Shown: one piece after another, positions 1 through 64,000 of the stretch
Position numbering within the stretch: the stretch's first letter is position 1
How the letters are laid out: the number at the start of each line of letters is the position of its first letter
The notes under the pieces: generated by a model
Told to the model about the DNA's origin: nothing
The model's input: only the letters and a program-made list of their open reading frames with translations
Database searches by the model: none
Position numbers and translations under genes: made by a program
Virus record (IMG/VR): IMGVR_UViG_3300050132_000038
Location: 62,001-126,000 of that record
Length of the DNA stretch: 64,000 nucleotides
Direction: 5' to 3' (one strand)

Positions 1-9
1 CTATTTACA

Positions 10-417
10 TTAGTGCTGAATAGGAGTGGTCAGCGGAAGTGTTAATGTAATTGATTGACGGAAGACTGGACGCACATAAATGTCCTCACCACGTTCAAGC
101 ACACCATCGACGTGATAACCATTGCAGTACCACACGCCTCTAATCGGATCGCAGCTAACGTCTACAACACGAGGCCAGATCGTGCCTGCACTAGATTGCA
201 GTGGAAGATAACCAGGGACGTGATACAGGCCATCGGCAACAGGAGTTGCTGAGGAGTAACCGATAGTCTGTCCAAGGCTCGGCACACCAGAACCCATCGG
301 CACGTTAGCTACCAGGATGGATGGTGGATCGCCTGGAGGCATTCCACCATTGGTGAGTTCTTGTGCTTGCGCACTGAAGGCTACACCAAGCAGTGCTACT
401 AGTAAGAGTTGCTTCAT
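10..417 (-). CDS. Exported protein (Sec signal peptide, two Cys)
   Basis: N-terminus MKQLLLVALLGVAFSAQA is a classic signal peptide; mature part contains YHVPGY...IWPRVVDVSC...CNGY. Confidence 0.75.
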   Translation of the reverse strand: MKQLLLVALLGVAFSAQAQELTNGGMPPGDPPSILVANVPMGSGVPSLGQTIGYSSATPVADGLYHVPGYLPLQSSAGTIWPRVVDVSCDPIRGVWYCNGYHVDGVLERGEDIYVRPVFRQSITLTLPLTTPIQH

Positions 418-426
418 CGTTGCTCC

Positions 427-600
427 CTACTCCGTAGTTGAGTCCTTAGATGCATCGGCCTCTACACTAAGCTTGGCAACCAGTGCATCAACCTGATCCT
501 GCGTTGCGTGACCTTCTGCACGCGCTTCATCAGCCCGGTCCAGCCACTTTGCGTCTTCATTACCTCCGCTCGGGTCTTCATTACTATTATTTTCAGACAT
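427..600 (-). CDS. Small acidic hypothetical protein
   Basis: Packed ORF, start taken at MSENNS; no motif recognised. Confidence 0.6.
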   Translation of the reverse strand: MSENNSNEDPSGGNEDAKWLDRADEARAEGHATQDQVDALVAKLSVEADASKDSTTE

Positions 601-629
601 GATTAGTTCCTTTATGAGTTTATTCAAAA

Positions 630-1328
630 TTACTTGGTAACAGACTGCGCACGCATTTCCGCATTGGCTTTGATGATAGCGGCGTGTGCTTGAATTTCTT
701 CGGCGGTCTTCATCTGCGGCGTTACCGTCATCAGCACACCCTTCGAGTCCAACAAAGCGAGAGGGCGTTGAACAACGGCTGCTGCTACGGGTGCCGGAGT
801 AACGACCGAGCCAGGAGCAACTGCTTGGCCGGTATCAGGATCAATTAGAGGACGACCGGCTGCAACCCACTCGGCCTTCGTCATTGGGCAACCACGGCGA
901 ATGGTGGCCCCATCTTTGCGACGATCAATAACACCACCCGACACAGAGATCGAATAGCGAATGTCGTCATTGGTACAGAGAAGGGCCATTGCTGCGGAGT
1001 GCTCGCCCATGTTCCATTCTTCACGCGCGTTCTTCAACATCGTGCAATTGGAATCTGTCCAGGTCGAACCAAGGGCTACACCGAACGACATACCGGTCGC
1101 ACCCATCGACGAACTACCCATACACGTATCATTTGAAGAGGTGAGCGAGGGAGCGAATGCCGAGGAGGTTGCGTAGCGAACGGTACTATCAGAAACAGGG
1201 GCGAACAACAGGGAACCACCTTGTGCTGCACTCTGCGTACTTGCATTCGATGCCGTGCTTGCAGTCTGTGCAAAGGCTACAGCTGACGATAGAGAAAGTA
1301 CAGTTGCTACTAGGAGCTTCTTATTCAT
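630..1328 (-). CDS. Exported Cys-containing protein
   Basis: Signal peptide MNKKLLVATVLSLSSAVAFA; core TCMGSSSMG...DSNCTMLKNAREEWNMG...ALLC. Confidence 0.75.
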   Translation of the reverse strand: MNKKLLVATVLSLSSAVAFAQTASTASNASTQSAAQGGSLLFAPVSDSTVRYATSSAFAPSLTSSNDTCMGSSSMGATGMSFGVALGSTWTDSNCTMLKNAREEWNMGEHSAAMALLCTNDDIRYSISVSGGVIDRRKDGATIRRGCPMTKAEWVAAGRPLIDPDTGQAVAPGSVVTPAPVAAAVVQRPLALLDSKGVLMTVTPQMKTAEEIQAHAAIIKANAEMRAQSVTK

Positions 1329-1362
1329 GTTTTCGTCCAATTAAGGAGGGCAAATGTGAAAA

Positions 1363-1396
1363 GAGGTGGATAGGGAACTTAATCCCTATCCACCTC
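1363..1396 (-). terminator. Rho-independent terminator after 1432..2175
   Basis: 14-bp inverted repeat gaggtggataggga/tccctatccacctc followed by TTTT on the - strand. Confidence 0.8.
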
Positions 1397-1431
1397 AGTC
1401 TAGCTAGATGTTACGTGTGAAGCTTTGTTGA

Positions 1432-2175
1432 TTACGGGTTGTTGCTGACTGGGTTGTTGATAAGCGTTGCGCCTGCGCCTTCACCCGTCGTGATAGCACC
1501 GCCGAAGTTGAAACCACCATTCGTGTTAACAGTGATGGTGCTCGGATCGCTAAGAGCTGTACTACCAACCGTCAATCCCGAACCTTGGGTGGTAGCCGTT
1601 GCGCCCCAGGCGTCGCCCGTCAGCGTCGACGTAATATCCGTGGTGGACGTCGAACCGGTGGTCTTGTTTACGCTAGAGCTATTCGTGGACGAGAGGCTCG
1701 TGGTGTAGCTACCACCCTCAGCTGAACCAACAGCCCCACCTTGGTTTCTACCAGCAACAATGTTATTGCCACTGACCAGCGTAATATTACCGGAGCTGCT
1801 ACCGCCGTTTACTGTGGTATTCTCACTGGTGTTGGCGTCAGCCGAACCAGTCGAGACTGCGCTACCCGTGCCTGCGCCCGAGCTGAGGTTCCAGCCGTAT
1901 GCGCTACCGCTATTAGCAATAGTACCGGAGGTGGTTGCTACGCCGCTCTTGCTGATACCTGCCGTCGAGGTAACTGCAGAACTTTCGCTATTGAAAGCTT
2001 GAGACTCGCTCGATCCACCATTGAAAGAACTAAAGCTACCGCTAATCGTGTTAGCAACTCCTGCGCCACCACCAGTACTGGCCGAGACACCAGCAGGAAT
2101 AGTCGAAGGGCTACCTGCAAAAGCCGAAGCTGCGAACATTGCGGAAATAGCTGCGGCGATAATGATCTTGTTCAT
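1432..2175 (-). CDS. Exported Ser/Thr/Gly/Asn-rich low-complexity protein
   Basis: Signal peptide MNKIIIAAAISAMFAASAFA; mature chain has no Cys and very few charged residues. Confidence 0.8.
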   Translation of the reverse strand: MNKIIIAAAISAMFAASAFAGSPSTIPAGVSASTGGGAGVANTISGSFSSFNGGSSESQAFNSESSAVTSTAGISKSGVATTSGTIANSGSAYGWNLSSGAGTGSAVSTGSADANTSENTTVNGGSSSGNITLVSGNNIVAGRNQGGAVGSAEGGSYTTSLSSTNSSSVNKTTGSTSTTDITSTLTGDAWGATATTQGSGLTVGSTALSDPSTITVNTNGGFNFGGAITTGEGAGATLINNPVSNNP

Positions 2176-2325
2176 GTGTGTGATATTCCAAATTGGATTT
2201 TGAATGAAGGTTTGTTTTCTCTACAGCTTACTGCGATCTATACTACGGGTGCTGCTAATCAGTGAAGCTATAGAGTCAAAAGATCTTAATCATTACTTTT
2301 CTATTTGTTGGAATTCGTTACTTGT

Positions 2326-2333
2326 TATTTACA
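2326..2333 (-). promoter_or_regulatory. TGTAAATA putative late promoter upstream of the exported-protein operon
   Basis: Exact motif in intergenic DNA on the coding strand. Confidence 0.6.
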
Positions 2334-2347
2334 GCAGTGAAAAACTT

Positions 2348-2422
2348 TGGCAGGGGAGGAAGGGATCGAACCTTCGCGTGCTAGTGTCAAAGACTAGTGC
2401 CGTACCACTTGGCTACTCCCCT
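2348..2422 (-). tRNA. tRNA-Gln (anticodon TTG)
   Basis: Cloverleaf: AGGGGAG/CTCCCCT acceptor, GCC/GGC D stem, CTAGT-CT TTG AC-ACTAG anticodon arm, GAAGG TTCGATC CCTTC T arm, encoded CCA. Confidence 0.95.
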
Positions 2423-2435
2423 ACTTCATACTCTT

Positions 2436-2443
2436 TATTTACA
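2436..2443 (-). promoter_or_regulatory. TGTAAATA motif directly upstream of tRNA-Gln
   Basis: Exact motif 13 nt before tRNA position 1 and right after the stop of 2444..2704. Confidence 0.65.
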
Positions 2444-2704
2444 CTAGTACGAACAGCGACTAGCAATGGTCTTGCCATTCTCGTTCATAACGTAGGCGTT
2501 ACCTACTAGTGGATAGGGCATCTCGGAACCATCACGGCGTTTGATAAGTGCCACTACCTTGCAGGTGTACTCACGATATGTTTCAGACTCACCTGTACGA
2601 AGGAACTGCAATACTTCGTCATCGGTGATCTGGACGAGGGTGAAATCCTTGGCTGGATCGTCGTCAGGCATATCTTGTTCTGACATTAACTTCAATGTAA
2701 GCAT
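2444..2704 (-). CDS. Hypothetical protein
   Basis: Packed ORF with RBS; no motif recognised. Confidence 0.7.
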   Translation of the reverse strand: MLTLKLMSEQDMPDDDPAKDFTLVQITDDEVLQFLRTGESETYREYTCKVVALIKRRDGSEMPYPLVGNAYVMNENGKTIASRCSY

Positions 2705-2757
2705 TTTCCTACTCCTAGTAATTGAGCATCTCTGCTCATTGATAAACCTTGCACTCT

Positions 2758-2859
2758 TTAGTTACAGTGTATACCCGATACTATGTCGAACAGCACTATG
2801 CCAACCATTGCTACGAATAGAATAGCCTCTAGCCAGCTACCACCATCAGAATCACGCAT
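2758..2859 (-). CDS. 33-aa membrane peptide (not in ORF track)
   Basis: MRDSDGGSWLEAILFVAMVGIVLFDIVSGIHCN preceded by AAGGAATAAGG. Confidence 0.55.
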   Translation of the reverse strand: MRDSDGGSWLEAILFVAMVGIVLFDIVSGIHCN

Positions 2860-2908
2860 CCTTATTCCTTATTTGAAGGTCTAGCAAAAGTAGGAATCTA
2901 CTCTTTAT

Positions 2909-3310
2909 TTACAGTTGAGCCTCAGAAAACTTTTTACGGAACTCCAGGGGCTTCGAGATACCCAGGAACGGCTCTTGGGGATTACCAGCACCTGCCACAA
3001 CCACCGAACCGTAATTCAAGATGCGACCCATGAAGGTTTGATCCACGCGAATCGTTTCAACTTTTGACAACGGGATCTCGATCACTCTACGACTGATAAA
3101 ACCTTTCTTCGACACCAACCGCTTGTTTGTAATCACCAACTCAGTTGTGGCAAAGTTGCAGAACACCAGCAATAGCAAGATCAAGCCGATACCAAACACT
3201 GGAATAAGGATGATGCCGAGGACGATCATCCAGAAGGAATTCCACAAACTAAGTGATGCGGTGTAGACAACGTGCTCGCCTTGCGTGAGTGTCTTTTCAG
3301 TGTACGTCAT
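2909..3310 (-). CDS. Membrane protein with bacterial PH domain (YdbS/bPH_2-like)
   Basis: TM hairpin followed by ELVITNKRLVSKKGFISRRVIEIPLSKVETIRVDQTFMGRILNYGSVVV. Confidence 0.8.
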   Translation of the reverse strand: MTYTEKTLTQGEHVVYTASLSLWNSFWMIVLGIILIPVFGIGLILLLLVFCNFATTELVITNKRLVSKKGFISRRVIEIPLSKVETIRVDQTFMGRILNYGSVVVAGAGNPQEPFLGISKPLEFRKKFSEAQL

Positions 3311-3319
3311 GTTCTTTAT

Positions 3320-3610
3320 TTACAGGGGGTAATCAGGTGCAGCTGCAAGTATGGCACGGTAAGCAGCTTCCATACTACTGTATCGTCCAGTATGTTCCGC
3401 CTGTTCACAGTGAACACCTGCGATAACCATCTTGTCTGTAGGCTCCAGAGGTACCAACTTCCATCCGGCTAACAGAGCTTGATGCGCACGCCAGAATCGC
3501 TGCAGCACGGCACGTTCAGTAGGACAACCGTCGGCTTCTTTACATACACTGTCGGCACTCTCTGCATCACACGATACACAAGCCTTCGGGAACTCGACAA
3601 CATTGCTCAT
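3320..3610 (-). CDS. Hypothetical phage protein
   Basis: WKLVPLEPTDKMVIAG...AYRAILAAAP phage-type C-terminus. Confidence 0.7.
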   Translation of the reverse strand: MSNVVEFPKACVSCDAESADSVCKEADGCPTERAVLQRFWRAHQALLAGWKLVPLEPTDKMVIAGVHCEQAEHTGRYSSMEAAYRAILAAAPDYPL

Positions 3611-3645
3611 CTTACGTCCTTGTTGGTAATACGCATACAGGTTAT

Positions 3646-3867
3646 TTACAGTAGGTTTCCGTTTTCATCGTAGGTGGCGACTATGCCGCGGGTATCCCAC
3701 TTTATCTTTGCTTGCTGATCCCTAGCTACTTGGTGTTTGACGTGATCTTCAGCGTCACCCCTATAGAAGAACGGTTTACTGCAGGTACACCAGAAGAAGA
3801 ACTCGCGTCGCTGTACTACATGATACCCGTCTGCTCTACGCTTAATTCGATACTTTGGTTTGTTCAT
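3646..3867 (-). CDS. Hypothetical protein
   Basis: Start taken at MNKPKY; no motif recognised. Confidence 0.6.
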   Translation of the reverse strand: MNKPKYRIKRRADGYHVVQRREFFFWCTCSKPFFYRGDAEDHVKHQVARDQQAKIKWDTRGIVATYDENGNLL

Positions 3868-4153
3868 AGTTTGCGGTGATTGGACATACGTGGAGAGGGC
3901 ACACAATACGCAGCCACGACTTCTCAATCTTATACTCGAAGGTTGAACTCTCGTTGAATAACTCGTGCTCCTGCCCACTTGCATGAAGCATCCGCATACT
4001 ATTTACAGTGAGTGCAAGTGTCTCAGGGGTGTGCGGTTGAGTAGATAATTCATACAGCACTTCCTTCACCGTTGGGTTCGAGTCAAACCTCAACGTGAAG
4101 TGCTGGGTGCGTACTGGCGTTACCATCACCACATAGTATACATGCTGCTCCAT
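3842..4153 (-). CDS. Hypothetical protein
   Basis: Packed ORF on local coding strand. Confidence 0.6.
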   Translation of the reverse strand: MEQHVYYVVMVTPVRTQHFTLRFDSNPTVKEVLYELSTQPHTPETLALTVNSMRMLHASGQEHELFNESSTFEYKIEKSWLRIVCPLHVCPITANYEQTKVSN

Positions 4154-4188
4154 TTTCGACTCCTCAGAATCCGAAGAGCCGAAGCTCC

Positions 4189-4506
4189 TCAGTAATGAAC
4201 AGTAGGGAGTGAATAGCGGATCTTCCAGGTCGGCCTACATCTTTCAAACTCCCAGATGTTTAACGGCTTTCCTATAGCGCTCTCGTTGCCCACCCACTCC
4301 CTAACCTTACGCGCACAGTGCGCTCTACTTTGAGACTTGAATGTTGAAACCCGCAAGAGTTCCAGAACTGTTATTGCTTCATCGGTATTACAAGCACGTA
4401 CAATCTTAAGGTACTGCTCAAGTGTGAGATCAACCTGGGCAGCGAACAGTGCTTGTCGTTCTCTCAATACACTAACAATATCAACACCCTCAATAGCGGC
4501 ATACAT
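4189..4506 (-). CDS. Hypothetical protein
   Basis: ORF with RBS AGGAGG. Confidence 0.7.
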   Translation of the reverse strand: MYAAIEGVDIVSVLRERQALFAAQVDLTLEQYLKIVRACNTDEAITVLELLRVSTFKSQSRAHCARKVREWVGNESAIGKPLNIWEFERCRPTWKIRYSLPTVHY

Positions 4507-4564
4507 AGCGATCCTCCTGTGTTACTGGGAAGGGCTTGTACCGATGACCTACAGTTCTGTTTTT

Positions 4565-5524
4565 TTATACTAACTCTGTGCGGAGCTTCTCGAACAGGTT
4601 TTGAACTTGCGTCTCAGTAAAGCTAAAGTATTTTGAAGCCTTGCGTAAGTATCGTGGATAGGAAATCTCCTCTATCAAACTTGAGTTATCGACCTCTAAG
4701 TAATCCGAAAACCCTTCGTCGTGGTGCCCTGCACAACACATTAAAAATCGTTGAACGTCCTCACGCATACCCTTCTTCTCTGCCAGGGATACCAAGGTCT
4801 CCAACTTGTCTTTGAGGTCACGCTGCGGTTCATCGTCAACCGCTACGTGTGCCAGTGTGTCGTATGCAACATGGCGAGCTTCAAACAATCCCTCTGCCGT
4901 CTTTTGCAATCTATTGCGAGACGGTGCCGTGTAATACTGAATCTGATTCTGCCCGCAGTTGTGAATCGCAGACTTCGCTACGTTGGTTACGTGAAGCAGC
5001 GATTCAAAACGAGGATACGTTACATAGATGGCTCGCATCGCCCACGTGGTCATCTCTGTTTCCAGAAGCGACCGTTCAATGCCATAGGACCGAATCAGGA
5101 ACAGCAAACACTTTGAAATGTATTTACCAATGTACTGAGACATTGCCTGGCAGTTCAACGTGTCACCAACGATTGCGTCCAGGTCGTCAGGGGTCCACGC
5201 GTCAAACTTGATACTCAGGTGCTTCAGGTTCAGCTTCGATAGCAAACGATAATCGGAGGAGGCGATGCCATACGCTTTATACTTCGGTGCCTCTGTGTTG
5301 TAGTGCCGTGCTTTATGCACAGCCCACGCATACGTCTTGCAGTTCTTGAGAACGTAACCATCCTTGCGAATGGAGTGCAACACCTTATCTGAAATCTCAC
5401 GGTCGTCGATGAAGTGAACGAGTTGGATCTGAGTGATACGGTGAAACAGGTAGGCGAATACTGCACCGCCTACCTTGAGCACAGTCTTCTGATCTAGGTT
5501 CCAAAGTTTCGACAGTGAAGTCAT
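4565..5524 (-). CDS. Hypothetical protein, possibly a divergent sigma-factor-like protein
   Basis: 319-aa helical ORF; central segment loosely resembles sigma region 2 (function confidence low). Confidence 0.75.
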   Translation of the reverse strand: MTSLSKLWNLDQKTVLKVGGAVFAYLFHRITQIQLVHFIDDREISDKVLHSIRKDGYVLKNCKTYAWAVHKARHYNTEAPKYKAYGIASSDYRLLSKLNLKHLSIKFDAWTPDDLDAIVGDTLNCQAMSQYIGKYISKCLLFLIRSYGIERSLLETEMTTWAMRAIYVTYPRFESLLHVTNVAKSAIHNCGQNQIQYYTAPSRNRLQKTAEGLFEARHVAYDTLAHVAVDDEPQRDLKDKLETLVSLAEKKGMREDVQRFLMCCAGHHDEGFSDYLEVDNSSLIEEISYPRYLRKASKYFSFTETQVQNLFEKLRTELV

Positions 5525-5527
5525 GGC

Positions 5528-6205
5528 TTACCTCCCCTTGATAGTGAACTCAAGCGGATCAGTCTTGCGCCGCGTCTTCTTTTCTTCTTTGTTGTACCAG
5601 TCAGAGGGGACTGAGTCGATGCTCGGTGGTTCATAGTTATCGACGACCGATGCCTTCTTGATAATCTTGTTCTGTGGATCGAATATCAATCCAGCCTCAG
5701 TCAGCTCTGCTTTCTTTTTCTTCCACTCCGAGAACACCATAAGGTCTTCACTGGAAGTGAGAAACGATGTGAACCGTGATCCCCTGGTTTTCATACTGGG
5801 TGAACCAATCAACATCAGCTCACCACTGCTGGTATACCCTGCTGAATACGCTGCCAAGTAATTCGAGATGTAATCGCGACCAACACGGAAGAACAACTTG
5901 GTGCCAATCGGAAACTTCTTTTTCTTCTGACCACGAAACATGCCTAAGAGAATTCGACGCTGCTTGTGCGTCGTGCTTTGGAACAGTGCTGCGATTTGAA
6001 CAAACTGATCGGTGTTCGTTGCCAATGCCGTGATGTCAGGTGTGAAGCACTTTGGTGCTAAACCAACTGCTCGTACTCCTTCCGCTGAACAAACTGCCTC
6101 TCGGGTTGAATGAGCATGATGACGGAAATGGAGGCACTCGCCACAGCGAAACGCCTCATCCAAAGATTTAGCACTAGCTGTGCCGAGCACGTTCTTTTTC
6201 AACAT
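5528..6205 (-). CDS. Hypothetical protein with N-terminal Cys cluster
   Basis: CGECLHF...VC...KCF. Confidence 0.75.
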   Translation of the reverse strand: MLKKNVLGTASAKSLDEAFRCGECLHFRHHAHSTREAVCSAEGVRAVGLAPKCFTPDITALATNTDQFVQIAALFQSTTHKQRRILLGMFRGQKKKKFPIGTKLFFRVGRDYISNYLAAYSAGYTSSGELMLIGSPSMKTRGSRFTSFLTSSEDLMVFSEWKKKKAELTEAGLIFDPQNKIIKKASVVDNYEPPSIDSVPSDWYNKEEKKTRRKTDPLEFTIKGR

Positions 6206-6306
6206 ATTGGGATAGGGTTTTCTATAATTCTAGTTGATGGAAATTTCGTTATTCCGTCAGTAGCGTGAGTCCGTTCACGCTAGGTTCTCCGTTGTGCCGA
6301 CACCTT

Positions 6307-6336
6307 ATTATCGCATGAAAATGGGGGTCATGTCAA
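6307..6336 (-). promoter_or_regulatory. Sigma70-like promoter
   Basis: TTGACA-18 nt-GATAAT with extended -10 TG. Confidence 0.7.
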
Positions 6337-6359
6337 TACCCCCACTTTTCGGGGTATTG
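6334..6359. terminator. Hairpin overlapping the -35 box
   Basis: caatacccc/ggggtattg 9-bp inverted repeat. Confidence 0.5.
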
Positions 6360-6366
6360 CACAGAA

Positions 6367-6531
6367 TTATTCAGTGATCTCGCCTTCTGGGTAGTGAATA
6401 GCTTCCCAGGCCATCATAGCATCAGTGATCTCGATGAACTCAGGATTCACCCAGGGATCCTCGTCCGTGTCCACAATAGCGTTGCCCTTAGCTGTGGCCT
6501 GCCTGTACTCTTCTTCAGTACTGATAATCAT
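6367..6531 (-). CDS. 54-aa hypothetical protein (not in ORF track)
   Basis: MIISTEEEYRQATAKGNAIVDTDEDPWVNPEFIEITDAMMAWEAIHYPEGEITE, preceded by GGAGG. Confidence 0.65.
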   Translation of the reverse strand: MIISTEEEYRQATAKGNAIVDTDEDPWVNPEFIEITDAMMAWEAIHYPEGEITE

Positions 6532-6809
6532 AAGACCTCCCTGGTATCTGTAAAATCCTTTGCGAGCAGGATCGGCTTGTCTAGTGCTTCGAGCATTCTA
6601 TGCAGAACTCTTTTAGCACCGTCATCCCCTGCATCTACGTCCCACACAATAGTGGCCGGGCGCGTACTGTACGACTGTGGAACATCATTATAGTAAGAGA
6701 CTTCGTGTACTGCTCTCCAAGTCTCTTTCTCGCCCCCAACTAAGGCAGTGCTCTCCACTACGCGATAATTCCAACTACTCTTGGGTTCGGTCGTATCAAT
6801 GATCGTCAT
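6528..6809 (-). CDS. Hypothetical phage protein
   Basis: WNYRVV...AVHEVSYY...LHRMLEALDKPIL phage-type motif. Confidence 0.7.
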   Translation of the reverse strand: MTIIDTTEPKSSWNYRVVESTALVGGEKETWRAVHEVSYYNDVPQSYSTRPATIVWDVDAGDDGAKRVLHRMLEALDKPILLAKDFTDTREVL

Positions 6810-6824
6810 TCAGGCCCCTAGTGG

Positions 6825-7151
6825 TTAGCGAACGATTGCAATGCCTGAGGTGTTCTCGAGGTAGATGTCTTCCAGCTGCTTGGGTACCGGACGCATGAGA
6901 ATGTACATCTCCGTGTCAAAGTCGATCTCGTCTAGTGCAGGGAATACACCGAGCGTTAGGTAAGGCATCATCGAGATTGACAGTTGACCTTGTTGACCCG
7001 TGCCTTGAACAATCAATGACATTGGCTTCTTGAGGGTTGCATACAGCATATCGTTTACTACTAGGCGCCCCAGTACGGTACTACCATTAGTAAGGTGAAT
7101 GGCAACTACGTCGTTGAGTTTCGGCTGGTGGGTGTTATTGATTTCAGTCAT
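6825..7151 (-). CDS. Hypothetical protein, Sm-like fold suspected
   Basis: VVAIHLTNGSTVLGRL...LKKPMSL...SMMPYL pattern. Confidence 0.7.
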   Translation of the reverse strand: MTEINNTHQPKLNDVVAIHLTNGSTVLGRLVVNDMLYATLKKPMSLIVQGTGQQGQLSISMMPYLTLGVFPALDEIDFDTEMYILMRPVPKQLEDIYLENTSGIAIVR

Positions 7152-7155
7152 TGTG

Positions 7156-7611
7156 TTACTCCTGGGAACAGTGTTTGTTGTAGAGGGTATCGATAGCGAA
7201 GCTCACAATCGCTTCTCTGCTCTTAAGTTGTGGGTAGATCTTTTTCAGGTAATCCAGCTTGCTTTGTAGTTCTCGGTCTAGTGTTAGGAGCACCGAGGTA
7301 GTCTTATTCGGATCTCCCTTTACTAACTCGAAGGCATTGAACACGCGGGTCGCTAACCAGAGCAACTTCTTAGTGTGCTCACTAGACTCTCCTGCTAGTA
7401 AATCAAAGTACGGCTTCTTTGAAGAAAGCCGATTTGCAATCTTATGCAGCTTCGCATGATGGGAGTCGCACAGGCTCACTAACGGCCCATCTGTACCACC
7501 CGCCTTCCTCGGGATTATGTGGTGTTCCTCTCGGAGGCAGGGGCCAGGAGGAACTGAATCTACGAAGCGTCTCTCGCAGACCCAGCAATACGGCAATGTG
7601 ATACTTTCCAT
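7156..7611 (-). CDS. HNH endonuclease-family protein
   Basis: CWVC...EEHHIIPRKAGGTD...VSLCDSHHAKLH zinc-HNH motif. Confidence 0.75.
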   Translation of the reverse strand: MESITLPYCWVCERRFVDSVPPGPCLREEHHIIPRKAGGTDGPLVSLCDSHHAKLHKIANRLSSKKPYFDLLAGESSEHTKKLLWLATRVFNAFELVKGDPNKTTSVLLTLDRELQSKLDYLKKIYPQLKSREAIVSFAIDTLYNKHCSQE

Positions 7612-7654
7612 TTGGAATTGTCCAGCTAGAAAACGGTTTCAGTGCCGCTGTGTA

Positions 7655-7924
7655 TCATTCCATTACTACATGCACACCGGCTTGCGCCAAGATGTTGCGG
7701 AGAACCGTGATTGAGATGTCAGCGGTGGTTTTGCGACCACCCAAGAATTCTTGAACCTCCATCGTGTACTTATCTGCATCTTCGTGATCGCTAGGGTACG
7801 CGCTGACGCCGATAGCTGCACCGTTTACGAACAGATACACGATAGGCTTGGCGTCCTTCTTGGCTTCATGCTGTTCGACCTTACCCGAACCCCAAGGGGT
7901 TGCCCACTCTTTATTCATGTTCAT
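7655..7924 (-). CDS. Hypothetical protein
   Basis: Packed ORF with RBS. Confidence 0.65.
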   Translation of the reverse strand: MNMNKEWATPWGSGKVEQHEAKKDAKPIVYLFVNGAAIGVSAYPSDHEDADKYTMEVQEFLGGRKTTADISITVLRNILAQAGVHVVME

Positions 7925-7932
7925 TCCTTAAC

Positions 7933-8433
7933 TTAAACAAGGGTTGCCATTTGGGACACGTAGAAATCAGTGTCGGGTACGTATTCAAAATTCTGAGACA
8001 TTACGAACTCAGCGTCGAACACTAGAGGCATTCGATTGGCGTACAACACATCCGACACACTGTTAAGAAAGCCTCGGAAGTGTTTAGCCTTCGGTGGCAT
8101 GTATCGCTTCAATACTAAGAAGGGGTGGTAGTAATCACCGTAGAACAGTGACGGGGCATTCTCCCGTACCACCTGACACCGCTTACTCAATTCCGAACTA
8201 ACTAAGGGAAGTAGTAGGGACGATGACTGGGTAGACGAGTCATACCAGATGTTCATCGAACCAGCTTCTGCAATGTACACGTTTGAAGCTTCGGCCTGCA
8301 TGTTACCTAGCGAACTGTTGACTTCCACGTACGCCTGACTAAGATCAAGCTCGAAGGGACACGCGCTGAATATCTGCCGGAGGTAATTCAGTGTCCCTTC
8401 ATCCGGCAACACAAGCAATTGATTAACTAGCAT
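7933..8433 (-). CDS. Hypothetical protein
   Basis: Packed ORF with RBS AGGAG. Confidence 0.7.
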   Translation of the reverse strand: MLVNQLLVLPDEGTLNYLRQIFSACPFELDLSQAYVEVNSSLGNMQAEASNVYIAEAGSMNIWYDSSTQSSSLLLPLVSSELSKRCQVVRENAPSLFYGDYYHPFLVLKRYMPPKAKHFRGFLNSVSDVLYANRMPLVFDAEFVMSQNFEYVPDTDFYVSQMATLV

Positions 8434-8441
8434 TACTACTC

Positions 8442-8747
8442 CTAGAGTCTACTAACCATAGTAAGTTTGTAGTGGCGAATTGCACCGTACAAGATACCTG
8501 ATTCAAATCCTTGTCTGTTAGCGAATGGTGCTTCTAGTTTCTTTGTAAGCGAGTCTGCGTATTCTGCGTACAGCTCTACTAGACCCGAGGAACTAAGCTT
8601 AGACGCACAGCTATACCCTGCTAGAAAGCCTGCCCTGAATTCATTCTTGCACCTACCGAAGATACGACAGGTGTACGGGTATCCATACTGCTGGAGATAC
8701 CGGGATAATGCCTCTTCTGGCGTGGGTTCTTTCTTAGTAAATTCCAT
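8442..8747 (-). CDS. Hypothetical protein
   Basis: Start taken at MEFTKK. Confidence 0.6.
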   Translation of the reverse strand: MEFTKKEPTPEEALSRYLQQYGYPYTCRIFGRCKNEFRAGFLAGYSCASKLSSSGLVELYAEYADSLTKKLEAPFANRQGFESGILYGAIRHYKLTMVSRL

Positions 8748-8748
8748 G

Positions 8749-9771
8749 TTAACCGCCACTCGCAAATCCCCAGTTAAGTAATGTCACTGCCTTGCCCGGG
8801 AACGCCGAGGCAAATAGATCGAGTTCACGTTCAGGCATCAACCAGAACCATGCACCACCGGCTGCGCCGTATGCGCGCTCATCCACGAATTGATACTTCT
8901 GCTTGGTTTGCTTTTGCACAAGTTTGCGAATCGAGTCTGCGACTTCCAACCACTTCTCACGCGGGATCGATTTGCCCTCAGCCTTCTGCTTTTCGGTTAG
9001 CCCAACTGCCTTGGGGTTAATACCGATCACCAATTGATTGTGCAACACGGGATAACCACCCAAGGACTCTGCTTTCAATCCCGCACGTTGCAGCGCTTGC
9101 ACAGAGAGGAATCCGGTTGCTGCTTTGTTCGATGCTTTGGCGAGAGGGATAACAGGCATACGTGACACCACGAAGTCTTTGTCTTTCAGTGACGCGAGCT
9201 TCTTTGACTCCTCTGCAGTCTGCTGGATAACCTTTGTGATTTCCTCAGTCCACAGTGCATCGTCTGGCCCTGCCGTTACCTTCTTCGCTTCATAGCTTGC
9301 GGTGGCCTTCACAATCAATTCATCTACGTGCGTCAGGGCATCCGTGCAACTGACGATGGACAGCGCCTTCTGCGATGTTGCGGCTCCTACGTACACACCC
9401 TCACGCAAACTCGTGAGTTCATTCATTGCTGCCTTCAGATGCTTCGACACTCCGACGGGTGGCTTGCTTTGTGCAATAGTCTGAATCGTTTTCAATGCAG
9501 CGGTCAGCTTCTTCAATTGCTGTGGCTTCTCCACAACATACAGACGGGAGACTGCAGTGGTCGCCTTAGCTAACGATATGCGTAACTCCTTCAATGCAGT
9601 AACACGATTCTCGGCCTTGAGCAGAATCTGTGCGTCGTCCGGGCCAGCCTTACTCCCGATCTGCAACATGGCCGTAATCTTTTCCATCTGTGAGTTGTTC
9701 TTGGTGGCCGTGCCCTTGCGTGCTTGAAGCCGGTCAAAGTTTGAGTCTACGATACGCATGGGGTTCTTCAT
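8749..9771 (-). CDS. Hypothetical coiled-coil-rich protein
   Basis: 340-aa ORF with RBS; no motif recognised. Confidence 0.8.
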   Translation of the reverse strand: MKNPMRIVDSNFDRLQARKGTATKNNSQMEKITAMLQIGSKAGPDDAQILLKAENRVTALKELRISLAKATTAVSRLYVVEKPQQLKKLTAALKTIQTIAQSKPPVGVSKHLKAAMNELTSLREGVYVGAATSQKALSIVSCTDALTHVDELIVKATASYEAKKVTAGPDDALWTEEITKVIQQTAEESKKLASLKDKDFVVSRMPVIPLAKASNKAATGFLSVQALQRAGLKAESLGGYPVLHNQLVIGINPKAVGLTEKQKAEGKSIPREKWLEVADSIRKLVQKQTKQKYQFVDERAYGAAGGAWFWLMPERELDLFASAFPGKAVTLLNWGFASGG

Positions 9772-9858
9772 GACTGCTCCTACTTGGTAACTTGATAAAA
9801 GGTAGAGGATTATCCGAGAACAAGCCTCTAACTTCTAACTTCTAGAGCGCAAAACGAC

Positions 9859-9907
9859 AAAAGGGAACAGAGCAAACTAGTGAGACTAGAATACGCTGTT
9901 CCCTTTT
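9859..9907 (-). terminator. Long hairpin terminator after the histone-like gene
   Basis: aaaagggaacag/ctgttccctttt 12-bp stem with inner ctag/ctag stem. Confidence 0.7.
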
Positions 9908-9939
9908 AACTAAACTACGATTTGACTGTTACTTCTGGA

Positions 9940-10416
9940 TTACGGAATCAGGAAGTCGTCATTGCCAGCCTTTGCCTTCTTCACCGGCTTTGCTGCAACC
10001 TTCGCTTTACCTGCCTTAGCAGCCGGTTTTGCTTTCGGGCCTTTGGCGGTTGCTGCCTTGACCGGTGCCTTGCCAGCCTTGGCTGCTTTCGCCACAACCT
10101 TACCAGCCTTTGCGACCTTGCCTACAACCTTCTTCGTTTTGGCCGGTGCTTCGTCGGCTGCTGCGGCCTTCGCTTTCGGACCCTTCGTTGCCTTCACTGC
10201 CTTGGCGGTAGCGCCGGCCTTTGCTTTCTGCGTGCGAGGTGCCTTAGCGACCTTCCCTGCTGCCTTCGCTTCCTTTGCGGCTTCAATGCGAGCTTGTGCG
10301 CGCTCCAGTTGCGTCGTCAATCGTGCAATCGTGCGGTCGCCAGTTGCGATCATCTTTGCTGCGGCCTTCAATGCGGTTGCGATTTGTTTGGCTTGGGAGA
10401 TTTGTGCGGTTGCCAT
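9940..10416 (-). CDS. Histone H1-like Lys/Ala-rich DNA-binding protein
   Basis: Repetitive KAAKAGKAPVKAATAKGPKAKPAAK composition. Confidence 0.8.
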   Translation of the reverse strand: MATAQISQAKQIATALKAAAKMIATGDRTIARLTTQLERAQARIEAAKEAKAAGKVAKAPRTQKAKAGATAKAVKATKGPKAKAAAADEAPAKTKKVVGKVAKAGKVVAKAAKAGKAPVKAATAKGPKAKPAAKAGKAKVAAKPVKKAKAGNDDFLIP

Positions 10417-10465
10417 TTTATGTGTTTCCTTTGTTTCAGTTTGGGAGGGTTAAGACTACAGGTTA

Positions 10466-10494
10466 ATTGTATCACACTTTTTATGTTTGTGAAA
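10466..10494 (-). promoter_or_regulatory. Sigma70-like promoter for the histone-like gene
   Basis: TTTCAC-17 nt-TACAAT with extended -10; a TGTAAATA also lies at 10514-10521. Confidence 0.6.
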
Positions 10495-10561
10495 TACAAA
10501 TTACTACATTGTATATTTACAACAGTTTGCGAAAAACTTTACTACATTTTGAATAGTTAAA

Positions 10562-10585
10562 TTGGGAGTTGGTTAAAACTCCCAA
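10562..10585 (-). terminator. Hairpin terminator
   Basis: ttgggagtt/aactcccaa stem 8 nt after the stop of 10594..11670. Confidence 0.65.
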
Positions 10586-10593
10586 CCAGGGAA

Positions 10594-11670
10594 TTACTTG
10601 GTAATCGGGTAAATCGGGAATACCTTCGTGGACTTCTTGAAACGACATTTGACACTTAGGTCTATAGTTGTTGCGTGTGCTAGATATATAAACGGGTCGC
10701 GAATTTCGCGCTGTGGGTAGTCGTCAAAGGCTACCGGAACTGCGATGGCCGAAGTGTTGCCGACTTTTACGTAACTCACCGGACGAGGATATTCAAGAGT
10801 CGCACGATTCAACTTGGCCTCTTCCATGTAGAAGCCACACAGCAAAGGGAGTGAGTCGAAACGAACTGGCTCACGCTTAGTCTCGACGACCTCCGTGAAC
10901 TCTACCAGGTTAGAAGCATTAAAGACTGCCATACCACCTACTGCGACCAGCGAGACAGTCGCAAGATCATCTCCATCAGGGTGCTTCTGAATCCTTACCA
11001 CATTACCGAGCAGTGTGTCAGGAACATCAACGTGTGCGACGTTCGTACCGATCGAGAACACAGGGGCGGGTTCGATCTTATCGAAGACTGGCTTCTCGGC
11101 TTCGATCTGTGCCGGGACCAGCTCGAGCTCATCAAGATCCCACTCCTCGCCATCGTCTGCCTCTGGATCAACTGCTACCGCCGCAGTGTTACTCATATCG
11201 TCGATAAAAAATATCGTACCCAGAAACTTGCGGTTTATAACCAAGCGCACTGCGTCACCGACTTTGAATTTGGGCTCAACTACTTTCACTTCTGTGGGAG
11301 CCTCGACCTTGTTGAGATCGATAATCTCAAACGTGTAGGCCCAACCCTCATGGTAGAAGTTTGCGTTCCCTGCTTTCTTCAACGAGCGTCGAAAGTCTTG
11401 GTGCTGCCGATCCGGCAACTTGTGGGAGGTGAATGCCTTGCGAAGTGACGTGTGTTCCGTGGTGCATCCGTTAACCGTGACTCGCACGCCATCACGTTTG
11501 GTGCGGGCTGCACGGGTTGCAGGATCTTCCCAGCTCGTTTTGACACTGTTGGCAATCTTCTGATTGATAGACTTGGTGGTCGGGAATGCAAAGGCCTTCA
11601 CTTGCTCTTGGTTCTTTGCGATCTTCGCTTGCGTGTTCTTTGTTGCTGCTTGTGCTTTCTTCGATGCCAT
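10594..11670 (-). CDS. Multidomain hypothetical protein with SH3/KOW-like modules
   Basis: Basic N-terminus, then FKVGDAVRL and FSIGTNVAHV barrel-type starts. Confidence 0.75.
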   Translation of the reverse strand: MASKKAQAATKNTQAKIAKNQEQVKAFAFPTTKSINQKIANSVKTSWEDPATRAARTKRDGVRVTVNGCTTEHTSLRKAFTSHKLPDRQHQDFRRSLKKAGNANFYHEGWAYTFEIIDLNKVEAPTEVKVVEPKFKVGDAVRLVINRKFLGTIFFIDDMSNTAAVAVDPEADDGEEWDLDELELVPAQIEAEKPVFDKIEPAPVFSIGTNVAHVDVPDTLLGNVVRIQKHPDGDDLATVSLVAVGGMAVFNASNLVEFTEVVETKREPVRFDSLPLLCGFYMEEAKLNRATLEYPRPVSYVKVGNTSAIAVPVAFDDYPQREIRDPFIYLAHATTIDLSVKCRFKKSTKVFPIYPITK

Positions 11671-11737
11671 GATGATAATTCCTAGAAGTGCGCGGGACGT
11701 TTGGCAAGGGAGCCCCGCTAAAGCCCTGTGAGACAAG

Positions 11738-12118
11738 TTACGCGTGACAGAATGTCCGGAAGATAACTACTGATTCTTTAGGGTTGCGTTTAATGACGAG
11801 CGCTGAGTGCGTGAGACCGAACGTAATAGTTACACCAATGTCTTCAATATCGGATTGTACGAAGGGTAGTGCCTTACTCCACAGCTTCTCGGTCGCTTTC
11901 TGCTTAGGGATTTTTAAGAGGCGCTTTATAGCTTTCTTCTGACTGCAATCTACGACAACAGAGACCATCGTCCGCGCTGCATTCGACTCAAACTGAAGCC
12001 AGGCGGTGACCGGATTTAAACCTGCGTCCCGTGCGAACATAAAGGCACGGCCTACTACGTCAGTCTCAAAACCGGGTGTCTGCTCCCGTAGTGGGATTGC
12101 CTGTTTGAATTTCTGCAT
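11738..12118 (-). CDS. Hypothetical protein
   Basis: ORF with RBS. Confidence 0.7.
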   Translation of the reverse strand: MQKFKQAIPLREQTPGFETDVVGRAFMFARDAGLNPVTAWLQFESNAARTMVSVVVDCSQKKAIKRLLKIPKQKATEKLWSKALPFVQSDIEDIGVTITFGLTHSALVIKRNPKESVVIFRTFCHA

Positions 12119-12167
12119 GTTCTGTTTCCTTTTTCGTTAGGTTAGGGGCCGAAGCCCCGTATCAGAA

Positions 12168-12395
12168 TTACTGGGTTACGAAGGGTACGAGGAATTCGGC
12201 GAGGGCACATCTATGCTCAGGGCCAAAGTCCATATCGAGTGAAAGCAAAACCATATAGTCATCGGTCAGCACTCGGCCTACAACCCCGATGCGCTTTTCA
12301 GGTTTCGATTTCAATGCCACCTGGGTTCCCACCGTGAATTCCGGGAAGCGATAGTCAACAGTGACTTTCTTGAGATGGGAAGTGCTTACTTTCAT
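12168..12395 (-). CDS. Small SH3-like hypothetical protein
   Basis: FTVGTQVALKSKPEKRIGVV; first gene after a sigma70 promoter. Confidence 0.65.
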   Translation of the reverse strand: MKVSTSHLKKVTVDYRFPEFTVGTQVALKSKPEKRIGVVGRVLTDDYMVLLSLDMDFGPEHRCALAEFLVPFVTQ

Positions 12396-12440
12396 TTGAT
12401 TTCCTTTTCGTTGGGATTTTCTATCCTTCACCTACACCCT

Positions 12441-12469
12441 ATTGTAACACGTTTTCCCAGTCTGTGCAA
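12441..12469 (-). promoter_or_regulatory. Sigma70-like (early) promoter
   Basis: TTGCAC-17 nt-TACAAT with AT-rich upstream region. Confidence 0.75.
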
Positions 12470-12538
12470 ATTATTTTCAATTATTTTGTTGTATTTTCAC
12501 GACACCTGGGTTTGCCTAAATTTTTTTGTGCAAACTAC

Positions 12539-13735
12539 CTACGCACCCTTGACGCACATTACCTGCTTCAACACATGTACCACGTCTATCAGATCCTTTG
12601 AATTCTCGATCACGGTATCAATGTTCTTGTAGGCTGCTGGAATCTCATCGAGGACAGAATCATCCTTCAAGCATTCCACGCCCTCAGTTTGCCTCACCAG
12701 ATCAGCAACGGTGAAACGCCTACGAGCTTCCGTCCTGGACATCGAACGTCCCGCGCCATGCGAGCATGAGCAGTAACTCAGCTTGTTTCCCTTACCCTTA
12801 ACGATGTAAGATTTCTGGCCCATCGATCCAGGAATGATCCCTAGCTCACCTTCCTTCGCGGAGATAGCGCCCTTACGAGTGATCCACAGATTCTTCCCGA
12901 AGTGGTTCTCCTTCGTGACGTAATTGTGGTGGGTGTTAATGGCTTCCTGGGTTACAGAGAACTCGATTGGTATGTGCCGCTGTAATGCAGATATAACACT
13001 CAACATCATTACCTTGCGATTCAACAAGGCGTAGTCTTGTGCCCACCCTACAGCTTCCATGTATGCGTTGAAGTCTTCGCTGTCTTCGGGAAGGTACGCC
13101 AGATCCTCATCCGGGAGATTGATGAACCATCCTTGCATTGCCTTCTTCGCCTTCTCGATGAAGTGAGAAGCAATCATGTTGCCTATACCACGAGAACCAG
13201 AGTGGAGCATAATCCACACGTCCTGATTCTCGTCTATGCAGATTTCGATGAAGTGATTACCAGAACCAAGGGTACCTACTTGTTGTGCTGCCTTACGTGT
13301 AAGCCTATCGATTTTTCCGATCCCAGGGCTGCGTTCTTGGATAGAGGACAGTTCGGAACTATGAGTATCAGACCACTCCCTAGGAATTCGATCCTCCTTG
13401 TGTTCATAGCGACCAGTTGGTACATCCCGTTCGATCTGGTTCCGAATCTCTTTCAGGTTATCTGGTAGGTCTGAAGCTTTGAGCGACAGGCGGACAGCGT
13501 TCATGCCACACCCAAGATCTACGCCGACTGCCGCAGGGATGACTGCCTTCTCAGTTGCGATCACCGTACCGATTGTTGACCCCTTACCTGCGTGTACATC
13601 GGGCATGAGTGCCACACCGTTGTGGTGGATGAAGGGCAGACGCGCAATGTTCTTCGCCTGGTTTAACGCCGCGTCTTCAATATCGTCAGTCCACAACCTA
13701 ATCAACCTAGACCCTTCGTCAGCAATAACTTTCAT
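12539..13735 (-). CDS. rtcB: RtcB-family RNA 3'-phosphate/5'-OH ligase
   Basis: MPDVHAGKG, AVGVDLGCG, GTLGSGNHFIE, HSGSRG, THHNYV, HRKGA-like TRKGA, IPGSMG, SHGAGR, LDEIPAAYK motifs. Confidence 0.95.
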   Translation of the reverse strand: MKVIADEGSRLIRLWTDDIEDAALNQAKNIARLPFIHHNGVALMPDVHAGKGSTIGTVIATEKAVIPAAVGVDLGCGMNAVRLSLKASDLPDNLKEIRNQIERDVPTGRYEHKEDRIPREWSDTHSSELSSIQERSPGIGKIDRLTRKAAQQVGTLGSGNHFIEICIDENQDVWIMLHSGSRGIGNMIASHFIEKAKKAMQGWFINLPDEDLAYLPEDSEDFNAYMEAVGWAQDYALLNRKVMMLSVISALQRHIPIEFSVTQEAINTHHNYVTKENHFGKNLWITRKGAISAKEGELGIIPGSMGQKSYIVKGKGNKLSYCSCSHGAGRSMSRTEARRRFTVADLVRQTEGVECLKDDSVLDEIPAAYKNIDTVIENSKDLIDVVHVLKQVMCVKGA

Positions 13736-13736
13736 C

Positions 13737-13874
13737 TCAGTCCTCGTTACGATTCTTATGTTTGCCGTACCCTTGCTTCTGCAAGTGCTTGCGATTGGCA
13801 AACCTAGAGCATCGGTTAATCTTCAACCCATATCTTGCTACTGGGTTACGAACCGAAGTCCGTACCTTAGTCAT
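13737..13874 (-). CDS. 45-aa basic peptide (not in ORF track)
   Basis: MTKVRTSVRNPVARYGLKINRCSRFANRKHLQKQGYGKHKNRNED fills the gap exactly between flanking genes. Confidence 0.65.
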   Translation of the reverse strand: MTKVRTSVRNPVARYGLKINRCSRFANRKHLQKQGYGKHKNRNED

Positions 13875-13877
13875 ATG

Positions 13878-14213
13878 CTACTCCTTGTCGAATTGGTGCA
13901 GCATTTCAAGCATCGTGGCATACCGTGATTCAATCGCCCAATGGTCAACCAGCACCCTCTGGTTTGCGGAACCCCAGGGAAACCGCATGAACACCCAATC
14001 GAAGTCCCGCTCATCTGCTTGAGCTGCAGGCATAACCCGAACCTCGTGGCCATCTAGCTTAGTTAAGTCCTCTAGCATTATTCGGAGCATATTCGCGTGG
14101 CTATGGCTATGGGTAATCACGCACACCTCGTAGCCCTCGCTGGATAATCGAATTGCCTCCTCTAACATTCGAGTTGTGCGCCCTGTCCCACGTTGCGTAT
14201 CAACATCGTACAT
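13878..14213 (-). CDS. Small P-loop-like phage protein
   Basis: QRGTGRTTRML and VLVDHW motifs. Confidence 0.7.
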   Translation of the reverse strand: MYDVDTQRGTGRTTRMLEEAIRLSSEGYEVCVITHSHSHANMLRIMLEDLTKLDGHEVRVMPAAQADERDFDWVFMRFPWGSANQRVLVDHWAIESRYATMLEMLHQFDKE

Positions 14214-14225
14214 AAAAGATTCTCC

Positions 14226-15740
14226 TTAGACCACTGTCAGGGTTTCATTATCCTTGGCGTGTTTGAAGCTTCGATCCTTCTCGATTGCTGCCCGTGTGTC
14301 AGCCAGGTCTAACAGGATTTTCGACTTCGGCTTCTTTTGCCACGCCTGTAATTGTTTCAATACGCCTTGCTGCTCCTTCATCTTGGTATTTAGCGCCTGC
14401 TCTTCCAAACGTGTTAACTGGTCGAGCCGCAAAGCCAAGATTTGCTTCACTTGTTCGACAGTGAGTTTCAGCTTTTTCACAATGTACGCCGTAGGATCTG
14501 GTGTCTTCCGCACCGCGTAGATAACCGTATCCAACTTGTCCACTGCGAAGATCAACAGCTTGGAGTAGGCAATCGCTGCCTCCTGCTTATGCACACGATA
14601 CGCCAAACTCTTGAGTTCCAACTCGATACGCATCTTCAGCCATTGCACAATCAGCTGTGGAACAGACAAGGCCAAGAACTTGGTCTCGAACGTTGTAATG
14701 CCATCGACTGTTTGTGCTTCTCGCTTCGTTACGTTGATCTTGAACGAGCATGACTGACGAGTTGCCAGTTGCACCTTCTCCACATACTTATCGAACTGGG
14801 TAAAGTTGTATGCAGCTTTGCATTCGATGGTGAGGGTGGCTGAACCTTTAGAGTTATAGCACCGTTGGGTTTCAGGCATAGCCCTAACCTTATCAATGAA
14901 GCGTTGCAGGTTGGTACCTGGAGGCCAGTCAGAGATCACCATCTTCTTATGATCCCGGTCTACCTCAATGTCAGATTCAAACTTCACGTTCGTTTCCGAC
15001 TCCCTGAACATCTTGATCCACGCTTCCTTGTTCTCCTTGGTATTGAGAAGATGCCCGCCCCACTTGTGGGCGAACTTCAACGCTTTGGCGAAGTCTAAAG
15101 ATTGAAGCTTCTCACCTTTCAACAAACGTTCGAGTACACCGATCACTGATTCGGGAGTGAACGTTGGTAGTGAGGTAGTGATACCCACACCGATACCCTC
15201 ACCTCCGTTGATAATGACATTAGGCAACTGTGCAGGTAATGTTACTGGCTCAATATCCTTGTCGTCGTAGTTAGGCACAAATGTTGTAACATCTTTGTGG
15301 ATGTAGTCCGACAGGAAGAACGATTGACCGTACGCAGAGAGGCGCATATTCGTATAACGCATCGCAGCTGCGTCGTCGATCATGTTACCCCAGTTCCCCT
15401 TACCGTGAATGGCAGGCGTGGGGTGATTGACGATTGTAGTGATTGCACCTGCGATGGAACTATCTCCGTGAGGGTGCCACCTACCCATAACCAACCCCAC
15501 TACACGCGCTGTCTTCTCAAACGTGGAGAAGGACTCCTTAGACGCTCCCCACAGGATACGCCTCTGCACCGGCTTGAGACCGTCGTACAAGTCAGGCACT
15601 GACCGATCAAGATTAACTGCTATGGCGTACGTTGTCATGTTACGCTTACCGAAGTCGCGCAGTGCCTCGTCCTTCACATGCTTATCAGCAGCAGGTACCA
15701 GACCACCAGTAGGTGCCTTAGTTTTCTTCTTCGTTACCAT
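14226..15740 (-). CDS. gyrA: Type IIA topoisomerase subunit A (GyrA/ParC-like, no CTD)
   Basis: DGLKPVQRRILW, KTARVVG, HPHGDSSI, AAAMRYT (catalytic Tyr); only 504 aa. Confidence 0.92.
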   Translation of the reverse strand: MVTKKKTKAPTGGLVPAADKHVKDEALRDFGKRNMTTYAIAVNLDRSVPDLYDGLKPVQRRILWGASKESFSTFEKTARVVGLVMGRWHPHGDSSIAGAITTIVNHPTPAIHGKGNWGNMIDDAAAMRYTNMRLSAYGQSFFLSDYIHKDVTTFVPNYDDKDIEPVTLPAQLPNVIINGGEGIGVGITTSLPTFTPESVIGVLERLLKGEKLQSLDFAKALKFAHKWGGHLLNTKENKEAWIKMFRESETNVKFESDIEVDRDHKKMVISDWPPGTNLQRFIDKVRAMPETQRCYNSKGSATLTIECKAAYNFTQFDKYVEKVQLATRQSCSFKINVTKREAQTVDGITTFETKFLALSVPQLIVQWLKMRIELELKSLAYRVHKQEAAIAYSKLLIFAVDKLDTVIYAVRKTPDPTAYIVKKLKLTVEQVKQILALRLDQLTRLEEQALNTKMKEQQGVLKQLQAWQKKPKSKILLDLADTRAAIEKDRSFKHAKDNETLTVV

Positions 15741-15748
15741 TTTAGTCC

Positions 15749-18292
15749 TTACGCTGCTTTACGTTTAATGAGGGCCTTCTTAACGGCTACCACTTTCTTT
15801 ACGGGAGCTTCCTCGGCGTCATTGCCCGTAGAACTGGAAGGTAAGCCTAGCATGTCTCTTCGGTACTGAACATTATCGTCCATCAACTTTACAAAATCCA
15901 CCTTATCATCGGATTCGATAGCTTTGATACGTATCACCTTACGAGTCTCTGGATTCATTGCGAGGATCCGCATGAGATTTGCGTCTAGCTCACCCCACCC
16001 TTTAATATGATTTACAAGGACCGTGGAGGGGGCTTTGAACTTCAGCAGTTTCTTCTGCGTCTCGGATACAGTGTCTCCTGTAATCAACTGCCCTTTGTGA
16101 ACTGCATAGAACTCAGGGGCATTTGACACGTACACCATACCCTTCTTGAATAGTTCGGGTAGGTAACGGTAGAATAGGGTTAGCAGCAGACTATTGATGT
16201 GACAGTTACTGGAGACGATACCAGAAGGTAGAATGAAGTTATGATAACGCGGGACCGTCAAACAGTAAACAGGTACAGGCTCCTTCAACTTCTGAATCCG
16301 CATCTTCGACACAGGGGCAAACCCAAGGCCGGTCAGCTTGTCACAGCTCGAGGGATTGCGTGACTTGTTGGACGAGGGAAGGAATACCCGATCGCCAATC
16401 TTCAAGTCCTCTGATGCAACATACACCAGATTATCGAAGTTTGTCGGCTGAGTACGACGACCATACATTGCATTGGTGACCAAACACATCCACTTATGCG
16501 ACATATCCACTTTGTACTTGGTACCTCCGATCTCCAAGGCAACGAGCGTGTCCACATTCTTAACTAGCTCTGCTGTTGCAGGTGCCCATGTCTCTTTAGC
16601 GCCAGTCCACACCGGAACTTCGAAGATGGGAGCTGCTACAGAGTACGGGCCACCGCGGTCTACGGCAGTAAGTTCGTAAATCTCCCGCTCATACTCTGAA
16701 CCATTTATACGAACTCGAATTTTGGTGTCACGCACAAACGGGCCGTCTGGGTCCGGGTCGGCCAAGCAGATGATCTTACCGATAGTCAGCTTCGAGTAGG
16801 GATCACTTGCTTTCACGTCGTAGCCAATTGCTGCCAGAATGTTAATCACTTCCTCTGACTCTAATGCCTTGCCCTTATTATCCTTTAAGCTGTTGAGAAT
16901 TTTCCCGCGAAGTGGAAGCACCCCTTGATATGGAAAACGAGCCTCCTTGGTCGTGCCCCCGGCACTGTCTCCCTCTACTAAGAACAGCTCCCGGTCCTGC
17001 GGTTTAGTCCGACTGTCGAATGCGGCATACTTTGCGGGTAGCCCATTGCGCTTTACCGCGTTGAGCTTGCCTGCTGCCTTCTTCGACATTGTGAACTTGG
17101 TCTTCAACTCATTCATCTGCGTAGCGCGGTCTGCAATGCGCTGAGCCAATGCCTTGTTCTCTTTGAAGAACTTCGTTGTCGCAAGCGTGAGGGCCGTTTC
17201 AAAGTCCTTACCCACTCGATCGTCAGTCAGCTTTGCCTTATCCTGGGAACTGAACTGTGCCTTGTGCAACTTTGCATTCACGAGGCCCACCAAACCTTCC
17301 TTCAAGTCGGCCTCACGGAATACCGGAACCTGCTTGCCGTCCACCTTCTTCGTTTTGATGAATGGCTTCAAGCCTGCATACAGAGCACCCGTTACTGAAT
17401 CAACGTGCTTACCGCCCTGCCCGTTGTTCAAACCATTAGTGAAGCCTCGCACATCACAGCCATCATAGTTTGAGAATGCGACAACCACATCAGCAAGGCT
17501 TGAGCTGTTCTCAAACATCTGACGCTCGCCCTCAGTCTTTAGCTTCAGCATACGCTGGGCTACGTACTCCGTCGGACCCTTCTTCGACAGAAATTGTTTT
17601 GCACCCTTTGCGCTACTTATAGTGATGGAGAACCCAGGGTTGAGGTATGACATAATCTCAGCCCACTCTACCGCCATTGATGCAGGAAATGACTTGGCTG
17701 AGAAGATGGTGGAGTCAGGCTTGAAATGGATCACCGTACCAGATGTAGGGCGCTTACCATTCCACAGCTTAGGTGCTGTCTTAGCCGCAGCAACAGGGGA
17801 CGTAAGTTTACCTTTCTTGAAACCAATCGTGTGCCATTTGCCTTTGAAGAAGGTACACGCGTCGAAGAAGTCAGCCGTGGCATTCGTGCCCTTCGCGCCT
17901 ACGCCGTGCGTGCCCACTGAAATCTTGTAAGCGTCATCACGATATTTGCCTGACGTATGCAATTCCCCGAACACTGCTTGCATAGTGGACATGGTGAAAA
18001 TCTTTTCACCGCTTCCCGTAGTTGCTTCCCACTTCTTAATGCCCTGCGGAATGCCGTGTCCATTGTCCGTCACCCAGTACGAACCGTCTGAGTCAACATG
18101 GAGATGCACCGAGTCGTTACGCCCAGCCAAGTGCTCGTCCAGTCCATTGTCGAGGAGCTCTCGGGCGCAAAGCCATACCCCGGAGGCATCCACACTGCCA
18201 AGATACATAGAGGGGTTTCGGCGGATTGATTCCGGGAATCGTAATGTCTCGATGTGACTGCTATCGTACTCTGCTACCTTCTTGGTTGCCAT
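15749..18292 (-). CDS. gyrB: Type IIA topoisomerase subunit B (GyrB/ParE-like) with intein
   Basis: ELLDNGLDE, DNGHGIP, GTHGVG, LFLVEGDSAGG, PLRGKILN, ADPDPDG...HINSLLLTLF. Confidence 0.95.
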   Translation of the reverse strand: MATKKVAEYDSSHIETLRFPESIRRNPSMYLGSVDASGVWLCARELLDNGLDEHLAGRNDSVHLHVDSDGSYWVTDNGHGIPQGIKKWEATTGSGEKIFTMSTMQAVFGELHTSGKYRDDAYKISVGTHGVGAKGTNATADFFDACTFFKGKWHTIGFKKGKLTSPVAAAKTAPKLWNGKRPTSGTVIHFKPDSTIFSAKSFPASMAVEWAEIMSYLNPGFSITISSAKGAKQFLSKKGPTEYVAQRMLKLKTEGERQMFENSSSLADVVVAFSNYDGCDVRGFTNGLNNGQGGKHVDSVTGALYAGLKPFIKTKKVDGKQVPVFREADLKEGLVGLVNAKLHKAQFSSQDKAKLTDDRVGKDFETALTLATTKFFKENKALAQRIADRATQMNELKTKFTMSKKAAGKLNAVKRNGLPAKYAAFDSRTKPQDRELFLVEGDSAGGTTKEARFPYQGVLPLRGKILNSLKDNKGKALESEEVINILAAIGYDVKASDPYSKLTIGKIICLADPDPDGPFVRDTKIRVRINGSEYEREIYELTAVDRGGPYSVAAPIFEVPVWTGAKETWAPATAELVKNVDTLVALEIGGTKYKVDMSHKWMCLVTNAMYGRRTQPTNFDNLVYVASEDLKIGDRVFLPSSNKSRNPSSCDKLTGLGFAPVSKMRIQKLKEPVPVYCLTVPRYHNFILPSGIVSSNCHINSLLLTLFYRYLPELFKKGMVYVSNAPEFYAVHKGQLITGDTVSETQKKLLKFKAPSTVLVNHIKGWGELDANLMRILAMNPETRKVIRIKAIESDDKVDFVKLMDDNVQYRRDMLGLPSSSTGNDAEEAPVKKVVAVKKALIKRKAA
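16205..16741 (-). mobile_element. 179-aa class 3 mini-intein in GyrB
   Basis: Insert PFVRDTKI...SHKW...VYCLTV...HNFILPSGIVSSN followed by +1 Cys; removing it restores DPDG-CHINSLLL. Confidence 0.88.
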
Positions 18293-18294
18293 TC

Positions 18295-19071
18295 TTATTC
18301 TGCCGGGTTATCAAAATTATGTTGATCGAAGTTTGGGATGGACATGAGTGCTGCAATCAATGGCTTGACCGTTGAGAGCTCTGTGTATGTACACCGGGTG
18401 CTATGTAACGGCTTGTAGACACCGCCCTGGGATACCTCAATCAAGAGATGCACATACCCAATGCGATGTTCCTTGCCACGCTCTTGAGACATAGGCGGAG
18501 GTGCCACACTGACCGTCTTCGATTTATAATTGTCGAAGGTGAATGTCAATCGGGTGAACCCGAGCTTCAAACGAATCGGGGTCAATTCCTCAGGATCTTG
18601 CTCTAATTCTATGACTGGCAACTTCTCTGAGTCCAACCAATAGTTTACATTGAGCCGCATACGGGTTTTCACTTGCGACAGCTCGAACGTAAATCCATAG
18701 CCCCAGCGGGTGAAGAACTTCTCCAACACTGCTTGCAGCTTGGGTATCGTTTCCGTAGCCTCAGCGAATGACTCAGGCTTCACCGCGTCGAACCGCATGG
18801 ACGTCGCTTGAATGTCACAGCGCCTATTGTCTTTGCGTAACCACGATGCACCAACCTTATCGAGGAAGGGTTCAAGTATAGTTGTCTTGAAGTTTACTTC
18901 CTTGGCCCTGATCTTGTTCTTGACCATGAGACCAAGGGTGGGGATGAAGTCTTGATGAATTCTTAGTAAGGGGACGCCCGCTTTTCTTAGGGCTAGATAG
19001 GACTCAGTGTTAGCCGGTATGTACCATTGTTTGATTTTGGTTAGCTGAATTTCTTTGACAGGAGCTTTCAT
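18295..19071 (-). CDS. Hypothetical protein
   Basis: 258-aa ORF coupled to gyrB. Confidence 0.75.
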   Translation of the reverse strand: MKAPVKEIQLTKIKQWYIPANTESYLALRKAGVPLLRIHQDFIPTLGLMVKNKIRAKEVNFKTTILEPFLDKVGASWLRKDNRRCDIQATSMRFDAVKPESFAEATETIPKLQAVLEKFFTRWGYGFTFELSQVKTRMRLNVNYWLDSEKLPVIELEQDPEELTPIRLKLGFTRLTFTFDNYKSKTVSVAPPPMSQERGKEHRIGYVHLLIEVSQGGVYKPLHSTRCTYTELSTVKPLIAALMSIPNFDQHNFDNPAE

Positions 19072-19400
19072 TGCTCTATGATCTCCGAGGGATTTTCTAA
19101 CGCTGCGTAGAATCGCTCTTGGAATGCGGGACTCTGCTTTGCAACAGTAGCCAGGATGCGTGCCTCCGCCTCTGCGTCTCTTGAGTTGCGGGCTTGCAGT
19201 ACGTGCTGGGCGTATCGGTATGCCTTACCGACTACGACTATTTGAATCTCTGCAGCAGGGCAATGCTGGTTGCCCTTGGTGTAATGACAGTTGGTGAACT
19301 TCTTTGTTGCTTGTGCATCTAGATACTTACATTCTTTGCACTGATTCGAGTACAGTGCTACGAATTCTTTCTCTGTGCTTCTAATTTTGTTTTTGTCCAC
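19068..19400 (-). CDS. Cys-cluster hypothetical protein
   Basis: CKEC...CH...HCP. Confidence 0.7.
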   Translation of the reverse strand: MDKNKIRSTEKEFVALYSNQCKECKYLDAQATKKFTNCHYTKGNQHCPAAEIQIVVVGKAYRYAQHVLQARNSRDAEAEARILATVAKQSPAFQERFYAALENPSEIIEQ

Positions 19401-19430
19401 TTCGCTCTTCCATGTGAGAAAAACGCAAAT

Positions 19431-19456
19431 AGGCCCAGGGATTTCTCCCCAGGCCC
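19431..19456 (-). terminator. Hairpin with GAAA loop
   Basis: GGGCCTGGGGA-GAAA-TCCCTGGGCCT followed by a T-rich tail on the - strand. Confidence 0.65.
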
Positions 19457-19470
19457 GTAGTCACTACATA

Positions 19471-20331
19471 TTAGAACAGTGCATCTTCATCGTCGTCTTC
19501 TGCTTCGTCGTCTTCATCATCTTCCTCTTCCGACTCGTCATCTTCGTCGTCTTCTTCCGACTCGTCATCTTCGTCGTCTTCTTCCGACTCGTCGTCTTCT
19601 TCTTCCTCTTCTTCTTCCTCGACTACCTTCTTAGCCTTACCGCGCTTCTTCGGTGCCGGCTCTTCCTCTTCCTCTTCCTCTTCTTCGTCGTCCTCTTCTT
19701 CCTCTTCTTCCTCGGCTTCATCATCTTCCGACTCGTCGTCAGCTTCGTCTTCCTCGTCAGCTTCGTCTTCTTCGGATTCGTCGTCAGCCTCTTCTTCGGC
19801 TTCGGCTTCGACTGCACCACCGAACGGGTTGATACTACTGATGAACACTGCTGCCGGGTCCAACACGCCAACCGCACCCTGGTCCGTCACGTACACAGTC
19901 TTGCCGCGCACTTCCTTGACTTCCTGGATGATACCGATTGCAACCAATGCCTCATGCACAATCGTTGTGCCCACAACAGCCTTCACCGTAGCCATCGGGA
20001 TAATCGAACCGTCTGCGCCAAAGTATGCTGCTGCCGTCGGCTTGTTACCACCAGCTTCGGTCTGCACGGTCATCTTGATGAACACCTGTGCGCCAATCGG
20101 ACTTGCTGCTTCGGCTGCTGCCGCGGCTTCCGCCTCTTCCTTCGCTGCTAGGCGCGCTGCTTTCTTTGCGGCCAGTGCTTCCTTCTTCGCTGCTGCTTCT
20201 TTCGCTGCGATACGTGCTGCTTTCTTTTCTGCGAGTGCCATTGCTTTTGCCTTTGCTGCGTTTACCGGAACCTTCTTTGCTGCAACAGTCTTAGCCGCAA
20301 CCTTACCTGCTACTTTCTTTTGAATCGCCAT
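19471..20331 (-). CDS. Protein with Lys/Ala-rich N-terminus and about 85-aa poly-acidic tail
   Basis: KKVAGKVAAK...; C-terminal E/D tracts interrupted by one KKRGKAKK patch. Confidence 0.8.
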   Translation of the reverse strand: MAIQKKVAGKVAAKTVAAKKVPVNAAKAKAMALAEKKAARIAAKEAAAKKEALAAKKAARLAAKEEAEAAAAAEAASPIGAQVFIKMTVQTEAGGNKPTAAAYFGADGSIIPMATVKAVVGTTIVHEALVAIGIIQEVKEVRGKTVYVTDQGAVGVLDPAAVFISSINPFGGAVEAEAEEEADDESEEDEADEEDEADDESEDDEAEEEEEEEDDEEEEEEEEEPAPKKRGKAKKVVEEEEEEEEDDESEEDDEDDESEEDDEDDESEEEDDEDDEAEDDDEDALF

Positions 20332-20470
20332 GTTTGATAACTTCCTAGGATGTTGGAAAAATTCCAGTGTTGCGCGAGCACCGGAAACTCGTTTACTTAT
20401 ACAACGTATTTACAAGAGAACTTTAAAAGTGAAAATGCTGAACTACGTATTGCATATTTACAGTCTGAAT

Positions 20471-21277
20471 TTATTCTTCGTCTGCGTCAGCTTCAACCTT
20501 CTTGCCTCGCACCTTTTTCGGGGGCATGAGGACAGTCTTGAATGCTGCCGGGAGGATACGCGAGGCTTTACGGAATGCACGATACACCGGATCATTCTTC
20601 TCCAGGTCAACTGCGGACATGCGACCAGTCTTCGCCGACTTCACGCCCTGGGCAATCGACTTCACAATAACCGAGATCGAACCATCCGCTGCTTTACGAT
20701 TGATACGCAAAAGAAGCTTGAAGCTCGTGTTAGCCGGGAGGCGCATTGCTGCACGATGCACCAGACGCGTTTTCTTTTCGCCGTCAGTTGCCGTGAACTT
20801 CTCCGTTGTCATACGCTCTTTCAAGTCAGCCGGGTACTTCTTGTCATTCGTTGCCTTGAACGTGACTGCCGAGAAACGCGACATGATACCGATCATCGTC
20901 ACGGGGTCGTAACCCATCAGATCAAACTTCTTCTTGTCGTCAGCGTTCGGATCATATCGACCTACATAACGAGTGGCCTTGATTTGCGAACCCAGGAGGC
21001 CGTCCTTCTCAGTACGCAGCGATACTTCCAAGAAGTGCGGCTTGAAGTCTGCAGGTGCTTCAAACGTCGGCAGTGCATTCTTCTTTGCTTTGGCCTTCGG
21101 CTTAGCCGTACCGTTTGCGCGAGCGATACGCGCCTTCTCCAGCGGCGTCATATCCTTGGTTGCCTTCGCAGGTGCCTTCGTGGACTTCACCATCGTGCCA
21201 ACCTTCTTGATCGGGATAACCTTTGCCTTGGTTTTAACGGGTGCCTTTGCTGCTACTTTCTTAGTTGCGATTGCCAT
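20471..21277 (-). CDS. Basic DNA-binding-like protein with histone-like N-terminus
   Basis: K/A/P-rich first 70 aa, then a basic globular region. Confidence 0.8.
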   Translation of the reverse strand: MAIATKKVAAKAPVKTKAKVIPIKKVGTMVKSTKAPAKATKDMTPLEKARIARANGTAKPKAKAKKNALPTFEAPADFKPHFLEVSLRTEKDGLLGSQIKATRYVGRYDPNADDKKKFDLMGYDPVTMIGIMSRFSAVTFKATNDKKYPADLKERMTTEKFTATDGEKKTRLVHRAAMRLPANTSFKLLLRINRKAADGSISVIVKSIAQGVKSAKTGRMSAVDLEKNDPVYRAFRKASRILPAAFKTVLMPPKKVRGKKVEADADEE

Positions 21278-21405
21278 TTGATGCTCCGGGTTTGGTGAGT
21301 CTTGAAATTGGGTGTGTGGCTCTTTGCTGCATATCAGTGAAGCTACCTACTCGATGAATCTAAATTCCCCTTGCTGCCACTTATATTGAATTCGTATTTA
21401 CAGGG

Positions 21406-21699
21406 CTACCAGCAGATTAAAAATTCTACCTCGCGGCGTCCATCTTTGCCAGGGACTGAAACAAATTCGTCTTCGTACTTGAATTCTTCGTACTTGAATC
21501 CGGCACTCCTCAATCCCTGAACGACCGCAGTGAACTCTGCGTCATTAAGAAACTCGATGTACTCAAGCTCGCGTCCAGTAGACGCGTGGGCTCGGATCTG
21601 TGTATCCAGCCTAGACAGAATCCGGGCTATACGTTCTTCCTGAGATTCATCTTCATTAGAGCGATGGTGCAGATCAGTTGCTTCTTGTGCGGTAATCAT
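21406..21699 (-). CDS. Hypothetical protein
   Basis: Packed ORF. Confidence 0.65.
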   Translation of the reverse strand: MITAQEATDLHHRSNEDESQEERIARILSRLDTQIRAHASTGRELEYIEFLNDAEFTAVVQGLRSAGFKYEEFKYEDEFVSVPGKDGRREVEFLICW

Positions 21700-21722
21700 C
21701 TGCTATTTCCTTTAGCTGGTTA

Positions 21723-22394
21723 TCAAAGGTCTGCAAGCTCTCGCTGCAATTCAACAATCGACGCCCTGAGGCGCTGCTCGGCGTACTCTGCTGCCTTCTT
21801 CGGTTTACCTAACACATGCTGCCTCACGATTTGAAACTCGGCCGTGTTTTGCAAAAGATTCAGGGAAAGCCTGGGGCGCTCCTTTTCCTGTTCACAATAA
21901 TCAACAGATTCCTGGGAACTCCTCCAGAACAGACTGTCCCGTGTAAGGATTATATACAGTTCTTGCAAAAATGTATAGTCTTTTAACCGATATGCCGTTA
22001 AAACTTGCTGAAATAACTCGTTTGACCCCCCTCTGTCAGGGTGAACCAGGGGGGCAAGCATTCGATACGCGGTTTTCAACAGGTGGGCTTGGGCATTATA
22101 AAGCTGCTCCGTGCCATTCGGTATGAAGCCTGCTGCCGTTATCGAATCCTGGGCAATCGTTGCGGGGGTTCCCTTAGTGTTGATTCGGATTTCATACCGC
22201 AGATGCTTAACCAGCTTGGTTAGTCCTTCGTGCTCTGCATAATACAAATTGCAAACTGTCAGAACCTGCTGATATAGCTTCTTGAACTTTTGACGTTCCT
22301 TTTCAACTTGAGACCACAGGACGGTGTATCGATGAACGTTACCTAAGTCAATCACCGCCTTATCGGAACATACTAACGCGGTACACTTACTCAC
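21723..22394 (-). CDS. J-domain-containing protein (start uncertain)
   Basis: AYRMLAPLVHPDRGGSNELFQQVLTAY, HPD motif. Confidence 0.75.
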   Translation of the reverse strand: MSKCTALVCSDKAVIDLGNVHRYTVLWSQVEKERQKFKKLYQQVLTVCNLYYAEHEGLTKLVKHLRYEIRINTKGTPATIAQDSITAAGFIPNGTEQLYNAQAHLLKTAYRMLAPLVHPDRGGSNELFQQVLTAYRLKDYTFLQELYIILTRDSLFWRSSQESVDYCEQEKERPRLSLNLLQNTAEFQIVRQHVLGKPKKAAEYAEQRLRASIVELQRELADL

Positions 22395-22668
22395 GCTCGT
22401 TCTCCCCCTTCTTAAATCCACACCAGTTACAGCGGGTACAGCCAGGAGGATGGACACACGGCCTCTCGTTCTCCTCCTTCTCCAAGAGTTCCGCGTACTC
22501 CGTGAAGTCTATCTCGTCCTGTGCAAACTTTCTAAAAGCGGGATCAAACGGCCTCATACCTTGTTTGAACTGTGATGCATCGAGGGCAATAAGCAGTGCT
22601 TCACTGCTCGTCATTGCGCCGAACTTACCACGATAGCGATTGATTCGCATCAAGTCGAACTTAGTCAT
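22387..22668 (-). CDS. Hypothetical protein with C-terminal Cys motif
   Basis: CVHPPGCTRCNWCG. Confidence 0.6.
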   Translation of the reverse strand: MTKFDLMRINRYRGKFGAMTSSEALLIALDASQFKQGMRPFDPAFRKFAQDEIDFTEYAELLEKEENERPCVHPPGCTRCNWCGFKKGENERE

Positions 22669-22951
22669 AGTAACCCTGCGCCTCATGCGTCATTGCAACC
22701 GGATCAGCCCACGCGCCTTTACCAGTTGGTTGAATTGCGGAAATCCTTATATGAGTGGTATACATCGTCGGCTCGTCATTCAGAAACACAATGAAGCCGC
22801 GACGTACATCTGCGGGGTTACTCACCCACTGCTGTTCCTTCTCAGAATACACAATGCGGCAGATGTGTGTATGTTCGTCTGCGGAAACCACGGTGTCACC
22901 CTCTTGAACTGCAACCAGCGTGCCGACTGGCGGGATCATATACTTGTTCAT
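22661..22951 (-). CDS. Hypothetical protein
   Basis: Packed ORF. Confidence 0.65.
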   Translation of the reverse strand: MNKYMIPPVGTLVAVQEGDTVVSADEHTHICRIVYSEKEQQWVSNPADVRRGFIVFLNDEPTMYTTHIRISAIQPTGKGAWADPVAMTHEAQGYYD

Positions 22952-23274
22952 GCTGATTGTCCTTGCAAGAATTGATCTGGGGTAGAGAAAGAAAACAGGG
23001 AGCGCAAACCACCTTCCTGCGGACGTGCTTTCCGAACATTATTCGGGACGTTGAGTTCTACCCATTGTTCGGCTGCTGCTTGCGTAGGGAAGGGCTCGAT
23101 CGCCGCATACGTTTTAATCGCGGTTCCAAATTCATTCTGCACCGTAACCTTGCGAGTTGCAGAGCGCACGGGTATCCACTTGGATTGTCCAGGGCTACGG
23201 ATCAACACGATGAAATGAGGGGCGCGGTATTCAATAGCGACTGCGGGGAGATGTGATTTGTTTGTGTTGAACAT
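22948..23274 (-). CDS. Hypothetical protein
   Basis: Packed ORF; TGTAAATA upstream at 23321-23328. Confidence 0.65.
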   Translation of the reverse strand: MFNTNKSHLPAVAIEYRAPHFIVLIRSPGQSKWIPVRSATRKVTVQNEFGTAIKTYAAIEPFPTQAAAEQWVELNVPNNVRKARPQEGGLRSLFSFSTPDQFLQGQSA

Positions 23275-23331
23275 TTTCGTGTGTTCCTTATATCATTGAA
23301 AATTTAAATTGTGAAACTTGTATTTACAGTG

Positions 23332-23688
23332 CTAATAAGTGTAGCCCTTCGGTTTCTTGATTGCGCCTTCGATATAGGCGGTCTCCACACGCTCAAGTCG
23401 GAGTTCAAGCACTACTACCCAACCATCGCCCTGAGTCTTCTTGTTACACAGGCCAAGTGCTGAGTGCTTCATCACGTTAGGGGACAGCCCACCATCAGAG
23501 AACACACGATCAGGACCGTTAATAATGCTGTTCAGCTCAGTCCGCATACGCCGATGATCTTCTTCGCTGTCTGAATACTGCTCGGCGCTCCGGAGATGAT
23601 TTGACCAGTAAGGATAACCACCACTCTGTGAATCAATGGCGAGGTACTGATACGTTTTGTTGTCAAGAGTACAGGCAATGACTTTCAT
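23332..23688 (-). CDS. Hypothetical protein
   Basis: ORF with RBS. Confidence 0.7.
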   Translation of the reverse strand: MKVIACTLDNKTYQYLAIDSQSGGYPYWSNHLRSAEQYSDSEEDHRRMRTELNSIINGPDRVFSDGGLSPNVMKHSALGLCNKKTQGDGWVVVLELRLERVETAYIEGAIKKPKGYTY

Positions 23689-23738
23689 TTGGTTTTCCTT
23701 TAGTTTAATTTAACGTGCGAAACGCTGAGCGAGGGCTT

Positions 23739-23966
23739 TTAGAAAAAGTGGATGTGTTGTTCTGGACCTTCTTTAGGCTTGAAAACGATTGCGGTCCCTT
23801 CGGCCTGCTTAGACATGATTAGTTGATAGACAGCTAAGGCACGACGTACGACTTCCGACAGGCTCTCGATGCCGTGGGCGTCACGCAAAGCCTCGATCTT
23901 CTCTTTGACCTCAACAGGCATATCGAGGTTTAGGCGAACCTTAGGAAGCTTCTTCTCCGGGCGCAT
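23739..23966 (-). CDS. Ribbon-helix-helix (CopG/Arc-like) DNA-binding protein
   Basis: VRLNLDMPVEVKEKIEALRDAHGIESLSEVVRRALAVY. Confidence 0.8.
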   Translation of the reverse strand: MRPEKKLPKVRLNLDMPVEVKEKIEALRDAHGIESLSEVVRRALAVYQLIMSKQAEGTAIVFKPKEGPEQHIHFF

Positions 23967-23977
23967 GATTTATTCCT

Positions 23978-24424
23978 TTACAGTGGTGTCGTGAACTTCA
24001 GCTTATACTTACGTGCAACCCTCGCAAACTCTTTAATCCAGTAAGCCCGGACTCGGTTTCGATAGTCTTGGTTCTTTGGACCTTGCTCTAAATTCCCCTT
24101 GTGGGGAGCACCGTCGTGTGCATCTTGCAAGCTCTGTATTACATTCTCATGGGTCTTTAGTGCATTGAAGTAATCAACATGCCTGGCGTGGTAAGCGCGG
24201 CCGTCGCGTATCACGTCCTGGGATAGAACGTTCTCCATTCTCCAGTGGTAGATAGAGTCAGGAATAACACAACCAAAAGCGCACATAAGGCCTCCGTTGC
24301 CACGGTACGCACAATTACCATCGCCATCTACTGATGGCTCGCCTTGCTTAAACAAGAAGGTCGTGATGTAGTCGAACAGCTCTTGTTTTGTAGTGTTAGC
24401 AGTCAGTTCAGTAATCATAGTCAT
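23978..24424 (-). CDS. Hypothetical phage protein
   Basis: CAYRG...MCAFGCVIPD...LQDAHD. Confidence 0.75.
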   Translation of the reverse strand: MTMITELTANTTKQELFDYITTFLFKQGEPSVDGDGNCAYRGNGGLMCAFGCVIPDSIYHWRMENVLSQDVIRDGRAYHARHVDYFNALKTHENVIQSLQDAHDGAPHKGNLEQGPKNQDYRNRVRAYWIKEFARVARKYKLKFTTPL

Positions 24425-24433
24425 CCCTTTAGT

Positions 24434-24880
24434 TTAGCGTGCGAAACGCTGAGCGAGGGCTGCGAGCTTATCAGCAGCTGCAGGAACTTTGTATGCTTCA
24501 TCAATCGTCTGGAGAGTGCTCGACTGTGAAGTACGAATAAGGTATTGATTGTCGATGTACGCCGTGACTTTCACTTCCGGGTTTGCCCGTAACATCAGCA
24601 GCCGCAACTCCTGAACACGCTGAGCGTCGTACTCACGATACCACTTGCGAATAATCGACGTCGCAAGCTTCAACTTCTCTGAAGCACGGAACGTGTTAGA
24701 GGCATTGAGACGATACCAGCCCATCGAGCGGTAGAACATACGAACACCATGCGGGAATGCCACTCGGCCATTCAGCTCTTCGACGTGCATGAAGGCGCGC
24801 AAGCTTAATTCTTCGTCTTTGGTGAGACGCAGAGTAACGTGAGCAACTTCGTCGTTTTGGAAGTGGGGGAACATTTGCAT
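24434..24880 (-). CDS. Hypothetical protein
   Basis: ORF with RBS. Confidence 0.7.
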   Translation of the reverse strand: MQMFPHFQNDEVAHVTLRLTKDEELSLRAFMHVEELNGRVAFPHGVRMFYRSMGWYRLNASNTFRASEKLKLATSIIRKWYREYDAQRVQELRLLMLRANPEVKVTAYIDNQYLIRTSQSSTLQTIDEAYKVPAAADKLAALAQRFAR

Positions 24881-24926
24881 TTTTGAATCTCCGTTTCTTA
24901 GGGAGTTTGAAATCGGTGATACTAGT

Positions 24927-25232
24927 TTACCGGCAGAACTCAGAGAGGAAATCCGACAGCTTCATACCCATACTACGGTTGCGGCTTGAGTCAAAACCAA
25001 TGCCCTTACTATTAAGGTACGCTTGCAGTGCAAGGCCGTTAGCATCATCCGTGACACCGTGACAGCTCATCATCTTGATGTATATGTCGTCTTCATAACC
25101 ATCACACTCAAGAACCATAGTGGATCCGTGATCCGGGGTCAGTCCCGGTAATGCCAGAATTGCGGCGTCTGCTTTATCCAGAATAGCAGCCTGTTCAGAG
25201 TCATCGAGTGCGTAGAATTGAGCGATGTTCAT
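24927..25232 (-). CDS. Hypothetical protein
   Basis: ORF with RBS. Confidence 0.7.
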   Translation of the reverse strand: MNIAQFYALDDSEQAAILDKADAAILALPGLTPDHGSTMVLECDGYEDDIYIKMMSCHGVTDDANGLALQAYLNSKGIGFDSSRNRSMGMKLSDFLSEFCR

Positions 25233-25271
25233 TTGAGAATTCCTTTTCGTTAGGGATAATCAGTTTAAAAC

Positions 25272-25658
25272 TTAACGGGTAACTGAGTGCTTGTTGATTG
25301 GGAGATACACACCGTATGCGTCTTTGTGTCGGCACGAGCGATTGCAGGAGGCATCAACCAACTCGATGTGAACTTCACGCTCGCCACTGTATTGAGTAAG
25401 TCGAACTTGGTTGCCAGCAAACCAGATCTCGATGATATTGGCAGCGCCGTAGTTTGCCTTCTTGAGGCGCTTTACTGTTGCACCCTTCACACTAGCGAGC
25501 ACAAGCTTGGCGTGTGCGAACAACTCGTCCATAGGAACATGTTTGATAAACGTAGCAGCAAACAAAGCATTGCTGTTCTTCTCATTACGAACAAGTGTTG
25601 CTTCAACTGCGAACACCATCTTGATAAACTTCTTAGCTTGCTTTACATTGGCTTTCAT
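25272..25658 (-). CDS. Hypothetical protein
   Basis: ORF with RBS. Confidence 0.7.
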   Translation of the reverse strand: MKANVKQAKKFIKMVFAVEATLVRNEKNSNALFAATFIKHVPMDELFAHAKLVLASVKGATVKRLKKANYGAANIIEIWFAGNQVRLTQYSGEREVHIELVDASCNRSCRHKDAYGVYLPINKHSVTR

Positions 25659-25700
25659 TTGTTTTCCTTTTCGGTGGGAGTGTGAAATCAGTTTACAGTA

Positions 25701-26063
25701 TTAAACTTTCTGGAGCTCGTCACGCATATCATCATCTAGGAACGTGTCATCGTCCCAGAAGCGCTGAATGACTTCCCTGTTCAACGCTATCCAATCTCGA
25801 ACCTTGGACAACTCCGACTGGGAAATCTTTACATCACCATTTCGATGGACACCCTCAAGATCAAGAGTGAAGTTATCGTCGGGTGAATAAGTGTTTCGTA
25901 TGTTTGAAACTTTAACGCGACAAGCATGTTGGGGGTAGCGTTTTGAAATCCAAACCAGAATGTTACCCAAGCCTGTTCGCTTACCTTGCAACGTTGCCAT
26001 TGCCTCAATTCTGAATGACGCTTCAAGTCTTTGCGCCGCATTCAATTCTATTTTCTTGTCCAT
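25701..26063 (-). CDS. Hypothetical protein (DUF4160-like C-terminus, tentative)
   Basis: WIALNREVIQRFWD; AGGAGG RBS. Confidence 0.7.
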   Translation of the reverse strand: MDKKIELNAAQRLEASFRIEAMATLQGKRTGLGNILVWISKRYPQHACRVKVSNIRNTYSPDDNFTLDLEGVHRNGDVKISQSELSKVRDWIALNREVIQRFWDDDTFLDDDMRDELQKV

Positions 26064-26090
26064 TCTGAACCTCCTTTGCCTTACGCTTTC

Positions 26091-26121
26091 AGTATATCAC
26101 AGTTTTAGGGGTTTTGTACAA
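26091..26121 (-). promoter_or_regulatory. Extended -10 sigma70-like promoter
   Basis: TGnTATACT; TTGTAC lies 19 nt upstream (long spacer). Confidence 0.5.
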
Positions 26122-26180
26122 TAAATATCGTCTGGAAGGTCAAATTTGCGTAAAAACAACAGAAAAACGACCTCTTTTGC

Positions 26181-26390
26181 TCAGAATTTAGGCGGGTATT
26201 TGAGGGTTAGCCATGCCTCAAACTTGCGGATTGCCTCCCTCCGGCCCTCTGCGGGGAAATAGTGAACCGATTGACCGTTGACCGACACCCTATAGAGGAC
26301 ACCATCGAAGAATGCTAACACTACATGGGTGTTCGGGTAATGTTTCAGATTCAGATGCCTTAGCGAACTCATGGGAAGACCCTCCTGCAT
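26181..26390 (-). CDS. Hypothetical protein
   Basis: Packed ORF. Confidence 0.5.
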   Translation of the reverse strand: MQEGLPMSSLRHLNLKHYPNTHVVLAFFDGVLYRVSVNGQSVHYFPAEGRREAIRKFEAWLTLKYPPKF

Positions 26391-26707
26391 CCGCGCTTTG
26401 CGTAAAAGCGACGCATCATAGTCAGATCGTTAACTCGGGCAAAGACAAAGTTATAACGTAGGAAGCGAGACGTTCGCCGCTGACCGAGTAGCTTGCGATC
26501 TGAGCCTAGTGGGCCGAAGGAAGAGAAGCGACCGTCATTGCCTAGAGACGCTACTTGGTGAGCACTAAGTTGAAACAATAGGGTGAGCTTTGACGCTTTA
26601 GCACCACGCTTACGTAGGACGAAACGATATACTGCCTCCAGCTTATGAATACCCATGTCAGGTAGGGTTTTAAAGTCACGACGGTTGAGCTTACTTAGTA
26701 TTCTCAT
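26369..26707 (-). CDS. Basic hypothetical protein
   Basis: Packed ORF. Confidence 0.6.
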   Translation of the reverse strand: MRILSKLNRRDFKTLPDMGIHKLEAVYRFVLRKRGAKASKLTLLFQLSAHQVASLGNDGRFSSFGPLGSDRKLLGQRRTSRFLRYNFVFARVNDLTMMRRFYAKRGCRRVFP

Positions 26708-26946
26708 TGCTTATCATCCCTAACATGAGTGTACGGTTTATCCACGGCACCCCTGTCGATGACCTCCAGCAGGTTGATACCCAGCTTGTCAGAGATGACA
26801 CCAACTAATTGTGCCAAGCGTTGTACCTGCTCCTCTAGGCAGGGGGCTTTCTCCCAGGATCTTGAGTGAGTAATATAATCTTGTACTATGTCGGCCCCAC
26901 TAGCACTTTGTTCCCAGGCGGAATTAGGGTAAGTTATTTTGTACAT
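26704..26946 (-). CDS. Hypothetical protein
   Basis: Packed ORF. Confidence 0.65.
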   Translation of the reverse strand: MYKITYPNSAWEQSASGADIVQDYITHSRSWEKAPCLEEQVQRLAQLVGVISDKLGINLLEVIDRGAVDKPYTHVRDDKQ

Positions 26947-26949
26947 AAG

Positions 26950-27237
26950 TTAGCCCCGTATAATTACGAGAGGTGCCACCTGCTCCTCGTGCTTAAGCCT
27001 GTAGCTTGGATCAACTGTGTCGAAGTCTATAGAGGCGAGCAGCGTGTCCTTCCTGTTCTGACGGAACACAACTAGGATAGCGTGGGCTACATCCTCTACA
27101 CCGTCGACCTTCTCCGCACAACGAACGATAACCGTGGAACCCAGTTCCATGTCACCTACATTGTACTTGTGCGACTGATCGTACCGGTCCTTCAACGTGT
27201 TAGCGAGAAGCTCTTTCTCTTTCTGTGTGAGTTGCAT
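26950..27237 (-). CDS. Hypothetical protein
   Basis: Packed ORF with RBS. Confidence 0.65.
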   Translation of the reverse strand: MQLTQKEKELLANTLKDRYDQSHKYNVGDMELGSTVIVRCAEKVDGVEDVAHAILVVFRQNRKDTLLASIDFDTVDPSYRLKHEEQVAPLVIIRG

Positions 27238-27246
27238 GATCGTTCC

Positions 27247-27441
27247 TTACACTTTCGTACATAGTAAGTCATAGACGGTATGACGAAACAGATCATGTGC
27301 CGCTATGATCTTCTCAGCAACGTCCTTTGGTATACCATCAAAAATATCCCCACGTTGGTCTGCCACGTCTACAGTACCGTCAGGACGTGTTCCCCAGATC
27401 ATGTAGATGCCAATCTTCTCGTCCACATACTTTTCACGCAT
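27247..27441 (-). CDS. Hypothetical protein
   Basis: Packed ORF with RBS. Confidence 0.65.
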   Translation of the reverse strand: MREKYVDEKIGIYMIWGTRPDGTVDVADQRGDIFDGIPKDVAEKIIAAHDLFRHTVYDLLCTKV

Positions 27442-27450
27442 CGTTATTCC

Positions 27451-27663
27451 TTAATCTTCAAGTCGAAGACGTGCGTCCTTAACCCGATCGAGATTGCGTT
27501 CACTTAGATTCTCTATGATGAAGCACCCATGACCGTCCTCATGCGAAAGGGTAAGGCCATGCACACGACATAGTTCGTCGTACGCCGCTATGAAGTCCTC
27601 AACCTTCTGCGGAGACTCCACTCGCGCACCCTGTATTTTATCCCACCGCTTAACTTTACTCAT
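27451..27663 (-). CDS. Hypothetical protein
   Basis: Packed ORF; LSHEDGHGCFIIE. Confidence 0.65.
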   Translation of the reverse strand: MSKVKRWDKIQGARVESPQKVEDFIAAYDELCRVHGLTLSHEDGHGCFIIENLSERNLDRVKDARLRLED

Positions 27664-28370
27664 GATCTTTCCTTTGCCAGAGTAGAGACTACAGGTAGTC
27701 CATCTTTACGAGGGCGGCCTCGGGACAGCTCGTCAATTCGACGGTTAGCTTTTGGTGCCACGGTAGCACGGTACTCCTCGCCACCCAGTACCCAGCCTGC
27801 GTGAGCATACTTGATAATTGTCTTGGCGTGCTGCTCAGATACAGACTCCGCTACAAGCTTCGAGTATGCCGCCTGGCGCGCGAAGGGAGTATTGCCCAAG
27901 GCCCAGTACTCAGCGTGAGGCGTCAAATTTGTATCTAGGGAAACGCCTAGGTTGTGTAGCTGACTAGATGCTTTGCTAGGTAACTGATGCGTAGCAGCCT
28001 CTGCGTCAATTAGAACAGAGCAACGTAGGAACCACTCAGCGGAGTCTACAACGGTAGCGCGATAACGGCCTTGCCACAGCGTGCCACTCCGCTTGTAGGC
28101 CCTATTGTATAGAGCAACATATGTGCGGCCTACACCTTGAATTGTTTTCGATAAACTTTGATCGTTACCTGGGGTAACAAGTAGTTGAACACCGCTAGGG
28201 AGCATAGAGTACGCATGGATCTTCAAGTCGTGGCGTTTGGCATTCGCTACGAGCAGATTATAAAACTTTGCTTGATCGGCCAGGGCAGGGAACGGATTGA
28301 CTCCAGATATGGTGTCAAGAATCACGTACTGTACTTCGTTAGGAATGAATAGACGGGGAAGGCGTGCCAT
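27660..28370 (-). CDS. RAYT/Y1 transposase-like protein, catalytically degenerate
   Basis: MARLPRL, IHAY.ML, LLVTP, YNRAYKRSGTLWQGRY, YWALGNTP, GWVLG, RGRPRK are retained; HUH reads SGVQLL and the catalytic Tyr is absent. Confidence 0.85.
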   Translation of the reverse strand: MARLPRLFIPNEVQYVILDTISGVNPFPALADQAKFYNLLVANAKRHDLKIHAYSMLPSGVQLLVTPGNDQSLSKTIQGVGRTYVALYNRAYKRSGTLWQGRYRATVVDSAEWFLRCSVLIDAEAATHQLPSKASSQLHNLGVSLDTNLTPHAEYWALGNTPFARQAAYSKLVAESVSEQHAKTIIKYAHAGWVLGGEEYRATVAPKANRRIDELSRGRPRKDGLPVVSTLAKERS

Positions 28371-28421
28371 TTGTTTTCTCTTTTTATGTTGTTAGTTAGC
28401 GCCTCTCGGGGCGCCAGCATG

Positions 28422-28805
28422 TTACGCTTTGAGTTGACCTTCGACTGCACGCTTGATACGATCTTCAGTGCGCTGCTTCAACCAGTTAAGTGCTTGAACT
28501 ACGTGATGCAGTGCCATATCATTCTCAGCGCAGGGATAGGGACCAATCTGAAATGAGTTAAGCCGATCTGCTACGATTGCCAACAGGACTTCGTGAGTAA
28601 CGCCGTTGATACCATTCACAGGGATCGGCCCGTTCTGGAAATTGATATTCACAATAGGGCTTGCGTATTCTATACCTTCTGGGTCTGGAGAGTAGTACGC
28701 AACATACTCGTGGCTAGCACCGCCGGCACCTGGCTCGTCTGTTACGGCAATAAATAGTTCATTCTTTTCGTTGCCTGCTACTTTGTGGCTCGTGACTTGT
28801 CGCAT
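28422..28805 (-). CDS. tad1: Tad1-family anti-defence sponge protein
   Basis: GAGGASHEY...INFQNGP...GVTHEVLLAIVADRLNSFQIGPYPCAENDMALHHVVQALNWLKQRTEDRIKRAVEG follows the recalled Tad1 consensus over its full length. Confidence 0.8.
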   Translation of the reverse strand: MRQVTSHKVAGNEKNELFIAVTDEPGAGGASHEYVAYYSPDPEGIEYASPIVNINFQNGPIPVNGINGVTHEVLLAIVADRLNSFQIGPYPCAENDMALHHVVQALNWLKQRTEDRIKRAVEGQLKA

Positions 28806-28825
28806 TTTTTTTAATTCTCCAGGGG

Positions 28826-29407
28826 TTAAGCTGCAATTACAAAACGATAGTAGAAGTGTTTCTGTAGATTATGTCCCCAGGCTTCTGACTCGATGCACCG
28901 TAGCCACAGCCTAAAGGATGAATCGTCCTGCCAGTCAACCGGATTCGTATCAAACATAACACCTACTTTATGTCCAGACTTTGTTGCTTTGCCCAATAGG
29001 TCTAGCCAGAAGCGCTTCCCATCATCACTCTGAGACGCATCTGAGACTATATAGTTATACCTATGCAGAAGAATCTCGAACACTACAAACTTCGCTAATC
29101 CGGTAACGGCTGAGTTACCTGCGCGGCGCCACACCGCTACTTGGGTAACGCTATTTGAGGGTAGCTGAAGTAACTTCTCTGCTTTGAGATGTACTAGATA
29201 CACGATCTCCGCTTCATCGGAAATCGCAACAATGTACGATTCTTTACTAGAGATCTTAAACTCTACCAGTGGTAACTCATTATAAATCGAGATTTGCTCA
29301 TGTGTGTACTTCGTGTACAGCTCTTGTAACTTACGTCTGTTGTCTTCAAAATCTTTTAGACCGAACTGAACTGGGTCTACTAGATATGGGGCCGAAGTTA
29401 CTTCCAT
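28826..29407 (-). CDS. GNAT-fold-like hypothetical protein (paralog of 36837..37415)
   Basis: VWRR...GLAKFVVF..LLHRY.YIVSD.SQS..GKRFW.DLL. Confidence 0.75.
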   Translation of the reverse strand: MEVTSAPYLVDPVQFGLKDFEDNRRKLQELYTKYTHEQISIYNELPLVEFKISSKESYIVAISDEAEIVYLVHLKAEKLLQLPSNSVTQVAVWRRAGNSAVTGLAKFVVFEILLHRYNYIVSDASQSDDGKRFWLDLLGKATKSGHKVGVMFDTNPVDWQDDSSFRLWLRCIESEAWGHNLQKHFYYRFVIAA

Positions 29408-29418
29408 GATTTTTCCTT

Positions 29419-29841
29419 TTAGGTTTTCTTAACTAGCTTAGAGAGCAGGGATGATACTTTCGGTTTGTCTTTCTTGTGTAGACGCGCTTCGAGTTGCTTC
29501 TTTGGGGTCTTCGCCTTGTTGAAGTCTTGCTCAGGTCCATCACCGAGCCACTCCTCAGTCGGAGTGCAGTCGCGGTCGCTGAATCGTAGATACTCTGTTT
29601 GCATCCGCAGGAGTTTATCAGGGAAGGGATTAGGATTACTGTAACGTTCCGTAAACAAGATGGTCTTCTCGAGGCTTCGACTGAAAGCATTCTGAAACAT
29701 GGAGTTGATCGTCTTTCCCGAGAGGGGAACAGGTTGTAGCTCAGGTTCCGGTTTTACTGTTCTACCAGTAGGGCTTAATCCTTTTTCTTTCAACATAGCC
29801 ATTATGCGTTGCTGGTGCGGCTGAATTTTATCGTCGGTCAT
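29419..29841 (-). CDS. Hypothetical protein
   Basis: TGTAAATA at 29871-29878 upstream. Confidence 0.65.
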   Translation of the reverse strand: MTDDKIQPHQQRIMAMLKEKGLSPTGRTVKPEPELQPVPLSGKTINSMFQNAFSRSLEKTILFTERYSNPNPFPDKLLRMQTEYLRFSDRDCTPTEEWLGDGPEQDFNKAKTPKKQLEARLHKKDKPKVSSLLSKLVKKT

Positions 29842-30083
29842 CGCCTACTCCGTTGGTGGGGTATATGCTATATTTACAGGAATTCGCATATCGCATTTTT
29901 AATGTGTAAGAGGAATTCACACATTCCACAATTTTACACAAATCCAAAACACAGGATTTATCTTTAGACTGACAGATAGCCATAGAATTATAGAACAAGG
30001 CTCTGTTACGTATCTTAGCCTCGGGACTAGCCGGATTGATAGCTGTATTGATCTCTCCTAAACTAGTTAAAGAGGAACTCAAA

Positions 30084-31136
30084 ATGGCTGATCTTGTTAA
30101 TCCCACGGTACTGAGCACTGGCGGTCTCATGGGTAGTGGTTATGGCAACAACGGTGGCTTGATGGGCGGGGATGGTATTGGCTCCTTGCTTATCGGTGCT
30201 CTTCTGTTTGGCGGTGGCCTGGGTGGTGGCTTTGGTGGCCGTAATGGTTTGGCTGCTACTGCTGGGGATACTGTGACTACTGCTCATCTTCAATCGGCAT
30301 TGAATCAACAAACCCAGAGCCAGAATACCAACAACATTCTGCAAAGCTTGGCTACCATCCAGCAGCTGATCCCTGAGAACGAGGGTCGCGTTCAAGCGGC
30401 TATCGCCGGTGCTCAGATCGCTTTGGGCAATCAAGCTTCACAAGGTCAACTGGCGGCAGCTAACCAAGCTTCGCAAGGGCAGTTGCAAGTTGCTGCTTCC
30501 ACGGCCCTGCTGACCAACAACGTTGCAGACGCACGCCACAACATCAACGATAACATCCATGCAGGTGTGCTTTCCCAACTCGCAGGGCAAGCCGCGATTA
30601 CGGCAGGTGTAGTTGAAGCCCGCAAGGATATTAACGATAACATTCACCTGGGTCGCTCGGAAGCAGCAAACGGTTTCTCTAGTGCTTCGTTGCAAGCTGC
30701 AAACTATAGTGCCGCAACCCAGTTGGGTATTGCTAACCTGGGTCTTCAGACTGCTCAACAAACGTCTGTTCTTACGGATCAAATCCGTGATGACGGCGAT
30801 AAGACTCGTTCCCTCATTGTTGCTCAGTACGAAGCTAACCTGCAACGGTTGCTCACGACTGCTCAGAATGAGATTATCGAACTGCGCGGTGATCGCAACA
30901 TGCGTGAAGCACATCGTGGCACGGAAGTTACTGTTAGCCAGAACGTGTCGCAAGCTTCTGCTCAGGCTCAACAGCAACAACAGCAACAACAGCAGTTTGC
31001 TATCCTTTCGCAAATTGCAGCTAGCTTGTCCGGTCTTACCCAGATCGCTCATGCTACGAACCAGAATGTGATTTCTGGTAACAGTGGTGCTGTGCAGACT
31101 GGTCCCCAGAATGCCAATCCCACGAACGTCGCCTAG
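30084..31136 (+). CDS. Gly-rich/hydrophobic N-terminus plus Gln/Asn/Ala-rich coiled-coil protein
   Basis: AGAGGA RBS; GSLLIGALLFGGGLGGGFGG; DGDKTRSLIVAQYE; poly-Q; C-terminal NQNVISGNSGAVQTGPQNANPTNVA. Confidence 0.85.
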   Translation: MADLVNPTVLSTGGLMGSGYGNNGGLMGGDGIGSLLIGALLFGGGLGGGFGGRNGLAATAGDTVTTAHLQSALNQQTQSQNTNNILQSLATIQQLIPENEGRVQAAIAGAQIALGNQASQGQLAAANQASQGQLQVAASTALLTNNVADARHNINDNIHAGVLSQLAGQAAITAGVVEARKDINDNIHLGRSEAANGFSSASLQAANYSAATQLGIANLGLQTAQQTSVLTDQIRDDGDKTRSLIVAQYEANLQRLLTTAQNEIIELRGDRNMREAHRGTEVTVSQNVSQASAQAQQQQQQQQQFAILSQIAASLSGLTQIAHATNQNVISGNSGAVQTGPQNANPTNVA

Positions 31137-31167
31137 TCTGTAAGTAGATTAGGTGTATGGAGGATCA

Positions 31168-31196
31168 GGGGTTCAGTCTCACGAGGGTTGAACCCC
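31168..31196 (+). terminator. Intergenic hairpin
   Basis: ggggttcagtctc-acga-gggttgaacccc. Confidence 0.65.
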
Positions 31197-31218
31197 ATCT
31201 GAAAGACGGAGGACTAAT

Positions 31219-31401
31219 ATGTTAAGCGCACCACTGTTTGCAGCTCGTCAGGACCAGCTGTTGTTTCAACTACGTAACATGAGCCTGCTTAGTGCTATGC
31301 GTCTGCAGGCGTCAAAAGCAACTAACCAGACTGTCATCACCGGCAACTACGGAGCGGTGCAGACGGGCTACCAGAACGCGAATCCTACGAACGTAGGTTG
31401 A
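31219..31401 (+). CDS. 60-aa protein sharing the C-terminal motif of 30084..31136
   Basis: GGAGG RBS; ends NQTVITGNYGAVQTGYQNANPTNVG. Confidence 0.75.
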   Translation: MLSAPLFAARQDQLLFQLRNMSLLSAMRLQASKATNQTVITGNYGAVQTGYQNANPTNVG

Positions 31402-31441
31402 ATTCATTTATACACACGTAAGTACCTTATAAGGAGTTATC

Positions 31442-31771
31442 ATGCCTAATGTTATTGGTGGTTCAATTCATGGGGACGGCCCCAGTGTGATTGGTGGATC
31501 GATTGGTGAGGAGCATCATTACGAAGGGGTGGCTACGCCCGCACCGGTGCGTACCTACGCGCAAACTATTGGTGATGGTGTTACCACAGTGTTTGCAATT
31601 ACTCACAACCTGGGAACTTTGGACACGCAGACTCAAGTGTACAATCCGATCACGGGTCTTCAAGTACCGCCGACGGCGTACACTGCTGTTCACACGAGTG
31701 CTAACGTTACGACGTTGACCTTCACCACAGCACCTGCTGCCGGTGCTGCACGGGCTGTTATCGAAGCCTAA
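31442..31771 (+). CDS. THNL-motif small beta protein with two VIGGSI repeats
   Basis: AQTIGDG...ITHNLGT.D. Confidence 0.8.
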   Translation: MPNVIGGSIHGDGPSVIGGSIGEEHHYEGVATPAPVRTYAQTIGDGVTTVFAITHNLGTLDTQTQVYNPITGLQVPPTAYTAVHTSANVTTLTFTTAPAAGAARAVIEA

Positions 31772-31772
31772 G

Positions 31773-31800
31773 TGAAGCCGGGAGGATCCTCCCGGCTTCA
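31773..31800. repeat. 28-bp perfect palindrome / hairpin
   Basis: TGAAGCCGGGAGGATCCTCCCGGCTTCA. Confidence 0.85.
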
Positions 31801-31852
31801 TCGTTAGACGCCAGTTCTCCCCACTGAGCCAGTTCCAATCTATGGAGTTACC

Positions 31853-32164
31853 ATGGCTGACGTTATTGGTGGTTCAATTAGCGGTGAAGGTCCTTCTGTT
31901 ACCGGCGGATCGATTGGTAGCGGATCAGGTACCAGTGGACCTGTAGTACCTACCGTACCAGTAGATGTAACTTCGTTCACCTTTAGTCAACCTACTCCTG
32001 CAGCCTCTTGGTTGATTACGCATAACTTAAATGGGTTCCCTTCGGTCACTACCACCGACTTAGCAGGTAATGTAATAGTTGGGCAGGTGCAGTATCTAAA
32101 CGCTAATACTGTATTGGTTGTATTCTCTACACCAGTAGCAGGGGTAGCATATTTGAATATGTAG
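31853..32164 (+). CDS. THNL-motif small beta protein with GGSI repeats
   Basis: VIGGSISGEGPSVTGGSIG; WLITHNLNGFPSV. Confidence 0.8.
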   Translation: MADVIGGSISGEGPSVTGGSIGSGSGTSGPVVPTVPVDVTSFTFSQPTPAASWLITHNLNGFPSVTTTDLAGNVIVGQVQYLNANTVLVVFSTPVAGVAYLNM

Positions 32165-32223
32165 TGATGTAAAAGAGCCTTATTGAGTTAGCAGCATTGA
32201 ATCTAACTTAATGGAGTTCTATC

Positions 32224-32622
32224 ATGGCACTTCAAATTTATGCAGCTCTTGGTCTGAACCAAAACCAGATCAATAGCATGGCTTTGGACAACCAAGCCAC
32301 AGCTCCCTTAACACCTGTTGTAGGGCAGATTTACTACAATACAGTTAGCAACACCCCATTTGTGTGGGACGGCACGGCCTGGACATCTATGTTCTCTACA
32401 GGCGGTGCGAGATTCGCGCAGACGATTGGCGATGGTGTAGCTCTATCCTATGCTATAACGCACAACTTGGGAACTCAGGATACAGTTGAATCAGTGTACT
32501 CATCAGCAGCCCCGTTCGCTGAGATCATATCTGTAATTCAGCATACAAGTATAAATACGACAACCTTCATCTTTACCATACCTCCTGTTCTTAACTCAAT
32601 TCGGGTTGTTATCCATTCGTGA
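32224..32622 (+). CDS. THNL-motif protein with fibre-type N-terminal module
   Basis: GQIYYNT...FVWDGTAW then AQTIGDG...ITHNLGTQD. Confidence 0.8.
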   Translation: MALQIYAALGLNQNQINSMALDNQATAPLTPVVGQIYYNTVSNTPFVWDGTAWTSMFSTGGARFAQTIGDGVALSYAITHNLGTQDTVESVYSSAAPFAEIISVIQHTSINTTTFIFTIPPVLNSIRVVIHS

Positions 32623-32680
32623 ACGTCTATCGAAATACCTAGCCTTCCTGATCGATAAATACTTTCTAGGAATTTCACAA

Positions 32681-32992
32681 ATGGCACGTAATGTAACCTT
32701 CACCGTAACAACCGCTCCTGCTGTACTCCCAGCTGGTGTAGCAGATGGTGCTATGCTGCTAATGCAGATTCTTAGTACGGACGCTACGCCAGTTGTAGTG
32801 GCCACCGCTAACGTACCTGCTCCTCTGCTGACTTATACGTTTACCGGTATCGAAGATGGATCGTACATCGCGAGTGTCACAGCGCTGGACTCTACAGGGG
32901 CACCTCTGGGTATAGCAGTACCCCAGCCGTTTGACGTATCTGATCTGTTGTTCAACCAACCGGTATCCCCTATCGCCATCGTGGTGACGTGA
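32681..32992 (+). CDS. Ig/FnIII-like beta-sandwich protein (tentative)
   Basis: YTFTGIEDGSYIASVTALDSTG pattern. Confidence 0.7.
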   Translation: MARNVTFTVTTAPAVLPAGVADGAMLLMQILSTDATPVVVATANVPAPLLTYTFTGIEDGSYIASVTALDSTGAPLGIAVPQPFDVSDLLFNQPVSPIAIVVT

Positions 32993-32993
32993 T

Positions 32994-33149
32994 ATGCCAG
33001 GGCCACTAGTACACCAGGTAGAAGATATTATCGAGGATGTGGTACACCTGGTAGAAGAGTTTGTAAAAGAGTTTGTAAAAGAGGTTGTGGAGTGTGTTGG
33101 GGGCTCGACCTACGCACAACCCATAACGTTGAACGTATCAATAGTCTGA
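32994..33149 (+). CDS. 51-aa Val/Glu-rich peptide (not in ORF track)
   Basis: MPGPLVHQVEDIIEDVVHLVEEFVKEFVKEVVECVGGSTYAQPITLNVSIV, coupled to the previous stop (TGA-T-ATG). Confidence 0.6.
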   Translation: MPGPLVHQVEDIIEDVVHLVEEFVKEFVKEVVECVGGSTYAQPITLNVSIV

Positions 33150-33156
33150 GGAGGAC

Positions 33157-33185
33157 AGGGCAGAAGCATTGCCCTTTCTCTTTTT
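33157..33185 (+). terminator. Rho-independent terminator
   Basis: agggca/tgccct stem plus T-rich tail. Confidence 0.55.
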
Positions 33186-33204
33186 AAGATAGTGGGAGGA
33201 AACT

Positions 33205-33405
33205 ATGAGAAGGCCCTGGGTGCCCCCAACACCAGAACCTAACCAACTTGAGAACTTGATTCAGCAACATCAGTGTTGCACCAATCGGAGTCCTAGCTTC
33301 CTTGAAGGTAATGGGTTGGCCTTACTTGCCGTTGCCTACTTGCTAGGGCGTAGTAGTGCTCCCCGTCCACAGGTGTGGATTATAGACGGAGCGATCAGGA
33401 GGTAA
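33205..33405 (+). CDS. Small protein with a hydrophobic segment
   Basis: GGGAGG RBS; GLALLAVAYLLG. Confidence 0.65.
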   Translation: MRRPWVPPTPEPNQLENLIQQHQCCTNRSPSFLEGNGLALLAVAYLLGRSSAPRPQVWIIDGAIRR

Positions 33406-33406
33406 T

Positions 33407-33616
33407 ATGTACCCGTACGGATTTGGTTTCGGTGGCTTTGGTGGCCCGTTCGTAGGAGGCTTTGGCTCCCCGTTCGGTTTTGGTTTCAATGGATTAGCGT
33501 TCCCCACTCCGTATGTGCGTCGGTCGTTCTTCCCTGGGCCGTTCCTTGGTGGGTACCTTGCACCATATGGACCCTACCTTGCAGCAAGTGGATGGGGTAG
33601 AGGTTGTCGTTGTTGA
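33407..33616 (+). CDS. Gly/Phe/Pro/Tyr-rich 69-aa protein
   Basis: AGGAGG RBS; GFGFGGFGGPF repeats, ends GRGCRC. Confidence 0.75.
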   Translation: MYPYGFGFGGFGGPFVGGFGSPFGFGFNGLAFPTPYVRRSFFPGPFLGGYLAPYGPYLAASGWGRGCRC

Positions 33617-33621
33617 AAGCA

Positions 33622-33664
33622 GAAGAGGGCCACCTAACTTTTATTAGCTTAGGTGGCCCTCTTC
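33622..33664. terminator. Hairpin between convergent genes
   Basis: 16-bp stem gaagagggccacctaa/ttaggtggccctcttc. Confidence 0.85.
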
Positions 33665-33670
33665 CATTTG

Positions 33671-34246
33671 TTACTCAGTCTTCAATTCAGGATTCAGATG
33701 CAGTGGAATCTGAAACTCACTCAGGGGAATCATCACCACTGCCCCTGCTGCGTTCTTAACCTCAACGTTCTTCCAGTTATTATACAAGTCGCGGTCGAAC
33801 TTCTTGACTACCTCAACGGGTTCTCCGTTGTAGAATCCCTTATCTGCCAGTAGCTGCGAACCATAGGCTACTGTATAGTAGTCGTCCTGCTCCTCCTCAG
33901 GATCAATGATACTGAATTTAGGCTTTGGTCGGGTGCTTTCCAGGTAGGACCGCAATTCAAGCGCAAGCTCTTCACTAACGAACTCATACTCGGTATCACT
34001 CTTGCGGGCTGTTTGCCACGAGTAACCTGCTAGGCGGTCATCGAAGTAGATTGCCATGAGGCCAACCCACGTATCAGTGCAATTCCACTTGATTACATAG
34101 TAAGCCTTAACACGGTCATCGAAGTCCTTTGGCAGGTCGTGGTAATAGAGGTCAGGCGGCAAGCCTAGCTCTCGGGCAAGCTCCTCACCGTCTGCGTACT
34201 GGGAATCACTGCGGTCTACATTGCGTAGTGCGTCGATTAGTTTCAT
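33671..34246 (-). CDS. Hypothetical phage protein
   Basis: [10 protein letters not shown] motif. Confidence 0.75.
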
Positions 34247-34692
34247 TTTCTGCTGGCCTCCACAAGGGTGCGAATACGATCTTTAAATTCTTTATGTGAC
34301 TTGCTGTGTGCTTCCGGATCGCGTGCGGCAGCCTCGTAGCCTACGGCGAAGAAGTAAGCCTGTAGCATTATGCTTTCCACCTCCTCTTCTACAGAAGGAA
34401 CTTTAACCACAGAGGCAATTGCCTCTGTGGGCCTAGGTTTTATTACCCAGGAGCTGTTTGCGATTGTGTTGATAATCGATTGCACAGTAGAGCACTGTTC
34501 GGCCTCCTCATCGCTAACCTCTATGTTGAATTCATCTTCGAGAGCCATGATGAGTTCAGCACAGTCCAGACTATCAGCCCCTAAGTCATCGATGATCCTA
34601 GCGTCGTTCTTTATCTCAAGACGGGAGGTACCGAGTTGGAACTCGATAACTTTCTTAACCCGCTCTTCAATGCCTTCTTTAGTATCGTTCAT
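34243..34692 (-). CDS. acpP: Acyl carrier protein with C-terminal extension
   Basis: [12 protein letters not shown]...[36 protein letters not shown]; phosphopantetheinylation Ser intact. Confidence 0.88.
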
Positions 34693-34889
34693 GCTTCATC
34701 TCCTTTCTTTGATGCGTCGCCATGACGCTCTTCTCGAATCTGATATTTAGCAAAATTAGTAAGGACTCTACCCAAGATCGACATAAGTTCACCACACGTC
34801 AGCTCATTTGCATCTGCAATTTTCAATATTCCCAGCTCAATATCACACTGGGCGATGGCTACCATACGTGTACGATCATGTAGTTTCAT
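34689..34889 (-). CDS. Hypothetical protein
   Basis: Packed ORF. Confidence 0.65.
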
Positions 34890-35518
34890 TTGCTTTCCTT
34901 GGTGGTATTCTTCCAGTTGGCGAAACCTAGGAGCTCTCGTTCTACTGCAGTCAGGCGACTCAGTATGATATTGCGTGCCTCTTCCTTAATCTTCTCTTCC
35001 TCGTGCTCCTGTTTCAACTTATTGAGTTCGGCTTCTAGTTCATCGAACTCCCAGTCAGGACTATCTACACGCACGTAGAATTCAAGCGGGCCTTTGGCGT
35101 GTGGGTGGCGTATGTGGATAACAATGGCGAGACCTGGCAACTTGAGATCACCGGTGCGTCCCCTGAACTCCATCTCCGGATCGAACCGCCACGTCACCGT
35201 AGTGGAGTAGTGCTCGCCAGCTAGTATTGCATGGGTGAGAATATCGAACAGGCGAGCTTTGTTATCCCGTAGGTGCGCTGCTTCCGCATCTCGGTCTTTG
35301 GTTTTCCTCGGGTTAAATGGCTCGTCCTCAGTACCAAGCGATTCAAGAGATGCCTCTTTGGGCATGTAGTCATCTATCCCTTCGCCCTCCGCAGTCCCTT
35401 GTATGAAAATCTCACGGCTCGGTGGCCAGGGCTTAAGTGTCGTTAGCTTCTTTGCTTTATGCTCCGGCCGTTGATCTATCGTCGGGCCTACTACCTTGCG
35501 TTTCTTTTCGAGTTCCAT
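34886..35518 (-). CDS. Hypothetical protein
   Basis: Packed ORF. Confidence 0.7.
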   Translation of the reverse strand: MELEKKRKVVGPTIDQRPEHKAKKLTTLKPWPPSREIFIQGTAEGEGIDDYMPKEASLESLGTEDEPFNPRKTKDRDAEAAHLRDNKARLFDILTHAILAGEHYSTTVTWRFDPEMEFRGRTGDLKLPGLAIVIHIRHPHAKGPLEFYVRVDSPDWEFDELEAELNKLKQEHEEEKIKEEARNIILSRLTAVERELLGFANWKNTTKESK

Positions 35519-35522
35519 TCTA

Positions 35523-36326
35523 TTATTCCTTGGTTAGCTTACGTTCGATGAATGCGCGGAGCTGCGTCAACAGTCCGCCGAGGGTTACAAAGTTATCAAT
35601 CTTGTTTGTGCCTTTGACGTGGTTCGAGTATTTAATCATTTGCACCACAAAGTGATAATGGTTAGCGGTCTGCTGTATCTTGTGTAGACCAGGAGTCTGC
35701 TCCATGAATAGGAAGTCCACACGGTCCTTATACTCTTGAGTAATCAAATCCTTCTGACCATTTAGCAATCCGATAACACATATCTTGAGTTTGAAGACTT
35801 CGGCCGTAACCACTGCTTCCTCCACGGGTTCAACGTCCGGGGCCAGGATACCAGGGAGGCGACGATCCAACACTGCATTAACTTCTTGGCGTATTAGCGA
35901 TTGCAAGCGATCGGCACTAGTGGCTTCTTCAATGCGGCGACCTAACTCTGCCCACAGATCAGCCAAGGGGAATTCAGATAACTTGGGAACAGGTGCTGCT
36001 GCCTTCTCCACCTCGGGGTTGAACACTGGCTTGATTGCTTGAGGGTGCCGTGCCTCTACAGATACTACTTTGAGTGCGCTTGTACTGCGCTTCCGCTGAG
36101 GCCTAGGTGCGTCCTCATTGATCGTTACAGCACCTAGACTAGTAATAGCCACTACCGTCTCCGGTTTGGGAGCAGGCTCGACCCCCGCCGTGCCGTTAGC
36201 CATACGACCCAACGTGTTATGGACAGCATGAGCACGAAACTCAGTCATCAGCTCAACCCAGTAGGGACGTATCCATTCAATCTTCTGCGTGGAGTTGAGA
36301 ACTCGATGCTCTTCAATAGGAATCAA
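35523..36326 (-). CDS. Hypothetical protein
   Basis: 267-aa ORF. Confidence 0.75.
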   Translation of the reverse strand: MIPIEEHRVLNSTQKIEWIRPYWVELMTEFRAHAVHNTLGRMANGTAGVEPAPKPETVVAITSLGAVTINEDAPRPQRKRSTSALKVVSVEARHPQAIKPVFNPEVEKAAAPVPKLSEFPLADLWAELGRRIEEATSADRLQSLIRQEVNAVLDRRLPGILAPDVEPVEEAVVTAEVFKLKICVIGLLNGQKDLITQEYKDRVDFLFMEQTPGLHKIQQTANHYHFVVQMIKYSNHVKGTNKIDNFVTLGGLLTQLRAFIERKLTKE

Positions 36327-36495
36327 TTCGTCCTATGCTTGCCGCACGCAATGAAGGTCGGACACTTCTACGTTCTGGGGATCGTTGCGGAGTTCAAAGC
36401 TACGACGTGCTACACTATTCTTCTGCTCGTTTGACCAGTGGTTGCGGTTGCTCATTTGTTCGTTCCTTTTCGTTAGGGGATATATCAGTTACTAT

Positions 36496-36654
36496 TTACG
36501 GTTGTTTCTGCTCAACTGCTTTGCGGAGTTCCTTGCGTAACTCACGTTGAATCTGTCCAAAGTCTGCGAAGGGCTTACCTAATGCTTTTAGGTACGAAGC
36601 CACAGCCCAATCGTGAGCCAGCTGCATACAACGTTCAACCCATTCCTCGTTCAT
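36496..36654 (-). CDS. 52-aa hypothetical protein (not in ORF track)
   Basis: MNEEWVERCMQLAHDWAVASYLKALGKPFADFGQIQRELRKELRKAVEQKQP. Confidence 0.55.
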   Translation of the reverse strand: MNEEWVERCMQLAHDWAVASYLKALGKPFADFGQIQRELRKELRKAVEQKQP

Positions 36655-36827
36655 TTCTTTTCTCCGTAGTGCAAGTCTTTGCGCCAGGGTTTCTGGAGGC
36701 TATTGCCTGTTAGATACGCAGATATTGCCCAAAACGGCCAGTCCCCTACCGATCGCCTAAGATCCTTAGATTGAGCCCGGCGACCTAACGCCTCGAAGTA
36801 ACGCTTCCCTGCTAGTGGCTTTCTCAT
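36651..36827 (-). CDS. 58-aa basic hypothetical protein (not in ORF track)
   Basis: MRKPLAGKRYFEALGRRAQSKDL...; ATGA overlap with the next gene. Confidence 0.55.
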   Translation of the reverse strand: MRKPLAGKRYFEALGRRAQSKDLRRSVGDWPFWAISAYLTGNSLQKPWRKDLHYGEKK

Positions 36828-36836
36828 TGTTTGCTC

Positions 36837-37415
36837 CTAGGCTGCTATAACGAAACGAGTGTAGAAGTGTTTATTTCCCGTACCCCATGACTCCGTCTCG
36901 ACAAGTCGCATCCATTGCACGTAGGATGTGTCACCCTTCCACTCTACTGGATCATCGTCAATAGTAACTCCAACCTTGTGGCCTAGACTAGCAGCGTCAC
37001 CAAGTAGGTCTATCCAGAAATCCCGGCCGCGTTCTGTTTGTGACTTGTCCGACACAATGTATTTATAGCGATGGAGAAGAATACTGAACACCACAAACTT
37101 TGCCAGTCCACGAGCTTGTGGGGCGCCCAGCCTACGCCAAACTTCAACTTGAGTTATGCTACTAGAAGTTAGCTGCGGGAGCTTCTCCGCTTTGAGATGC
37201 ACCAAATATAGAATCGCTGATGTAGGATGCACCAGTACAATGTACGATTCTTTTTCCGATACGGTAAACTCGATGAGTGGTAGTTCACGGTGCAACCCAA
37301 TCTTCTTGTTCGGGTATTTGTCGTAGAAGTCCTGAAGCCTACGCTTGTTAGACTCAGGGTCCTTGAGGTTGAAGTGGGTTGGGTCTAGGAGATACGGTGC
37401 AGAGGTTATTTCCAT
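36837..37415 (-). CDS. GNAT-fold-like hypothetical protein (paralog of 28826..29407)
   Basis: Collinear with 28826..29407 from MEITSAPYL to RFVIAA. Confidence 0.75.
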   Translation of the reverse strand: MEITSAPYLLDPTHFNLKDPESNKRRLQDFYDKYPNKKIGLHRELPLIEFTVSEKESYIVLVHPTSAILYLVHLKAEKLPQLTSSSITQVEVWRRLGAPQARGLAKFVVFSILLHRYKYIVSDKSQTERGRDFWIDLLGDAASLGHKVGVTIDDDPVEWKGDTSYVQWMRLVETESWGTGNKHFYTRFVIAA

Positions 37416-37657
37416 GATTTATCCTTGTTGTAGAAGTCGATCGGTGTGCCCTGAGCGTCTACGATGCACACAGCTTTTCGTTTCAGCACCGCGATGAGAA
37501 TGTGTGGGTCAATCGTTATAGTCACTACGTGCCTCAGCTAAATCTTTAATTACTACATAGGCAACGGCGATCACGCAAATGGTGATGCCAACTAAAATGA
37601 ATGCTACTGTCATATGTTAATCCTCAGTGAAGCTACAAGCCCAGTGTACGGGGTTAT

Positions 37658-38074
37658 TTACCCAGGGAAACGCCACTTGGCGGGAGGGGCATCGGGATCA
37701 GCCTTTGCCCGCTCTTCAATCTCTTTGTCGGTGAATGGGCCACCGCCGAACATATCCTCTTCGTCCTCGTCTTCCTCTTCGTCGTACTCGCCGTAGTCCT
37801 CTTCATCGTCATCATCGACTTCACTGTTCGTGAAGTCTTGCCTAGGCGTAGGGAAGGGCCACACGGCCGCCGCGTTTACTTTCTTGTCTTCGATTGTCAT
37901 GCTCACTCCTTGGTCGGTAAGGGGAGTAGGCTCGTGTAATTGCGAGCCTTGGTTCTCAGGGGTCGTACGGCAGTACTGTGCGAAGATAAGGCAGTCATCG
38001 CGCCATATCCTACCGTGACAGTGGGTAATTGCCACGCCACAGTGGCGGCATATTGATTGTTCTACCATGTTCAT
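37658..38074 (-). CDS. Hypothetical protein with acidic tract (start uncertain)
   Basis: AVWPFP...DDDDEEDY...KWRFPG; internal start MTIEDK likely. Confidence 0.6.
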   Translation of the reverse strand: MNMVEQSICRHCGVAITHCHGRIWRDDCLIFAQYCRTTPENQGSQLHEPTPLTDQGVSMTIEDKKVNAAAVWPFPTPRQDFTNSEVDDDDEEDYGEYDEEEDEDEEDMFGGGPFTDKEIEERAKADPDAPPAKWRFPG

Positions 38075-38217
38075 ACTTACCCCTGGTTACTTGATCTGAC
38101 GCCAATCCGGTGTCAGCTTGTCTCGTACCCAGACGTACGCGGAATGCAATAGAGTGGCTGCTGCCACTAGCGGTGCGAATAAGCACCCGAAGAGTGCTAT
38201 TCCAACAGCAAGATCGC

Positions 38218-38529
38218 TCATATTTTCTCCCGGTAGAATAGTGGAGCAACTCGGTAAGGGTCAACCTGAATGAGTGAACCGAAGTCGTCCATCACATAGG
38301 TTCCAGGCTTGGCGTCATGTTGGTGATACAGCCACCACGTCACACGGGAGTGGCTGATTGCGGGGTTGCGAATTGGATGGAACATAGGTTCTGACATTTT
38401 CAAAATCCCAAGGGAACATAGGTGAACATAGGTTCTGACATTTTCTTGCTCCTCGTCCGGTACGTCTTCGTCTTCGAGCCACTCCTGAGTGTCATCTTCA
38501 AAATCCCAGGGGAACACAGGTTCTGACAT
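38218..38529 (-). CDS. Hypothetical protein containing internal DNA repeats
   Basis: Start MSEPVF with RBS CTAAGGAATAAGAAA. Confidence 0.55.
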   Translation of the reverse strand: MSEPVFPWDFEDDTQEWLEDEDVPDEEQENVRTYVHLCSLGILKMSEPMFHPIRNPAISHSRVTWWLYHQHDAKPGTYVMDDFGSLIQVDPYRVAPLFYREKI

Positions 38530-38533
38530 TTTC
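38380..38533. repeat. Three copies of a 22-nt repeat
   Basis: gaaca(t/c)aggttctgacattttc at 38380-38401, 38424-38445, 38512-38533. Confidence 0.85.
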
Positions 38534-38649
38534 TTATTCCTTAGATTTTCTTGCGGCGTGGACGATCTGCTAACTCTTCGTCCACTGAGTGATCGTCGAT
38601 GATTTCCTCTTCCAATGGAAGCCACGGACGCTCCCACCTGTCAATCATG

Positions 38650-38994
38650 TTATTCCTCGTCTGTGTAGGCTAGGGGAACTAGCTTTGGCGCCTCAATCTG
38701 ATACAGCAGGGCTTCGCGGTTAGTCTTGCATACAATCGACCAACCACCGGCACACCCAGGCTCTAGAAGGTACACCCGAGTAAACCGTGCGACTTCACCA
38801 TGTGCGGTCGCAGCGTTTGATGCAGAGGCTAACCTTGAGTAGAATACGGTGGGGCACTCATACGCTACGTACTCCTCATCCGGATACGTGATTTCACAAT
38901 AGTGCGCACCCGGCGCAGGTTCATGCAACACACCCTTCTCGCTTTCGAGAACCCGGATGAGGTCCATCATTTCAGTAAGAATCTTGGTCTTCAT
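38650..38994 (-). CDS. Hypothetical protein
   Basis: Start MKTKIL with RBS CTAAGGAATAAGAAA. Confidence 0.65.
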   Translation of the reverse strand: MKTKILTEMMDLIRVLESEKGVLHEPAPGAHYCEITYPDEEYVAYECPTVFYSRLASASNAATAHGEVARFTRVYLLEPGCAGGWSIVCKTNREALLYQIEAPKLVPLAYTDEE

Positions 38995-39005
38995 TTTCTT
39001 ATTCC

Positions 39006-39683
39006 TTAGTAGCTGATTAGTGTATCGCGTATATCCGGGCGACCGTAGTGCTTGACCGGCAACAGCGGGTTCTGTGTACACGTGTCGTCTTCAATTTCCA
39101 CAGGGACGAATGAGATACGAAAGAACGTGCGCTGTGTCCCTGCTGTTACAGGTGGCCGACGATGTACGATGTACGGATCAATCTGATACAGACGTTTGGG
39201 TTTGAGCACCCGTATGTTTTGTTCCCCAGCACGGTCTTGGAAGAACGTGTGTACGTTATGTTTGAATGGGTCGAAGTCTTCCGGGAATTCAAAACGCTGG
39301 TCCAACACTTCGGTAGGCTGAACGTCAGTCCAAATGTAATTCTGTTCGGGTGCGTGGGGTACGCGCATTGAGAACCCATCGCCGTGCCATTGATCGTCTG
39401 TCACTGACCGTACTTCACCAGAGCGCACAGTCACGTACACGAATGGGTGATCCACGCACAACTGGTTCTGCTGATACACACAACGGGCGATGGTATGGCT
39501 GAGCCAGTGGAGTTCTTTGGGAATCTGCAATCCCTTCGACCACGGCGACTTCACCATCATGCGAAGTATGTATTGATCCTTCGGTGTGGTAGGATCACAC
39601 GCGAAAGATTGCAATGTTTGATCGGCCACAGCATAAGTGGCGAGACTAAGATTTTGTTTAGCGCGCTGTGCAAGAGTTAGCAT
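39006..39683 (-). CDS. 2OG-Fe(II) dioxygenase-like protein
   Basis: WHGDG (HxD), distal VHRRPP His, RTFFRISF Arg. Confidence 0.65.
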   Translation of the reverse strand: MLTLAQRAKQNLSLATYAVADQTLQSFACDPTTPKDQYILRMMVKSPWSKGLQIPKELHWLSHTIARCVYQQNQLCVDHPFVYVTVRSGEVRSVTDDQWHGDGFSMRVPHAPEQNYIWTDVQPTEVLDQRFEFPEDFDPFKHNVHTFFQDRAGEQNIRVLKPKRLYQIDPYIVHRRPPVTAGTQRTFFRISFVPVEIEDDTCTQNPLLPVKHYGRPDIRDTLISY

Positions 39684-39686
39684 GGC

Positions 39687-40022
39687 TTATTCCTCCGAGA
39701 CGTAACTGATTTTCGTTTGAACCCATTCCGAAGTCTTCATCGGAACTGCCTTACCCAACTTTGCAAATATCGCCTGCACCTTCGTGGCGTCAATATCCTT
39801 GCGAGTACGATGTGAGAATTCCAATTGCATGAGATACCCTTCATCGCCGTTGAACTGGAAATTTTCATTTGCTGATTTCGCCGCCAGAAAGTCTGTCAGC
39901 GATTCTTCCTCGGCCTTCAATGCTTTGAGCTTCTCGCGCAACTCAGCGAGCTCTTGTTTAACTCCGTTCAAGCGGTTGGCGTACTCGCGAGGTTTTTTAC
40001 TATTTACAAATTTATACGACAT
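39687..40022 (-). CDS. Hypothetical coiled-coil protein
   Basis: ORF with RBS. Confidence 0.7.
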   Translation of the reverse strand: MSYKFVNSKKPREYANRLNGVKQELAELREKLKALKAEEESLTDFLAAKSANENFQFNGDEGYLMQLEFSHRTRKDIDATKVQAIFAKLGKAVPMKTSEWVQTKISYVSEE

Positions 40023-40054
40023 GATGTTTTTCCTTTTCGATGGGGGTTATCAGT

Positions 40055-40312
40055 TTACACGCGGTCGTTCTGGGAGATAACAATACTAGCCGTACCTCTG
40101 GGGTGAACCTTCGCCATGTGCTCGCGGAACTTGCGACAACTCCTGACAACATTGCGAATCTCGTTACGGACCACAGTGACGTTACCAAAATTCTCCTGAC
40201 GGCGCAGACGTTTTAGGGTCGCGTTAAGGGCACGCTTTAACTTACGCGGCTCGCCTTTCTTAAGAGCCCGATTGATAAGCCACTCGGCGTACTGGATGGC
40301 AGTTCTTGTCAT
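40055..40312 (-). CDS. Basic hypothetical protein
   Basis: Start MTRTAIQ with RBS. Confidence 0.65.
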   Translation of the reverse strand: MTRTAIQYAEWLINRALKKGEPRKLKRALNATLKRLRRQENFGNVTVVRNEIRNVVRSCRKFREHMAKVHPRGTASIVISQNDRV

Positions 40313-40334
40313 GATCTTTCCTTTTCGATGGGGG

Positions 40335-40649
40335 TTAATCGAGATATTCAATTTGGTCGCGCCGCACCATTGCGTACTTGCCGTCGCAGTGGATAACAAC
40401 ATCACGACCCTTGCTAAGTTCAATGTTGTGACGAATCCAGCTTGGTACGTCGCCGCAGACGTCATTGTGGACACGTACAAAATCGTACACATCTTCTTTC
40501 TCGTAAATCTTGTCGGACTTCGTGGTGTACGGCTTCCAAGGTGCCGTGTCAGTCAGTGAACAGTCGCCGCTGTTCACTGTGCGAGGGCCATTGATTTTGC
40601 CAAAAGGCGCATTTATGCGAATAACTGTATTTGCTTTGACGAGCCACAT
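40335..40649 (-). CDS. Hypothetical protein
   Basis: First ORF after a sigma70 promoter. Confidence 0.65.
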   Translation of the reverse strand: MWLVKANTVIRINAPFGKINGPRTVNSGDCSLTDTAPWKPYTTKSDKIYEKEDVYDFVRVHNDVCGDVPSWIRHNIELSKGRDVVIHCDGKYAMVRRDQIEYLD

Positions 40650-40699
40650 TTTCTATTCTCCGTTTTCTATCGGTTTTCTATCTTGTGCCTCTACACCTC

Positions 40700-40728
40700 A
40701 TTTTAACACGTATTTCGACAGGAAACAA
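40700..40728 (-). promoter_or_regulatory. Sigma70-like (early) promoter
   Basis: TTGTTT-17 nt-TAAAAT; -10 context nearly identical to that at 12441. Confidence 0.65.
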
Positions 40729-40981
40729 CAATTTTGTTGCAAATAACACGAATCTGCCTAAATTTTGTGCAGCGTTTAAGCCTTTTTGACCCTCTTTTAA
40801 CCATTTTCCGTGATTCATGGGTATTTCATCAAAAGCCTGTATTTTGGCCCGCCAGAGGGTGCCTACGACGCTGTAGCCTACCTGCAATGGAAGGTTTCCC
40901 TGATATGAATTTAGCCCATGAAATGCAAAGAGCCCCGCACCGATCATTTAAGACCAGAGCAGGGCTCGCTTGAAACTTGAA

Positions 40982-41428
40982 TTACAGGATGACCTGATTG
41001 CGAAGGTATTTAATACGATCGATCAGGCGCTCAAGATTGTCTAAGGAAATGTTTAACGCAACCTGCGTAGGGGACAAGGTCGAGCCTACAGTGGGACGAT
41101 AAACACTCGTGTCAGCTTCGGCCTTATCATTGTTCTCCTCAAACAGGAAACGCGGTAGATAGGGCTCGAGCGTGTTCATAAGGTTAAGCAGTTCGCCGTG
41201 ACCAGTAGCTATCAGCTGGTCGAGCTGCTTCAGGGCTTCGGCAACTGGTGCTTCATCTTTAGCCACGTCAGCTACTGGAGCAGGTGCCTGCGTAATTATC
41301 GAGGGCGGTACCCGATTAATCTTGTCTGCGAAAGCCTGCGCTGCCATATCAGGGGGTAGCTTGGTACTGCTCAGGGTGCGCTTAACGTCATCAGCTGTTC
41401 GGGTCTTCTTACTGGATGAGGTTGCCAT
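40982..41428 (-). CDS. Hypothetical protein
   Basis: Packed ORF. Confidence 0.65.
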   Translation of the reverse strand: MATSSSKKTRTADDVKRTLSSTKLPPDMAAQAFADKINRVPPSIITQAPAPVADVAKDEAPVAEALKQLDQLIATGHGELLNLMNTLEPYLPRFLFEENNDKAEADTSVYRPTVGSTLSPTQVALNISLDNLERLIDRIKYLRNQVIL

Positions 41429-41873
41429 CTGCGGTTGCTCCTTGTTGGTAGGTTTCGATAATCTGGTCGAGATCGATAAGTGCTTGCTCTAGGCACTTCG
41501 TGTAGGTCGGAATCTTTAGCGAGTCCAAAAGGTTCATGTACAACTCACGCACAGGTGAACCGACGGCCTCTACATCTATTACACGGTCGATCAAATCGAA
41601 GTGTCGTTCAGTAAGATCTGGGTTGGACACCACATCTCGGCCACTGGGCGTAGTAGCGCATAGAGTAATGAGGCGGGTGATCTCACGATTGATATACTCC
41701 TTCGCGGTGTTCAAGTCCTTAAGAGGTTCCGGAGAGGCATCAAGGTGAAAAACATAGGTGAAGGCAAAGCCTACATTGAACGATAGGACTTCGGAGATCC
41801 AACCGCTCCTTACACCTGACTTATGCTGAGGAGAGCTCGACGTCGCAATGACAGAATTAGTATTGTCTTGCAC
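41409..41873 (-). CDS. Degenerate DUF3310-like protein (tentative)
   Basis: FNVGFAFTYVF...DLNTAKEYINREI. Confidence 0.55.
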   Translation of the reverse strand: MQDNTNSVIATSSSPQHKSGVRSGWISEVLSFNVGFAFTYVFHLDASPEPLKDLNTAKEYINREITRLITLCATTPSGRDVVSNPDLTERHFDLIDRVIDVEAVGSPVRELYMNLLDSLKIPTYTKCLEQALIDLDQIIETYQQGATADGNLIQ

Positions 41874-42221
41874 TTACGCCTCCAGTTGAGGTTGGTTGCC
41901 TGCTTCATTCTCGCGCTTGCGTAGAATACGTTTTGCGTAGTGTACGATTTTCTGAGCACCATACAAGGAACCGTGTCCTGGCTTGCCGTTGCCACTGCGT
42001 GCGTTAGCCGACCGCCAAATCTCTTTGAAGATGTTCGCTTCATCGAACGTCAAGTTCAGGGCGTCGATAATATCTTCGCACTCTGCGGTGTACGCGGGTT
42101 GGGTTTCACGCTGAGGGTTGGGCACCTGCACTAGGTAGTAATTCGTGCGGCCGCCTTTAACTTCGGTCTCGGCTACTATAGCAGGGGCAGTGGGTACTGG
42201 TGGGGATTCGGTGGTGGTCAT
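41874..42221 (-). CDS. DUF3310-like phage protein
   Basis: ECEDIIDALNLTFDEANIFKEIWR...AQKIVHY. Confidence 0.7.
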   Translation of the reverse strand: MTTTESPPVPTAPAIVAETEVKGGRTNYYLVQVPNPQRETQPAYTAECEDIIDALNLTFDEANIFKEIWRSANARSGNGKPGHGSLYGAQKIVHYAKRILRKRENEAGNQPQLEA

Positions 42222-42403
42222 GGGGAACCTAAATTACGGATTGCGTTAATTACCAGTCGGGGAACTAGCGTAGGAGTTCTGTTCTTTGCAAGGGCAACCA
42301 ACATCGATGCCCTGGTCTTAGGTAGACCGTTAGGCAGCGAGTTGAGTGCTTTGTGAACTTCTTCGATACGTGACTGCTGGGTAATTGCGAACCTCTGAGT
42401 CAT
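42218..42403 (-). CDS. Hypothetical protein
   Basis: Packed ORF. Confidence 0.55.
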   Translation of the reverse strand: MTQRFAITQQSRIEEVHKALNSLPNGLPKTRASMLVALAKNRTPTLVPRLVINAIRNLGSP

Positions 42404-42437
42404 TCTACTTCACTTAACGGAGGAGGTGAAATCCGTC

Positions 42438-43157
42438 CTACACTGCAGCCGACTTGGAAGCCTTAGACATAGCACTCAGCTTGGTCTTGACTGCTGCTAC
42501 AGTCTTCGGATGGTTCTTCAGGTTGTCACGCAGATACTTCAGCTCACGGCGATTGAAACGGGCACGGGTACGCAAAGCATTCAATGCCTTAATATCCGCT
42601 TCCGTTGCAACCTTGTCGGCAAACATAACGAAAGAAGCGGTGAGGCCGTTCTCGTCAGTTTCCAATCCTGCCTTAGCTGCCGAAGCCAGTGTGATTTCCT
42701 GATTGGGTCCGATCACCGAAACTGGGTTCTCTTCGTCTTCTTTGAAACCATCAGTGCGAGTAATCGACACGTTGGAATCAGCGATAGTACGAGGAGCACC
42801 TGCTTCCTTGATGTGCTGCGTGATGGCGAACAAACGTTGACGTTCTTCCTTGGCACCATCTTCACGGAGAATCTTTTGTGCGGTAGGTTCGTCGATGATA
42901 GTCAACAAACCATTACGCACTGCTGCCCGAAAATCTGTTGATTCGAGGATACGATGCTTCGGGAAGTTGGTGGTCAAGTCAACAGGCAACCAAGTCGAGG
43001 GAACCTTGAGAGCTTGTCCTTGTTGACCAACGTTACCTGGGATGGACAACAAGATGTCTCCGTTGATTTCCAGGAGGGACTCTGCGCCAGTGTTACGAAC
43101 CCAAACAGAACCCAGGGGGCCGAGAGTTTCCAATTGTGCAACGGTAAGCGTCTTCAT
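42438..43157 (-). CDS. Hypothetical protein (TWLP family)
   Basis: 239 aa; shares a domain with 47071..47763. Confidence 0.8.
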   Translation of the reverse strand: MKTLTVAQLETLGPLGSVWVRNTGAESLLEINGDILLSIPGNVGQQGQALKVPSTWLPVDLTTNFPKHRILESTDFRAAVRNGLLTIIDEPTAQKILREDGAKEERQRLFAITQHIKEAGAPRTIADSNVSITRTDGFKEDEENPVSVIGPNQEITLASAAKAGLETDENGLTASFVMFADKVATEADIKALNALRTRARFNRRELKYLRDNLKNHPKTVAAVKTKLSAMSKASKSAAV

Positions 43158-43230
43158 TTTGATTTTCCATTATAGTCCTGGGAAGGGTGGTTGACCGGGA
43201 TGGTCTTTGTGAACTCGTTGGTTCACGGGA

Positions 43231-43482
43231 TCACGAGTCTTGTAGCTCGTGTTTGATCTTGAATGCTAAACTATTGCGTAAGATATTTACAACAGCAGAA
43301 TCAATTGGTGGTAGACCTACTAAGGCTGCGAACTCAACTGGGGTAAAGTCTGAGTTTGCGAATACCTCACTATATTTACAGAGGCCGTTGACGCGGTGCT
43401 TCCACATACACTGAGAAGTCTCCAGTGGGCACTCTGCTACCGATAACTGTTTGTGGATGATAATGCAGTAGGCAGTCATCAC
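43231..43482 (-). CDS. Cys-rich hypothetical protein
   Basis: YCII...ECP...CMWKH...LCKY. Confidence 0.65.
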   Translation of the reverse strand: MMTAYCIIIHKQLSVAECPLETSQCMWKHRVNGLCKYSEVFANSDFTPVEFAALVGLPPIDSAVVNILRNSLAFKIKHELQDS

Positions 43483-44150
43483 GATACTCCATTAAGTATT
43501 TTTCGACGTTGATAGCGAATACGTTTTCTCAACTCTTCATCGACGTCCAAGGACTTCAACCACTCTTTGAACGGGAAGTCAACCTGCTTAGGCTGAACTA
43601 CCTTAGTTCCGTCATTAGCAAATTCCTTGTGTAGAACTTTTCGTTTAGCTTCAACGACAGCAGCCGCTTCATGAAGATCGTCGAAGTATCCTAGGTAGTA
43701 CAGAACACCGTTAGACCTAATCTGAGCGAACCACTTGTTCTTCCTAGCAGCCCAGCTAACACCTTTAATTCCAGATTTGTTATTTGATGCTAGAGAGGAG
43801 TTGGCTTGATTCTGTGCGTTAGTTGCTAGTCTGAGATTCTTCCAGCTGTTGTTAGTGTTATCTGTGTCGGCGTGATCCACTTCAAATTTCCCAGGGTCTT
43901 TACCAGTAACCAACTTCCAGATGATTCGGTGTATGTAGAAGTTAGAGTGGTTAAGCTGAACAATCGGGCGGCCTCCTGAGGTAGTACTGGATAACACTTT
44001 ACCGGAGAAGCGGGAATTCCAGCCATCCGCATTACCACTCGAAGGGAAATGACTATAAGGGCGAACTCTCCACACTAAGTTTCCCGTCTCTGGATCGTAG
44101 TCAAAGCACTCTTTGAGAAACTTCAGGCGAGGTAGTTTCTTAAAACGCAT
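43479..44150 (-). CDS. HNH homing endonuclease with AP2 domain
   Basis: FDYDPETGNL, IHRIIW, VDHADTDNTNNSWKNLRLAT..QN, SGIKGVSW...KWFAQI...YLGYFD. Confidence 0.9.
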   Translation of the reverse strand: MRFKKLPRLKFLKECFDYDPETGNLVWRVRPYSHFPSSGNADGWNSRFSGKVLSSTTSGGRPIVQLNHSNFYIHRIIWKLVTGKDPGKFEVDHADTDNTNNSWKNLRLATNAQNQANSSLASNNKSGIKGVSWAARKNKWFAQIRSNGVLYYLGYFDDLHEAAAVVEAKRKVLHKEFANDGTKVVQPKQVDFPFKEWLKSLDVDEELRKRIRYQRRKILNGVS

Positions 44151-44160
44151 GAGGGAGCTC

Positions 44161-45180
44161 CTAACTTACAGTGTTAAGAATCTTTCGTCTAATAGATTTT
44201 ATTTTCTTCCGCATAGCCTCGTCTACATCTAGGCTGGAAACCCAGGTGCGAAAGAAGTCTTCCGTCTTGAACGACACAGCCTGTCCCTCGGTTAAGTCTT
44301 CGGTGAGGACCATCTGCAGGTCCTCCTTCGACTTGAATGGCTTAATCATTACGATGTTTGAAAACTTACCGTAGTCCGATGCCGATACATCCGCCCCATC
44401 CTGGATGACTAGCTTCACTAGATTGAACCCACCCTCTGGAATAGTTGCCAGGTCATCTCGAGTGTTCAGTACGATAGTGTGCAGCTTGTATTTGGGGTCG
44501 TGCTTGACCAGCCGGATTTCGTAATCCTTCGGCCCGTTGAATTCTATGTGATGGAAATACTTTGGAAGGCTTTCTCCAAAGTTTTGTTGATATAGTGTTC
44601 CGCTGTAATACGTGTTACGGACTCTATGAGCGGTATGCAAATGTCCAGCGACGATAACGGACTTGGAGTCTGTAAGATCATCTGATCCCATGACACGCCC
44701 CGCGTCGTTCTTACTTCCGCGAACTTCTTTATGGTAGACATTGAGAGCCTTACTATCGAAGGATTCGTGAGGGTACGGGAGGAACCGAACTGGAGCACCG
44801 TCGATCTCTACCGTCTTTGGTTTAGTGTAGAACTTCACGTTAGACTTAGAGTACAAGAGCTTCAACAGTTCTAGGGAATGCCCGGTGTCCGGTGTTTCTC
44901 CATAGAGGTCATGGTTCCCTAGGATGATATGGAACGTGAAGTCATCGTTTGATGCAAGGAATCTTGAGAGGGCCATCATCCCCTGATACGAACCCCTGGG
45001 TGAATCAAAAATATCCCCGTACAGCAGAGTGGTATTGATCCCATGCTTCCTCCCGTATTGTAAAACCTTTTCCATCTCCTCCGTTACCATTTGATCGGAG
45101 TCCTGCACGTACTTCGATAGTCCACCCGACCCGTCTGCGCTCGACAGGTGCAGGTCCCCGATGCCCAAAAATTCAGCCAC
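44161..45180 (-). CDS. SbcD/Mre11 (T4 gp47-like) recombination nuclease subunit
   Basis: GDLHL, GDIFD, LGNHD, AGHLH, YSGTL..NFGE metallophosphoesterase motifs. Confidence 0.8.
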   Translation of the reverse strand: MAEFLGIGDLHLSSADGSGGLSKYVQDSDQMVTEEMEKVLQYGRKHGINTTLLYGDIFDSPRGSYQGMMALSRFLASNDDFTFHIILGNHDLYGETPDTGHSLELLKLLYSKSNVKFYTKPKTVEIDGAPVRFLPYPHESFDSKALNVYHKEVRGSKNDAGRVMGSDDLTDSKSVIVAGHLHTAHRVRNTYYSGTLYQQNFGESLPKYFHHIEFNGPKDYEIRLVKHDPKYKLHTIVLNTRDDLATIPEGGFNLVKLVIQDGADVSASDYGKFSNIVMIKPFKSKEDLQMVLTEDLTEGQAVSFKTEDFFRTWVSSLDVDEAMRKKIKSIRRKILNTVS

Positions 45181-45190
45181 AGCAATTCTC

Positions 45191-45382
45191 CTACTTCTTT
45201 AACTTAATACGAATCTCTACAGTTTCTTTCTTAGAGAAGTTTTCAGTTCCTACGTGATAGCGCCTACGAAGTACGATAGGGTCTAGGTTATCGCAAGCCT
45301 GTATCCAGCTGGAGGAAACAACATCGAGTTCCAGAGTGGAAGCACCGTCCTCGTCTAAACAGCTAATACTGAATACGCTCAT
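45191..45382 (-). CDS. Hypothetical protein
   Basis: Packed ORF. Confidence 0.55.
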   Translation of the reverse strand: MSVFSISCLDEDGASTLELDVVSSSWIQACDNLDPIVLRRRYHVGTENFSKKETVEIRIKLKK

Positions 45383-45594
45383 ATCAATACGCCACTAGGC
45401 CATGCTTTAGCTTCATTAAGACACCAGCCTAGGTAAAGACCCTCTACATAATCATCTAGATATCTACCGGCAGTGTCCTGAGTAAAATCAATTTTGGCGT
45501 CTGGGTAGTTGTCCTCAATCATAGATATGAATTTCTTCTGATTGTCCTCAGAGCCTAGTAGGGTTTTCCAACGCACACTACGATTAACTCTCAT
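45379..45594 (-). CDS. Hypothetical protein
   Basis: Packed ORF. Confidence 0.6.
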   Translation of the reverse strand: MRVNRSVRWKTLLGSEDNQKKFISMIEDNYPDAKIDFTQDTAGRYLDDYVEGLYLGWCLNEAKAWPSGVLI

Positions 45595-45778
45595 TAGTAT
45601 TCCTCCTCGTCAAACTCTAGTTCAAATCTAGCTTTGTGCTCTGTGCAGAACGTGTTGTACTTGCGATACTTGTTACCATCGTCGTCAGTAGGTAAAGTAT
45701 ATCCTACAGGTGCTCACAGTATTTGGCAACTACACCAGGAGAGTTAGGTATGAGGACCCATCTACAATTGTGAACCAT
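45594..45778 (-). pseudogene. Frameshifted Cys/His microgene
   Basis: MVHNCRWVLIPNSPGVVAKYCE continues in another frame as APVGYTLPTDDDGNKYRKYNTFCTEH...; 185 nt, one base short of a triplet multiple. Confidence 0.5.
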
Positions 45779-45779
45779 A

Positions 45780-46043
45780 TCAAATACCAATCAGTGTGTA
45801 GCCGTTCTCAAAAGCTTCGGCAGGACTGTAGGAGGTGTAGCCGTCTTCGTACACAACGTAGTAACCACCGGCTTGCGGTCTGTGTTTATAGTACCAGTCA
45901 TAGTCTATATACACAGGAGATAAGTTTGGGTCTGTAGGTACTATACACACGAGTGAGATACCATCCGGTGTTTCTTCATAGCTAACAGCGAGGATTTTGA
46001 AGGCGTGTACTTTCTTGTGGCTCTGGTATTGTGGCAAGTTCAT
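45780..46043 (-). CDS. Conserved small phage protein (GGYYVVYEDGY.S.SP..AFE type)
   Basis: LPQYQSHKKVHAFKI...GGYYVVYEDGYTSYSPAEAFENGY. Confidence 0.75.
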   Translation of the reverse strand: MNLPQYQSHKKVHAFKILAVSYEETPDGISLVCIVPTDPNLSPVYIDYDWYYKHRPQAGGYYVVYEDGYTSYSPAEAFENGYTLIGI

Positions 46044-46411
46044 TTCGATTCTCCGGTAAATAATTCCAAGATCTCATTCATCGTCGAACGAGAGAATGCT
46101 GTGTTACTTTTATCAGCGGCATGAATACGAAGGCGTTCAATTAAACTTGCATCTGGAACTTTGTTGGACAGGGGTTCCCAATCACGTTCAAAGACTTCAG
46201 CTGAGACAATCACTGCTTCCTCGCCGGATACAACGTAGTAGCTACCGGCCTCTATGTTGTGCCATTCTCGACGGCATAATGCCTTACTTATGTCGATATG
46301 CTCGCCGTCCTCTACTATAAGAACACCACGAAACGAATCTGGACCCGAGGCAATCTCTATGCGGGTAATCTTTGCGGCCATTACCCGTTCTTTCTGTTGG
46401 TACTCTTTCAT
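46040..46411 (-). CDS. Diverged paralog of 45780..46043
   Basis: AAKIT...GSYYVV...SAEVFERDW. Confidence 0.65.
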   Translation of the reverse strand: MKEYQQKERVMAAKITRIEIASGPDSFRGVLIVEDGEHIDISKALCRREWHNIEAGSYYVVSGEEAVIVSAEVFERDWEPLSNKVPDASLIERLRIHAADKSNTAFSRSTMNEILELFTGESK

Positions 46412-46425
46412 TTTAGCTTTCCTGG

Positions 46426-46659
46426 TTAGCCGAAGCGGTTACGCTGTTCCGTAACTGCGTAGTCAGCCCATAGACCTGCTAACTTCACTTTCCCCTCACC
46501 GGAGGTTACTAGTGTACCTTCTATCTTCCAGCCAGATGCTGAGATAGCAGTGGGGAGTAGTTTAAGAAAGGCAGCTGTCCAGAGCGTCTTGTCAGCGTGA
46601 TCCATCCCGTTTGTGGATACTGCTAGGTTAGGTATAGCTTCTTGAGCAGCGGTATTCAT
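46426..46659 (-). CDS. Hypothetical protein
   Basis: Packed ORF. Confidence 0.6.
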   Translation of the reverse strand: MNTAAQEAIPNLAVSTNGMDHADKTLWTAAFLKLLPTAISASGWKIEGTLVTSGEGKVKLAGLWADYAVTEQRNRFG

Positions 46660-46937
46660 TTTAGTTTCTTCTCCTCGTTCAACATCTCTGCCATGATCTC
46701 CTGCTTCGTACTGAGGAAATCTTGCATCGCCACGTTCCGGTCTGCATGGTGTTTCGCCCAGATGTCCTCCACCTGGTACATACGGAAGTCCTCAGGAGCA
46801 CGGAAGAACACGCTATACATTGATCTATGTGGGACGTGGGTGATAGAGATAACTGTTGCGCCTTCGTCCTCAACTATGTTGGCGAGGATTGCGGCGTCGT
46901 GTGTATCACTCGCAAACATCAAGTGTATCTTACTCAT
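46656..46937 (-). CDS. Hypothetical protein
   Basis: TGTAAATA at 46958-46965, 20 nt upstream of the ATG. Confidence 0.65.
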   Translation of the reverse strand: MSKIHLMFASDTHDAAILANIVEDEGATVISITHVPHRSMYSVFFRAPEDFRMYQVEDIWAKHHADRNVAMQDFLSTKQEIMAEMLNEEKKLK

Positions 46938-47070
46938 GGCTTCTCCGGTAACTAAGTTATTTACAGTGAATCCAGGAACATCTGGCCTATGTCTTCCAGT
47001 GAGGGCATAGTGGGCTGTGCGTCGGATTCTTGTAGAGCTTGTGCCTCATCTTCAGTTAGGATATTGTCCA

Positions 47071-47763
47071 TTACTTACTCCCGGAGGTCATGTTGTTGAT
47101 CGTAGCCTGTGCATCTTTTAGAATTGAGAGCTCTTGCGTAAGTTGTTCCCGTGCAAGAGCAGACTCCGCAACGAGCATCTTCTTATCGGCTATAGTCTGA
47201 GCCAACCGATCTTTCTCAGCTTGTGCGGCAGGTTCCGATAGCAGGCGTCGCGCTACTGAGGGATCTATAATCAAGATGGACTTGTCATTAACTCGATCCC
47301 AGAAGCCAGAGATCAATGATAACTTCGCCGGGGACACTAGGGCATGAACGTTGATAGGCAACCACGTCTGCGGGATAGTGAAGAAATCCTGATTCTGTTT
47401 AGCCTCGACTAGGCTGGCTAGAAGGTGCTTCTGTGCAGCGTGGTAATCACCCCACTTGTGCGCCCAATCCTTTTCTGCTGGAGGGTAGGGGAATATGTGA
47501 TCGTCAATAGGACGGGAGGTCAACGAGAATACAAACTCACCTGCAGCACCTAGTACATCTATTGAGTTGTTGAGTATCCAGAGCTCTTTGAGCTCAACTA
47601 CAGCGAGGACTTCGGGCTCGGCTTCTTTAGCCATAGACTCTATTGTGTCCTGCAACCGCTTGGCGTCCCAGTCTGGAGCCCATTCTATTTTGGTGAGGGT
47701 AGTTGTGGGTTTGGGTTTACCAGTCAGCCACTGCTTGAACTTGTGGTGAATTTTCTTAATCAT
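47071..47763 (-). CDS. Hypothetical protein (TWLP family domain)
   Basis: TIPQTWLPIN...IIDPSVARRLLSEPAAQAEKDRL. Confidence 0.7.
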   Translation of the reverse strand: MIKKIHHKFKQWLTGKPKPTTTLTKIEWAPDWDAKRLQDTIESMAKEAEPEVLAVVELKELWILNNSIDVLGAAGEFVFSLTSRPIDDHIFPYPPAEKDWAHKWGDYHAAQKHLLASLVEAKQNQDFFTIPQTWLPINVHALVSPAKLSLISGFWDRVNDKSILIIDPSVARRLLSEPAAQAEKDRLAQTIADKKMLVAESALAREQLTQELSILKDAQATINNMTSGSK

Positions 47764-48212
47764 TTGTTTTTCTCGTTGAAGATCGTGATGTAGTTGTTGA
47801 GTGGTACGTCTTCCCACCGTTCATATCTAAGCTTAGTCGAGGGATCGAACAAGGCAGAGCCATCCCAATAGACGACGTGCATCTCGTTCTCAAGATTTAG
47901 GGAGGGCACCTGGATGATAGCTCGACGACCCCACAGTAGGAGCCGGAGCATCGTAGTCTTTAACTCTACTAGACCGTGTGCGTCGGTGAGAAGGTAGCCA
48001 GCGTGGATTGACTGGAAATCTTTCTCCCATGTGAACCCTGCAATGTTCATAATCTTTTCGAGAACAGGACCGGAGGTACCCTTGAGGTCCATCTCGGCTA
48101 GTTCCTCGTGGGTTAGCTTCCCTCTAATGTATGCGTGACTAACGGAAGCAGCCATCGACACACAGCAGAGGTAGCAGTCTCGGTCTCTTCGTTGAGTAAT
48201 TAGTTCAGTCAT
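47760..48212 (-). CDS. Papain-like (C39-type) peptidase-fold protein
   Basis: QRRDRDCYLCCVSM (Q...C) and MHVVYWDG..LFDP (H...D). Confidence 0.6.
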   Translation of the reverse strand: MTELITQRRDRDCYLCCVSMAASVSHAYIRGKLTHEELAEMDLKGTSGPVLEKIMNIAGFTWEKDFQSIHAGYLLTDAHGLVELKTTMLRLLLWGRRAIIQVPSLNLENEMHVVYWDGSALFDPSTKLRYERWEDVPLNNYITIFNEKNK

Positions 48213-48396
48213 TGTGCCCACCGTTGTTATACATGTTGAGTAGTGCCGTGGCAATCAGTGGTACGTCCCACTCACGAACCTGCTTAGTGGAAGCCATCAA
48301 CTGGTTAGCCATTCGCATAGCCCATGGAGGAATGCCTTTGTAGTTACCATCTTCGTCGGGAGTGAAGCCCTCAGGTAGTCGCATGTCCGTGCTCAT
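48205..48396 (-). CDS. Hypothetical protein
   Basis: Start MSTDMR. Confidence 0.6.
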   Translation of the reverse strand: MSTDMRLPEGFTPDEDGNYKGIPPWAMRMANQLMASTKQVREWDVPLIATALLNMYNNGGHND

Positions 48397-48415
48397 TGAC
48401 GTTCTCCTACGGTTC

Positions 48416-48607
48416 TCATTGCTGCTCCCATTTAACAACGTCAGCTTTACCAGTGAACACGAGGTATGCCAACTTGAATCGTCTGAACAGATAGAGACCA
48501 GAGTAGCCGAGAGGACGACAGGGTACCCAGCGGCCGTTTACAAGTCTCAGCAGTTCTTTAGTTATAGTCGCAACGGACTCAGGTGAGTATAGACTAGGTA
48601 CGTTCAT
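48416..48607 (-). CDS. Hypothetical phage protein
   Basis: WVPCRPLGY...AYLVFTGKADVVKW. Confidence 0.7.
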   Translation of the reverse strand: MNVPSLYSPESVATITKELLRLVNGRWVPCRPLGYSGLYLFRRFKLAYLVFTGKADVVKWEQQ

Positions 48608-48837
48608 TTAATGCTCCCTATACGGACAAGGTCTTCAACGAGAACCACGGAAGGTTTGTACATCTCCAAGAAAGTAGTCCAGTCGGCACCCGTCATTCTC
48701 TTCTCTGAGGCCGCCGCCTCCTCGTTGGCGTAGCGAACAGGAATACCTAACGCTTTCATTAAGATTTCGATCTCGCCGAGGATGGCAGACTTACCCGAGC
48801 CTACTCTACCCCTTACTGTAATTGTGATTTCACTCAT
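48604..48837 (-). CDS. Hypothetical phage protein
   Basis: ITITVRGRVGSGKSAILGEIEILMKALG. Confidence 0.7.
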   Translation of the reverse strand: MSEITITVRGRVGSGKSAILGEIEILMKALGIPVRYANEEAAASEKRMTGADWTTFLEMYKPSVVLVEDLVRIGSIK

Positions 48838-48953
48838 ACGATGTTCCAAAGAAACAGGAAAAGGTCTAGTCCCATTTTACCAACTAGAAGGAGAATCATA
48901 CCTAAAACTATAATACATATTACGGCGAACAGCGCATCCATCAGGTGTCTCCT

Positions 48954-49190
48954 TTAGACGATAGCGCCAAACCGCTGCATCACAAGCTTCTGGTGAGCAC
49001 ACGCTAATAGCTCACTAGCATTAACAGGATCTGCACTGCCAAATCCTAAGACTGGTAGACCGGTAGCCTCAAGGACAACCACAGCGCCTATCGCCTTGCC
49101 GTACTTCCCATTCTCAAGATCATCGGCTAGCTGACGTAGCATTGCCGGTACGTCGCTTAAGTCTGAGGTAGGTAATTTCGTAACTGTCAT
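48954..49190 (-). CDS. Hypothetical phage protein
   Basis: DVPAMLRQLADDLENG. Confidence 0.7.
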   Translation of the reverse strand: MTVTKLPTSDLSDVPAMLRQLADDLENGKYGKAIGAVVVLEATGLPVLGFGSADPVNASELLACAHQKLVMQRFGAIV

Positions 49191-49606
49191 TATTGAGGGT
49201 CTCCGTATTCGTTCCAGTCGCTATCATCGTCTTTATCTTTGTAGCCAAGTATTGATAACCAGTCTACGTGTAGAGCTCTTGGGATCATAGGCATCTCTTG
49301 ACGCTCTCCATCCTTATAGTATTCGTACTCCTTCACTATAAGACTCTCAGGTGGGTTAAAGCCTAGGCTCCCTCGAAGGTTCAAATCGAACTCAGCACCA
49401 AACATCTCGAGTGTTGTAGGGTTTAGCACGGACACAAAGATAGAGCACGCAGTCCAGTTGTGTTGGGGATCGTCTGATCCAGCGTACTTACGTAACAGGG
49501 GTATCAGGGCTTCGGCTAGATTGTTAGAGTCGGTATCTATTGTTCCCACAAGATCAGCAGCTCCTCCCTGTTGACCGTACTGATCGGCAATGAAAACTAA
49601 GTACAT
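49190..49606 (-). CDS. Hypothetical protein
   Basis: Packed ORF. Confidence 0.65.
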   Translation of the reverse strand: MYLVFIADQYGQQGGAADLVGTIDTDSNNLAEALIPLLRKYAGSDDPQHNWTACSIFVSVLNPTTLEMFGAEFDLNLRGSLGFNPPESLIVKEYEYYKDGERQEMPMIPRALHVDWLSILGYKDKDDDSDWNEYGDPQ

Positions 49607-49776
49607 TGTCTTAACTCCTGTAGAGACGAATTACGGTGTACCATTGATCAGTGTTTCGTGGCGCTGCCTGGAGTTGCTGTATTGCATCCTCAGCTAACTG
49701 CGGCGTGGAGAAGTCTACGACCACAGAGGAAACTGCGCAGCCGTGGCTATCGCCTACGTGAGTGCTGATAAGTAGT

Positions 49777-50112
49777 TTAAACATTGGAGTCCTTTAGCTG
49801 TTGAACTGCTTGGTCTATAACCGAATCCATATCTAAATCGATCAAAGGTTGTTTCTTCGGATCTAAGATAACTTCAGTGTCAGAGTCTTCGTGGAGGAAC
49901 CCTGCGATCTCTGCGTTTCTCTCTGCTTGCCTGAATGTCTGAAGGGGAACCATCGCCATTAGAGCCAGACTAGTTTGCAGAAAGTTATGCAGGCGATCTA
50001 TATCTTGTTCGTCTACAAGTCCTCGTCGAACGTTGTTCAAAGTTCGTATAGTGTTCTTACGGTAGAGACCTATGATGTGATCTTTACCTCGTGAATCTTT
50101 CTTTGTGCTCAT
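49777..50112 (-). CDS. Hypothetical protein
   Basis: TGTAAATA upstream at 50148-50155. Confidence 0.7.
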   Translation of the reverse strand: MSTKKDSRGKDHIIGLYRKNTIRTLNNVRRGLVDEQDIDRLHNFLQTSLALMAMVPLQTFRQAERNAEIAGFLHEDSDTEVILDPKKQPLIDLDMDSVIDQAVQQLKDSNV

Positions 50113-50146
50113 CTTCTAGGCAGTTCTCAGTGAGACTAGTTATGAT

Positions 50147-50656
50147 TTATTTACAAGGGTACTCTTCACCGTAGTCCTCATCGTCACCGAACGGATCATC
50201 TGTAGGTTCACCGATGGAGAGTACCTTGATAAACCTGTAGCCTTTGGGATCATCAACTAGCGTGAGCGTATACACTGCGTAATGCACTTTCGGGTACACA
50301 GTGTCCTGGTAGGGTTGGACTTGTACAGCTTGAACCTTATAGAGCTCTCCGTTACACAGCTTAAACATAGAGGGGTAGAAGTATGGATCCTGCTCGAAGC
50401 ACTCCAGGCCGGTTATTGTTGAATCCTCGTAGAATAAAGTACACATGAGCTTCTGTGAGAACCCTGAGGCTGGGTTCGTACGGGTGAAGCGGGCGTGCAC
50501 TGGGTATTGAGCACCACCAGTAGGTAACTTTGATTTGACCTCGGGCTCAGGGTTAATCCAGGACTTCAAGATCTGAATCTGCTCCTTGGCAAGCTTTACT
50601 TTGTTCCACGAGGCTTCAGCGACTACCATGTTGAAGTCTTCGTCGATGATTATCAT
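50147..50656 (-). CDS. Hypothetical protein
   Basis: Packed ORF. Confidence 0.7.
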   Translation of the reverse strand: MIIIDEDFNMVVAEASWNKVKLAKEQIQILKSWINPEPEVKSKLPTGGAQYPVHARFTRTNPASGFSQKLMCTLFYEDSTITGLECFEQDPYFYPSMFKLCNGELYKVQAVQVQPYQDTVYPKVHYAVYTLTLVDDPKGYRFIKVLSIGEPTDDPFGDDEDYGEEYPCK

Positions 50657-50660
50657 TTAG

Positions 50661-51617
50661 TTACTCCTTGGTTAGAGTTGGTTGGCAGTAAGCAATTTCT
50701 AAGAAGGCTGCCAAGGACGCCGCGGTCGCCCTAAGTTCTTGCTGTCGCTCTTTAGACTGTCCCGCTAGTATTCGAATCCGTTTTATATTAGGTGCTGAAA
50801 ACGGTTTAACTTTAAATGGGGCCTCGACCTGTAAGGCAATTGCGGTCATAGGGACCTGCTCTAAGTCATCCATGCTATAAATTTTGTGAAGGTAGCCGCT
50901 ATTCTTCTTAGCGGCCCTCTCTACTTTTTCTACAGTAACGATGGCAGGTTTAACTTTCTTAATGACCCGGGACAGGTGCCCCTCAGAGGTTACTTGAGAA
51001 TAGCCGAGCAGATTACATTTCTCGATCTTCCATAGCTCATCTGACTTGTAGTTTATGTAGTGGAAAGCGGGATCAGAATTATTTGCCAGTGTGCCCGCGT
51101 AGAAGGTGTTTCTAAATCGTAATTCTCTGTGCAGGTGTCCAGCTACAGTAACAGCATCACTCTTCTTCATTCCTACCTTAAAGTCCAAGCCTAACTTCTT
51201 TTCAACTTCGGGGACAGCAGCGTGGACTACATTCAGAGCATCGAACATTAGTCGCGCATGAGGCCACGGATTAAAGTTTACGTGAGCTCCGTCTATGTCT
51301 ACCACTTCGGCCCTAGAACTGAAGACGGTAACGTTATGAGCTCTGAGCAGATCTAGGCTACAGGAGGATGCTTCCCGATTGTTAAAGAGATCATGATTAC
51401 CAGCGATGATCCAGAAGCGTAGGTCATTGTACTCGGCAAATAGTTTTCGTAGCTTGCGGACAACGGTAAGGTCACCATCCTCTACAAGGTCCCCGTACTG
51501 AAAGATATTTTGTATCCTCCTCTTTCTCGCAATGTCACAGACGTGAGAAATCCTGAACAGGCGCGATTTCATGTTGGTAGGTTCGAGATGCAGATCTGCT
51601 ATCCCTAGTGCTCTCAT
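50661..51617 (-). CDS. Second SbcD/Mre11-like metallophosphoesterase
   Basis: ADLHL, YGDLVE, AGNHD, AGHLH, YAGTL. Confidence 0.75.
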   Translation of the reverse strand: MRALGIADLHLEPTNMKSRLFRISHVCDIARKRRIQNIFQYGDLVEDGDLTVVRKLRKLFAEYNDLRFWIIAGNHDLFNNREASSCSLDLLRAHNVTVFSSRAEVVDIDGAHVNFNPWPHARLMFDALNVVHAAVPEVEKKLGLDFKVGMKKSDAVTVAGHLHRELRFRNTFYAGTLANNSDPAFHYINYKSDELWKIEKCNLLGYSQVTSEGHLSRVIKKVKPAIVTVEKVERAAKKNSGYLHKIYSMDDLEQVPMTAIALQVEAPFKVKPFSAPNIKRIRILAGQSKERQQELRATAASLAAFLEIAYCQPTLTKE

Positions 51618-52921
51618 TTCGTTTGGTCCACGTAAGTAGGTTTAGAGAAGTCGAGCTTCAGTGTGGCAGCGGCCTGGGCTAATCTCTTCGACTCCCGCGT
51701 TTTAGTCAAGATACCTGATAGCTCTTCCAAGTATAACGCCGCCCCCTTCGCAGATGATAACCACCGCTTAGTATGATCCTTCGTATTGGTCAACAGCCCT
51801 GCCTGCCCCTGCAGCATAATCAGATGCGCGTCAGGTGAAATGTCTAAACTTAGGTTCAATGATTCCGCCCACGTTACTAACCGAGGATCCCACGCAACCT
51901 TCTTCTTCCCTGCGTTAGTCTTGTACTCCTCTTCCCATAGCTTCATCATCCCTCGATGCTGTAGAGCAAATGGATTGTCTACAGTCACCATGTAGGATAA
52001 GCACGTACGCTCTATAGCATAGGTCATCAACGCTTCCACCGCACCTTTCCAGCCACGCTCAGGATACTCCCGCTTCACGTAGTCATACAAACCTTTGATA
52101 GTAGGCTTGGCCCCTAAACTCCAATAGTTCTTTAGATAGTAGTTACTCACAGTAAGATCGAACCGCAATCGTTTCTCCAGGTCCTGCTCCTCTTCACTAC
52201 CCATTGCCTTCTCGTTATCACGCTTCTCCTGTGCTTTATTATAAAGACACAGATGCATTAGCTTGTTACCCTTCCCTAACTTATCGCCTTTAGCATAGAT
52301 CGCCAAGGCTATTGAATCATCGTACTGATCCCCTACGCTACGCTTCATAGCTAATTCTTGCAACAGTGATATGTAACGTTCTCCGGTGTGCAGCCGCGTC
52401 TCATACATAAAATACCAACGATCAATCAATTCTCTCATTAGCTTTTCATTCTTCAATGGTGAACTATACTGCGCGAACGTTACTGAATGAATGTTGATAT
52501 TCCCAATCTTTACCTGCTGCGTTAGCCGGGTAACGTCTACACCCTTCTTACCCAGGAACTCTAGTACAAAGTAGAATATATCCTGCACCTGTGTCCGTAG
52601 CTTCAAGTTACCGAACGTATTGTCCCCACTGAACACTGATGCTGGATTAGCTAACACATTGAAGAACCATGTGGATCCTGCACGACCATCCTGTCGTAGT
52701 GTTACTGTTATTGCTGAACCTAGCTTCTTGAACTTCCCTGGGTTCATAATGAATATGATTCCCCCATCCTTATCGCGCAGTCCTCCATTCTTTTCCATTA
52801 CAGCCATTAGCTTCTTACTTTCCTTATCAGAGCATTCAACACCATTACTCTCGAAGGTCGTATCATCAACATCTAGGTCTGTTCCCATATTGATATTGTC
52901 CACCATTGCGTATGTCTTCAT
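51614..52921 (-). CDS. Rep_trans / phage gene II-X-like replication initiator homolog
   Basis: ANPASVFSGDNTFG, LCLYNKAQEKRDN (resembles the catalytic IYNKKQERKDN of pT181-family Rep), LRFDLTV. Confidence 0.65.
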   Translation of the reverse strand: MKTYAMVDNINMGTDLDVDDTTFESNGVECSDKESKKLMAVMEKNGGLRDKDGGIIFIMNPGKFKKLGSAITVTLRQDGRAGSTWFFNVLANPASVFSGDNTFGNLKLRTQVQDIFYFVLEFLGKKGVDVTRLTQQVKIGNINIHSVTFAQYSSPLKNEKLMRELIDRWYFMYETRLHTGERYISLLQELAMKRSVGDQYDDSIALAIYAKGDKLGKGNKLMHLCLYNKAQEKRDNEKAMGSEEEQDLEKRLRFDLTVSNYYLKNYWSLGAKPTIKGLYDYVKREYPERGWKGAVEALMTYAIERTCLSYMVTVDNPFALQHRGMMKLWEEEYKTNAGKKKVAWDPRLVTWAESLNLSLDISPDAHLIMLQGQAGLLTNTKDHTKRWLSSAKGAALYLEELSGILTKTRESKRLAQAAATLKLDFSKPTYVDQTK

Positions 52922-52950
52922 TGCCCTATCCCTTACCTTGATCTATGAAT

Positions 52951-53121
52951 CTACACATACCTAAACTATGTGTAGTCTATTTACATGCGTATTCGTTACC
53001 TGCGTATTCACCCTGAGTTAAACTATGTGTAACTATTCATGCAATTAATACACTTACTCATATATATTGATATTGTTATATTATACCCAAACTCAGGGTT
53101 ACTCATAGTTAAACTATGTGT
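52951..53121. repeat. Iteron-like direct repeats, inverted repeats and AT-rich core at the strand switch
   Basis: TAAACTATGTGT at 52962, 53019, 53110; ccctgagtt/aactcaggg at 53011 and 53090; ctacacata/tatgtgtag hairpin at 52951-52975. Confidence 0.8.
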
Positions 53122-53222
53122 GAGATACCCATATCGAGATGACGTATCATTTAACGAAAATGAAATTGTAGGGTGTGGATTCCTGCGTACCTATAGTTTG
53201 GATATAAGTAAAAAAATCTACC

Positions 53223-53230
53223 TGTAAATA
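53223..53230 (+). promoter_or_regulatory. TGTAAATA promoter starting the + strand block
   Basis: Exact motif 28 nt before the ATG; its divergent partner is at 52978-52985 on the - strand. Confidence 0.65.
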
Positions 53231-53258
53231 ACTAGTGTTCAACGTGGAGACTTATACA

Positions 53259-53576
53259 ATGACTGATGAAGAAGCGTACCGAGGATGGTTAGCTCGCAAG
53301 AACGGAGTAGCAGCTACAGCACACGAGGCTTTCCTCGCAGGGGTCAAACGTTACAAGGAGTTGTGGCTTCGAGAGCAAGAACTCAACTTACAGATGGAAG
53401 CTGAACTTCAGAGCGGTAGTCTGCCCTCTAGTCGTTACACCTTCGATCCTCATAATGTATTCGATCAATGGTTGATCCGCAACTTCAAGACTGGTGACAT
53501 TACCTCACGAGAACATAACCTGATGTTTAGCGTGTGGTACGCTCTCAAATCTGATAAGGAGAATCACAATGATTGA
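53259..53576 (+). CDS. Hypothetical protein
   Basis: Start MTDEEA with RBS GGAG. Confidence 0.7.
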   Translation: MTDEEAYRGWLARKNGVAATAHEAFLAGVKRYKELWLREQELNLQMEAELQSGSLPSSRYTFDPHNVFDQWLIRNFKTGDITSREHNLMFSVWYALKSDKENHND

Positions 53577-53838
53577 ACTAACCGATGACCAGCTTGATGA
53601 CATTTGGGATGCAATACCTGACTCTATTGACTATCGTTCTTTTGAGGAAGCAGAACGAGACTTTCGCTTGAAGTTTGCACGAGCTGTACTGCGGGTAGCC
53701 TACCCCGAAGCACAATGGATTACAAGATTACGCGTTGAAGTTACGCTCTCCAAGATGACTCACAACTTTACGTTCACCCGCGATGAAGTCATCGAGTTGT
53801 TAGGTGGTAAATTCAATCTGTTAAAGGATTCAAAGTGA
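53569..53838 (+). CDS. Hypothetical protein
   Basis: MIELTDDQLDDIW...FARAV phage-type start. Confidence 0.65.
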   Translation: MIELTDDQLDDIWDAIPDSIDYRSFEEAERDFRLKFARAVLRVAYPEAQWITRLRVEVTLSKMTHNFTFTRDEVIELLGGKFNLLKDSK

Positions 53839-54083
53839 ATGAAGAATGGAAACAATCTGTTATCGAAGGGCTGATGATGCTGACGGGCACTGCTAGACGG
53901 GGTACCCCTCGTAAAGCTAAACTAGCACGGAAGTACAGCTATACCCGTACCACATTATCCTTCTGGTACAAGGGAGCAGTACCCAAAGTAAGCTGTAGTT
54001 CTGCTCGCATAGACATCAAACCCGTGGAGCTCCCTTTACAAGTAACTCAGGTGCAGCTAGAGTACACAGGAGAACGCAAGTGA
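53835..54083 (+). CDS. Hypothetical protein
   Basis: Packed ORF. Confidence 0.55.
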   Translation: MNEEWKQSVIEGLMMLTGTARRGTPRKAKLARKYSYTRTTLSFWYKGAVPKVSCSSARIDIKPVELPLQVTQVQLEYTGERK

Positions 54084-54373
54084 GTGATGACCAAATCATA
54101 CCTACTACCGTTATCAAACAGCTTCTAAACGTCTTAGCGTTCTACGGTAACGAACGCAACATCGAGTGGGTAACGTTTCAGAAGGGGAAGCGTGAGCAGC
54201 AACTTAAGCGGCTACAGAATGACTCCTCCTGGCAACAAACTGGTGAAGACCATCGGGGTCATGAGGAGTTTAGAGAGAATGGGAAACAAGCTCTCGACGT
54301 ACTATCCGCCCTTGAGCAAGCTCTACCCGATTCCTTCTGGGATAGCGTAGAAGTACAAAAGGAAACCATATGA
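54080..54373 (+). CDS. Hypothetical protein
   Basis: Packed ORF. Confidence 0.6.
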   Translation: MSDDQIIPTTVIKQLLNVLAFYGNERNIEWVTFQKGKREQQLKRLQNDSSWQQTGEDHRGHEEFRENGKQALDVLSALEQALPDSFWDSVEVQKETI

Positions 54374-54804
54374 TAGTTACATCTGACATGCTGCAAGTGT
54401 TTCTCGAACGTATGCAGTACAATCGCCACCGTCCGGTCTCGTATAAATATGCACTCTACACAGCAGTGCAAGCAGCAATTAAGTTAGACCCTACGTTAGA
54501 TCCGATGCTTGAGAGTGACCACCACGAACTTGAAGCATCTCTGGTAGCCGAATGTGTAATGAGCCATCTGTATGACTTTGCATCGTCCTACAACTCTGAA
54601 TCTATTAGTGATCCCATTCTCTACGCTAATAAGCACGAAGCCATTAAAGAGGTGTTAGCCCAATTAGCACATAAGCACGAAGCCATTAAAGAGGTGTTAG
54701 CCCAATTAGCACGAGGAACCTTCTCACTGTATGACAACCCGTACCAAGAGATCTGTTCAAGCAGTACCCACCTGACACCGAGGATTCAAAATGAGCAAGG
54801 GTGA
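54370..54804 (+). CDS. Hypothetical protein with internal 14-aa duplication
   Basis: KHEAIKEVLAQLA twice. Confidence 0.6.
   Translation: MIVTSDMLQVFLERMQYNRHRPVSYKYALYTAVQAAIKLDPTLDPMLESDHHELEASLVAECVMSHLYDFASSYNSESISDPILYANKHEAIKEVLAQLAHKHEAIKEVLAQLARGTFSLYDNPYQEICSSSTHLTPRIQNEQG
54629..54712. repeat. Perfect 42-nt tandem duplication
   Basis: ataagcacgaagccattaaagaggtgttagcccaattagcac x2. Confidence 0.9.
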
Positions 54805-55054
54805 CGCTCAAGTGTGGTATGCCAGTACCAAAGCACACAGGGTAGACAAGGAAGAAACCACGAGCATATTCGATGACATAGATTATGAAGGATTCATAAA
54901 GTTTGCGAAACTCCAAGGCTACAATCTCAAGCGTACTATAGAGACTTCAGGTATAACAACTGAACTAGGAATAGGTCCAGCAACCTTCTACTATGATAAC
55001 ACTGAACATGCATGGCGTGGTTGGGCCAACCGTACTCAGAAAACAAAGGAGTAA
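54791..55054 (+). CDS. Hypothetical protein
   Basis: Packed ORF. Confidence 0.6.
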   Translation: MSKGDAQVWYASTKAHRVDKEETTSIFDDIDYEGFIKFAKLQGYNLKRTIETSGITTELGIGPATFYYDNTEHAWRGWANRTQKTKE

Positions 55055-55057
55055 CAA

Positions 55058-55408
55058 ATGAAAACAGTAGAAGCTGTTCCATCACGTGGTAGACACTGGT
55101 TGATCTGGCCCACAGATGCAACTGAGTGGATGCTCACCTACAGCGAAGACTTGGCGAAGAAAGCTAAACAGTACTCTTGGGGCTGTATAGAGTACGCAGA
55201 AGTTGTAGAGTCTCCAGAGGTCTGTACGCCAGCAGATGCTCTGGTTCTACGCCAAGCAAACCACGCACTAGTAGACGAGCTTCAACAGGCTCGACAACTG
55301 CTAGCCGATGCTTGTGCCTACATTGCATCTCATTATGAGGAAGGCTACAAACAACCAGCGGCAGCACTAGCAGCTAAAATTATTAAATTCTTAGGAGAAC
55401 CAAAATGA
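55058..55408 (+). CDS. Hypothetical protein
   Basis: Packed ORF with RBS. Confidence 0.65.
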   Translation: MKTVEAVPSRGRHWLIWPTDATEWMLTYSEDLAKKAKQYSWGCIEYAEVVESPEVCTPADALVLRQANHALVDELQQARQLLADACAYIASHYEEGYKQPAAALAAKIIKFLGEPK

Positions 55409-55701
55409 GCAGCGATAGCAAACACGCTATGAAATCTATAGAGTCTCGCATCCAAACTATGTACGATGGTATTCCTGAGCACATAAAGGAGGACATCTGT
55501 GAGGCTACCGTGTGGGCTCGTGAAACGTTAACTAATTACGAAGGAGCAGGACATTGCATTTACGTTACTGCAAAGTCTAATGGCCTAGTTGTTTGTTCTT
55601 TTGCAAAGCCTGAGTGGCCAGGGGACCATTGCGGCCGAGGTATGGAGCACGGAGCAGAAGCTATAGTGATGGCAGTCTGCGAATATCTCTGCGGTGCCTA
55701 A
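55405..55701 (+). CDS. Hypothetical protein
   Basis: Packed ORF. Confidence 0.65.
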   Translation: MSSDSKHAMKSIESRIQTMYDGIPEHIKEDICEATVWARETLTNYEGAGHCIYVTAKSNGLVVCSFAKPEWPGDHCGRGMEHGAEAIVMAVCEYLCGA

Positions 55702-55715
55702 CAAGGAGAAACGAA

Positions 55716-55865
55716 ATGAGTGAGGACGAGTATCTGTGTAAACGTACACAGTTATACAATCAGAGGGAAGAGGGCTTTCGTATAATAAAGCGTGTTGACA
55801 CGGAACTTAAAGCACTAGACACCGAGTACAAAAGTTCTAAATCCCTCCTACCCAAAGTTAAATAA
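55716..55865 (+). CDS. Small hypothetical protein
   Basis: AAGGAGAAACGAAATG start. Confidence 0.6.
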   Translation: MSEDEYLCKRTQLYNQREEGFRIIKRVDTELKALDTEYKSSKSLLPKVK

Positions 55866-55898
55866 CTCATTGCTAAGATCAACTAACGGAGAAACGAA

Positions 55899-56108
55899 AT
55901 GAGTATTGCAGATGACCTAGCAGCAGAGGTGCGTTCTCAGTGTTTAGCAGCTGAACACTTCAAGAACTTGTGGATGGCAACCAATGATGAACTGGAGGCA
56001 GTGAAACAGAAGAATGCGTTACTCGTACAAGAGTTACGCAAGGCAAAGCAAGACGATGGAGATGACGACATGTACAAGGCTATGTACCCCGGAATATTCA
56101 AGGACTAA
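55899..56108 (+). CDS. Hypothetical protein
   Basis: CGGAGAAACGAAATGAGT start, same leader as 55716. Confidence 0.65.
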   Translation: MSIADDLAAEVRSQCLAAEHFKNLWMATNDELEAVKQKNALLVQELRKAKQDDGDDDMYKAMYPGIFKD

Positions 56109-56111
56109 AAA

Positions 56112-56267
56112 ATGACTAGTGATCGAGACTGGACTGAGGACTTCCATCACGAGAACGGACAATATATGAACGTCTGCATTAAGTGTGAGCAGACCTTCAT
56201 TGGGTACAAGCGACGCTTCATCTGCAAACTGTGCTACACACCACTAGAGACAGGAGAACACCTATGA
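56112..56267 (+). CDS. 51-aa zinc-finger microprotein (not in ORF track)
   Basis: DWTEDFHHENGQYMNVCIKC...KRRFICKLC. Confidence 0.7.
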   Translation: MTSDRDWTEDFHHENGQYMNVCIKCEQTFIGYKRRFICKLCYTPLETGEHL

Positions 56268-56752
56268 CACCAGAACGTGTTGAAGAAATTTGGAAATCAC
56301 TTCCGTACATAGACCTAATACCTCTAGGCCCGACGGAGTACAAGGCTGCACTACGGTTTAGGTTTGCTCAGGCTATGCTGGCAGCCCAGGCAACGGAAGA
56401 CGGTGTTCCTGCTCCCGCAGTAGAAGAAGGGCAGCGAGCTCGAGATCTAGAATTCGTGATGTTGCAGGAAGATCGTGATGGTGCATTCGCTAGACTTGCA
56501 GCACTCCAAGCAGAAGTTACGGCTTTGATAAAGGTTGCTGTGTATGCAGATAGTGTATGCCCTATTCTACGCAAGGCCGGGTACACTGGTAAAGCCCAAG
56601 CCCTGGAGCGTCGCATTAAAGAAGCGTATGACCTATCAACAGATAAACGGGTTTACGGCAAAGAGGAGGAGCAGTTCAAGATACTGGGTGAGATTGCAAA
56701 GAGTCTTGGAACTAAGACTGAAATAGGCCACAAGGAGAATCCAAATGAGTAA
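56264..56752 (+). CDS. Hypothetical protein
   Basis: Start MTPERV. Confidence 0.65.
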   Translation: MTPERVEEIWKSLPYIDLIPLGPTEYKAALRFRFAQAMLAAQATEDGVPAPAVEEGQRARDLEFVMLQEDRDGAFARLAALQAEVTALIKVAVYADSVCPILRKAGYTGKAQALERRIKEAYDLSTDKRVYGKEEEQFKILGEIAKSLGTKTEIGHKENPNE

Positions 56753-56993
56753 GCTAGTTAAGCAAAGATTCTATATCGACTTCGAGTACGACGTTAAGGC
56801 CATTCCCAAGAAGGAAGTTCAGGCGTGCATCAAACAGGCGTTACAAAATGAGCTAGTAGACCTAGCTCGTGACTTCCAGACCTCCATCAAGAGTTCTACT
56901 GTTACTGTCTCTAGTGAGCCTCGGCAGGTCCGAAAGTCTAGGCAAGCCAGTAAAGATTACGAGGTACAATACAAGCAGCGTTGGACCTACTAA
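56745..56993 (+). CDS. Hypothetical protein
   Basis: Packed ORF. Confidence 0.6.
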   Translation: MSKLVKQRFYIDFEYDVKAIPKKEVQACIKQALQNELVDLARDFQTSIKSSTVTVSSEPRQVRKSRQASKDYEVQYKQRWTY

Positions 56994-56994
56994 C

Positions 56995-57450
56995 ATGCGT
57001 GAGTACTTCATAGCGGCAACCCTAGTTATCTGTGTGTTCTTAATTATACGTCTCCACCAGAAAGAGAAGAAGCCAAAACAATCGCTATTCCATGTCACTG
57101 CTACTCCAGAGACACGAGCACGCGCTGAACTATGGAGACAACGAGAAGCCCCTCTCGTACCTGAAGATCTAGTAGTCCTATCCAAGCTATCGTACACCGT
57201 CGAAGATATAGACTTTGGGCATTGCGTAACCTTTCCAGGACGTAGGGTTTATAACCACGTTATCCTGGTGGACTTCGGTAGTGGTAGCCCTGAGTTCCAC
57301 CTCAATGATAACCATGACAAGGTGCCTGACAAGTACCCACCATTCACTCGTAACGGATGTTTGATCTATGGGATGTTTGTTACTTCTAAGGAACCCCTGT
57401 ATAACAATGTATGGGAATGCAACATTGACTACTTTGAGGAAACCAAATGA
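56995..57450 (+). CDS. Membrane-anchored hypothetical protein
   Basis: N-terminal TM YFIAATLVICVFLIIRL. Confidence 0.65.
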   Translation: MREYFIAATLVICVFLIIRLHQKEKKPKQSLFHVTATPETRARAELWRQREAPLVPEDLVVLSKLSYTVEDIDFGHCVTFPGRRVYNHVILVDFGSGSPEFHLNDNHDKVPDKYPPFTRNGCLIYGMFVTSKEPLYNNVWECNIDYFEETK

Positions 57451-57689
57451 CTAGTAGCTTTACTTTCTCTCTACCACAGTACACACCGTGTCTAGGACTC
57501 CCAGGTAACAAAGACTGGAGTCCTACAGATAAAATGACTATAAACTTTGAAGAGGTACCAGATGCTACTAGTTACCGAGTGTACTTCGGGGGTGCCCCGA
57601 GTCGCTATCAAGTTCAGAAACGTAAACTGCGTCTACAGTTCAACAAGCGCAAGAAACAACGTAGAGCAACTACCGGGAGACGCAAGTGA
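57447..57689 (+). CDS. Hypothetical protein
   Basis: Packed ORF. Confidence 0.55.
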   Translation: MTSSFTFSLPQYTPCLGLPGNKDWSPTDKMTINFEEVPDATSYRVYFGGAPSRYQVQKRKLRLQFNKRKKQRRATTGRRK

Positions 57690-58036
57690 CCGATAAGGAA
57701 ATCAGCGAATCGTCTAAGCTCCTGAAGGCAGCGCTGGATAGATCAGACGCAGGCTTCCGAAGCTACGCACGTAAATTGAAGAAAGCCGGTGAGGACGATT
57801 CTATAGAAGCGCAGTACGACGCCTGCTTAGAGGACATGCTAGGTTGCTATGATGCTGCAGTGGACGCTTACGTTAAAGAGAACCTTTGTTTGCTCCGGGA
57901 GATGGCAGCTGCTCAACGTATAGCGGAGCGTACTGCCTATGCTAAGGCCTATGACACTGCTACCCGGAGGCTCTGCCAATTCGCTATCGCTGCAGTTATC
58001 GTAATTTGTCTCGTAGTTCTAGTATGCAGATATTAA
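57686..58036 (+). CDS. C-terminally anchored membrane protein
   Basis: FAIAAVIVICLVVLVC. Confidence 0.65.
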   Translation: MTDKEISESSKLLKAALDRSDAGFRSYARKLKKAGEDDSIEAQYDACLEDMLGCYDAAVDAYVKENLCLLREMAAAQRIAERTAYAKAYDTATRRLCQFAIAAVIVICLVVLVCRY

Positions 58037-58441
58037 TTGAGGAAGACTATAATGTTAGATCCTACTATCGTTAAACCTAGCTATCGAGTTAGGCAACGTC
58101 TCCAGCACAAGCTGGTGAAGAAGACGATCAAACAATTGGAGGAGAGTATGCGCCGAACATCTGAGACTAGTTCCCAGCACTACCCGTTCATCAGTGGTGT
58201 CCAGCAGAATTATTCTACCCCGAACCAACTCCAACAGAATGCAGCGTACGAGGAGTGGCTAAACCAGAGTTTGCGAAACCAAGAACAGTTCCGTTCCAGG
58301 CAACCCGAGATTCCCAAACCAGAAAAACCTGAGGTAAAGTATTGTCCACCCAATACAGAAGGCACGTACTGGGATTCTTTGATTGGAGGCCTCGTGTTCC
58401 TCATAGCAGTGTCCACCATGCTTTGGGTACTTTTTCGTTGA
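58037..58441 (+). CDS. C-terminally anchored membrane protein
   Basis: LIGGLVFLIAVSTMLWVLF. Confidence 0.6.
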   Translation: MRKTIMLDPTIVKPSYRVRQRLQHKLVKKTIKQLEESMRRTSETSSQHYPFISGVQQNYSTPNQLQQNAAYEEWLNQSLRNQEQFRSRQPEIPKPEKPEVKYCPPNTEGTYWDSLIGGLVFLIAVSTMLWVLFR

Positions 58442-58442
58442 C

Positions 58443-58450
58443 TGTAAATA
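58443..58450 (+). promoter_or_regulatory. TGTAAATA putative late promoter
   Basis: Directly after a stop codon, 18 nt before the ATG at 58469. Confidence 0.65.
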
Positions 58451-58468
58451 AAAGGAAAGGGGAAACTA

Positions 58469-58699
58469 ATGAAAGTATGGTTGAGTGACGAACTAAGTGC
58501 CCGAGCGAAGGCCGCTGGTGTTCAAGACACGCTGAATCTGTACATAGGTCTAGAGTTTACTTTAGAACTTCTACTGGAGATCATACAGAATCCAAAGATG
58601 CCTACCGTCGTACCTACGATAATCCGTAAATACACTCTAGACGCACCGCCTGCAGCAACTATAGGTGACATACTTCTATGTCATGTTCATGAATGGTGA
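58469..58699 (+). CDS. Hypothetical protein
   Basis: ORF after the promoter motif. Confidence 0.6.
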   Translation: MKVWLSDELSARAKAAGVQDTLNLYIGLEFTLELLLEIIQNPKMPTVVPTIIRKYTLDAPPAATIGDILLCHVHEW

Positions 58700-58805
58700 T
58701 TGCAGGTAGGCTACGATAGCGTACGACCTATCCTACGGCCTGAAAATAGGGGTTATGCACAATTACCCACAAACCGGATAATATACCTAAAGAAGAGGTT
58801 TTCTA

Positions 58806-59516
58806 ATGTCAGATCTAGCAACTGTAGTTCACGAAATTCCAAAAGATTTAACTGACCTGTACGCAGTGTTAAATGTTCCACGGGATGCCACTGTTCAGGA
58901 AATTAAAGCAGCGTACCGTTTGGCTGCTATGCTGTATCATCCAGATAGGCAGAATGGTAGCTCAGAATTATTCCAAGCAGTTCAGCGGGCGTACGAAGTG
59001 TTGATGGACCCTAAGAAGCGTAAGCATTACGACGAAACTGGAAGGCTGCCCATCGACGACGAGAAGCTCAGGGAAGAAGCGTTGTCCGTTGTGAACTTCA
59101 ACCTGATCCAGGTGATCGACCAGATTGCACAATCCCCTGATCCTACTATGGAAGTGTGGCGTGTCAATCCGGTAGCTTCGGTGAAGTCTAAACTCAGCCA
59201 AGAACTTGTTAACGCTCGACAGAACCTACTGGGTATCCACAAAGCAATCAGACGCTACAAAGCAATGCTGAAGCGGTTCAAGAACAAGAAAGCTGAGAGC
59301 TTCGAGAACTCTCCTGTTGGTTTCCTAATGAATGAGAAGCTGACCAATCTCGAAGACACCATCGAGAAGGTGGAGAATATAATTAAGATTCATGAGTACG
59401 CAGTCGAGCTGTGTGACGACTACAACTACGATCAAGCCGACGATACACCTCCACCGCAGCCCCAGTCCTATCAGGATCTGCAAACCATTTTCTTTAATAC
59501 GTGGCCTACCCGGTAG
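58806..59516 (+). CDS. DnaJ-domain protein
   Basis: DLYAVLNVPRDATVQEIKAAYR..AMLYHPDR...LFQAVQRAYEVLMDPKKRKHYD. Confidence 0.9.
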   Translation: MSDLATVVHEIPKDLTDLYAVLNVPRDATVQEIKAAYRLAAMLYHPDRQNGSSELFQAVQRAYEVLMDPKKRKHYDETGRLPIDDEKLREEALSVVNFNLIQVIDQIAQSPDPTMEVWRVNPVASVKSKLSQELVNARQNLLGIHKAIRRYKAMLKRFKNKKAESFENSPVGFLMNEKLTNLEDTIEKVENIIKIHEYAVELCDDYNYDQADDTPPPQPQSYQDLQTIFFNTWPTR

Positions 59517-59533
59517 CCCAAGGAGAATTGCAA

Positions 59534-60403
59534 ATGAAAGTCCAACGATACTTACAGATTGGTAGTGCAATGTGCCCTGCCGTAGACTCAGGTAGCTGGG
59601 TGTCAGCTTTTGACTACGATGCCTTGGCCTCAAAGCTAGAGCAGTACAAAGATCTGTGTGCAGCACTGTACCAGATGGCAGGACTTGTAGGAGCCCCGGT
59701 ACGTTTCCTAGACGCACTACACGATGCAGCCTCTGGTGAGATTTTAGTTAATCCTATTGACGCACTGCTTCCTACTACGATAGAGGAGTACACTGATCCT
59801 CGTGGTTGTGTCACAGCCTCCTATAACGAGGAAGGTTGTATCGTAGCAGTTACAAGACAAGATGAAGAAGGGAAGATCCTATCGGTCATCGCAGAGACTC
59901 ACACTGAGTGGAAGAGCGCTACACATTATACAATCCACGAGGTAGTTGTACACCCTGGCAATCTCCCCTGGATGCCTTCGCCTGACTATCCTGTAGATCC
60001 GTCACCTAATCACCCAGGTGCGCAGTTTCACATTGAAACTAACGTAGCAGACTTACAGAAGTGTCAGCGGTACTACTTAGATCCTGCTTTTAAAGAACAA
60101 GTTGAGGCACACACGCATATTGGTTCCAACTTCGATGAAGTTCTAAAGGAAGACGGGATACTGGAAGAAGTAACGGCTAAAGCTCAGGCACGAGTCGAAG
60201 CACTAAATAAAGGTTTATATCTAGGGAAGACCATATGCTACTCCGTGCCTACTGAGAAAGGAGACCGTTGGGTTCTAGGTAGCGTCCCCGGACGAGAATG
60301 GGAGTTCTTCTCCGACGCAGTGGCTTGGGGCAACGCTAACGGCTACCTAGTGGAGATGGAGAGCTCATTACCTAAGGAACATAGAGATGACGCAGCGGAT
60401 TAA
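59534..60403 (+). CDS. Mosaic hypothetical phage protein
   Basis: VQRY...GSWVSAFDYDAL N-terminus typical of Ead/Ea22-like proteins. Confidence 0.7.
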   Translation: MKVQRYLQIGSAMCPAVDSGSWVSAFDYDALASKLEQYKDLCAALYQMAGLVGAPVRFLDALHDAASGEILVNPIDALLPTTIEEYTDPRGCVTASYNEEGCIVAVTRQDEEGKILSVIAETHTEWKSATHYTIHEVVVHPGNLPWMPSPDYPVDPSPNHPGAQFHIETNVADLQKCQRYYLDPAFKEQVEAHTHIGSNFDEVLKEDGILEEVTAKAQARVEALNKGLYLGKTICYSVPTEKGDRWVLGSVPGREWEFFSDAVAWGNANGYLVEMESSLPKEHRDDAAD

Positions 60404-60611
60404 ATTTACTGAAGCAGAGATCAAGGCGTTATCAGAATCACCCACTGCCCTCAAAGCATTGGCCTACTGGCACGAGGTACAAGCAACTATCGGAGAAGCT
60501 TCGGGCTTCTCTTGCACAGCTAATGACGAGCGGAGTCAGCAGTTACTCGCTGAATCCCGACGTCTGTATAATCGCTATGATAATGGTGACGATCCAGGGT
60601 TCACCGAGTAA
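60387..60611 (+). CDS. Hypothetical protein
   Basis: Packed ORF. Confidence 0.6.
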   Translation: MTQRIKFTEAEIKALSESPTALKALAYWHEVQATIGEASGFSCTANDERSQQLLAESRRLYNRYDNGDDPGFTE

Positions 60612-60698
60612 CACGTAGTAGAGAATAGCAGCAGAGCACTAGAAGAGGATTACTATAACAACTAGCCTTACTGAGTATGCCCTTTAGAATTAATGAAC

Positions 60699-60706
60699 TA
60701 TAAATA
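60699..60706 (+). promoter_or_regulatory. TATAAATA (T4 late consensus) variant promoter
   Basis: Intergenic, 17 nt before the ATG at 60724. Confidence 0.55.
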
Positions 60707-60723
60707 ATCTACTGGAGTATCTC

Positions 60724-60936
60724 ATGGACCTTTTAGACGCACTTAGCATTATCGCCTCCTCGTATAACGCTCGCACTGCTGAAGAACAGCAGGTCTACAA
60801 TCGCGCACGAGACATAGCCGAAGCTCACGCAGAACAAGTAATGGCTCGAGAGTGCGGGAGAATGCAGCCTGTAGCTCGCACCGAATACCTAGAGGTAGAG
60901 TCGCACTACCACTACCAACCATTTCAACTACAGTAA
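60724..60936 (+). CDS. Hypothetical protein
   Basis: ORF with RBS GGAG. Confidence 0.6.
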   Translation: MDLLDALSIIASSYNARTAEEQQVYNRARDIAEAHAEQVMARECGRMQPVARTEYLEVESHYHYQPFQLQ

Positions 60937-60942
60937 GAACAG

Positions 60943-61701
60943 ATGACCCTATCATACGATTTTGAAGGTACAGGAGACTGGCCGGAATATAAAGCACTAG
61001 CTGAGACTGCGATGGCACTCGCTATAGCAGAGCAGCGTGAAGTGGTAGTAAAGTGGAATAACTGGGTAAAGCCTTATAACAACTATGGTGAAGTAGTTCC
61101 TGTCCAATACTTCAAGTTTAACCCTGGTATGCAGTCTCAGCATATACGAGGTCAATACCTAAACATACAAGTTAAAGAGGAGGCTGTATGGCCGCCTACT
61201 ACCCCACTGGTGAGTACAGGGCAGACCAAAGTGTATTGGACTAATGAAGATGTATTACGTTGGCTGGACTCTATAGTGCAGCAGATGATAGATGATGACT
61301 GGACTCCTGACTACATAGTAGGTGTAGCACGTGGTGGCCTAGTTCCAGCAGTTATGCTTTCACACTATTTCAAAGTCCCACTCCATGTCTTGAGTGTTTC
61401 GTTTCGGGATAACGCAAATCATAACCTATCGAAGCTGCCTGCAGTTGCTGAGGAGCTCTTCTGGCCGGCTGCTCTTGTTGTCGATGATATTAATGATTCA
61501 GGAAAGACCTTAAGCTACATCCAATCCAACTGGAGCACTGGCCTAGGGCTCCCCTGCCAGAATGTACACTACGCGGTACTCCTGAACAAGAAGAGTAGCA
61601 GCTTTAAAGATGTTGACTACTGTGGCCGTGTACTGAATAGTTTTCGCAGTGAGGTCCTGGATACCGACTGGCACGTCTTCCCTTGGGAGCAGTACCGATG
61701 A
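60943..61701 (+). CDS. Type I phosphoribosyltransferase (xanthine/guanine PRT-like) with N-terminal extension
   Basis: IVGVARGGLVPAVMLSH, LVVDDINDSGKTL (PRPP loop), WHVFPWE. Confidence 0.85.
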   Translation: MTLSYDFEGTGDWPEYKALAETAMALAIAEQREVVVKWNNWVKPYNNYGEVVPVQYFKFNPGMQSQHIRGQYLNIQVKEEAVWPPTTPLVSTGQTKVYWTNEDVLRWLDSIVQQMIDDDWTPDYIVGVARGGLVPAVMLSHYFKVPLHVLSVSFRDNANHNLSKLPAVAEELFWPAALVVDDINDSGKTLSYIQSNWSTGLGLPCQNVHYAVLLNKKSSSFKDVDYCGRVLNSFRSEVLDTDWHVFPWEQYR

Positions 61702-62294
61702 CTACTTGGTTTACTTCCGACCTTCACTTAGGTCACGAGCCTATTCTCGAATTCACCAACCGTAGGGCGCAGTGTCCGTTATCCGCAATGCGGCCTGCTA
61801 TTACTGAACACGATGAGTGGGTTATCGGAGAGCTTAACTACTACGTCAAGCCTACAGACGAACTGTACATCCTAGGTGACGTATCGTTTCACAAGAAGTG
61901 GCATTCAGGATCTCTCATTGAGTCGATCAACGGTAAGAAGCATCTAGTGTTAGGCAACCACGATCAACGTCTGGCTGACTTCTATCAAATGTCAGGACTG
62001 TTTGCTTCCGTTAGCATCCTCTCGGAGTTCAAGCTTAATAGGAAACGGGTTATCTGCTGTCACTACCCAATCGCCCAATGGAGTGCTGGCCACCACGGCT
62101 CTTGGATGTTGCATGGGCACACCCACGGAGACTTTGATTACGAGAAAGCCAACCTTGCAGATAAACGAATCTTGGACGTAGGCTTCGACAATGCCTATAG
62201 GGTACTGGGCACCCATCGCCCTTTCTCCTTTGAGGACATTACTATACTATTTGAAGATCGGGTATCGATCGAACACCACGGGAAGGCAGACTAA
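61698..62294 (+). CDS. Calcineurin-like metallophosphoesterase
   Basis: FTSDLHLGH, LGDVS, LGNHD, CHYP, LHGHTH, DVGFD. Confidence 0.9.
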   Translation: MTTWFTSDLHLGHEPILEFTNRRAQCPLSAMRPAITEHDEWVIGELNYYVKPTDELYILGDVSFHKKWHSGSLIESINGKKHLVLGNHDQRLADFYQMSGLFASVSILSEFKLNRKRVICCHYPIAQWSAGHHGSWMLHGHTHGDFDYEKANLADKRILDVGFDNAYRVLGTHRPFSFEDITILFEDRVSIEHHGKAD

Positions 62295-62296
62295 TC

Positions 62297-62647
62297 ATGG
62301 GTACTCTACACTACGGTATAAATCTTAGCCGTAAAGAAATCTTCTGCCTTGGTAAGTACAGTAAGTATTCCATAGTACAGCCAATGTGGGACGGGGCCAC
62401 AGATGAGGAGATTATCAAGCAGGCGATGGGAAGCGAGACTTCTGCTATTACGCGGACACACTTCACCTCCCTAGTTGCACGAATTCGGGTCTTTAATATT
62501 CACAAGGTAATTCATGAAGACGATCTGGATCTGGATGGTGCGTGCACTGAGTACGAGGACTACATCTACAAAGACTCTGTGTACGTCAACGACTCCGATA
62601 TGTTTGGCAAGACTGTTAGGCAACATAGTGATGAAAACGGGTATTAA
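62297..62647 (+). CDS. Hypothetical protein
   Basis: Packed ORF. Confidence 0.65.
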   Translation: MGTLHYGINLSRKEIFCLGKYSKYSIVQPMWDGATDEEIIKQAMGSETSAITRTHFTSLVARIRVFNIHKVIHEDDLDLDGACTEYEDYIYKDSVYVNDSDMFGKTVRQHSDENGY

Positions 62648-62669
62648 GATCACTACATAGGAGGGTAGT

Positions 62670-62942
62670 ATGAACCACCAGATACTAATAGACTTTGCAG
62701 TTGTAGTGGCCGGAACCTGCTTATACATAGTGGTCACCCGGCTGTTCTCTATGAACAGCACTACCAGCAAGGTCAACTTATACAACCGAGGTTACGTCCA
62801 CGCCGCGTCAACACTACTCCGGAACGAGAGTACCCCAGACTCCCTGCTAGAGCTTGCACATAATCCCTTCCACCAAAATGAATTCGACGAAGGTATAAAA
62901 CAAGCAGTGCATGACTTTATACACTATAGGGATATCTCATGA
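62670..62942 (+). CDS. Membrane-anchored hypothetical protein
   Basis: N-terminal TM. Confidence 0.65.
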   Translation: MNHQILIDFAVVVAGTCLYIVVTRLFSMNSTTSKVNLYNRGYVHAASTLLRNESTPDSLLELAHNPFHQNEFDEGIKQAVHDFIHYRDIS

Positions 62943-63433
62943 CTGATCTTGAATTCAATCAAGATGGTTGCCCTCTGCTACCCGACACCGTCGCCGAGAT
63001 ACAGCGTAGAATTACCGAAGCGCTTGCTGTCCCTAACATCATGCTAGAGCCTTCCCACGGACCACTAACTGAATGGCTGATGGAAGTTTCTGAGCACTAC
63101 CTGGAGTCTATGAAGAACCAGAAGTCTATTGAGGACTTCTCAGTTAATGTGGGTACCCCTTACGTCGTCTACAAGTTTCGGATCACCAAGAAGGGTTATG
63201 TGATTGAGCACCGCCGGGATACCATAACGGGAGCTCTATCTGAACACCGTGCGGATTACTGGGCTTTGAAAGGCCGCCAAGGGCCGCATAAGAGTCGTAG
63301 GCTTCTACGTAGGCTTGCACGTCATACACTCGGTGAGTACGCACCTGTGGATATGTTTTTCACACCTGTAAAGCCTGCTGAGTATATTACCTTAAACCTA
63401 ACCATTGATAAAGACGGAGCAACGTATGAGTGA
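62939..63433 (+). CDS. Small protein resembling the tail-sheath C-terminal domain
   Basis: YLESMKNQKSIEDFSV...VDMFFTPVKPAEYITLNLTIDKDGATYE. Confidence 0.6.
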   Translation: MTDLEFNQDGCPLLPDTVAEIQRRITEALAVPNIMLEPSHGPLTEWLMEVSEHYLESMKNQKSIEDFSVNVGTPYVVYKFRITKKGYVIEHRRDTITGALSEHRADYWALKGRQGPHKSRRLLRRLARHTLGEYAPVDMFFTPVKPAEYITLNLTIDKDGATYE

Positions 63434-63713
63434 CGACGCTGGCCTAGCAAAGATTAACCTCCTGGGCGCCTTACCCTACTTTCGGCACGCTGTTTCCGAA
63501 GCGAAGAAGCTCGGTCCGGCGCAGCTAGGTATAATCGCTGTACTACCTGATGGTTCTAAGAAGCTTGAAATCAGTTTCGACTGCGAGGAGTTCTTTAAGG
63601 ACCTCGCAATTGTTTTAGGTGCCGGCCCACAGACTGAGGAAGAAACAGTCAAAGCCGACGCCCTAAAGTTCGTACAAATCCACAACATTACATCCGGAGA
63701 AGCACATGAGTAA
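63426..63713 (+). CDS. Hypothetical protein
   Basis: Start MSDDAG. Confidence 0.65.
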   Translation: MSDDAGLAKINLLGALPYFRHAVSEAKKLGPAQLGIIAVLPDGSKKLEISFDCEEFFKDLAIVLGAGPQTEEETVKADALKFVQIHNITSGEAHE

Positions 63714-64000
63714 CGCAAGTAACTTGACCGCAATGATCGACAAGCTGGTAACGGAAAAGACCTTCACGATGGATGCTCTCCAGGCAATCCAGGAGCTGAA
63801 GGTTAAGGCAGAGCACCTTGAAGACTCCAATCTAAAGTTGGAAGCTCAACTCAAGGATTCCAAGGCAGAACGTAGCACCCTCAGTAACCAACTCGCGATG
63901 GCTAATGGTCTAGTAATAGACTGGAAGACCCGTGAGCAAGAATTGGTTAAGCGTGAACTGAAGGTCACTGAGCACGAGAAGACTGCAGCTGTTGCTAACG
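63706..64000 (+). CDS. Coiled-coil protein, truncated by the window end
   Basis: MSNASNLTAMIDKLVTEKTFTMDAL... open to the end of the window. Confidence 0.7.
   Translation, partial: MSNASNLTAMIDKLVTEKTFTMDALQAIQELKVKAEHLEDSNLKLEAQLKDSKAERSTLSNQLAMANGLVIDWKTREQELVKRELKVTEHEKTAAVAN

What the first reader, a model, noticed from the sequence alone, without database searches (positions are those of the whole stretch)
27660..28370. Catalytically dead RAYT-like protein kept intact in a phage
Seen: the whole RAYT scaffold is preserved without stops, but the HUH metal motif (normally NHVHLL) reads SGVQLL and the catalytic Tyr helix (normally YIELNP) reads LIDAEA. I saw no REP arrays or terminal repeats nearby. 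I recall a Burkholderiaceae family with the same VQLLVTP variant (unverified). Inference: a domesticated nucleic-acid-binding protein captured from the host, possibly a hairpin binder or a dominant-negative decoy, located next to the anti-defence gene tad1.
Basis: partly seen in the sequence, partly recalled or inferred. Interest (0 to 1): 0.65.

Follow-up and report, generated by a model that had tools for sequence, protein, structure and literature searches.

The report
Dead RAYT-like protein in jumbo phage
A peat-soil jumbo phage carries an intact, selectively maintained copy of a transposase-like protein that has lost every residue needed to cut DNA; it comes from a large Burkholderiales family in which such "dead" versions are common and strongly conserved, so it most likely binds DNA rather than cutting it.

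Summary
Window 27660-28370 (minus strand) is an intact 236-aa ORF. Its model (pLDDT 89.5) matches E. coli TnpA_REP best (4er8, Z 13.2). The two HUH histidines, the nucleophile Tyr and the Y+4 metal ligand read G60, Q62, L120 and E124.

It belongs to the long, REP-less branch of Y1 transposase-like proteins (Quentin subclass 2.1, Bertels Group 1, TIRYT). The nearest relatives (40-47% identity) are single-copy Burkholderiales chromosomal genes. In all 80 best genomes the gene lies directly upstream of gltB. Most of these have also lost the catalytic residues, at least 7-8 times independently, yet show dN/dS of 0.02-0.10.

The phage resembles Ralstonia phage phiRSL1 and Burkholderia phage BcepSaruman. 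Its gene has phage-like GC and dN/dS of 0.13 against a sister contig. It follows a true Tad1 homologue in three diverged phage contigs. No REP, TIR or repeated hairpin family exists in the 219-kb genome.

Best reading: a host-derived, non-catalytic DNA-binding protein with an invariant AT-hook-like RGRPRK tail. The anti-defence or decoy idea rests on adjacency alone: 158 other Tad1-carrying phages lack this gene. I rate it a new variant of a known kind, of moderate interest.

The parts
27660..28370 (-). 236-aa RAYT-like (Y1 HUH-fold) ORF with no catalytic residues
28179..28196 (-). Position of the HUH motif, reading SGVQLL (G60-V61-Q62 in place of H-u-H)
27996..28013 (-). Position of the Y---NP motif, reading LIDAEA (L120 for the nucleophile Tyr, E124 for the N/Q metal ligand, A125 for P)
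28071..28076 (-). W99-Q100, the conserved W[EQ] motif of class-2 Y1 proteins, retained
   Evidence: W99 invariant; motif defined in PMC6006769
27705..27722 (-). RGRPRK (residues 217-222), an AT-hook-like motif. G218-R219-P220 are invariant in the family, and the tail has low pLDDT
   Evidence: Pfam AT_hook weakly hit in 2 members
28422..28805 (-). Tad1 (Thoeris anti-defence 1) homologue directly upstream in the same orientation. The adjacency is kept in L002 and L009
28399..28415 (-). Unique 7-bp stem-loop in the 51-nt tad1/RAYT-like spacer. It is not a repeat family
27451..27663 (-). 70-aa ORF of unknown function whose ATG overlaps the RAYT-like stop (ATGA). It is absent in the sister contig L002
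28826..29407 (-). 193-aa ORF (phrog_1349) upstream of tad1, in the same order in L002

Best explanation
The ORF encodes a folded, non-catalytic member of the long, REP-less branch of Y1 HUH transposase-like proteins (Quentin subclass 2.1, Bertels Group 1 RAYT, TIRYT type). An ancestor of this phiRSL1/BcepSaruman-like jumbo phage took the gene from a Burkholderiales bacterium. There the orthologue is a mostly single-copy chromosomal gene, directly upstream of gltBD in Burkholderiaceae and Herbaspirillum, that has repeatedly lost its HUH and Tyr residues while staying under strong purifying selection.

The shared, selected activity is therefore binding, not cutting. I infer that the TnpA_REP-like fold recognises a DNA structure or sequence (single-stranded or hairpin DNA by analogy with 4er8), and that the invariant basic RGRPRK tail adds AT-hook-type minor-groove contacts.

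In the phage the protein sits among small accessory genes that I take, from context only, to be early or host-takeover genes. It most likely does what the host protein does, either copying or competing with it on host or phage DNA.

Shown: the fold, the loss of all four catalytic residues, purifying selection, the host family and its synteny, and the absence of repeats. Inferred: DNA binding as the function, the mode of binding, and the role in infection.
For: Fold: best PDB match is TnpA_REP 4er8, Z 13.2 over model residues 4-191.

Catalytic positions: G60, Q62, L120 and E124, with motif registration checked against ISDra2.

Selection: dN/dS is 0.13 against L002 (9 nonsynonymous, 21 synonymous differences). 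That is similar to the neighbours tad1 (0.18) and the 193-aa gene (0.115). Against L009 it is 0.16, with dS saturated.

Host family: 3603 word-search hits and at least 560 species genomes. All 80 best loci carry an intact ORF just upstream of gltB. The gene is single copy in B. cenocepacia and Herbaspirillum. The family is in 133 of 301 Burkholderiales genomes. Dead-site bacterial pairs give dN/dS of 0.02-0.10.

Repeated loss: at least 7 HUH changes and 8 Tyr changes on a 50-row tree built without the motif columns.

Scaffold retention: the phage protein keeps 61 of the 76 columns that are at least 90% conserved in bacteria, including the many invariant Arg residues, W99 and RGRP. Its pI is 9.7.

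Age of acquisition: gene GC is 0.51 and GC3 0.48, against 0.485 for the phage and 0.61-0.65 for the bacterial loci. This points to an old, ameliorated acquisition.

Phage kinship: topoisomerase II is 63% identical to phiRSL1 and 56% to BcepSaruman/Sauron, all phages of Burkholderiaceae.

Family description: subclass 2.1 has median length 238 aa, motifs NHVH / W[EQ] / YIELNP, an SS motif, a C-terminal extension and no REPs (PMC6006769).
Against: No DNA-binding experiment exists for any member of this subfamily, and I found no paper on it.

No candidate DNA target was found. The phage genome has no repeated hairpins, and the bacterial flanks show no convincing TIRs.

I could not read model coordinates, so I could not exclude substitute residues near the old active site. 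Q62, D122 and E124 could in principle still hold a metal.

The region after the old Tyr helix is degraded in the phage clade: a 5-residue deletion, W134 lost, and no NPV. The phage protein may therefore have drifted from the host function.

The host of this phage is unknown. It is inferred only from related phages and from the peat habitat.
Confidence: 0.55

Rival explanations
1. Anti-defence or counter-defence protein working with or beside Tad1. It might be a decoy that soaks up a host factor, or a blocker that sits on DNA structures recognised by a host defence nuclease.
For: It lies directly downstream of a real Tad1 in a run of small same-strand accessory genes. The tad1 then RAYT-like order is kept in three contigs at 96% and 59% protein identity, while the genes downstream differ.
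Against: 158 GenBank phage records carry Tad1 and none carries this gene, so Tad1 does not need it. There is no PADLOC hit. The three contigs are related phages, so the shared order may be plain ancestry. The bacterial orthologues are core-like, syntenic and slowly evolving, unlike typical defence or anti-defence genes.
Confidence: 0.15
2. Mimic or competitor of the host's own orthologue (regulatory hijack). The phage copy binds the same chromosomal sites as the host protein and rewires whatever the host protein controls.
For: It keeps 61 of 76 host-conserved columns and the RGRPRK tail. Relatives of the phage infect Burkholderiaceae, a group in which the family is widespread.
Against: The function of the host protein is unknown, and so is the host. 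A terminator-like hairpin follows the bacterial gene, so it is not simply co-transcribed with gltB. This reading is a special case of the best explanation, not a separate mechanism.
Confidence: 0.2
3. It is still an enzyme: a nuclease or strand-transferase using non-canonical residues.
For: Q62, D122 and E124 are polar or acidic and could bind a metal. H52, Y54, Y84 and Y103 are conserved.
Against: All four canonical positions are replaced. The helix that carries the nucleophile (residues 110-127) has no Tyr. The identity of these positions varies freely among relatives (GAVQ, RQVQ, DQVQ, DRLH and others; V, L, F or M at the Tyr site), which is not how a working active site behaves. H52, Y84 and Y103 are scaffold residues shared with members whose sites are intact.
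Confidence: 0.05
4. A functionless passenger: a decaying remnant of a transposase that simply has not yet acquired stops.
For: The Pfam score is below threshold. The region after the Tyr helix is degraded. In L002 the stop codon is lost and the ORF runs into the next gene.
Against: dN/dS is 0.13-0.16. The gene is intact in three diverged contigs and in fragments from other peat runs. The fold prediction is high-confidence. 80% of host-constrained columns are retained.
Confidence: 0.05

Closest known systems
TnpA_Y1 subclass 2.1 (Quentin et al. 2018, PMC6006769) = Group 1 RAYT (Bertels et al. 2017, PMC5581495) = TIRYT (Di Nocera et al. 2013, PMC3733652)
   Same: Length of about 236 aa (subclass median 238). 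The N-terminal MARxxRL start, the W[EQ] motif (W99-Q100), the SS motif (S135-S136) and a C-terminal extension beyond the Tyr helix are present. There are no REPs, copy number is low, and the family is prevalent in Betaproteobacteria.
   Different: The defining NHVH and YIELNP motifs are gone (SGVQ, LIDAEA). There are no flanking TIRs. The gene is in a phage. Quentin et al. set such motif-less sequences aside as probably non-functional, whereas here they are under purifying selection.
E. coli TnpA_REP (RayT/YafM), PDB 4er8
   Same: Best structural match: Z 13.2, 151 residues aligned, rmsd 3.1, covering model residues 4-191. This includes the part that follows the Tyr helix.
   Different: Only 11-12% identity. 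TnpA_REP has HUH and Tyr, cuts and rejoins REP ssDNA, and lies among REPs. The phage protein has none of these and carries an extra helix plus an RGRPRK tail.
Burkholderiaceae/Oxalobacteraceae chromosomal orthologues upstream of gltBD (annotated 'transposase' or 'REP element-mobilizing transposase RayT')
   Same: 40-47% identity over the full length (E about 1e-54). The same invariant residues and the same RGRPRK tail are present. Most are equally devoid of HUH and Tyr, for example GAVQLL with VVELAP.
   Different: They are cellular, syntenic and high-GC, and they keep PVR...WSSY after the Tyr-helix position. The phage clade sits on a long separate branch and has a 5-residue deletion there.
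IS200/IS605 TnpA (IS608, ISDra2)
   Same: They share the HUH core fold (Z 7.5-8.9), and the profile aligns motif for motif.
   Different: They are short (about 130-150 aa) dimeric true transposases with Y---Q and subterminal hairpins. None of these features is present here.

Membership tests
Y1 HUH transposase superfamily (Pfam PF01797 Y1_Tnp) | Sequence match above the curated threshold | tested here: not met
   22.2 bits against a gathering score of 23, E 1.7e-4. 64 of 65 relatives match at E up to 0.1, best 4.4e-14.
Y1 HUH transposase superfamily (Pfam PF01797 Y1_Tnp) | HUH-nuclease core fold | tested here: met
   AF2 model pLDDT 89.5. 4er8 Z 13.2; IS608 and ISDra2 Z 7.5-8.9.
Y1 HUH transposase superfamily (Pfam PF01797 Y1_Tnp) | HUH metal-binding histidines | tested here: not met
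   G60 and Q62 at the two His positions.
Y1 HUH transposase superfamily (Pfam PF01797 Y1_Tnp) | Catalytic Tyr, with Q/N four residues on | tested here: not met
   L120 and E124.
RAYT / TnpA_REP (NCBIfam NF047646) | Equivalog score | tested here: not met
   20.6 bits against a cut-off of 80.
RAYT / TnpA_REP | Flanking or genome-wide REP/REPIN repeats | tested here: not met
   No flanking repeats. No 14-mer occurs more than 5 times and no repeated hairpin stem exists in the 219-kb genome.
Subclass 2.1 / Group 1 RAYT / TIRYT | Length of about 238 aa with a conserved C-terminal extension, the W[EQ] and SS motifs, and no REPs | tested here: met
   236 aa; W99-Q100; S135-S136; helices 162-207 plus a tail.
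Subclass 2.1 / Group 1 RAYT / TIRYT | NHVH and YIELNP motifs | tested here: not met
   SGVQ and LIDAEA.
Subclass 2.1 / Group 1 RAYT / TIRYT | Terminal inverted repeats (GGGGWSAS type) around the gene | tested here: not met
   The spacer upstream is 51 nt, the downstream gene overlaps, and no TIR was found.
Burkholderiales gltB-linked dead-site orthologue group | Full-length similarity and the shared invariant residues, including RGRP | tested here: met
   E 1e-54 to 1e-47 with 94% coverage. 61 of 76 conserved columns kept.
Burkholderiales gltB-linked dead-site orthologue group | Chromosomal position upstream of gltBD | tested here: not met
   The phage context is tad1 upstream and a 70-aa ORF downstream. 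80 of 80 bacterial loci have gltB downstream.
Known anti-defence proteins | Homology to a described anti-defence or defence family | tested here: not met
   No PADLOC hit. The only PHROG hit is a weak one of unknown function. PDB sequence search found nothing.
Known anti-defence proteins | Inhibition of a defence system | not testable with these tools
   This needs an infection or plaque assay.

The most novel reading that the evidence does not exclude
Burkholderiales have turned a Group 1 RAYT into a non-catalytic, sequence- or structure-specific DNA-binding factor that is nearly a core gene. A jumbo phage lineage has stolen it to mimic or jam that factor during infection, possibly as part of a counter-defence cassette with Tad1. 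That would be the first described pseudo-enzyme derived from an HUH transposase with a cellular role, and the first case of a phage weaponising it.
Probability: 0.15. Interest if true: 0.75.

Novelty: new variant of a known kind. Interest (0 to 1): 0.5.

Why it matters
RAYTs are the textbook case of a bacterial transposase kept by its host, but their cellular role is still unknown. Work so far has assumed that catalysis is needed, and motif-less sequences were discarded as non-functional.

Here a large Burkholderiales branch, and a phage copy of it, show strong purifying selection after complete loss of the catalytic residues. Some selected function of this fold therefore does not depend on cutting DNA.

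That makes the function testable by binding-site mapping in tractable Burkholderia or Paraburkholderia strains. It also adds a host-derived DNA-binding pseudo-enzyme to the accessory gene set of jumbo phages.

Tried and rejected
- **REP, REPIN or TIR association.** None flanks the gene, none is in the whole phage genome, and two bacterial loci show nothing convincing.
- **The tad1/RAYT-like spacer hairpin as a target repeat.** It is unique in the genome, its loop is flipped in L002, and it is absent in L009.
- **An independent C-terminal HTH domain.** Residues 126-236 folded alone give pLDDT 68 and pTM 0.36, against 0.85 for the whole protein. I did not search with this low-quality model. The region aligns to TnpA_REP's own C-terminal part.
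- **Homologues in cultured phages.** None in INPHARED by tblastn at E up to 1e-3.
- **IMG/VR.** The only other full-length hit is L010: 41% identity, NAVH with YIDK, on a linear 171-kb contig next to NMT1_3 and cyclophilin genes, with no topoisomerase II or Tad1 match. Its viral nature is doubtful, so I did not count it as a phage copy. L011 is a 56-aa truncated copy beside what look like phage morphogenesis genes.
- **Metagenome scan with a phage-clade profile.** Only two distant relatives, 30-35% identical.
- **PADLOC, PHROGs, PDB sequence search.** Nothing informative.
- **ESM Atlas.** Only the same family.
- **RNA evidence.** No RNA run holds the stretch. Laying contigs from peat runs showed only that fragments and variants of the locus occur in three further studies.
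- **Correlated loss of HUH and Tyr.** The test is underpowered: 4 independent pairs, p about 0.5.
- **Literature.** Searches for a described function of this subfamily, or of dead HUH transposases, found nothing.
- **Complex prediction.** Not used, because the report claims no protein-protein contact.
- **The large representative search.** Not used, because the word search had already resolved the family.

Full report
**1. What is there**

Window 27660-28370 on the minus strand is a 236-aa ORF without stops. Its first residues, MARLPRL, coincide with the N-terminus of all relatives, so the start codon is right. SGVQLL is residues 59-64 (window 28179-28196) and LIDAEA is residues 120-125 (window 27996-28013); I read both.

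Sequence models see only a shadow of a Y1 transposase. Pfam Y1_Tnp scores 22.2 bits against a cut-off of 23. NCBIfam REP-associated tyrosine transposase scores 20.6 against 80.

The fold is nevertheless clear. An AlphaFold2 model built on 65 relatives has mean pLDDT 89.5 and pTM 0.85. Its best solved match is E. coli TnpA_REP bound to a REP hairpin (4er8). Foldseek gives E 2e-5. VIA-align gives Z 13.2, with 151 residues aligned at rmsd 3.1 over model residues 4-191. The IS608 and ISDra2 transposases follow at Z 7.5-8.9.

A profile of the family aligned to ISDra2 TnpA puts that enzyme's HVH on the profile's k-v-q and its catalytic Y132 on the profile's position 120. The assignment of the dead positions therefore does not rest on my own alignment alone. 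In the phage protein the two histidines are G60 and Q62. The nucleophile Tyr is L120. The residue four positions on, which is the third metal ligand in IS608-type enzymes (established knowledge of that family), is E124. The helix that should carry the nucleophile contains no Tyr at all.

**2. The genome around it**

The window is part of a 218,861-bp IMG/VR virus record with matching ends of 127 bp. GC is 48%. It encodes two topoisomerase II subunits, RtcB and SbcD-like proteins.

The large topoisomerase subunit is 63% identical to that of Ralstonia jumbo phage phiRSL1 and 56% to Burkholderia phages BcepSaruman and BcepSauron. The host is therefore probably a member of the Burkholderiaceae, but this is an inference. 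The locus occurs in peat metagenomes from several studies.

The gene lies in a run of small minus-strand ORFs of unknown function. The gene immediately upstream (28422-28805) is a genuine Tad1 homologue, matching PDB 8kbb at E 2e-18. The gene immediately downstream (27451-27663, 70 aa) overlaps the stop codon by ATGA.

There are no inverted or direct repeats around the gene. In the whole genome no 14-mer occurs more than five times, and no hairpin stem of 9 bp or more occurs twice. The one small stem-loop in the 51-nt spacer before the gene is unique. Its loop is flipped in the sister contig, and it is missing in the third contig.

**3. Relatives**

The word search returned 3603 proteins.

Two are phage-like:
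- P0001 is 96% identical. Its 2.7-kb contig L002 has the same order: the 193-aa gene, then tad1, then this gene.
- P0002 is 59% identical. On its 1.3-kb contig L009 the upstream fragment is again Tad1, 76% identical over 67 residues, while the downstream genes differ.

Everything else is bacterial at 40-47% identity and 230-360 aa, annotated 'transposase' or 'RayT'. The genera are Burkholderia, Paraburkholderia, Caballeronia, Trinickia, Pandoraea, Herbaspirillum, Noviherbaspirillum and Undibacterium.

In all 80 best species genomes the ORF is intact and gltB lies about 320-400 nt downstream in the same orientation. ompW is usually upstream. This includes the reduced-genome leaf-nodule symbionts Candidatus Burkholderia verschuerenii and crenata. 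Noviherbaspirillum has the gene at a different locus.

The gene is single-copy in the two genomes I searched whole. In a sample of 301 Burkholderiales genomes, 133 have the family at E 1e-30 or better. Most have one copy, and a few have up to six. Both mobile-looking and fixed forms therefore exist in the order.

Among cultured phages the protein is absent: 50,697 records searched by tblastn at E up to 1e-3. The only other full-length hit in IMG/VR is of doubtful viral nature.

**4. The dead site is a family trait, not a phage oddity**

Of the 121 closest relatives:
- 82 lack both histidines, the Tyr and the Asn.
- 14 have all four (NH[LMV]HLL with YIELNP).
- The rest are intermediate.

I built a 50-row tree without the motif columns. 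Intact forms are scattered across it. The HUH state changes at least 7 times and the Tyr state at least 8 times.

The Burkholderia, Paraburkholderia, Caballeronia and Trinickia clade is uniformly dead (GAVQ, RQVQ, GAVH, QAVH; V, L or M at the Tyr site). Yet these genes evolve under strong constraint. Nei-Gojobori dN/dS is 0.02-0.10 in nine pairs with dS of 0.15-0.9.

The phage clade (window, P0001, P0002) is well supported and sits on a long branch of its own. P0002 still has the second histidine (HKVH) but already has L at the Tyr site. The Tyr was therefore lost before these two phage lineages split, and the last His was lost afterwards, inside the phage lineage. The Q at that position is a single-base change from His and recurs in many lineages.

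**5. Is the phage copy maintained?**

Against L002 the gene shows 9 nonsynonymous and 21 synonymous differences. That gives dN/dS of 0.13, similar to its neighbours tad1 (0.18) and the 193-aa gene (0.115). Against L009 dN is 0.40 with dS saturated, for a nominal ratio of 0.16.

The protein keeps 61 of the 76 columns that are at least 90% conserved among 46 non-redundant bacterial relatives. These include R3, R6, R82, R102, R165, R210, R211, W99, W156, W193 and G218-R219-P220.

Its GC (0.51; GC3 0.48) is that of the phage, not of the bacterial loci (0.61-0.65). The acquisition is therefore old, or the donor had low GC.

In L002 the 70-aa gene is missing, the stop codon is gone, and the reading frame continues into the next small gene, giving 300 aa. 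The extreme C-terminus evidently tolerates additions.

**6. Place in the literature**

Quentin et al. 2018 (PMC6006769) divide Y1 proteins into classes. Their subclass 2.1 corresponds to Bertels' Group 1 and to most TIRYTs of Di Nocera et al. It has median length 238 aa, motifs NHVH, W[EQ] and YIELNP, an SS motif after the Tyr helix, a C-terminal extension, no REPs, and prevalence in epsilon-, beta- and deltaproteobacteria. That is the scaffold seen here.

They state that sequences lacking the core motifs 'correspond to non-functional proteins', and they removed them. Bertels et al. 2017 (PMC5581495) describe Group 1 as the largest and most IS-like RAYT group. Di Nocera et al. 2013 (PMC3733652) report HUH and Tyr conserved in all their TIRYTs.

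I found no paper on catalytically dead members, on the gltB-linked Burkholderiales gene, or on such a gene in a phage. The library does not cover most subscription journals.

**7. How it most likely works**

Shown: a TnpA_REP-like fold is kept, the catalytic apparatus is not, and selection acts on the rest.

Inferred: the selected activity is nucleic-acid binding. Four things support this:
- The fold's known job is to hold a DNA hairpin and adjacent single strand (4er8).
- The invariant residues are dominated by arginines and aromatic residues.
- The protein is basic (pI 9.7).
- The invariant RGRPRK near the disordered C-terminus has the core of an AT-hook, and two relatives weakly hit Pfam AT_hook.

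The C-terminal third is not a separable domain. Folded alone it gives pTM 0.36, and it superposes on TnpA_REP's own C-terminal part.

What the phage gains is open. The simplest reading is that it brings its own version of a host DNA-binding factor, to copy or compete with it.

**8. The anti-defence idea**

The adjacency to tad1 is real and is kept in three contigs. But these are related phages, Tad1 occurs in 158 other phage records that lack this gene, and nothing links the family to defence. I rate this reading at about 0.15.

**9. Limits**

- I could not read model coordinates. The absence of substitute active-site residues therefore rests on alignment and on how freely these positions vary, not on geometry.
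- The host is inferred.
- The phage clade has only three members, two of them on short contigs.
- No expression data exist.

Noticed in passing
window 28422-28805 (-): A genuine Tad1 (Thoeris anti-defence 1) homologue: PDB 8kbb at E 2e-18, phrog_2428. My Pfam scan gave no hit, although the sister copy on L002 carries a precomputed PF24729 Acb2_Tad1_hairpin hit. The nearest cultured-phage homologues are in Agrobacterium/Rhizobium phages (49%) and Burkholderia phage FLC9 (44%).
   Followed up: partly
window 27451-27663 (-) versus L002 1990-2030: The 70-aa gene after the RAYT-like ORF is absent in the 96%-identical sister contig. There the RAYT-like ORF has lost its stop and is fused in frame to the homologue of window ORF 27247-27441, giving 300 aa. 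A 1-nt deletion at 27667 in a contig from another peat run may be a similar tail variant.
   Followed up: partly
window 28399-28415: A unique GC-rich stem-loop lies between tad1 and the RAYT-like gene (-11.7 kcal/mol, z -2.8). In L002 the stem is kept but the loop is the reverse complement, which suggests a hairpin inversion. It is absent in L009.
   Followed up: yes
window 28826-29407 (-): A 193-aa protein (phrog_1349, unknown function) has weak Cas6-like hits in two libraries: Pfam Cas6b_N at E 0.028 and PADLOC Cas6 at E 0.0023. It is conserved in L002 with dN/dS of 0.115.
   Followed up: no
window 30036-32164 (+): A divergent run of glycine-rich ORFs starts here. Repeated motifs of the type VIGGSI.G.GPSV.GGSIG and a poly-Q stretch recur in several consecutive ORFs. 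They may be fibre or structural proteins.
   Followed up: no
window 12539-18292 (-), 44161-45180 (-), 50661-51617 (-): RtcB RNA ligase, two topoisomerase II subunits and two SbcD-like nuclease subunits. The topoisomerase ties the phage to phiRSL1 (63%) and to BcepSaruman/Sauron (56%).
   Followed up: partly
L003, L007, L012-L091 (bacterial loci): In all 80 loci the bacterial orthologue lies between ompW and gltBD. It is followed by a terminator-like hairpin. After that comes a conserved AT-rich region with an inverted CCAATTA...TAATTGG element and a TTGATTCGTCGCGTATATT box, probably the gltB promoter.
   Followed up: partly
G216 and others: Some Burkholderiales genomes carry 4-6 copies of the family with near-equal scores, so multi-copy and possibly still mobile members coexist with the fixed single-copy ones.
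   Followed up: no
L011 935-1105: A 56-aa truncated copy of the family lies at the edge of a 37-kb viral contig, next to what look from the sequence like phage morphogenesis genes. It may be a prophage inserted into the bacterial gene.
   Followed up: no
L010 5001-5834: A 171-kb linear IMG/VR contig carries a 41%-identical homologue that keeps the Tyr and the second His (NAVH, YIDK). It is flanked by NMT1_3 and cyclophilin genes, so its viral status is doubtful.
   Followed up: partly
window 2348-2422 (-): A single tRNA-Gln (anticodon TTG) gene.
   Followed up: no

What the first reader, a model, noticed from the sequence alone, without database searches (positions are those of the whole stretch)
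28422..28805. Tad1-type immune-signal sponge
Seen: full-length match to the recalled Tad1 pattern, including GGAxHEY, FQxG, DRLxxFQxGP, CxEN and the C-terminal RxEDRxxRxVxG. Established: Tad1 proteins sequester Thoeris gcADPR, and some also bind CBASS cyclic nucleotides. Its presence suggests that the neighbouring small genes at 26-29.8 kb form an anti-defence cluster (inference).
Basis: partly seen in the sequence, partly recalled or inferred. Interest (0 to 1): 0.6.

Follow-up and report, generated by a model that had tools for sequence, protein, structure and literature searches.

The report
Tad1-family immune-signal sponge gene
A 127-residue gene of an uncultured 219-kb jumbo phage is a genuine relative of Tad1, a phage protein that soaks up the alarm molecules of the bacterial Thoeris defence; this is an ordinary find, except that this copy seems to have lost the second pocket that other Tad1 proteins use for CBASS cyclic trinucleotides.

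Summary
It matches the solved Tad1 proteins over nearly their whole length (phmmer E 2e-18 to 3e-16; family profile 8.6e-29), and Tad1 chains are the only significant fold matches. A homodimer is predicted (ipSAE 0.86, best control 0.04). All four residues that hold gcADPR or cyclic dinucleotides in CbTad1 are kept and are invariant in 120 relatives. The two residues that hold cyclic trinucleotides (CbTad1 R90, T97) are Ala and His here, and most hexamer-interface residues are changed. This is shared by a supported clade of 16 metagenomic relatives. The most likely function is a gcADPR (possibly dinucleotide) sponge without trinucleotide binding. Nothing was measured.

The genome is a complete phiRSL1-like jumbo phage, probably of a Burkholderiales host. 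phiRSL1 itself lacks the gene. Outside the window the phage also carries a NARP2-like NAD+ salvage pair. Verdict: a new member of a known, widespread family; low to moderate interest.

The parts
28422..28805 (-). Tad1-family gene, 127 aa plus TAA stop (protein P0001)
   Evidence: ORF. PDB phmmer hits only Tad1 chains, E 2e-18 to 3e-16. A profile of 34 relatives hits Tad1 at 8.6e-29. phrog_2428 at 9.5e-30.
28817..28820 (-). GGAG ribosome-binding site, 11 nt upstream of the ATG; the 20-nt gap to the upstream gene suggests co-transcription
   Evidence: Read directly from the sequence. No sigma-70-like promoter excess in 24-31 kb: 12 found against 8.2 +/- 2.9 in shuffles.
28608..28805 (-). N-terminal beta-sheet half (residues 1-66) with GGASHEY and FQNG; it holds the variable loops (residues 31-53)
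   Evidence: AF2 model has strands 2-4, 18-21, 33-37 and 50-55. Against the 87%-identical copy in L002, codons 1-53 have dS about 1.3 while codons 54-127 have dS 0.10.
28437..28607 (-). C-terminal two-helix hairpin (residues 67-123), which forms the dimer core and carries the ligand-contact residues
   Evidence: Helices 71-87 and 93-118 with pLDDT about 90. They superpose on Tad1 chains at rmsd 0.5-1.6 A over 51-61 residues, Z 5.2-6.0. They make the dimer contacts.
28458..28553 (-). Span holding the codons of the gcADPR/cyclic-dinucleotide pocket: F85 (28551-28553), N95 (28521-28523), R112 (28470-28472), R116 (28458-28460). These correspond to CbTad1 F82, N92, R109 and R113, and all are retained.
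   Evidence: Ungapped HMMER alignment to 7uav and 8kbb, with residue roles. F and N are invariant in all 120 relatives; R112 and R116 are R in every row that has a residue there, 118 and 117 of 120.
28506..28529 (-). Span holding the codons at the cyclic-trinucleotide / three-fold site: A93 (28527-28529, Arg in CbTad1/CmTad1), D96 (28518-28520, Ala in CmTad1), H100 (28506-28508, Thr in CbTad1/CmTad1). All three are substituted.
   Evidence: alignment. R/K at position 93 in 94/120 relatives and T at position 100 in 87/120. The query's clade of 16 lacks the R/K+T pair.

Best explanation
The gene encodes a stand-alone Tad1-family sponge. The protein is probably made inside the infected cell as part of a long leftward array of small accessory genes. 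It pairs into a homodimer through its C-terminal helical hairpin. Each dimer has two pockets lined by F85, N95, R112 and R116. These pockets sequester the TIR-made Thoeris signal 1''-3' gcADPR (and 1''-2' gcADPR, possibly some cyclic dinucleotides), so the ThsA NADase effector is not switched on. Canonical Tad1 hexamers also trap cA3/cAAG at the three-fold interface. This copy, and its clade of metagenomic relatives, has replaced the Arg/Thr pair and most hexamer-interface residues. It is therefore predicted not to bind cyclic trinucleotides, and it may not form the canonical hexamer. What is shown: homology, residue conservation and substitution, clade distribution, purifying selection and a predicted dimer. 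What is inferred: ligand binding, loss of trinucleotide binding, oligomeric state, timing of expression and the host's possession of Thoeris.
For: Full-length similarity to CmTad1 and CbTad1 (profile 8.6e-29), with no Acb2 chain at E<=10. All 20 Foldseek hits with E<=1e-3 are Tad1 (best E 2e-7, prob 1.00), and the hairpin superposes at 0.5-1.6 A. Homodimer ipSAE is 0.86 against a best control of 0.04; 20 of 30 solved homo-pairs and 1 of 23 single chains reached the mark; the runs agree in at least 99% of contacts and partner pLDDT is at least 87. Pocket residues F/N/R/R are kept and invariant in 120 relatives. Their mutation abolishes gcADPR and 2',3'-cGAMP binding in CbTad1 (paper 10.1101/2023.11.15.567273). 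For the trinucleotide site, R90A or T97A markedly reduces cA3 binding in CbTad1, and here those positions are A93 and H100, with D96 in place of Ala. The hexamer contacts CmTad1 K96/Q98/E99/M102/K106 are H101/V103/Q104/N107/Q111 here, with only W108 kept. The query sits in a clade of 16 with SH-aLRT 95: 13 members lack both R/K and T, and 3 keep only K. The local Pfam hairpin model, whose matched part in canonical relatives (shown for P0020) spans this same segment, scores them at 15-32 bits and misses this clade entirely. Selection is purifying: dN/dS is 0.19 overall and 0.06 for codons 54-127 against L002. The gene is accessory: it is absent from the nearest cultured relative, phiRSL1 (the same query gave E 9.5e-86 on the phage's own genome).
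Against: No binding, oligomer or infection data exist for this protein or its clade. The dimer pass may be model memory of solved Tad1 complexes. The monomer model places the N-terminal sheet poorly (global TM about 0.43, rmsd 17 A). H100 and H101 could in principle still contact phosphates. The host is unknown: ThsB-type TIR domains occur in 30 of 201 sampled genomes of the presumed host order, but no ThsA was found in the two loci inspected. In the study PMC12393519, about a quarter of sponge homologs inhibited none of seven tested systems.
Confidence: 0.72

Rival explanations
1. It is a fully canonical two-pronged Tad1. It forms a hexamer and sequesters cyclic trinucleotides as well as gcADPR, using alternative contacts such as H100/H101 in place of Arg/Thr.
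For: The overall fold and helix register are conserved, and W108 and C92 at the interface are kept. Most Tad1 homologs keep both sites, and only about 6% have trinucleotide-site substitutions. His can hydrogen-bond phosphate (general knowledge).
Against: Single R90A or T97A changes markedly reduce cA3 binding in CbTad1. Here both are changed and an acidic D96 is added. The HH pair is not conserved within the clade, where positions 100-101 read AY, LH, AF, EY, DH or GH. Five of six hexamer-interface residues differ.
Confidence: 0.1
2. It is a Tad1-fold sponge whose specificity has moved away from gcADPR to another nucleotide signal. That signal could be a cyclic dinucleotide only, another TIR product, or a signal not yet described, with the remodelled three-fold site or the variable loops 31-53 defining a new pocket.
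For: Sponge families show wide specificity shifts, and a quarter of tested homologs inhibit none of seven systems (PMC12393519). Dinucleotide spectra differ among Tad1 homologs through loop differences. The N-terminal half of the gene, which holds these loops, has been exchanged by recombination between close relatives.
Against: The four gcADPR-contacting residues are strictly invariant across the 120 relatives, which argues for an unchanged primary ligand. In the same study Tad1 homologs inhibited CBASS and type I Thoeris, as expected.
Confidence: 0.12
3. It is not a free sponge but a virion-associated protein, like phiKZ gp184, in which a Tad1-like domain is fused to a capsid-anchoring N-terminus and injected with the DNA.
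For: The family profile matches phiKZ inner capsid protein gp184 (8y6v chain I) at 3.2e-21 over residues 112-227. gp184 is described as Tad1 that is packaged and injected (10.1101/2025.11.23.690004; PMC11297242). This phage is also a jumbo phage.
Against: The ORF is only 127 aa and starts with the family's conserved MR N-terminus. It has no extra N-terminal domain, the upstream gene ends 20 nt away in another reading unit, and the length matches the stand-alone Tad1 proteins of 123-138 aa.
Confidence: 0.04

Closest known systems
CbTad1 (Clostridium botulinum prophage Tad1; PDB 7UAV, 7UAW, 8SMD, 8KBE-8KBH)
   Same: Same length class and architecture. It aligns over residues 24-123 at E 2.7e-16, and the hairpin is 49-53% identical at rmsd 0.5-1.6 A. 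Pocket residues F82/N92/R109/R113 correspond to F85/N95/R112/R116.
   Different: CbTad1 R90 and T97 (cA3/cAAG binding and hexamer formation) are A93 and H100 here. The loops of the N-terminal sheet differ. No biochemistry exists for this copy.
CmTad1 (PDB 8KBB-8KBD)
   Same: It is the best single PDB hit (E 2e-18, residues 30-124), with the same helix register and with C87, M92 and W103 conserved as C92, M97 and W108.
   Different: Trinucleotide contacts R88/A91/T95 are A93/D96/H100 here. Hexamer contacts K96/Q98/E99/M102/K106 are H101/V103/Q104/N107/Q111.
phiKZ gp184 / Tad1 (PDB 8Y6V chain I), a capsid-packaged Tad1
   Same: A Tad1-like domain encoded by a jumbo phage; the profile match is 3.2e-21.
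   Different: gp184 is 230 aa with an N-terminal capsid-anchored part that is processed by the head protease and injected. The window's protein is a free-standing 127-aa domain.
Acb2 (anti-CBASS 2 sponge)
   Same: It shares the helical hairpin defined by Pfam PF24729 Acb2_Tad1_hairpin, and it is also a hexamer that binds trinucleotides at three-fold sites.
   Different: No Acb2 chain is matched at E<=10 by the sequence or by the family profile. The Tad1-type N-terminal sheet with GGAxHEY is present here.
'ABC transporter ATPase' / hypothetical proteins of Agrobacterium and Rhizobium phages OLIVR5, OLIVR6, IC12, IG49 and LG08
   Same: These are the nearest proteins in GenBank phage genomes: 48.5-49.3% identity over 99% of the length.
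   Different: They are less than 50% identical. Closer relatives (61-87% identical, full length) exist only on metagenomic contigs.

Membership tests
Tad1 (Thoeris anti-defence 1) sponge family | Significant full-length sequence similarity to experimentally characterised Tad1 proteins | tested here: met
   phmmer E 2e-18 (8kbb) and 2.7e-16 (7uav), covering residues 24-124. The profile of 34 relatives gives 8.6e-29. The only other matches at E<=10 are phiKZ gp184, itself described as Tad1, and one chance-level hit in each search.
Tad1 (Thoeris anti-defence 1) sponge family | Architecture of about 120-140 aa: N-terminal antiparallel beta-sheet plus two C-terminal helices | tested here: met
   The AF2 model (pLDDT 79) has four strands followed by helices 71-87 and 93-118. 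All 20 Foldseek hits with E<=1e-3 are Tad1. The hairpin superposes at 0.5-1.6 A, but the sheet orientation in the monomer model is poor, with global TM about 0.43.
Tad1 (Thoeris anti-defence 1) sponge family | gcADPR / cyclic-dinucleotide pocket residues (CbTad1 F82, N92, R109, R113) | tested here: met
   F85, N95, R112 and R116 are present. They are invariant in 120 relatives wherever a residue is aligned. Their roles are from paper 10.1101/2023.11.15.567273.
Tad1 (Thoeris anti-defence 1) sponge family | Cyclic-trinucleotide site residues (CbTad1 R90/T97; CmTad1 R88/T95) | tested here: not met
   A93 and H100 occupy these positions, and D96 replaces CmTad1 A91. This is shared by the query's clade. 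The paper reports that about 6% of Tad1 homologs have substitutions at this site, so it is a secondary feature rather than a bar to membership.
Tad1 (Thoeris anti-defence 1) sponge family | Homo-oligomer: a dimer that forms the pocket, then a trimer of dimers (hexamer) | tested here: inconclusive
   The dimer is supported in silico: ipSAE 0.86 against a best control of 0.04; 20/30 solved pairs and 1/23 single chains reach the mark; at least 99% contact agreement; pLDDT at least 87. This may be model memory of solved Tad1 complexes.
Tad1 (Thoeris anti-defence 1) sponge family | Binds gcADPR and rescues phage from type I Thoeris | not testable with these tools
   This needs ITC or native-gel binding and plaque assays.
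Pfam PF24729 Acb2_Tad1_hairpin | Score above the gathering cut-off (27 bits) | tested here: inconclusive
   The local PF24729.2 gives no hit at E<=10, whereas the precomputed PF24729.3 is on record for this exact protein. The local model scores canonical relatives at 15.5-32.3 bits and misses clade member P0007.
Acb2 (anti-CBASS 2) | Sequence similarity to solved Acb2 proteins | tested here: not met
   No Acb2 chain at E<=10 with the single sequence or the profile.
   The neighbours were scanned in Pfam, PHROGs and NCBIfam, and none matched an anti-defence family. No Tad2 is present in the genome. No dedicated anti-defence library was available, so unknown families cannot be excluded.

The most novel reading that the evidence does not exclude
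The clade of 16 Tad1 relatives to which this gene belongs has remodelled the three-fold interface (no Arg/Thr pair, most hexamer contacts changed, and an exchangeable N-terminal loop module). It may be a distinct Tad1 subtype: either a dimer-only, gcADPR-only sponge that avoids binding cyclic trinucleotides (for example to escape decoy-sensing systems such as Panoptes), or a hexamer whose central pocket takes a different, still unidentified signal.
Probability: 0.2. Interest if true: 0.5.

Novelty: new member of a known kind. Interest (0 to 1): 0.28.

Why it matters
Tad1 sponges are already known to be widespread: 1,587 non-redundant homologs were found in IMG/VR v3, and 1928 hits were found here. 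Finding one more adds little in itself. There are three modest points of value. First, it annotates an otherwise uncharacterised gene in a complete phiRSL1-like jumbo phage. It also shows that the phage pairs signal sequestration with a NARP2-like NAD+ rebuilding pathway, giving two independent layers against NAD+-depleting defences such as type I Thoeris. Second, it points to a natural clade in which the trinucleotide and hexamer site has decayed while the gcADPR pocket is strictly kept. That clade is a ready-made test of how the two activities can be separated. Third, it warns that the older Pfam hairpin model misses this clade.

Tried and rejected
- **Local Pfam-A and NCBIfam:** both scans of the protein returned no family. 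A search of the phage's own genome with PF24729.2 also found nothing. This reflects the weakness of that model version and is not evidence against membership.
- **Hexamer modelling:** I submitted the protein as two chain entries of three copies each.
- **Sequencing runs:** There is therefore no expression or sample information, and read laying was not used.
- **Promoter and terminator scan of 24-31 kb:** the counts were not above those of shuffled sequence.
- **Near-identical DNA in GenBank phages:** none found.
- **Prophage copies of the clade:** among GTDB species representatives there was only one hit, a 48%-identical relative in Janthinobacterium. The best IMG/VR relative is 59% identical.
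- **Whether the presumed host order carries Thoeris:**
  - The ThsB_TIR domain is present in 30 of 201 sampled genomes.
  - In the two loci inspected, the ThsB-like genes sit in defence islands (Mokosh, type I R-M), and no ThsA was identified.
  - The question stays open.
- **Neighbour proteins:**
  - 193 aa: only 5 close homologs, a weak GNAT-fold resemblance (Foldseek E about 1e-3, TM about 0.4) and an Atlas lead. Its function is not assigned.
  - 140 aa: no usable match.
- **Supplementary tables of PMC12393519:** these may already list this IMG/VR protein, but they are not held.
- **Large representative-protein search:** not used, because the word search and the PDB search had already settled the family.

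Full report
**What is there.** Window 28422-28805 on the minus strand is an ATG-initiated ORF of 127 codons plus a TAA stop. A GGAG lies at 28817-28820, 11 nt upstream of the start. The preceding gene stops at 28826-28828, so the gene sits in a tightly packed leftward array.
- GGASHEY, residues 28-34
- FQNG, residues 56-59
- DRLNSFQIGP, residues 80-89
- CAEN, residues 92-95
- RTEDRIKRAVEG, residues 112-123

**Is it a Tad1?** Yes, by several independent lines.
- *Sequence against solved structures.* phmmer against all PDB sequences returns the Tad1 chains: CmTad1 8kbb at E 2e-18 and CbTad1 7uav/8kbg/8kbh/8kbe at about 3e-16. It also returns the C-terminal part of phiKZ gp184, and nothing else of significance.
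- *Family profile.* A profile of 34 relatives raises the Tad1 hits to 8.6e-29 and matches gp184 residues 112-227 at 3.2e-21. No Acb2 chain appears even at E<=10.
- *Other libraries.* PHROGs gives phrog_2428 at 9.5e-30 across residues 6-126. The word search finds 1928 homologs, and all 120 listed carry the precomputed Pfam family PF24729 Acb2_Tad1_hairpin.
- *Predicted structure.* An AlphaFold2 model (mean pLDDT 79) has four strands followed by two long helices. All 20 Foldseek hits in the PDB with E<=1e-3 are Tad1 structures (best E 2e-7, prob 1.00). The helical hairpin superposes on them at 0.5-1.6 A over 51-61 residues, Z 5.2-6.0. The global TM is only about 0.43 because the monomer model misplaces the N-terminal sheet, so the structural evidence is weaker than the sequence evidence.
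- *Predicted dimer.* A two-copy model scores ipSAE 0.86 against a best control of 0.04. The mark was reached by 20 of 30 solved homo-pairs and by 1 of 23 single chains. The runs agree in at least 99% of contacts, and partner pLDDT is at least 87. Because Tad1 complexes are solved, this pass may be model memory.

**A discrepancy.** The local Pfam-A copy holds PF24729.2, and it reports nothing for this protein even at E<=10. I scanned relatives to understand why. Canonical ones score only 15.5-32.3 bits (cut-off 27), and another member of the query's clade, P0007, is also missed. In P0020, the best-scoring of these, the matched stretch (residues 78-117) spans the hairpin segment that carries the trinucleotide and hexamer residues. 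That is exactly where this clade has diverged.

**Ligand-site reading.** I mapped residues through the ungapped HMMER alignments. The PDB chains carry tag offsets of +1 for 7uav and +10 for 8kbb. Residue roles come from Li et al. (10.1101/2023.11.15.567273).

| Site | Reference residues | This protein | Status |
|---|---|---|---|
| gcADPR / cyclic-dinucleotide pocket | CbTad1 F82, N92, R109, R113 | F85, N95, R112, R116 | all kept |
| Cyclic-trinucleotide site | CmTad1 C87, R88, A91, M92, T95 (CbTad1 R90, T97) | C92, A93, D96, M97, H100 | Arg, Ala and Thr replaced |
| Hexamer contacts | CmTad1 K96, Q98, E99, M102, W103, K106 | H101, V103, Q104, N107, W108, Q111 | only Trp kept |

- The four pocket residues are invariant in the 120 nearest relatives wherever a residue is aligned. 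Mutating them abolishes gcADPR and 2',3'-cGAMP binding in CbTad1.
- R90A or T97A alone markedly reduces cA3 binding in CbTad1, and disrupting the hexamer abolishes it.
- Among the 120 relatives, position 93 is R or K in 94, and position 100 is T in 87.
- On a quick maximum-likelihood tree the query lies in a clade of 16 with SH-aLRT 95. Thirteen members lack both residues and three keep only a Lys.
- Li et al. state that about 6% of Tad1 homologs have substitutions at the trinucleotide site, so the condition is known in principle.

My reading is that this is a gcADPR (and possibly dinucleotide) sponge that no longer takes cyclic trinucleotides and may not assemble the canonical hexamer. This is inference from residues. 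The hexamer could not be modelled.

**Selection and mosaicism.** A JGI contig (L002) carries an 87%-identical copy in a region that is 92% identical at the DNA level. Against it, overall dN/dS is 0.19, and codons 54-127 give 0.006/0.104. Codons 1-53, however, have dS of about 1.3. The 15 amino-acid differences in residues 31-53 therefore reflect exchange of the 5' half of the gene by recombination, not positive selection (dN/dS 0.36 there).

**Genome and host.**
- The window is bases 62001-126000 of a 218,861-bp IMG/VR record with direct terminal repeats, estimated 100% complete.
- It encodes T4-type topoisomerase II subunits, RtcB and SbcD-like proteins.
- The large topoisomerase subunit is 63% identical to that of Ralstonia jumbo phage phiRSL1 and 56% identical to those of Burkholderia phages BcepSauron and BcepSaruman.
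- phiRSL1 has no Tad1 homolog, so the gene is accessory in this lineage.
- The 236-aa gene just downstream has 3603 homologs. The named ones among the 120 listed are from Burkholderiales (40-47% identity) and are annotated as transposase or RayT. This points to a Burkholderiales host.
- ThsB-type TIR domains occur in 30 of 201 sampled genomes of that order. I did not find ThsA in the two loci I opened, so the presence of the target system in the host remains unshown.

**The neighbours.** None of the small genes between about 21.7 and 29.8 kb matches a known anti-defence family.
- *193-aa upstream protein:* five close homologs, a PHROG of unknown function and a weak GNAT-fold resemblance.
- *140-aa protein:* nothing usable.
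- *Region as a whole:* comparison with L002 shows gains and losses of whole genes, as expected of an accessory region. That does not make it an anti-defence cluster.

**Elsewhere in the genome (outside the window).** There is a Nampt gene (466 aa; phrog_448 at 1.4e-142, with NAMPT_N and NAPRTase domains) next to a 366-aa NMNAT/Nudix gene. The latter matches phrog_395 at 2.9e-40 and NUDIX at 4e-15, and carries an HxGH motif. This is the NARP2 composition, which counters NAD+-depleting defences including type I Thoeris (10.1101/2024.02.11.579819). No Tad2 is present.

**Comparison with what is known, and verdict.**
- The protein is a member of the Tad1 family by sequence, architecture and primary pocket.
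- It fails one secondary family feature, the trinucleotide site, and its hexamer state is open.
- It differs from phiKZ gp184/Tad1, which is fused to a capsid-anchoring N-terminus and injected.
- Tad1 homologs have already been catalogued from IMG/VR, so this very protein may already be listed. The supplementary tables were not available to check.

It is a new member of a known kind, of low to moderate interest.

Noticed in passing
window 27453-27669 (70-aa ORF 27451-27663, minus strand); L002 1402-1406: Relative to the 92%-identical contig L002, the window has an extra 217 bp carrying a 70-aa ORF. In L002 the flanking genes (the window's 236-aa and 64-aa ORFs) are fused in frame into one 300-aa ORF. 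Bacterial homologs end where the 236-aa form ends, so the window has the normal gene boundaries and L002 looks like a deletion-fusion.
   Followed up: partly
window 28422-28805, breakpoint near codon 54 (about 28645): The Tad1 gene is itself mosaic. Against the L002 copy, dS is about 1.3 for codons 1-53 but 0.10 for codons 54-127. This indicates recombinational exchange of the N-terminal sheet and loop module between related phages.
   Followed up: yes
window 27660-28370 (-): This 236-aa Y1 (IS200-like)/RayT-like protein has 3603 homologs; the named ones among the 120 listed are from Burkholderiales. The HUH histidines are replaced (PSGVQLL), as in the Burkholderia and Paraburkholderia copies, whereas the Oxalobacteraceae copies keep PNHVHLL. 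It has no relative in GenBank phages. It is probably a host-derived, catalytically altered gene of unknown role, and it is a clue to the host.
   Followed up: partly
window 28826-29407 (-): This 193-aa protein lies directly upstream of the Tad1 gene and matches phrog_1349 (unknown function, 5e-15). The top Foldseek hits are all GNAT acetyltransferases, but weakly (E about 1e-3, TM about 0.4), and the Atlas lead points to Acetyltransf_1. A Q/R-x-x-G-x-A-like motif (xxxGLA) is only partly conserved.
   Followed up: partly
L003 1351-2751 (-), and G000:C1:48952-50052 (-); both outside the window: A NARP2-like NAD+ reconstitution pair: Nampt (466 aa) next to a bifunctional NMNAT/Nudix protein (366 aa). 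Together with Tad1 this gives the phage two separate counters to NAD+-depleting defence.
   Followed up: partly
window 12539-18292 (-), 44161-45180 (-), 50661-51617 (-), 2348-2422 (-): Replication and repair module of a phiRSL1-like jumbo phage. It comprises topoisomerase II large and medium subunits, RtcB RNA ligase, two SbcD-like paralogs and a tRNA-Gln(TTG).
   Followed up: partly
window 30036-31136 (+): A divergently transcribed 366-aa protein, rich in Gly and Gln and with a run of nine Gln. It has no family match apart from a sub-threshold DUF6603 hit.
   Followed up: no
L049 (G195:C3:60000-72000) and L050 (G007:C3:223000-235000): In two Burkholderiales-order genomes, pairs of ThsB-like TIR genes flank a protein of 682-684 aa and sit beside Mokosh or type I R-M genes. 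No recognisable ThsA is present. This may be a non-canonical TIR system.
   Followed up: partly
window 28399-28414: A short GC-rich inverted repeat (5-bp stem GCGCC/GGCGC, 6-nt loop) lies just after the Tad1 stop codon and before the next gene. It has no U-tract and the terminator scan did not call it.
   Followed up: no

What the first reader, a model, noticed from the sequence alone, without database searches (positions are those of the whole stretch)
30084..33664. Counter-oriented nine-gene island of low-complexity and paralogous proteins: candidate self-assembling structure
Seen: the only + strand block within 53 kb of - strand genes, closed by a 16-bp hairpin, with good RBSs but no exact TGTAAATA at its head. 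It encodes a 350-aa Gly/hydrophobic plus Q/N/A-rich protein, a 60-aa partial echo of it, three THNL-domain paralogs, an Ig-like protein, a V/E-rich helix peptide, a membrane-like peptide and a GF/P/Y-rich peptide. None has an enzyme motif. The compositions recall spore-coat, prion-like and fibre proteins. Inference: one co-regulated structural system, such as a virion coat/whisker or an intracellular inclusion or protective matrix around progeny. I cannot assign it to a named system.
Basis: partly seen in the sequence, partly recalled or inferred. Interest (0 to 1): 0.82.

Follow-up and report, generated by a model that had tools for sequence, protein, structure and literature searches.

The report
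Mobile phage cassette of fibre-like proteins
The nine-gene island is real and is one version of a previously undescribed gene cassette that moves between unrelated phages; it most likely builds an accessory fibre or adhesin complex, a long helical rod with small tail-fibre-like tips, but no experiment yet shows where it sits or what it does.

Summary
Window 30084-33616 holds nine co-oriented genes. They form the only credible + strand coding block in about 53 kb of - strand genes. The genome is a 219-kb peat-metagenome jumbo phage distantly related to Ralstonia phage phiRSL1.

The island is not lineage-specific. Its first gene, g1, founds a large unnamed phage family (357 clusters at 50% identity). 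The partner families are rare and, wherever context is known, lie next to g1, in jumbo myoviruses, an E217-like myovirus and siphovirus-like contigs.

- **g1:** a disordered Gly-rich hydrophobic head, a helix of about 250 residues, a conserved polyQ tract and an extremely conserved 30-residue tail.
- **g2:** a free-standing copy of that tail.
- **g3-g5:** a beta-sandwich found at the ends of tail fibres and head-decoration proteins.
- **Links:** one relative fuses a g2-like motif to that sandwich, and a short motif is shared by g1, g2, g3 and g4.

Best reading (confidence about 0.4): a separately transcribed accessory virion fibre or adhesin module. Rivals are a membrane-anchored envelope system, a non-virion matrix, and hitch-hiking neighbours. 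No proteomic or RNA evidence exists. It is a new variant of a known kind, of moderate-to-high interest.

The parts
29842..30083 (.). Divergent regulatory region at the island head. It contains TGTAAATA on the - strand (29871-29878, serving the - gene 29419-29841), an inverted repeat GGAAT/ATTCC (29912-29927), the conserved box TAGAATTATAGAACAAGG (29983-30000), and a sigma-70-like pair of hexamers (30036-30064).
   Evidence: The inverted repeat and the box are conserved upstream of g1 in related contigs L002 and L006. A 3-mismatch copy of the box heads the - block at 52936-52953.
30084..31136 (+). g1, the founder of the cassette (350 aa). It has a disordered Gly-rich hydrophobic N-terminus (residues 1-65, with a glycine-zipper-like segment at 32-50), one long helix (66-318), a conserved polyQ tract, and an ultra-conserved C-terminal tail.
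   Evidence: 158 homologues. 357 cluster representatives in the deep profile search. AF2 model, pLDDT above 90 for residues 100-260. Alignments A1 and A3. No Pfam, PDB or Foldseek hit.
31168..31200 (+). Hairpin after g1.
   Evidence: dG -18.6 kcal/mol, z -2.8.
31219..31401 (+). g2 (60 aa): an amphipathic helix plus a free-standing copy of the g1 C-terminal tail.
   Evidence: g2-type genes follow g1 in L002, L006, L008, L022 and L025.
31442..31771 (+). g3 (109 aa): two N-terminal 'V-I-G-G-S-I' motifs plus a THNL beta-sandwich.
   Evidence: PHROG 2647 (head decoration), 38707 and 16122. Orthologues in L002, L007 and L014. Motif scan.
31773..31800 (+). Perfect 14+14 palindrome (hairpin) after g3.
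   Evidence: dG -27 kcal/mol, z -6.0.
31853..32164 (+). g4 (103 aa): the same N-terminal double motif plus a second type of THNL beta-sandwich. Its first 78 nt, including the ribosome-binding site, are 77% identical to those of g3.
   Evidence: PHROG 30556 and 10272. Direct repeat D1. Orthologues in L002, L008, L020, L022, L023 and L024. L024 fuses a g2-like motif to this domain.
32224..32622 (+). g5 (132 aa): a miniature tail fibre, with an Mtd_N-like N-terminal three-strand motif plus a THNL beta-sandwich.
   Evidence: AF2 model. Foldseek BFVD hits to tail-fibre proteins, E 3e-7 and weaker. PHROG 8309, 38707 and 2647. 17 clusters only, all with known context lying beside g1. Absent in a relative about 90% identical.
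32681..32992 (+). g6 (103 aa): a probably all-beta protein with the C-terminal tail F-N-Q-P-x-x-P-h-x-h-x-V-T.
   Evidence: Orthologues in L002 and L006. Weak HMM link to the 97-114 aa 'Ig2' proteins of L007 and L022. 8 clusters, no Pfam. Fold not tested.
32994..33149 (+). g7 (51 aa): an acidic V/E-rich helix with a Q-P-x-T-L-N-V tail; its start overlaps the g6 stop.
   Evidence: The only relative is a divergent 53-aa ORF in L006.
33157..33185 (+). Intrinsic-terminator-like hairpin plus T-run after g7.
   Evidence: dG -15 kcal/mol.
33205..33405 (+). g8 (66 aa): a P/R/Q-rich peptide with one hydrophobic helix.
   Evidence: Weak coding score, -0.11. Its C-terminal half is conserved in the L002 96-aa and L024 108-aa ORFs.
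33407..33616 (+). g9 (69 aa): 28% Gly, 17% Phe, 13% Pro, 9% Tyr, with a C-terminal G-W-G..C.C motif.
   Evidence: Orthologues in L002, L006, L008 and L025, and a Tyr-rich variant in L007 and L022. The nearest Atlas neighbours are Gly/Tyr keratin-associated proteins, by composition only (score 0.72).
33622..33664 (.). 16-bp perfect hairpin between the island and the convergent - gene 33671-34246.
   Evidence: dG -33.3 kcal/mol, z -6.5.

Best explanation
The island is the jumbo-phage version of a mobile, separately transcribed accessory cassette. The cassette most likely encodes a multi-protein fibre or adhesin complex displayed on the virion.

**Proposed assembly (inferred).**
- g1 supplies the shaft, a rod of about 250 helical residues.
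- The variable or Gly-rich N-terminus of g1 is the anchor. Its ultra-conserved C-terminal tail is a docking and oligomerisation element.
- g2 carries a copy of that tail.
- g3 and g4 carry degenerate copies of the tail motif at their N-termini and join at that end. This hangs small tail-fibre-type beta-sandwich tips on the rod.
- g5 is a free miniature fibre.
- g6 and g7 carry a Q-P..h.h.h tail. Together with the aromatic/Gly-rich, Cys-tailed g9 they are accessory or cementing subunits.
- The hairpins after g1, g3 and g7 would set the stoichiometry.

**Shown:** gene reality, family membership, synteny, the folds of g1 and g5, the shared motifs, and the natural fusion.

**Inferred:** co-assembly, virion location, adhesin role and timing.
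For: 1. The beta-sandwich of g3-g5 matches the C-terminal ends of proteins annotated as head decoration, virion structural or tail fibre. The support is PHROG 2647, 16122 and 2824, AR9 and PBS1 virion proteins and Sundance and Myrna decoration proteins, and Foldseek BFVD hits at E 3e-7 to 1e-4 to Mtd_N-domain, PBS1, Trina, Stf-repeat and collagen-like fibres.
2. The g5 N-terminus matches tail-fibre N-terminal motifs.
3. g1 is modelled with confidence as one long helix with disordered ends. Its N-terminal region varies between lineages while its last 46 residues show about 80% mean column identity across the alignment of 32 family members.
4. A Rosetta-stone fusion in L024 joins a g2-like motif to a g4-type domain.
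5. The heptapeptide pattern has six matches in all six frames of the 64-kb window. All six lie in the g1 and g2 C-termini and the g3 and g4 N-termini.
6. Partner families are seen only beside g1: g5 in 7 of 7 known contexts, g9 in 7 of 7, g6 in 3 of 3.
7. The cassette or g1 often lies at the distal end of tail-fibre or late operons. Examples are L008, L016 (directly before a 913-aa collagen-like tail fibre), L020, L023, the Lelliottia prophage L026, phiPLPE and At2.
8. No protein has a signal peptide or an enzyme domain.
Against: - There is no virion proteomics for any member. In the phiPLPE record, gp34 and gp35 carry 'confirmed by MS' but the g1 homologue gp38 does not (weak evidence).
- The g1 helix has no clear heptad periodicity. 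There is only a family-averaged 3.64-residue signal, with 9 of 300 shuffles as strong.
- g1 has a borderline transmembrane-like glycine-zipper segment.
- In 10 of about 27 loci g1 is paired with a divergent RHH-type regulator. In some phages it sits among replication genes (KLER1-1, L013, L017). Both features are more typical of morons than of virion parts.
- Small partners are 50-85% identical across phages with unrelated virions, so any anchor must be portable.
- The motif in item 5 was defined after seeing the sequences.
Confidence: 0.4

Rival explanations
1. A membrane-anchored envelope system that is not part of the virion. g1 inserts into the inner membrane through its glycine-zipper segment, and its long helix spans the periplasm or lines the cytoplasmic face, as in TolA, an i-spanin or holin T. 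The conserved tail binds a conserved partner. The system would act in lysis control, superinfection exclusion or DNA entry. The RHH protein keeps a potentially harmful membrane protein under tight control.
For: - Glycine-zipper segment with KD19 = 1.65, conserved in composition across the family.
- A divergent RHH-like gene lies upstream of g1 in L003, L008, L014, L015, L017, L018, L020, L021, L025 and phiPLPE. Its Atlas neighbours are CopG/RHH families.
- g1 abuts lysis genes in L008, L021, L023 and At2.
- The cassette transfers freely between unrelated virion types.
Against: - The partners carry tail-fibre-type domains and no signal peptides, so they could not reach the periplasm by normal export.
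- Phages carrying g1 have their own holin, endolysin and spanin (L008, L021).
- There is no PADLOC or Pfam lysis-family hit.
- The hydrophobic segment is only borderline for a transmembrane helix.
Confidence: 0.2
2. A self-assembling structure made in or released from the infected cell and independent of the virion. g1 would form filaments (rod plus Gly-rich head, like an intermediate filament). The Gly/aromatic/Cys peptide g9 would be a cross-linking matrix, like keratin-associated proteins. The beta-sandwich proteins would be surface adhesins. The function would be a scaffold, a condensate or a protective or adhesive matrix.
For: - Low-complexity composition of g1, g8, g9 and the Q/P-rich 180-189 aa proteins of L007 and L022.
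- The nearest Atlas neighbours of g9 are Gly/Tyr keratin-associated proteins.
- Self-containment would explain easy transfer between unrelated phages.
- Shared short terminal peptides are suited to co-assembly.
Against: The evidence is purely compositional. The Atlas score of 0.72 is below the level at which hits are meaningful. g1 alone is the commonest form. No periodicity typical of intermediate-filament coiled coils was found.
Confidence: 0.12
3. Not one system. g1 (with or without g2) is an independent mobile gene, and the THNL, g6 and g9 genes are separate accessory fibre genes that accumulate at the same insertion hot spot.
For: - g1 occurs alone in about half of the loci.
- g5 is missing in a near relative.
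- Gene order differs between the window and L002.
- Four hairpins split the island.
- THNL gene pairs occur without g1 after the lysin gene in Streptococcus phage T12.
Against: - Partner families are rare (17, 8 and few clusters among 5.8 billion) and were never seen away from g1 where context is known.
- The order g1-g2-g4'-g5'-g9' recurs in unrelated backbones (L008, L022).
- There is a g2-motif/THNL fusion, and motifs are shared between families.
Confidence: 0.15
4. Packaged internal or ejected proteins. The shared terminal peptides would be targeting signals for loading into the capsid or tail, and g1 would be a membrane-active pilot protein, like phiX174 H or a tape measure.
For: - g1 has no Cys, a Gly-rich hydrophobic head and a long Q-rich helix.
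- Unrelated cassette proteins share terminal peptides.
Against: - There is no sequence or profile similarity to any solved ejection or pilot protein.
- Folded beta-sandwich tips are unlikely cargo for a tail channel.
- The module is dispensable and mobile.
Confidence: 0.06

Closest known systems
Multi-protein phage fibres built from separate shaft and tip proteins, and non-essential whiskers or decorations (T4 long tail fibre gp34-37, T4 fibritin Wac, Hoc; comparison from general knowledge)
   Same: A rod-like shaft protein has a conserved C-terminal assembly element. Small distal beta-sandwich binding domains are supplied by separate genes. The set is non-enzymatic and dispensable, and it is encoded apart from the core structural operon.
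   Different: There is no sequence or fold match of g1 to fibritin or to any solved fibre. g1 shows no clear heptad repeat and has a hydrophobic glycine-zipper head. The cassette moves between unrelated virion types and often brings its own RHH regulator. Virion location is unproven.
C-terminal beta-sandwich of phage head-decoration, virion structural and tail-fibre proteins (PHROG 2647, 16122, 2824, 38707; AR9 and PBS1 virion proteins; Sundance and Myrna decoration proteins; Mtd_N-containing fibres)
   Same: g3-g5 share this domain at sequence level (E down to 1e-19) and at predicted-fold level. g5 also shares the N-terminal fibre motif.
   Different: Here the domain stands almost alone, in proteins of 103-132 aa without a shaft. 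In the known proteins it ends polypeptides of 300-1,100 aa.
Iodobacter phage phiPLPE gp38 'putative tail-fiber protein' with gp37
   Same: gp38 is a true g1-family member (HMM E 2e-50). gp37 is a member of the divergent RHH-like family (E 1e-19). The pair lies right after a tail-fibre gene.
   Different: The 'tail-fiber' label is an unverified annotation, and no MS note is attached to gp38. There are no THNL, g9 or g6 partners. Its C-terminal tail is a divergent variant.
Keratin intermediate filaments plus Gly/Tyr keratin-associated proteins (analogy only)
   Same: The architecture is a Gly-rich head, a long helical rod and a highly conserved rod end. It is accompanied by a small Gly/aromatic/Cys peptide.
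   Different: There is no homology. The Atlas score of 0.72 reflects composition. No heptad pattern was found. The organisms are unrelated.
Inner-membrane-anchored helical envelope proteins (i-spanin Rz, T4 holin T, TolA; from general knowledge)
   Same: There is an N-terminal hydrophobic segment followed by a long helix and a small conserved C-terminal element. g1 is frequently adjacent to lysis cassettes.
   Different: There is no family match. The host phages have their own spanins. The partner proteins lack export signals.

Membership tests
Phage tail-fibre / decoration C-terminal beta-sandwich ('THNL' domain; PHROG 2647, 16122, 38707, 30556) | Significant profile match of the domain | tested here: met
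   g3 scores 2.9e-9 and g5 1.1e-9 to PHROG 2647. g5 scores 1.4e-19 to PHROG 38707. g4 scores 1.8e-14 to PHROG 30556.
Phage tail-fibre / decoration C-terminal beta-sandwich ('THNL' domain; PHROG 2647, 16122, 38707, 30556) | Beta-sandwich fold resembling fibre ends | tested here: met
   AF2 model of g5 has pLDDT 85-94 over residues 63-131. There are 57 BFVD matches at E <= 1e-3, led by tail-fibre proteins. PDB matches are only weak (R2 pyocin fibre, E 0.08).
Phage tail-fibre / decoration C-terminal beta-sandwich ('THNL' domain; PHROG 2647, 16122, 38707, 30556) | Presence in purified virions | not testable with these tools
   Only annotations of distant relatives are available (AR9 and PBS1 'virion structural protein').
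Trimeric coiled-coil fibre shaft (fibritin-like) | Long uninterrupted alpha-helix | tested here: met
   AF2 predicts a helix over residues 66-318, with pLDDT above 90 for 100-260.
Trimeric coiled-coil fibre shaft (fibritin-like) | Heptad (3.5-residue) hydrophobic periodicity | tested here: inconclusive
   The single sequence shows no signal (200 of 500 shuffles as strong). The family-averaged profile peaks at 3.64 residues with 9 of 300 shuffles as strong.
Trimeric coiled-coil fibre shaft (fibritin-like) | Sequence or fold similarity to a solved fibre | tested here: not met
   No PDB sequence hit with E < 0.01 and no Foldseek hit.
Holin / spanin / lysis proteins | Match to a lysis family, or a clear transmembrane helix plus the expected size | tested here: not met
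   No Pfam, PHROG or PADLOC lysis hit for any island protein. The hydrophobic segment of g1 is borderline. Neighbouring phages carry their own holin, lysozyme and Rz.
Anti-phage defence / toxin-antitoxin cassette | Match to known defence or toxin families | tested here: not met
   PADLOC gives only a spurious 14-bit hit. The RHH gene is divergent rather than co-directional with g1.
Ribbon-helix-helix regulator (for the divergent partner gene in other phages; absent from the window) | RHH family match | tested here: inconclusive
   No Pfam hit. Atlas feature neighbours at 0.90-0.94 include RHH_1, RHH_3, CopG, NikA-like and TacA1 clusters.
Single operon (one co-transcribed unit) | One promoter, no internal terminators, RNA evidence | tested here: inconclusive
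   The genes are co-oriented with short gaps and coupled starts. However, there are three internal hairpins, one followed by a T-run. No RNA run was listed.

The most novel reading that the evidence does not exclude
The cassette is a portable, self-sufficient assembly kit that builds a non-virion structure. g1 would form membrane-anchored or free filaments, cross-linked by Gly/aromatic/Cys peptides and studded with adhesin domains. Short shared terminal peptides would act as a common assembly code. The structure would be made by many unrelated soil, peat and freshwater phages, for example to tether, coat or protect progeny or to remodel the host envelope.
Probability: 0.2. Interest if true: 0.85.

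Novelty: new variant of a known kind. Interest (0 to 1): 0.6.

Why it matters
- **An unnamed family:** g1 defines a large, wholly unannotated phage protein family. It has 357 clusters at 50% identity, no Pfam, PHROG or NCBIfam model, and no named member beyond one unverified 'tail-fiber' label.
- **A travelling cassette:** g1 carries a small set of partner genes across jumbo myoviruses, small myoviruses and siphoviruses.
- **If it is a plug-in fibre or adhesin kit:** it would show how phages with unrelated virions can acquire the same surface appendage as one unit. It would also supply a compact docking peptide useful for phage display or engineering.
- **If it is a membrane or matrix system:** it would be a new kind of phage accessory structure.
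- **Testability:** cultured carriers exist (phiPLPE, Acinetobacter phage At2, Pararheinheimera phage KLER1-1, a Lelliottia prophage), so the question can be tested directly.

Tried and rejected
- **DNA similarity:** the island has no DNA match among isolate phages.
- **Family libraries:** Pfam, NCBIfam and PADLOC give nothing above noise for any island protein.
- **g1 structure searches:** the PDB profile search and Foldseek on the g1 model found nothing.
- **Locus scans:** The search for related loci with the full g1 alignment failed because polyQ patterns saturated the scan. The core-only alignment had no stretch conserved enough. A tail-only alignment worked.
- **RNA evidence:** no RNA runs were listed, so transcription could not be examined.
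- **Literature:** a search for KLER1-1 found nothing. The phiPLPE-group comparative paper (PMC3391216) says nothing about gp38.
- **Curli-like or YadA-head-like reading of the g1 tail:** considered from memory only and not pursued, because there is a single repeat and no profile support.
- **Holin role for g1:** rejected because carrier phages have their own holins.
- **Defence-system reading:** rejected for lack of any PADLOC match.
- **Spurious ORFs:** the - strand ORF 29828-30130 and the antisense ORFs inside g1 were rejected as genes. Coding scores are negative for two of the three; 30063-30434 scores 0.12, below the 0.21 of g1 in whose conserved sequence it lies.

Full report
**Source and setting.** The window belongs to IMG/VR contig IMGVR_UViG_3300050132_000038 (218,861 bp), from peat metagenomes.
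- Its GyrB-like topoisomerase is 63% identical to that of Ralstonia jumbo phage phiRSL1 and 56% identical to Burkholderia phage BcepSaruman.
- The window also holds an RtcB ligase, SbcD-like nucleases and an ACP-like gene.
- The host is unknown.
- Almost all genes from 1 to about 53 kb read on the - strand. Many are preceded by TGTAAATA, which occurs 21 times against 2 expected and follows gene orientation.

**Check of the observation.**
- Nine + strand ORFs with GGAG-type ribosome-binding sites fill 30084-33616.
- A codon model trained on 20 confident genes scores g1-g7 at 0.10-0.21 per codon, g9 at about 0 and g8 at -0.11. All other long + ORFs in the - strand region score at or near zero or below (at most 0.03), and the - ORFs overlapping five of them score 0.17-0.50.
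- The closing 16-bp hairpin is exact, with dG -33.3 kcal/mol and z -6.5.
- Three further hairpins follow g1, g3 and g7. The one after g3 is a perfect 28-nt palindrome. The one after g7 has a T-run and is the only one the terminator scan reports. The island may therefore be transcribed in graded segments rather than as one plain operon.
- The head region lacks a + strand TGTAAATA. It carries an inverted repeat and an 18-nt box that are conserved upstream of g1 in two related contigs. A 3-mismatch copy of the box lies at the head of the - strand block.
- Island GC3 is 0.46 against 0.54 elsewhere.

**g1.**
- The 350-aa protein has 158 homologues in the 5.8-billion-protein set. A profile of its helical core finds 357 cluster representatives, all 128-575 aa, with no sign of domain fusions in the size range or match positions. 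None has a Pfam domain or an informative name, and the Atlas neighbours are viral hypothetical proteins.
- AlphaFold2 with a 60-sequence alignment gives one helix from residue 66 to 318, with pLDDT above 90 for 100-260 and disordered termini.
- Nothing in the PDB matches by sequence or by fold.
- The N-terminal 65 residues are Gly-rich, with a glycine-zipper-like hydrophobic stretch (KD19 = 1.65). Other lineages add 70-120 variable residues in front of it.
- The most conserved part is the end: a polyQ tract, a short helix and a 30-residue tail. This segment shows about 80% mean column identity in proteins that are otherwise 35-50% identical.
- Heptad periodicity is not significant in the single sequence. 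The family-averaged profile peaks weakly at 3.64 residues.

**g2 to g9.**
- g2 (60 aa) is a helix plus a copy of the g1 tail.
- g3, g4 and g5 share a beta-sandwich with an invariant H-N-L (alignment A4). It matches the C-terminal ends of PHROG families annotated as head decoration or virion structural protein, and of AR9, PBS1, Sundance and Myrna proteins.
- The g5 model has a small three-strand motif plus a sandwich with pLDDT 85-94. It hits predicted structures of tail-fibre proteins in BFVD at E 3e-7 to 1e-4, and R-type pyocin fibres and tailspikes only weakly in the PDB.
- g6 (103 aa) belongs to a family of 8 clusters with no Pfam hit. Its fold was not tested.
- g9 is 28% Gly and 17% Phe and has a Cys-containing end. 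Its Atlas neighbours, Gly/Tyr keratin-associated proteins at 0.72, reflect composition only.

**Synteny.** Context was recovered for about 27 g1 loci.

| Locus | Backbone or position | Cassette genes |
|---|---|---|
| L002 | same jumbo lineage, counter-oriented island | g1, g2, g4', g5', g3', g8', g9', g6' |
| L006 | same jumbo lineage, counter-oriented island | g1, g2, g9', g6', g7' |
| L024 | same jumbo lineage | g1, g4', g5', g8' |
| L022 | E217-like myovirus, counter-oriented between head and tail genes | g1, g2', g4', g5', a Tyr-rich g9 variant, a Q/P-rich 180-aa protein, a 97-aa beta protein |
| L008, L023 | siphovirus-like, after the tail and lysis genes | g1, (g2), g4', g5', (g9') |
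| L020 | unassigned backbone; after large Laminin_G/apiosidase-domain proteins (possible fibre genes, not scanned) | RHH, g1, g4', g5' |
| L007 | after the terminase gene | g1, g3', g9 variant, Q/P-rich protein, beta protein |
| L025 | contig of a Granulicella MAG | RHH, g1, g2, g9' |

- g1 stands alone, often with a divergent RHH-like gene, in L003, L017, L018, L021 and phiPLPE (gp37/gp38).
- g1 stands alone without that gene in KLER1-1, At2, L004, L013, L019, L026 and L027.
- The RHH-like gene is present in 10 loci in all.
- Partner families were never found away from g1 where context is known: g5 in 7 of 7, g9 in 7 of 7, g6 in 3 of 3.
- A relative about 90% identical, in another peat sample, joins g4 directly to g6 and so lacks g5.

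**Links between the proteins.**
- In L024 a 147-aa protein fuses a g2-like N-terminus, including the core of the tail motif, to a g4-type sandwich.
- A heptapeptide pattern drawn from the tail has six matches in all six reading frames of the window. They lie in the g1 tail, the g2 tail, twice at the g3 N-terminus and twice at the g4 N-terminus. The pattern was defined after seeing the sequences, so only its absence elsewhere is informative.
- The extreme C-termini of g6, g7, the Ig2 proteins and the Q/P-rich proteins share a Q-(V)-P-x-x-h-x-h-x-h tail. g1 and g2 end in Q-x-A-N-P-x-N-V.
- These short shared peptides and the fusion are the best evidence that the products act together.

**Interpretation.** The tail-fibre-type end domains point to an accessory fibre or adhesin complex of the virion, with g1 as shaft and g2-g5 joined at its conserved end. 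So do the rod-like g1 with a variable front and conserved end, the frequent position at the distal end of tail-fibre or late operons, and the lack of export signals and enzymes. I hold this at about 0.4.
- **Against it:** there is no proteomic support, and phiPLPE gp38 carries no MS note while gp34 and gp35 do. The heptad signal is weak. g1 has a glycine-zipper segment. The RHH pairing and scattered positions look moron-like. The small partners are highly conserved across unrelated virions.
- **Rivals:** a membrane-anchored envelope system (0.2), hitch-hiking neighbours rather than a system (0.15), a non-virion self-assembling matrix (0.12), and packaged or ejected proteins (0.06).

**Novelty.** No library or paper searched describes the g1 family or the cassette. 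The end domains are of a known kind. The rod protein, the shared terminal peptides and the portability of the whole set are new. I class it as a new variant of a known kind, with a 0.2 chance that it is something categorically different.

Noticed in passing
window 2348-2422 (-): The only tRNA in the window is tRNA-Gln(UUG), flanked by two TGTAAATA copies (2326-2333 and 2436-2443). g1 is 12.8% Gln, against 3.7% in 20 other genes, and uses CAA for 56% of its Gln codons against 42% elsewhere. The tRNA may therefore serve Q-rich genes such as g1.
   Followed up: partly
window, 21 sites (e.g. 2-9, 2906-2913, 29871-29878, 53223-53230): TGTAAATA is a strong promoter-like motif that follows gene orientation. 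It occurs 21 times against 2 expected; 19 copies are on the - strand in the - gene block and 2 are on the + strand after 53 kb.
   Followed up: partly
window 630-1340 (-); also L003 11367-11888, L022 12863-13384, L007 10446-11066: A secreted protein with a signal peptide and a conserved Cys-containing S-S-N-D-T-C-M-G...N-C..L-K-N-A core recurs in phages that carry g1. It lies 29 kb away in the window and inside or beside the cassette in L022 and L003 (HMM E 1.6e-18). Its function is unknown.
   Followed up: partly
L008 6674-6934 (-), L003 7687-7893 (-), L020 8690-8902 (-), L021 8673-8912 (-), phiPLPE gp37: A small RHH-like protein family with no Pfam model lies divergently upstream of g1 in 10 loci. 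It is absent from the jumbo lineage, where a conserved inverted repeat occupies the equivalent region.
   Followed up: partly
window 29983-30000 (+) and 52936-52953 (-): The 18-nt box TAGAATTATAGAACAAGG upstream of g1 has one other copy, with 3 mismatches, 15 nt before the first gene of the - block (51614-52921). It may be a second promoter class (1 of 100 shuffles gives two or more matches).
   Followed up: no
window 32100-32639, seen in run X4: A relative about 90% identical, in a different peat sample, has a contig that joins g4 to g6 with 51 other letters between. It therefore lacks g5.
   Followed up: partly
L030 (Streptococcus phage T12) 4614-5964: T12_61 has a g4-type THNL end and T12_62 a g5-like N-terminus. 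They sit directly after holin and lysin and before speA, and the same pair occurs in many S. pyogenes and S. dysgalactiae prophages. THNL pairs placed after the lysis genes are thus not confined to Gram-negative phages.
   Followed up: partly
L002 7344-7736 (-), L006 6352-6729 (-): In the two closest relatives, the gene divergent from g1 carries an Acb2/Tad1-hairpin (anti-CBASS/anti-Thoeris sponge) Pfam hit. The window's counterpart (29419-29841) has no such hit.
   Followed up: no
window 34243-34692 (-) and 27660-28370 (-): An acyl-carrier-protein-like gene (PP-binding, E 8e-12) lies just downstream of the island and is conserved at that position in L002 and L024. There is also a weak IS200-type Y1 transposase match, below the Pfam cutoff.
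   Followed up: no
window 31430-31507 vs 31841-31918: g3 and g4 share a 78-nt 5' segment, including the ribosome-binding site, at 77% identity, although their beta-sandwich parts are only distantly related. This suggests recombination or duplication of the N-terminal motif module.
   Followed up: no
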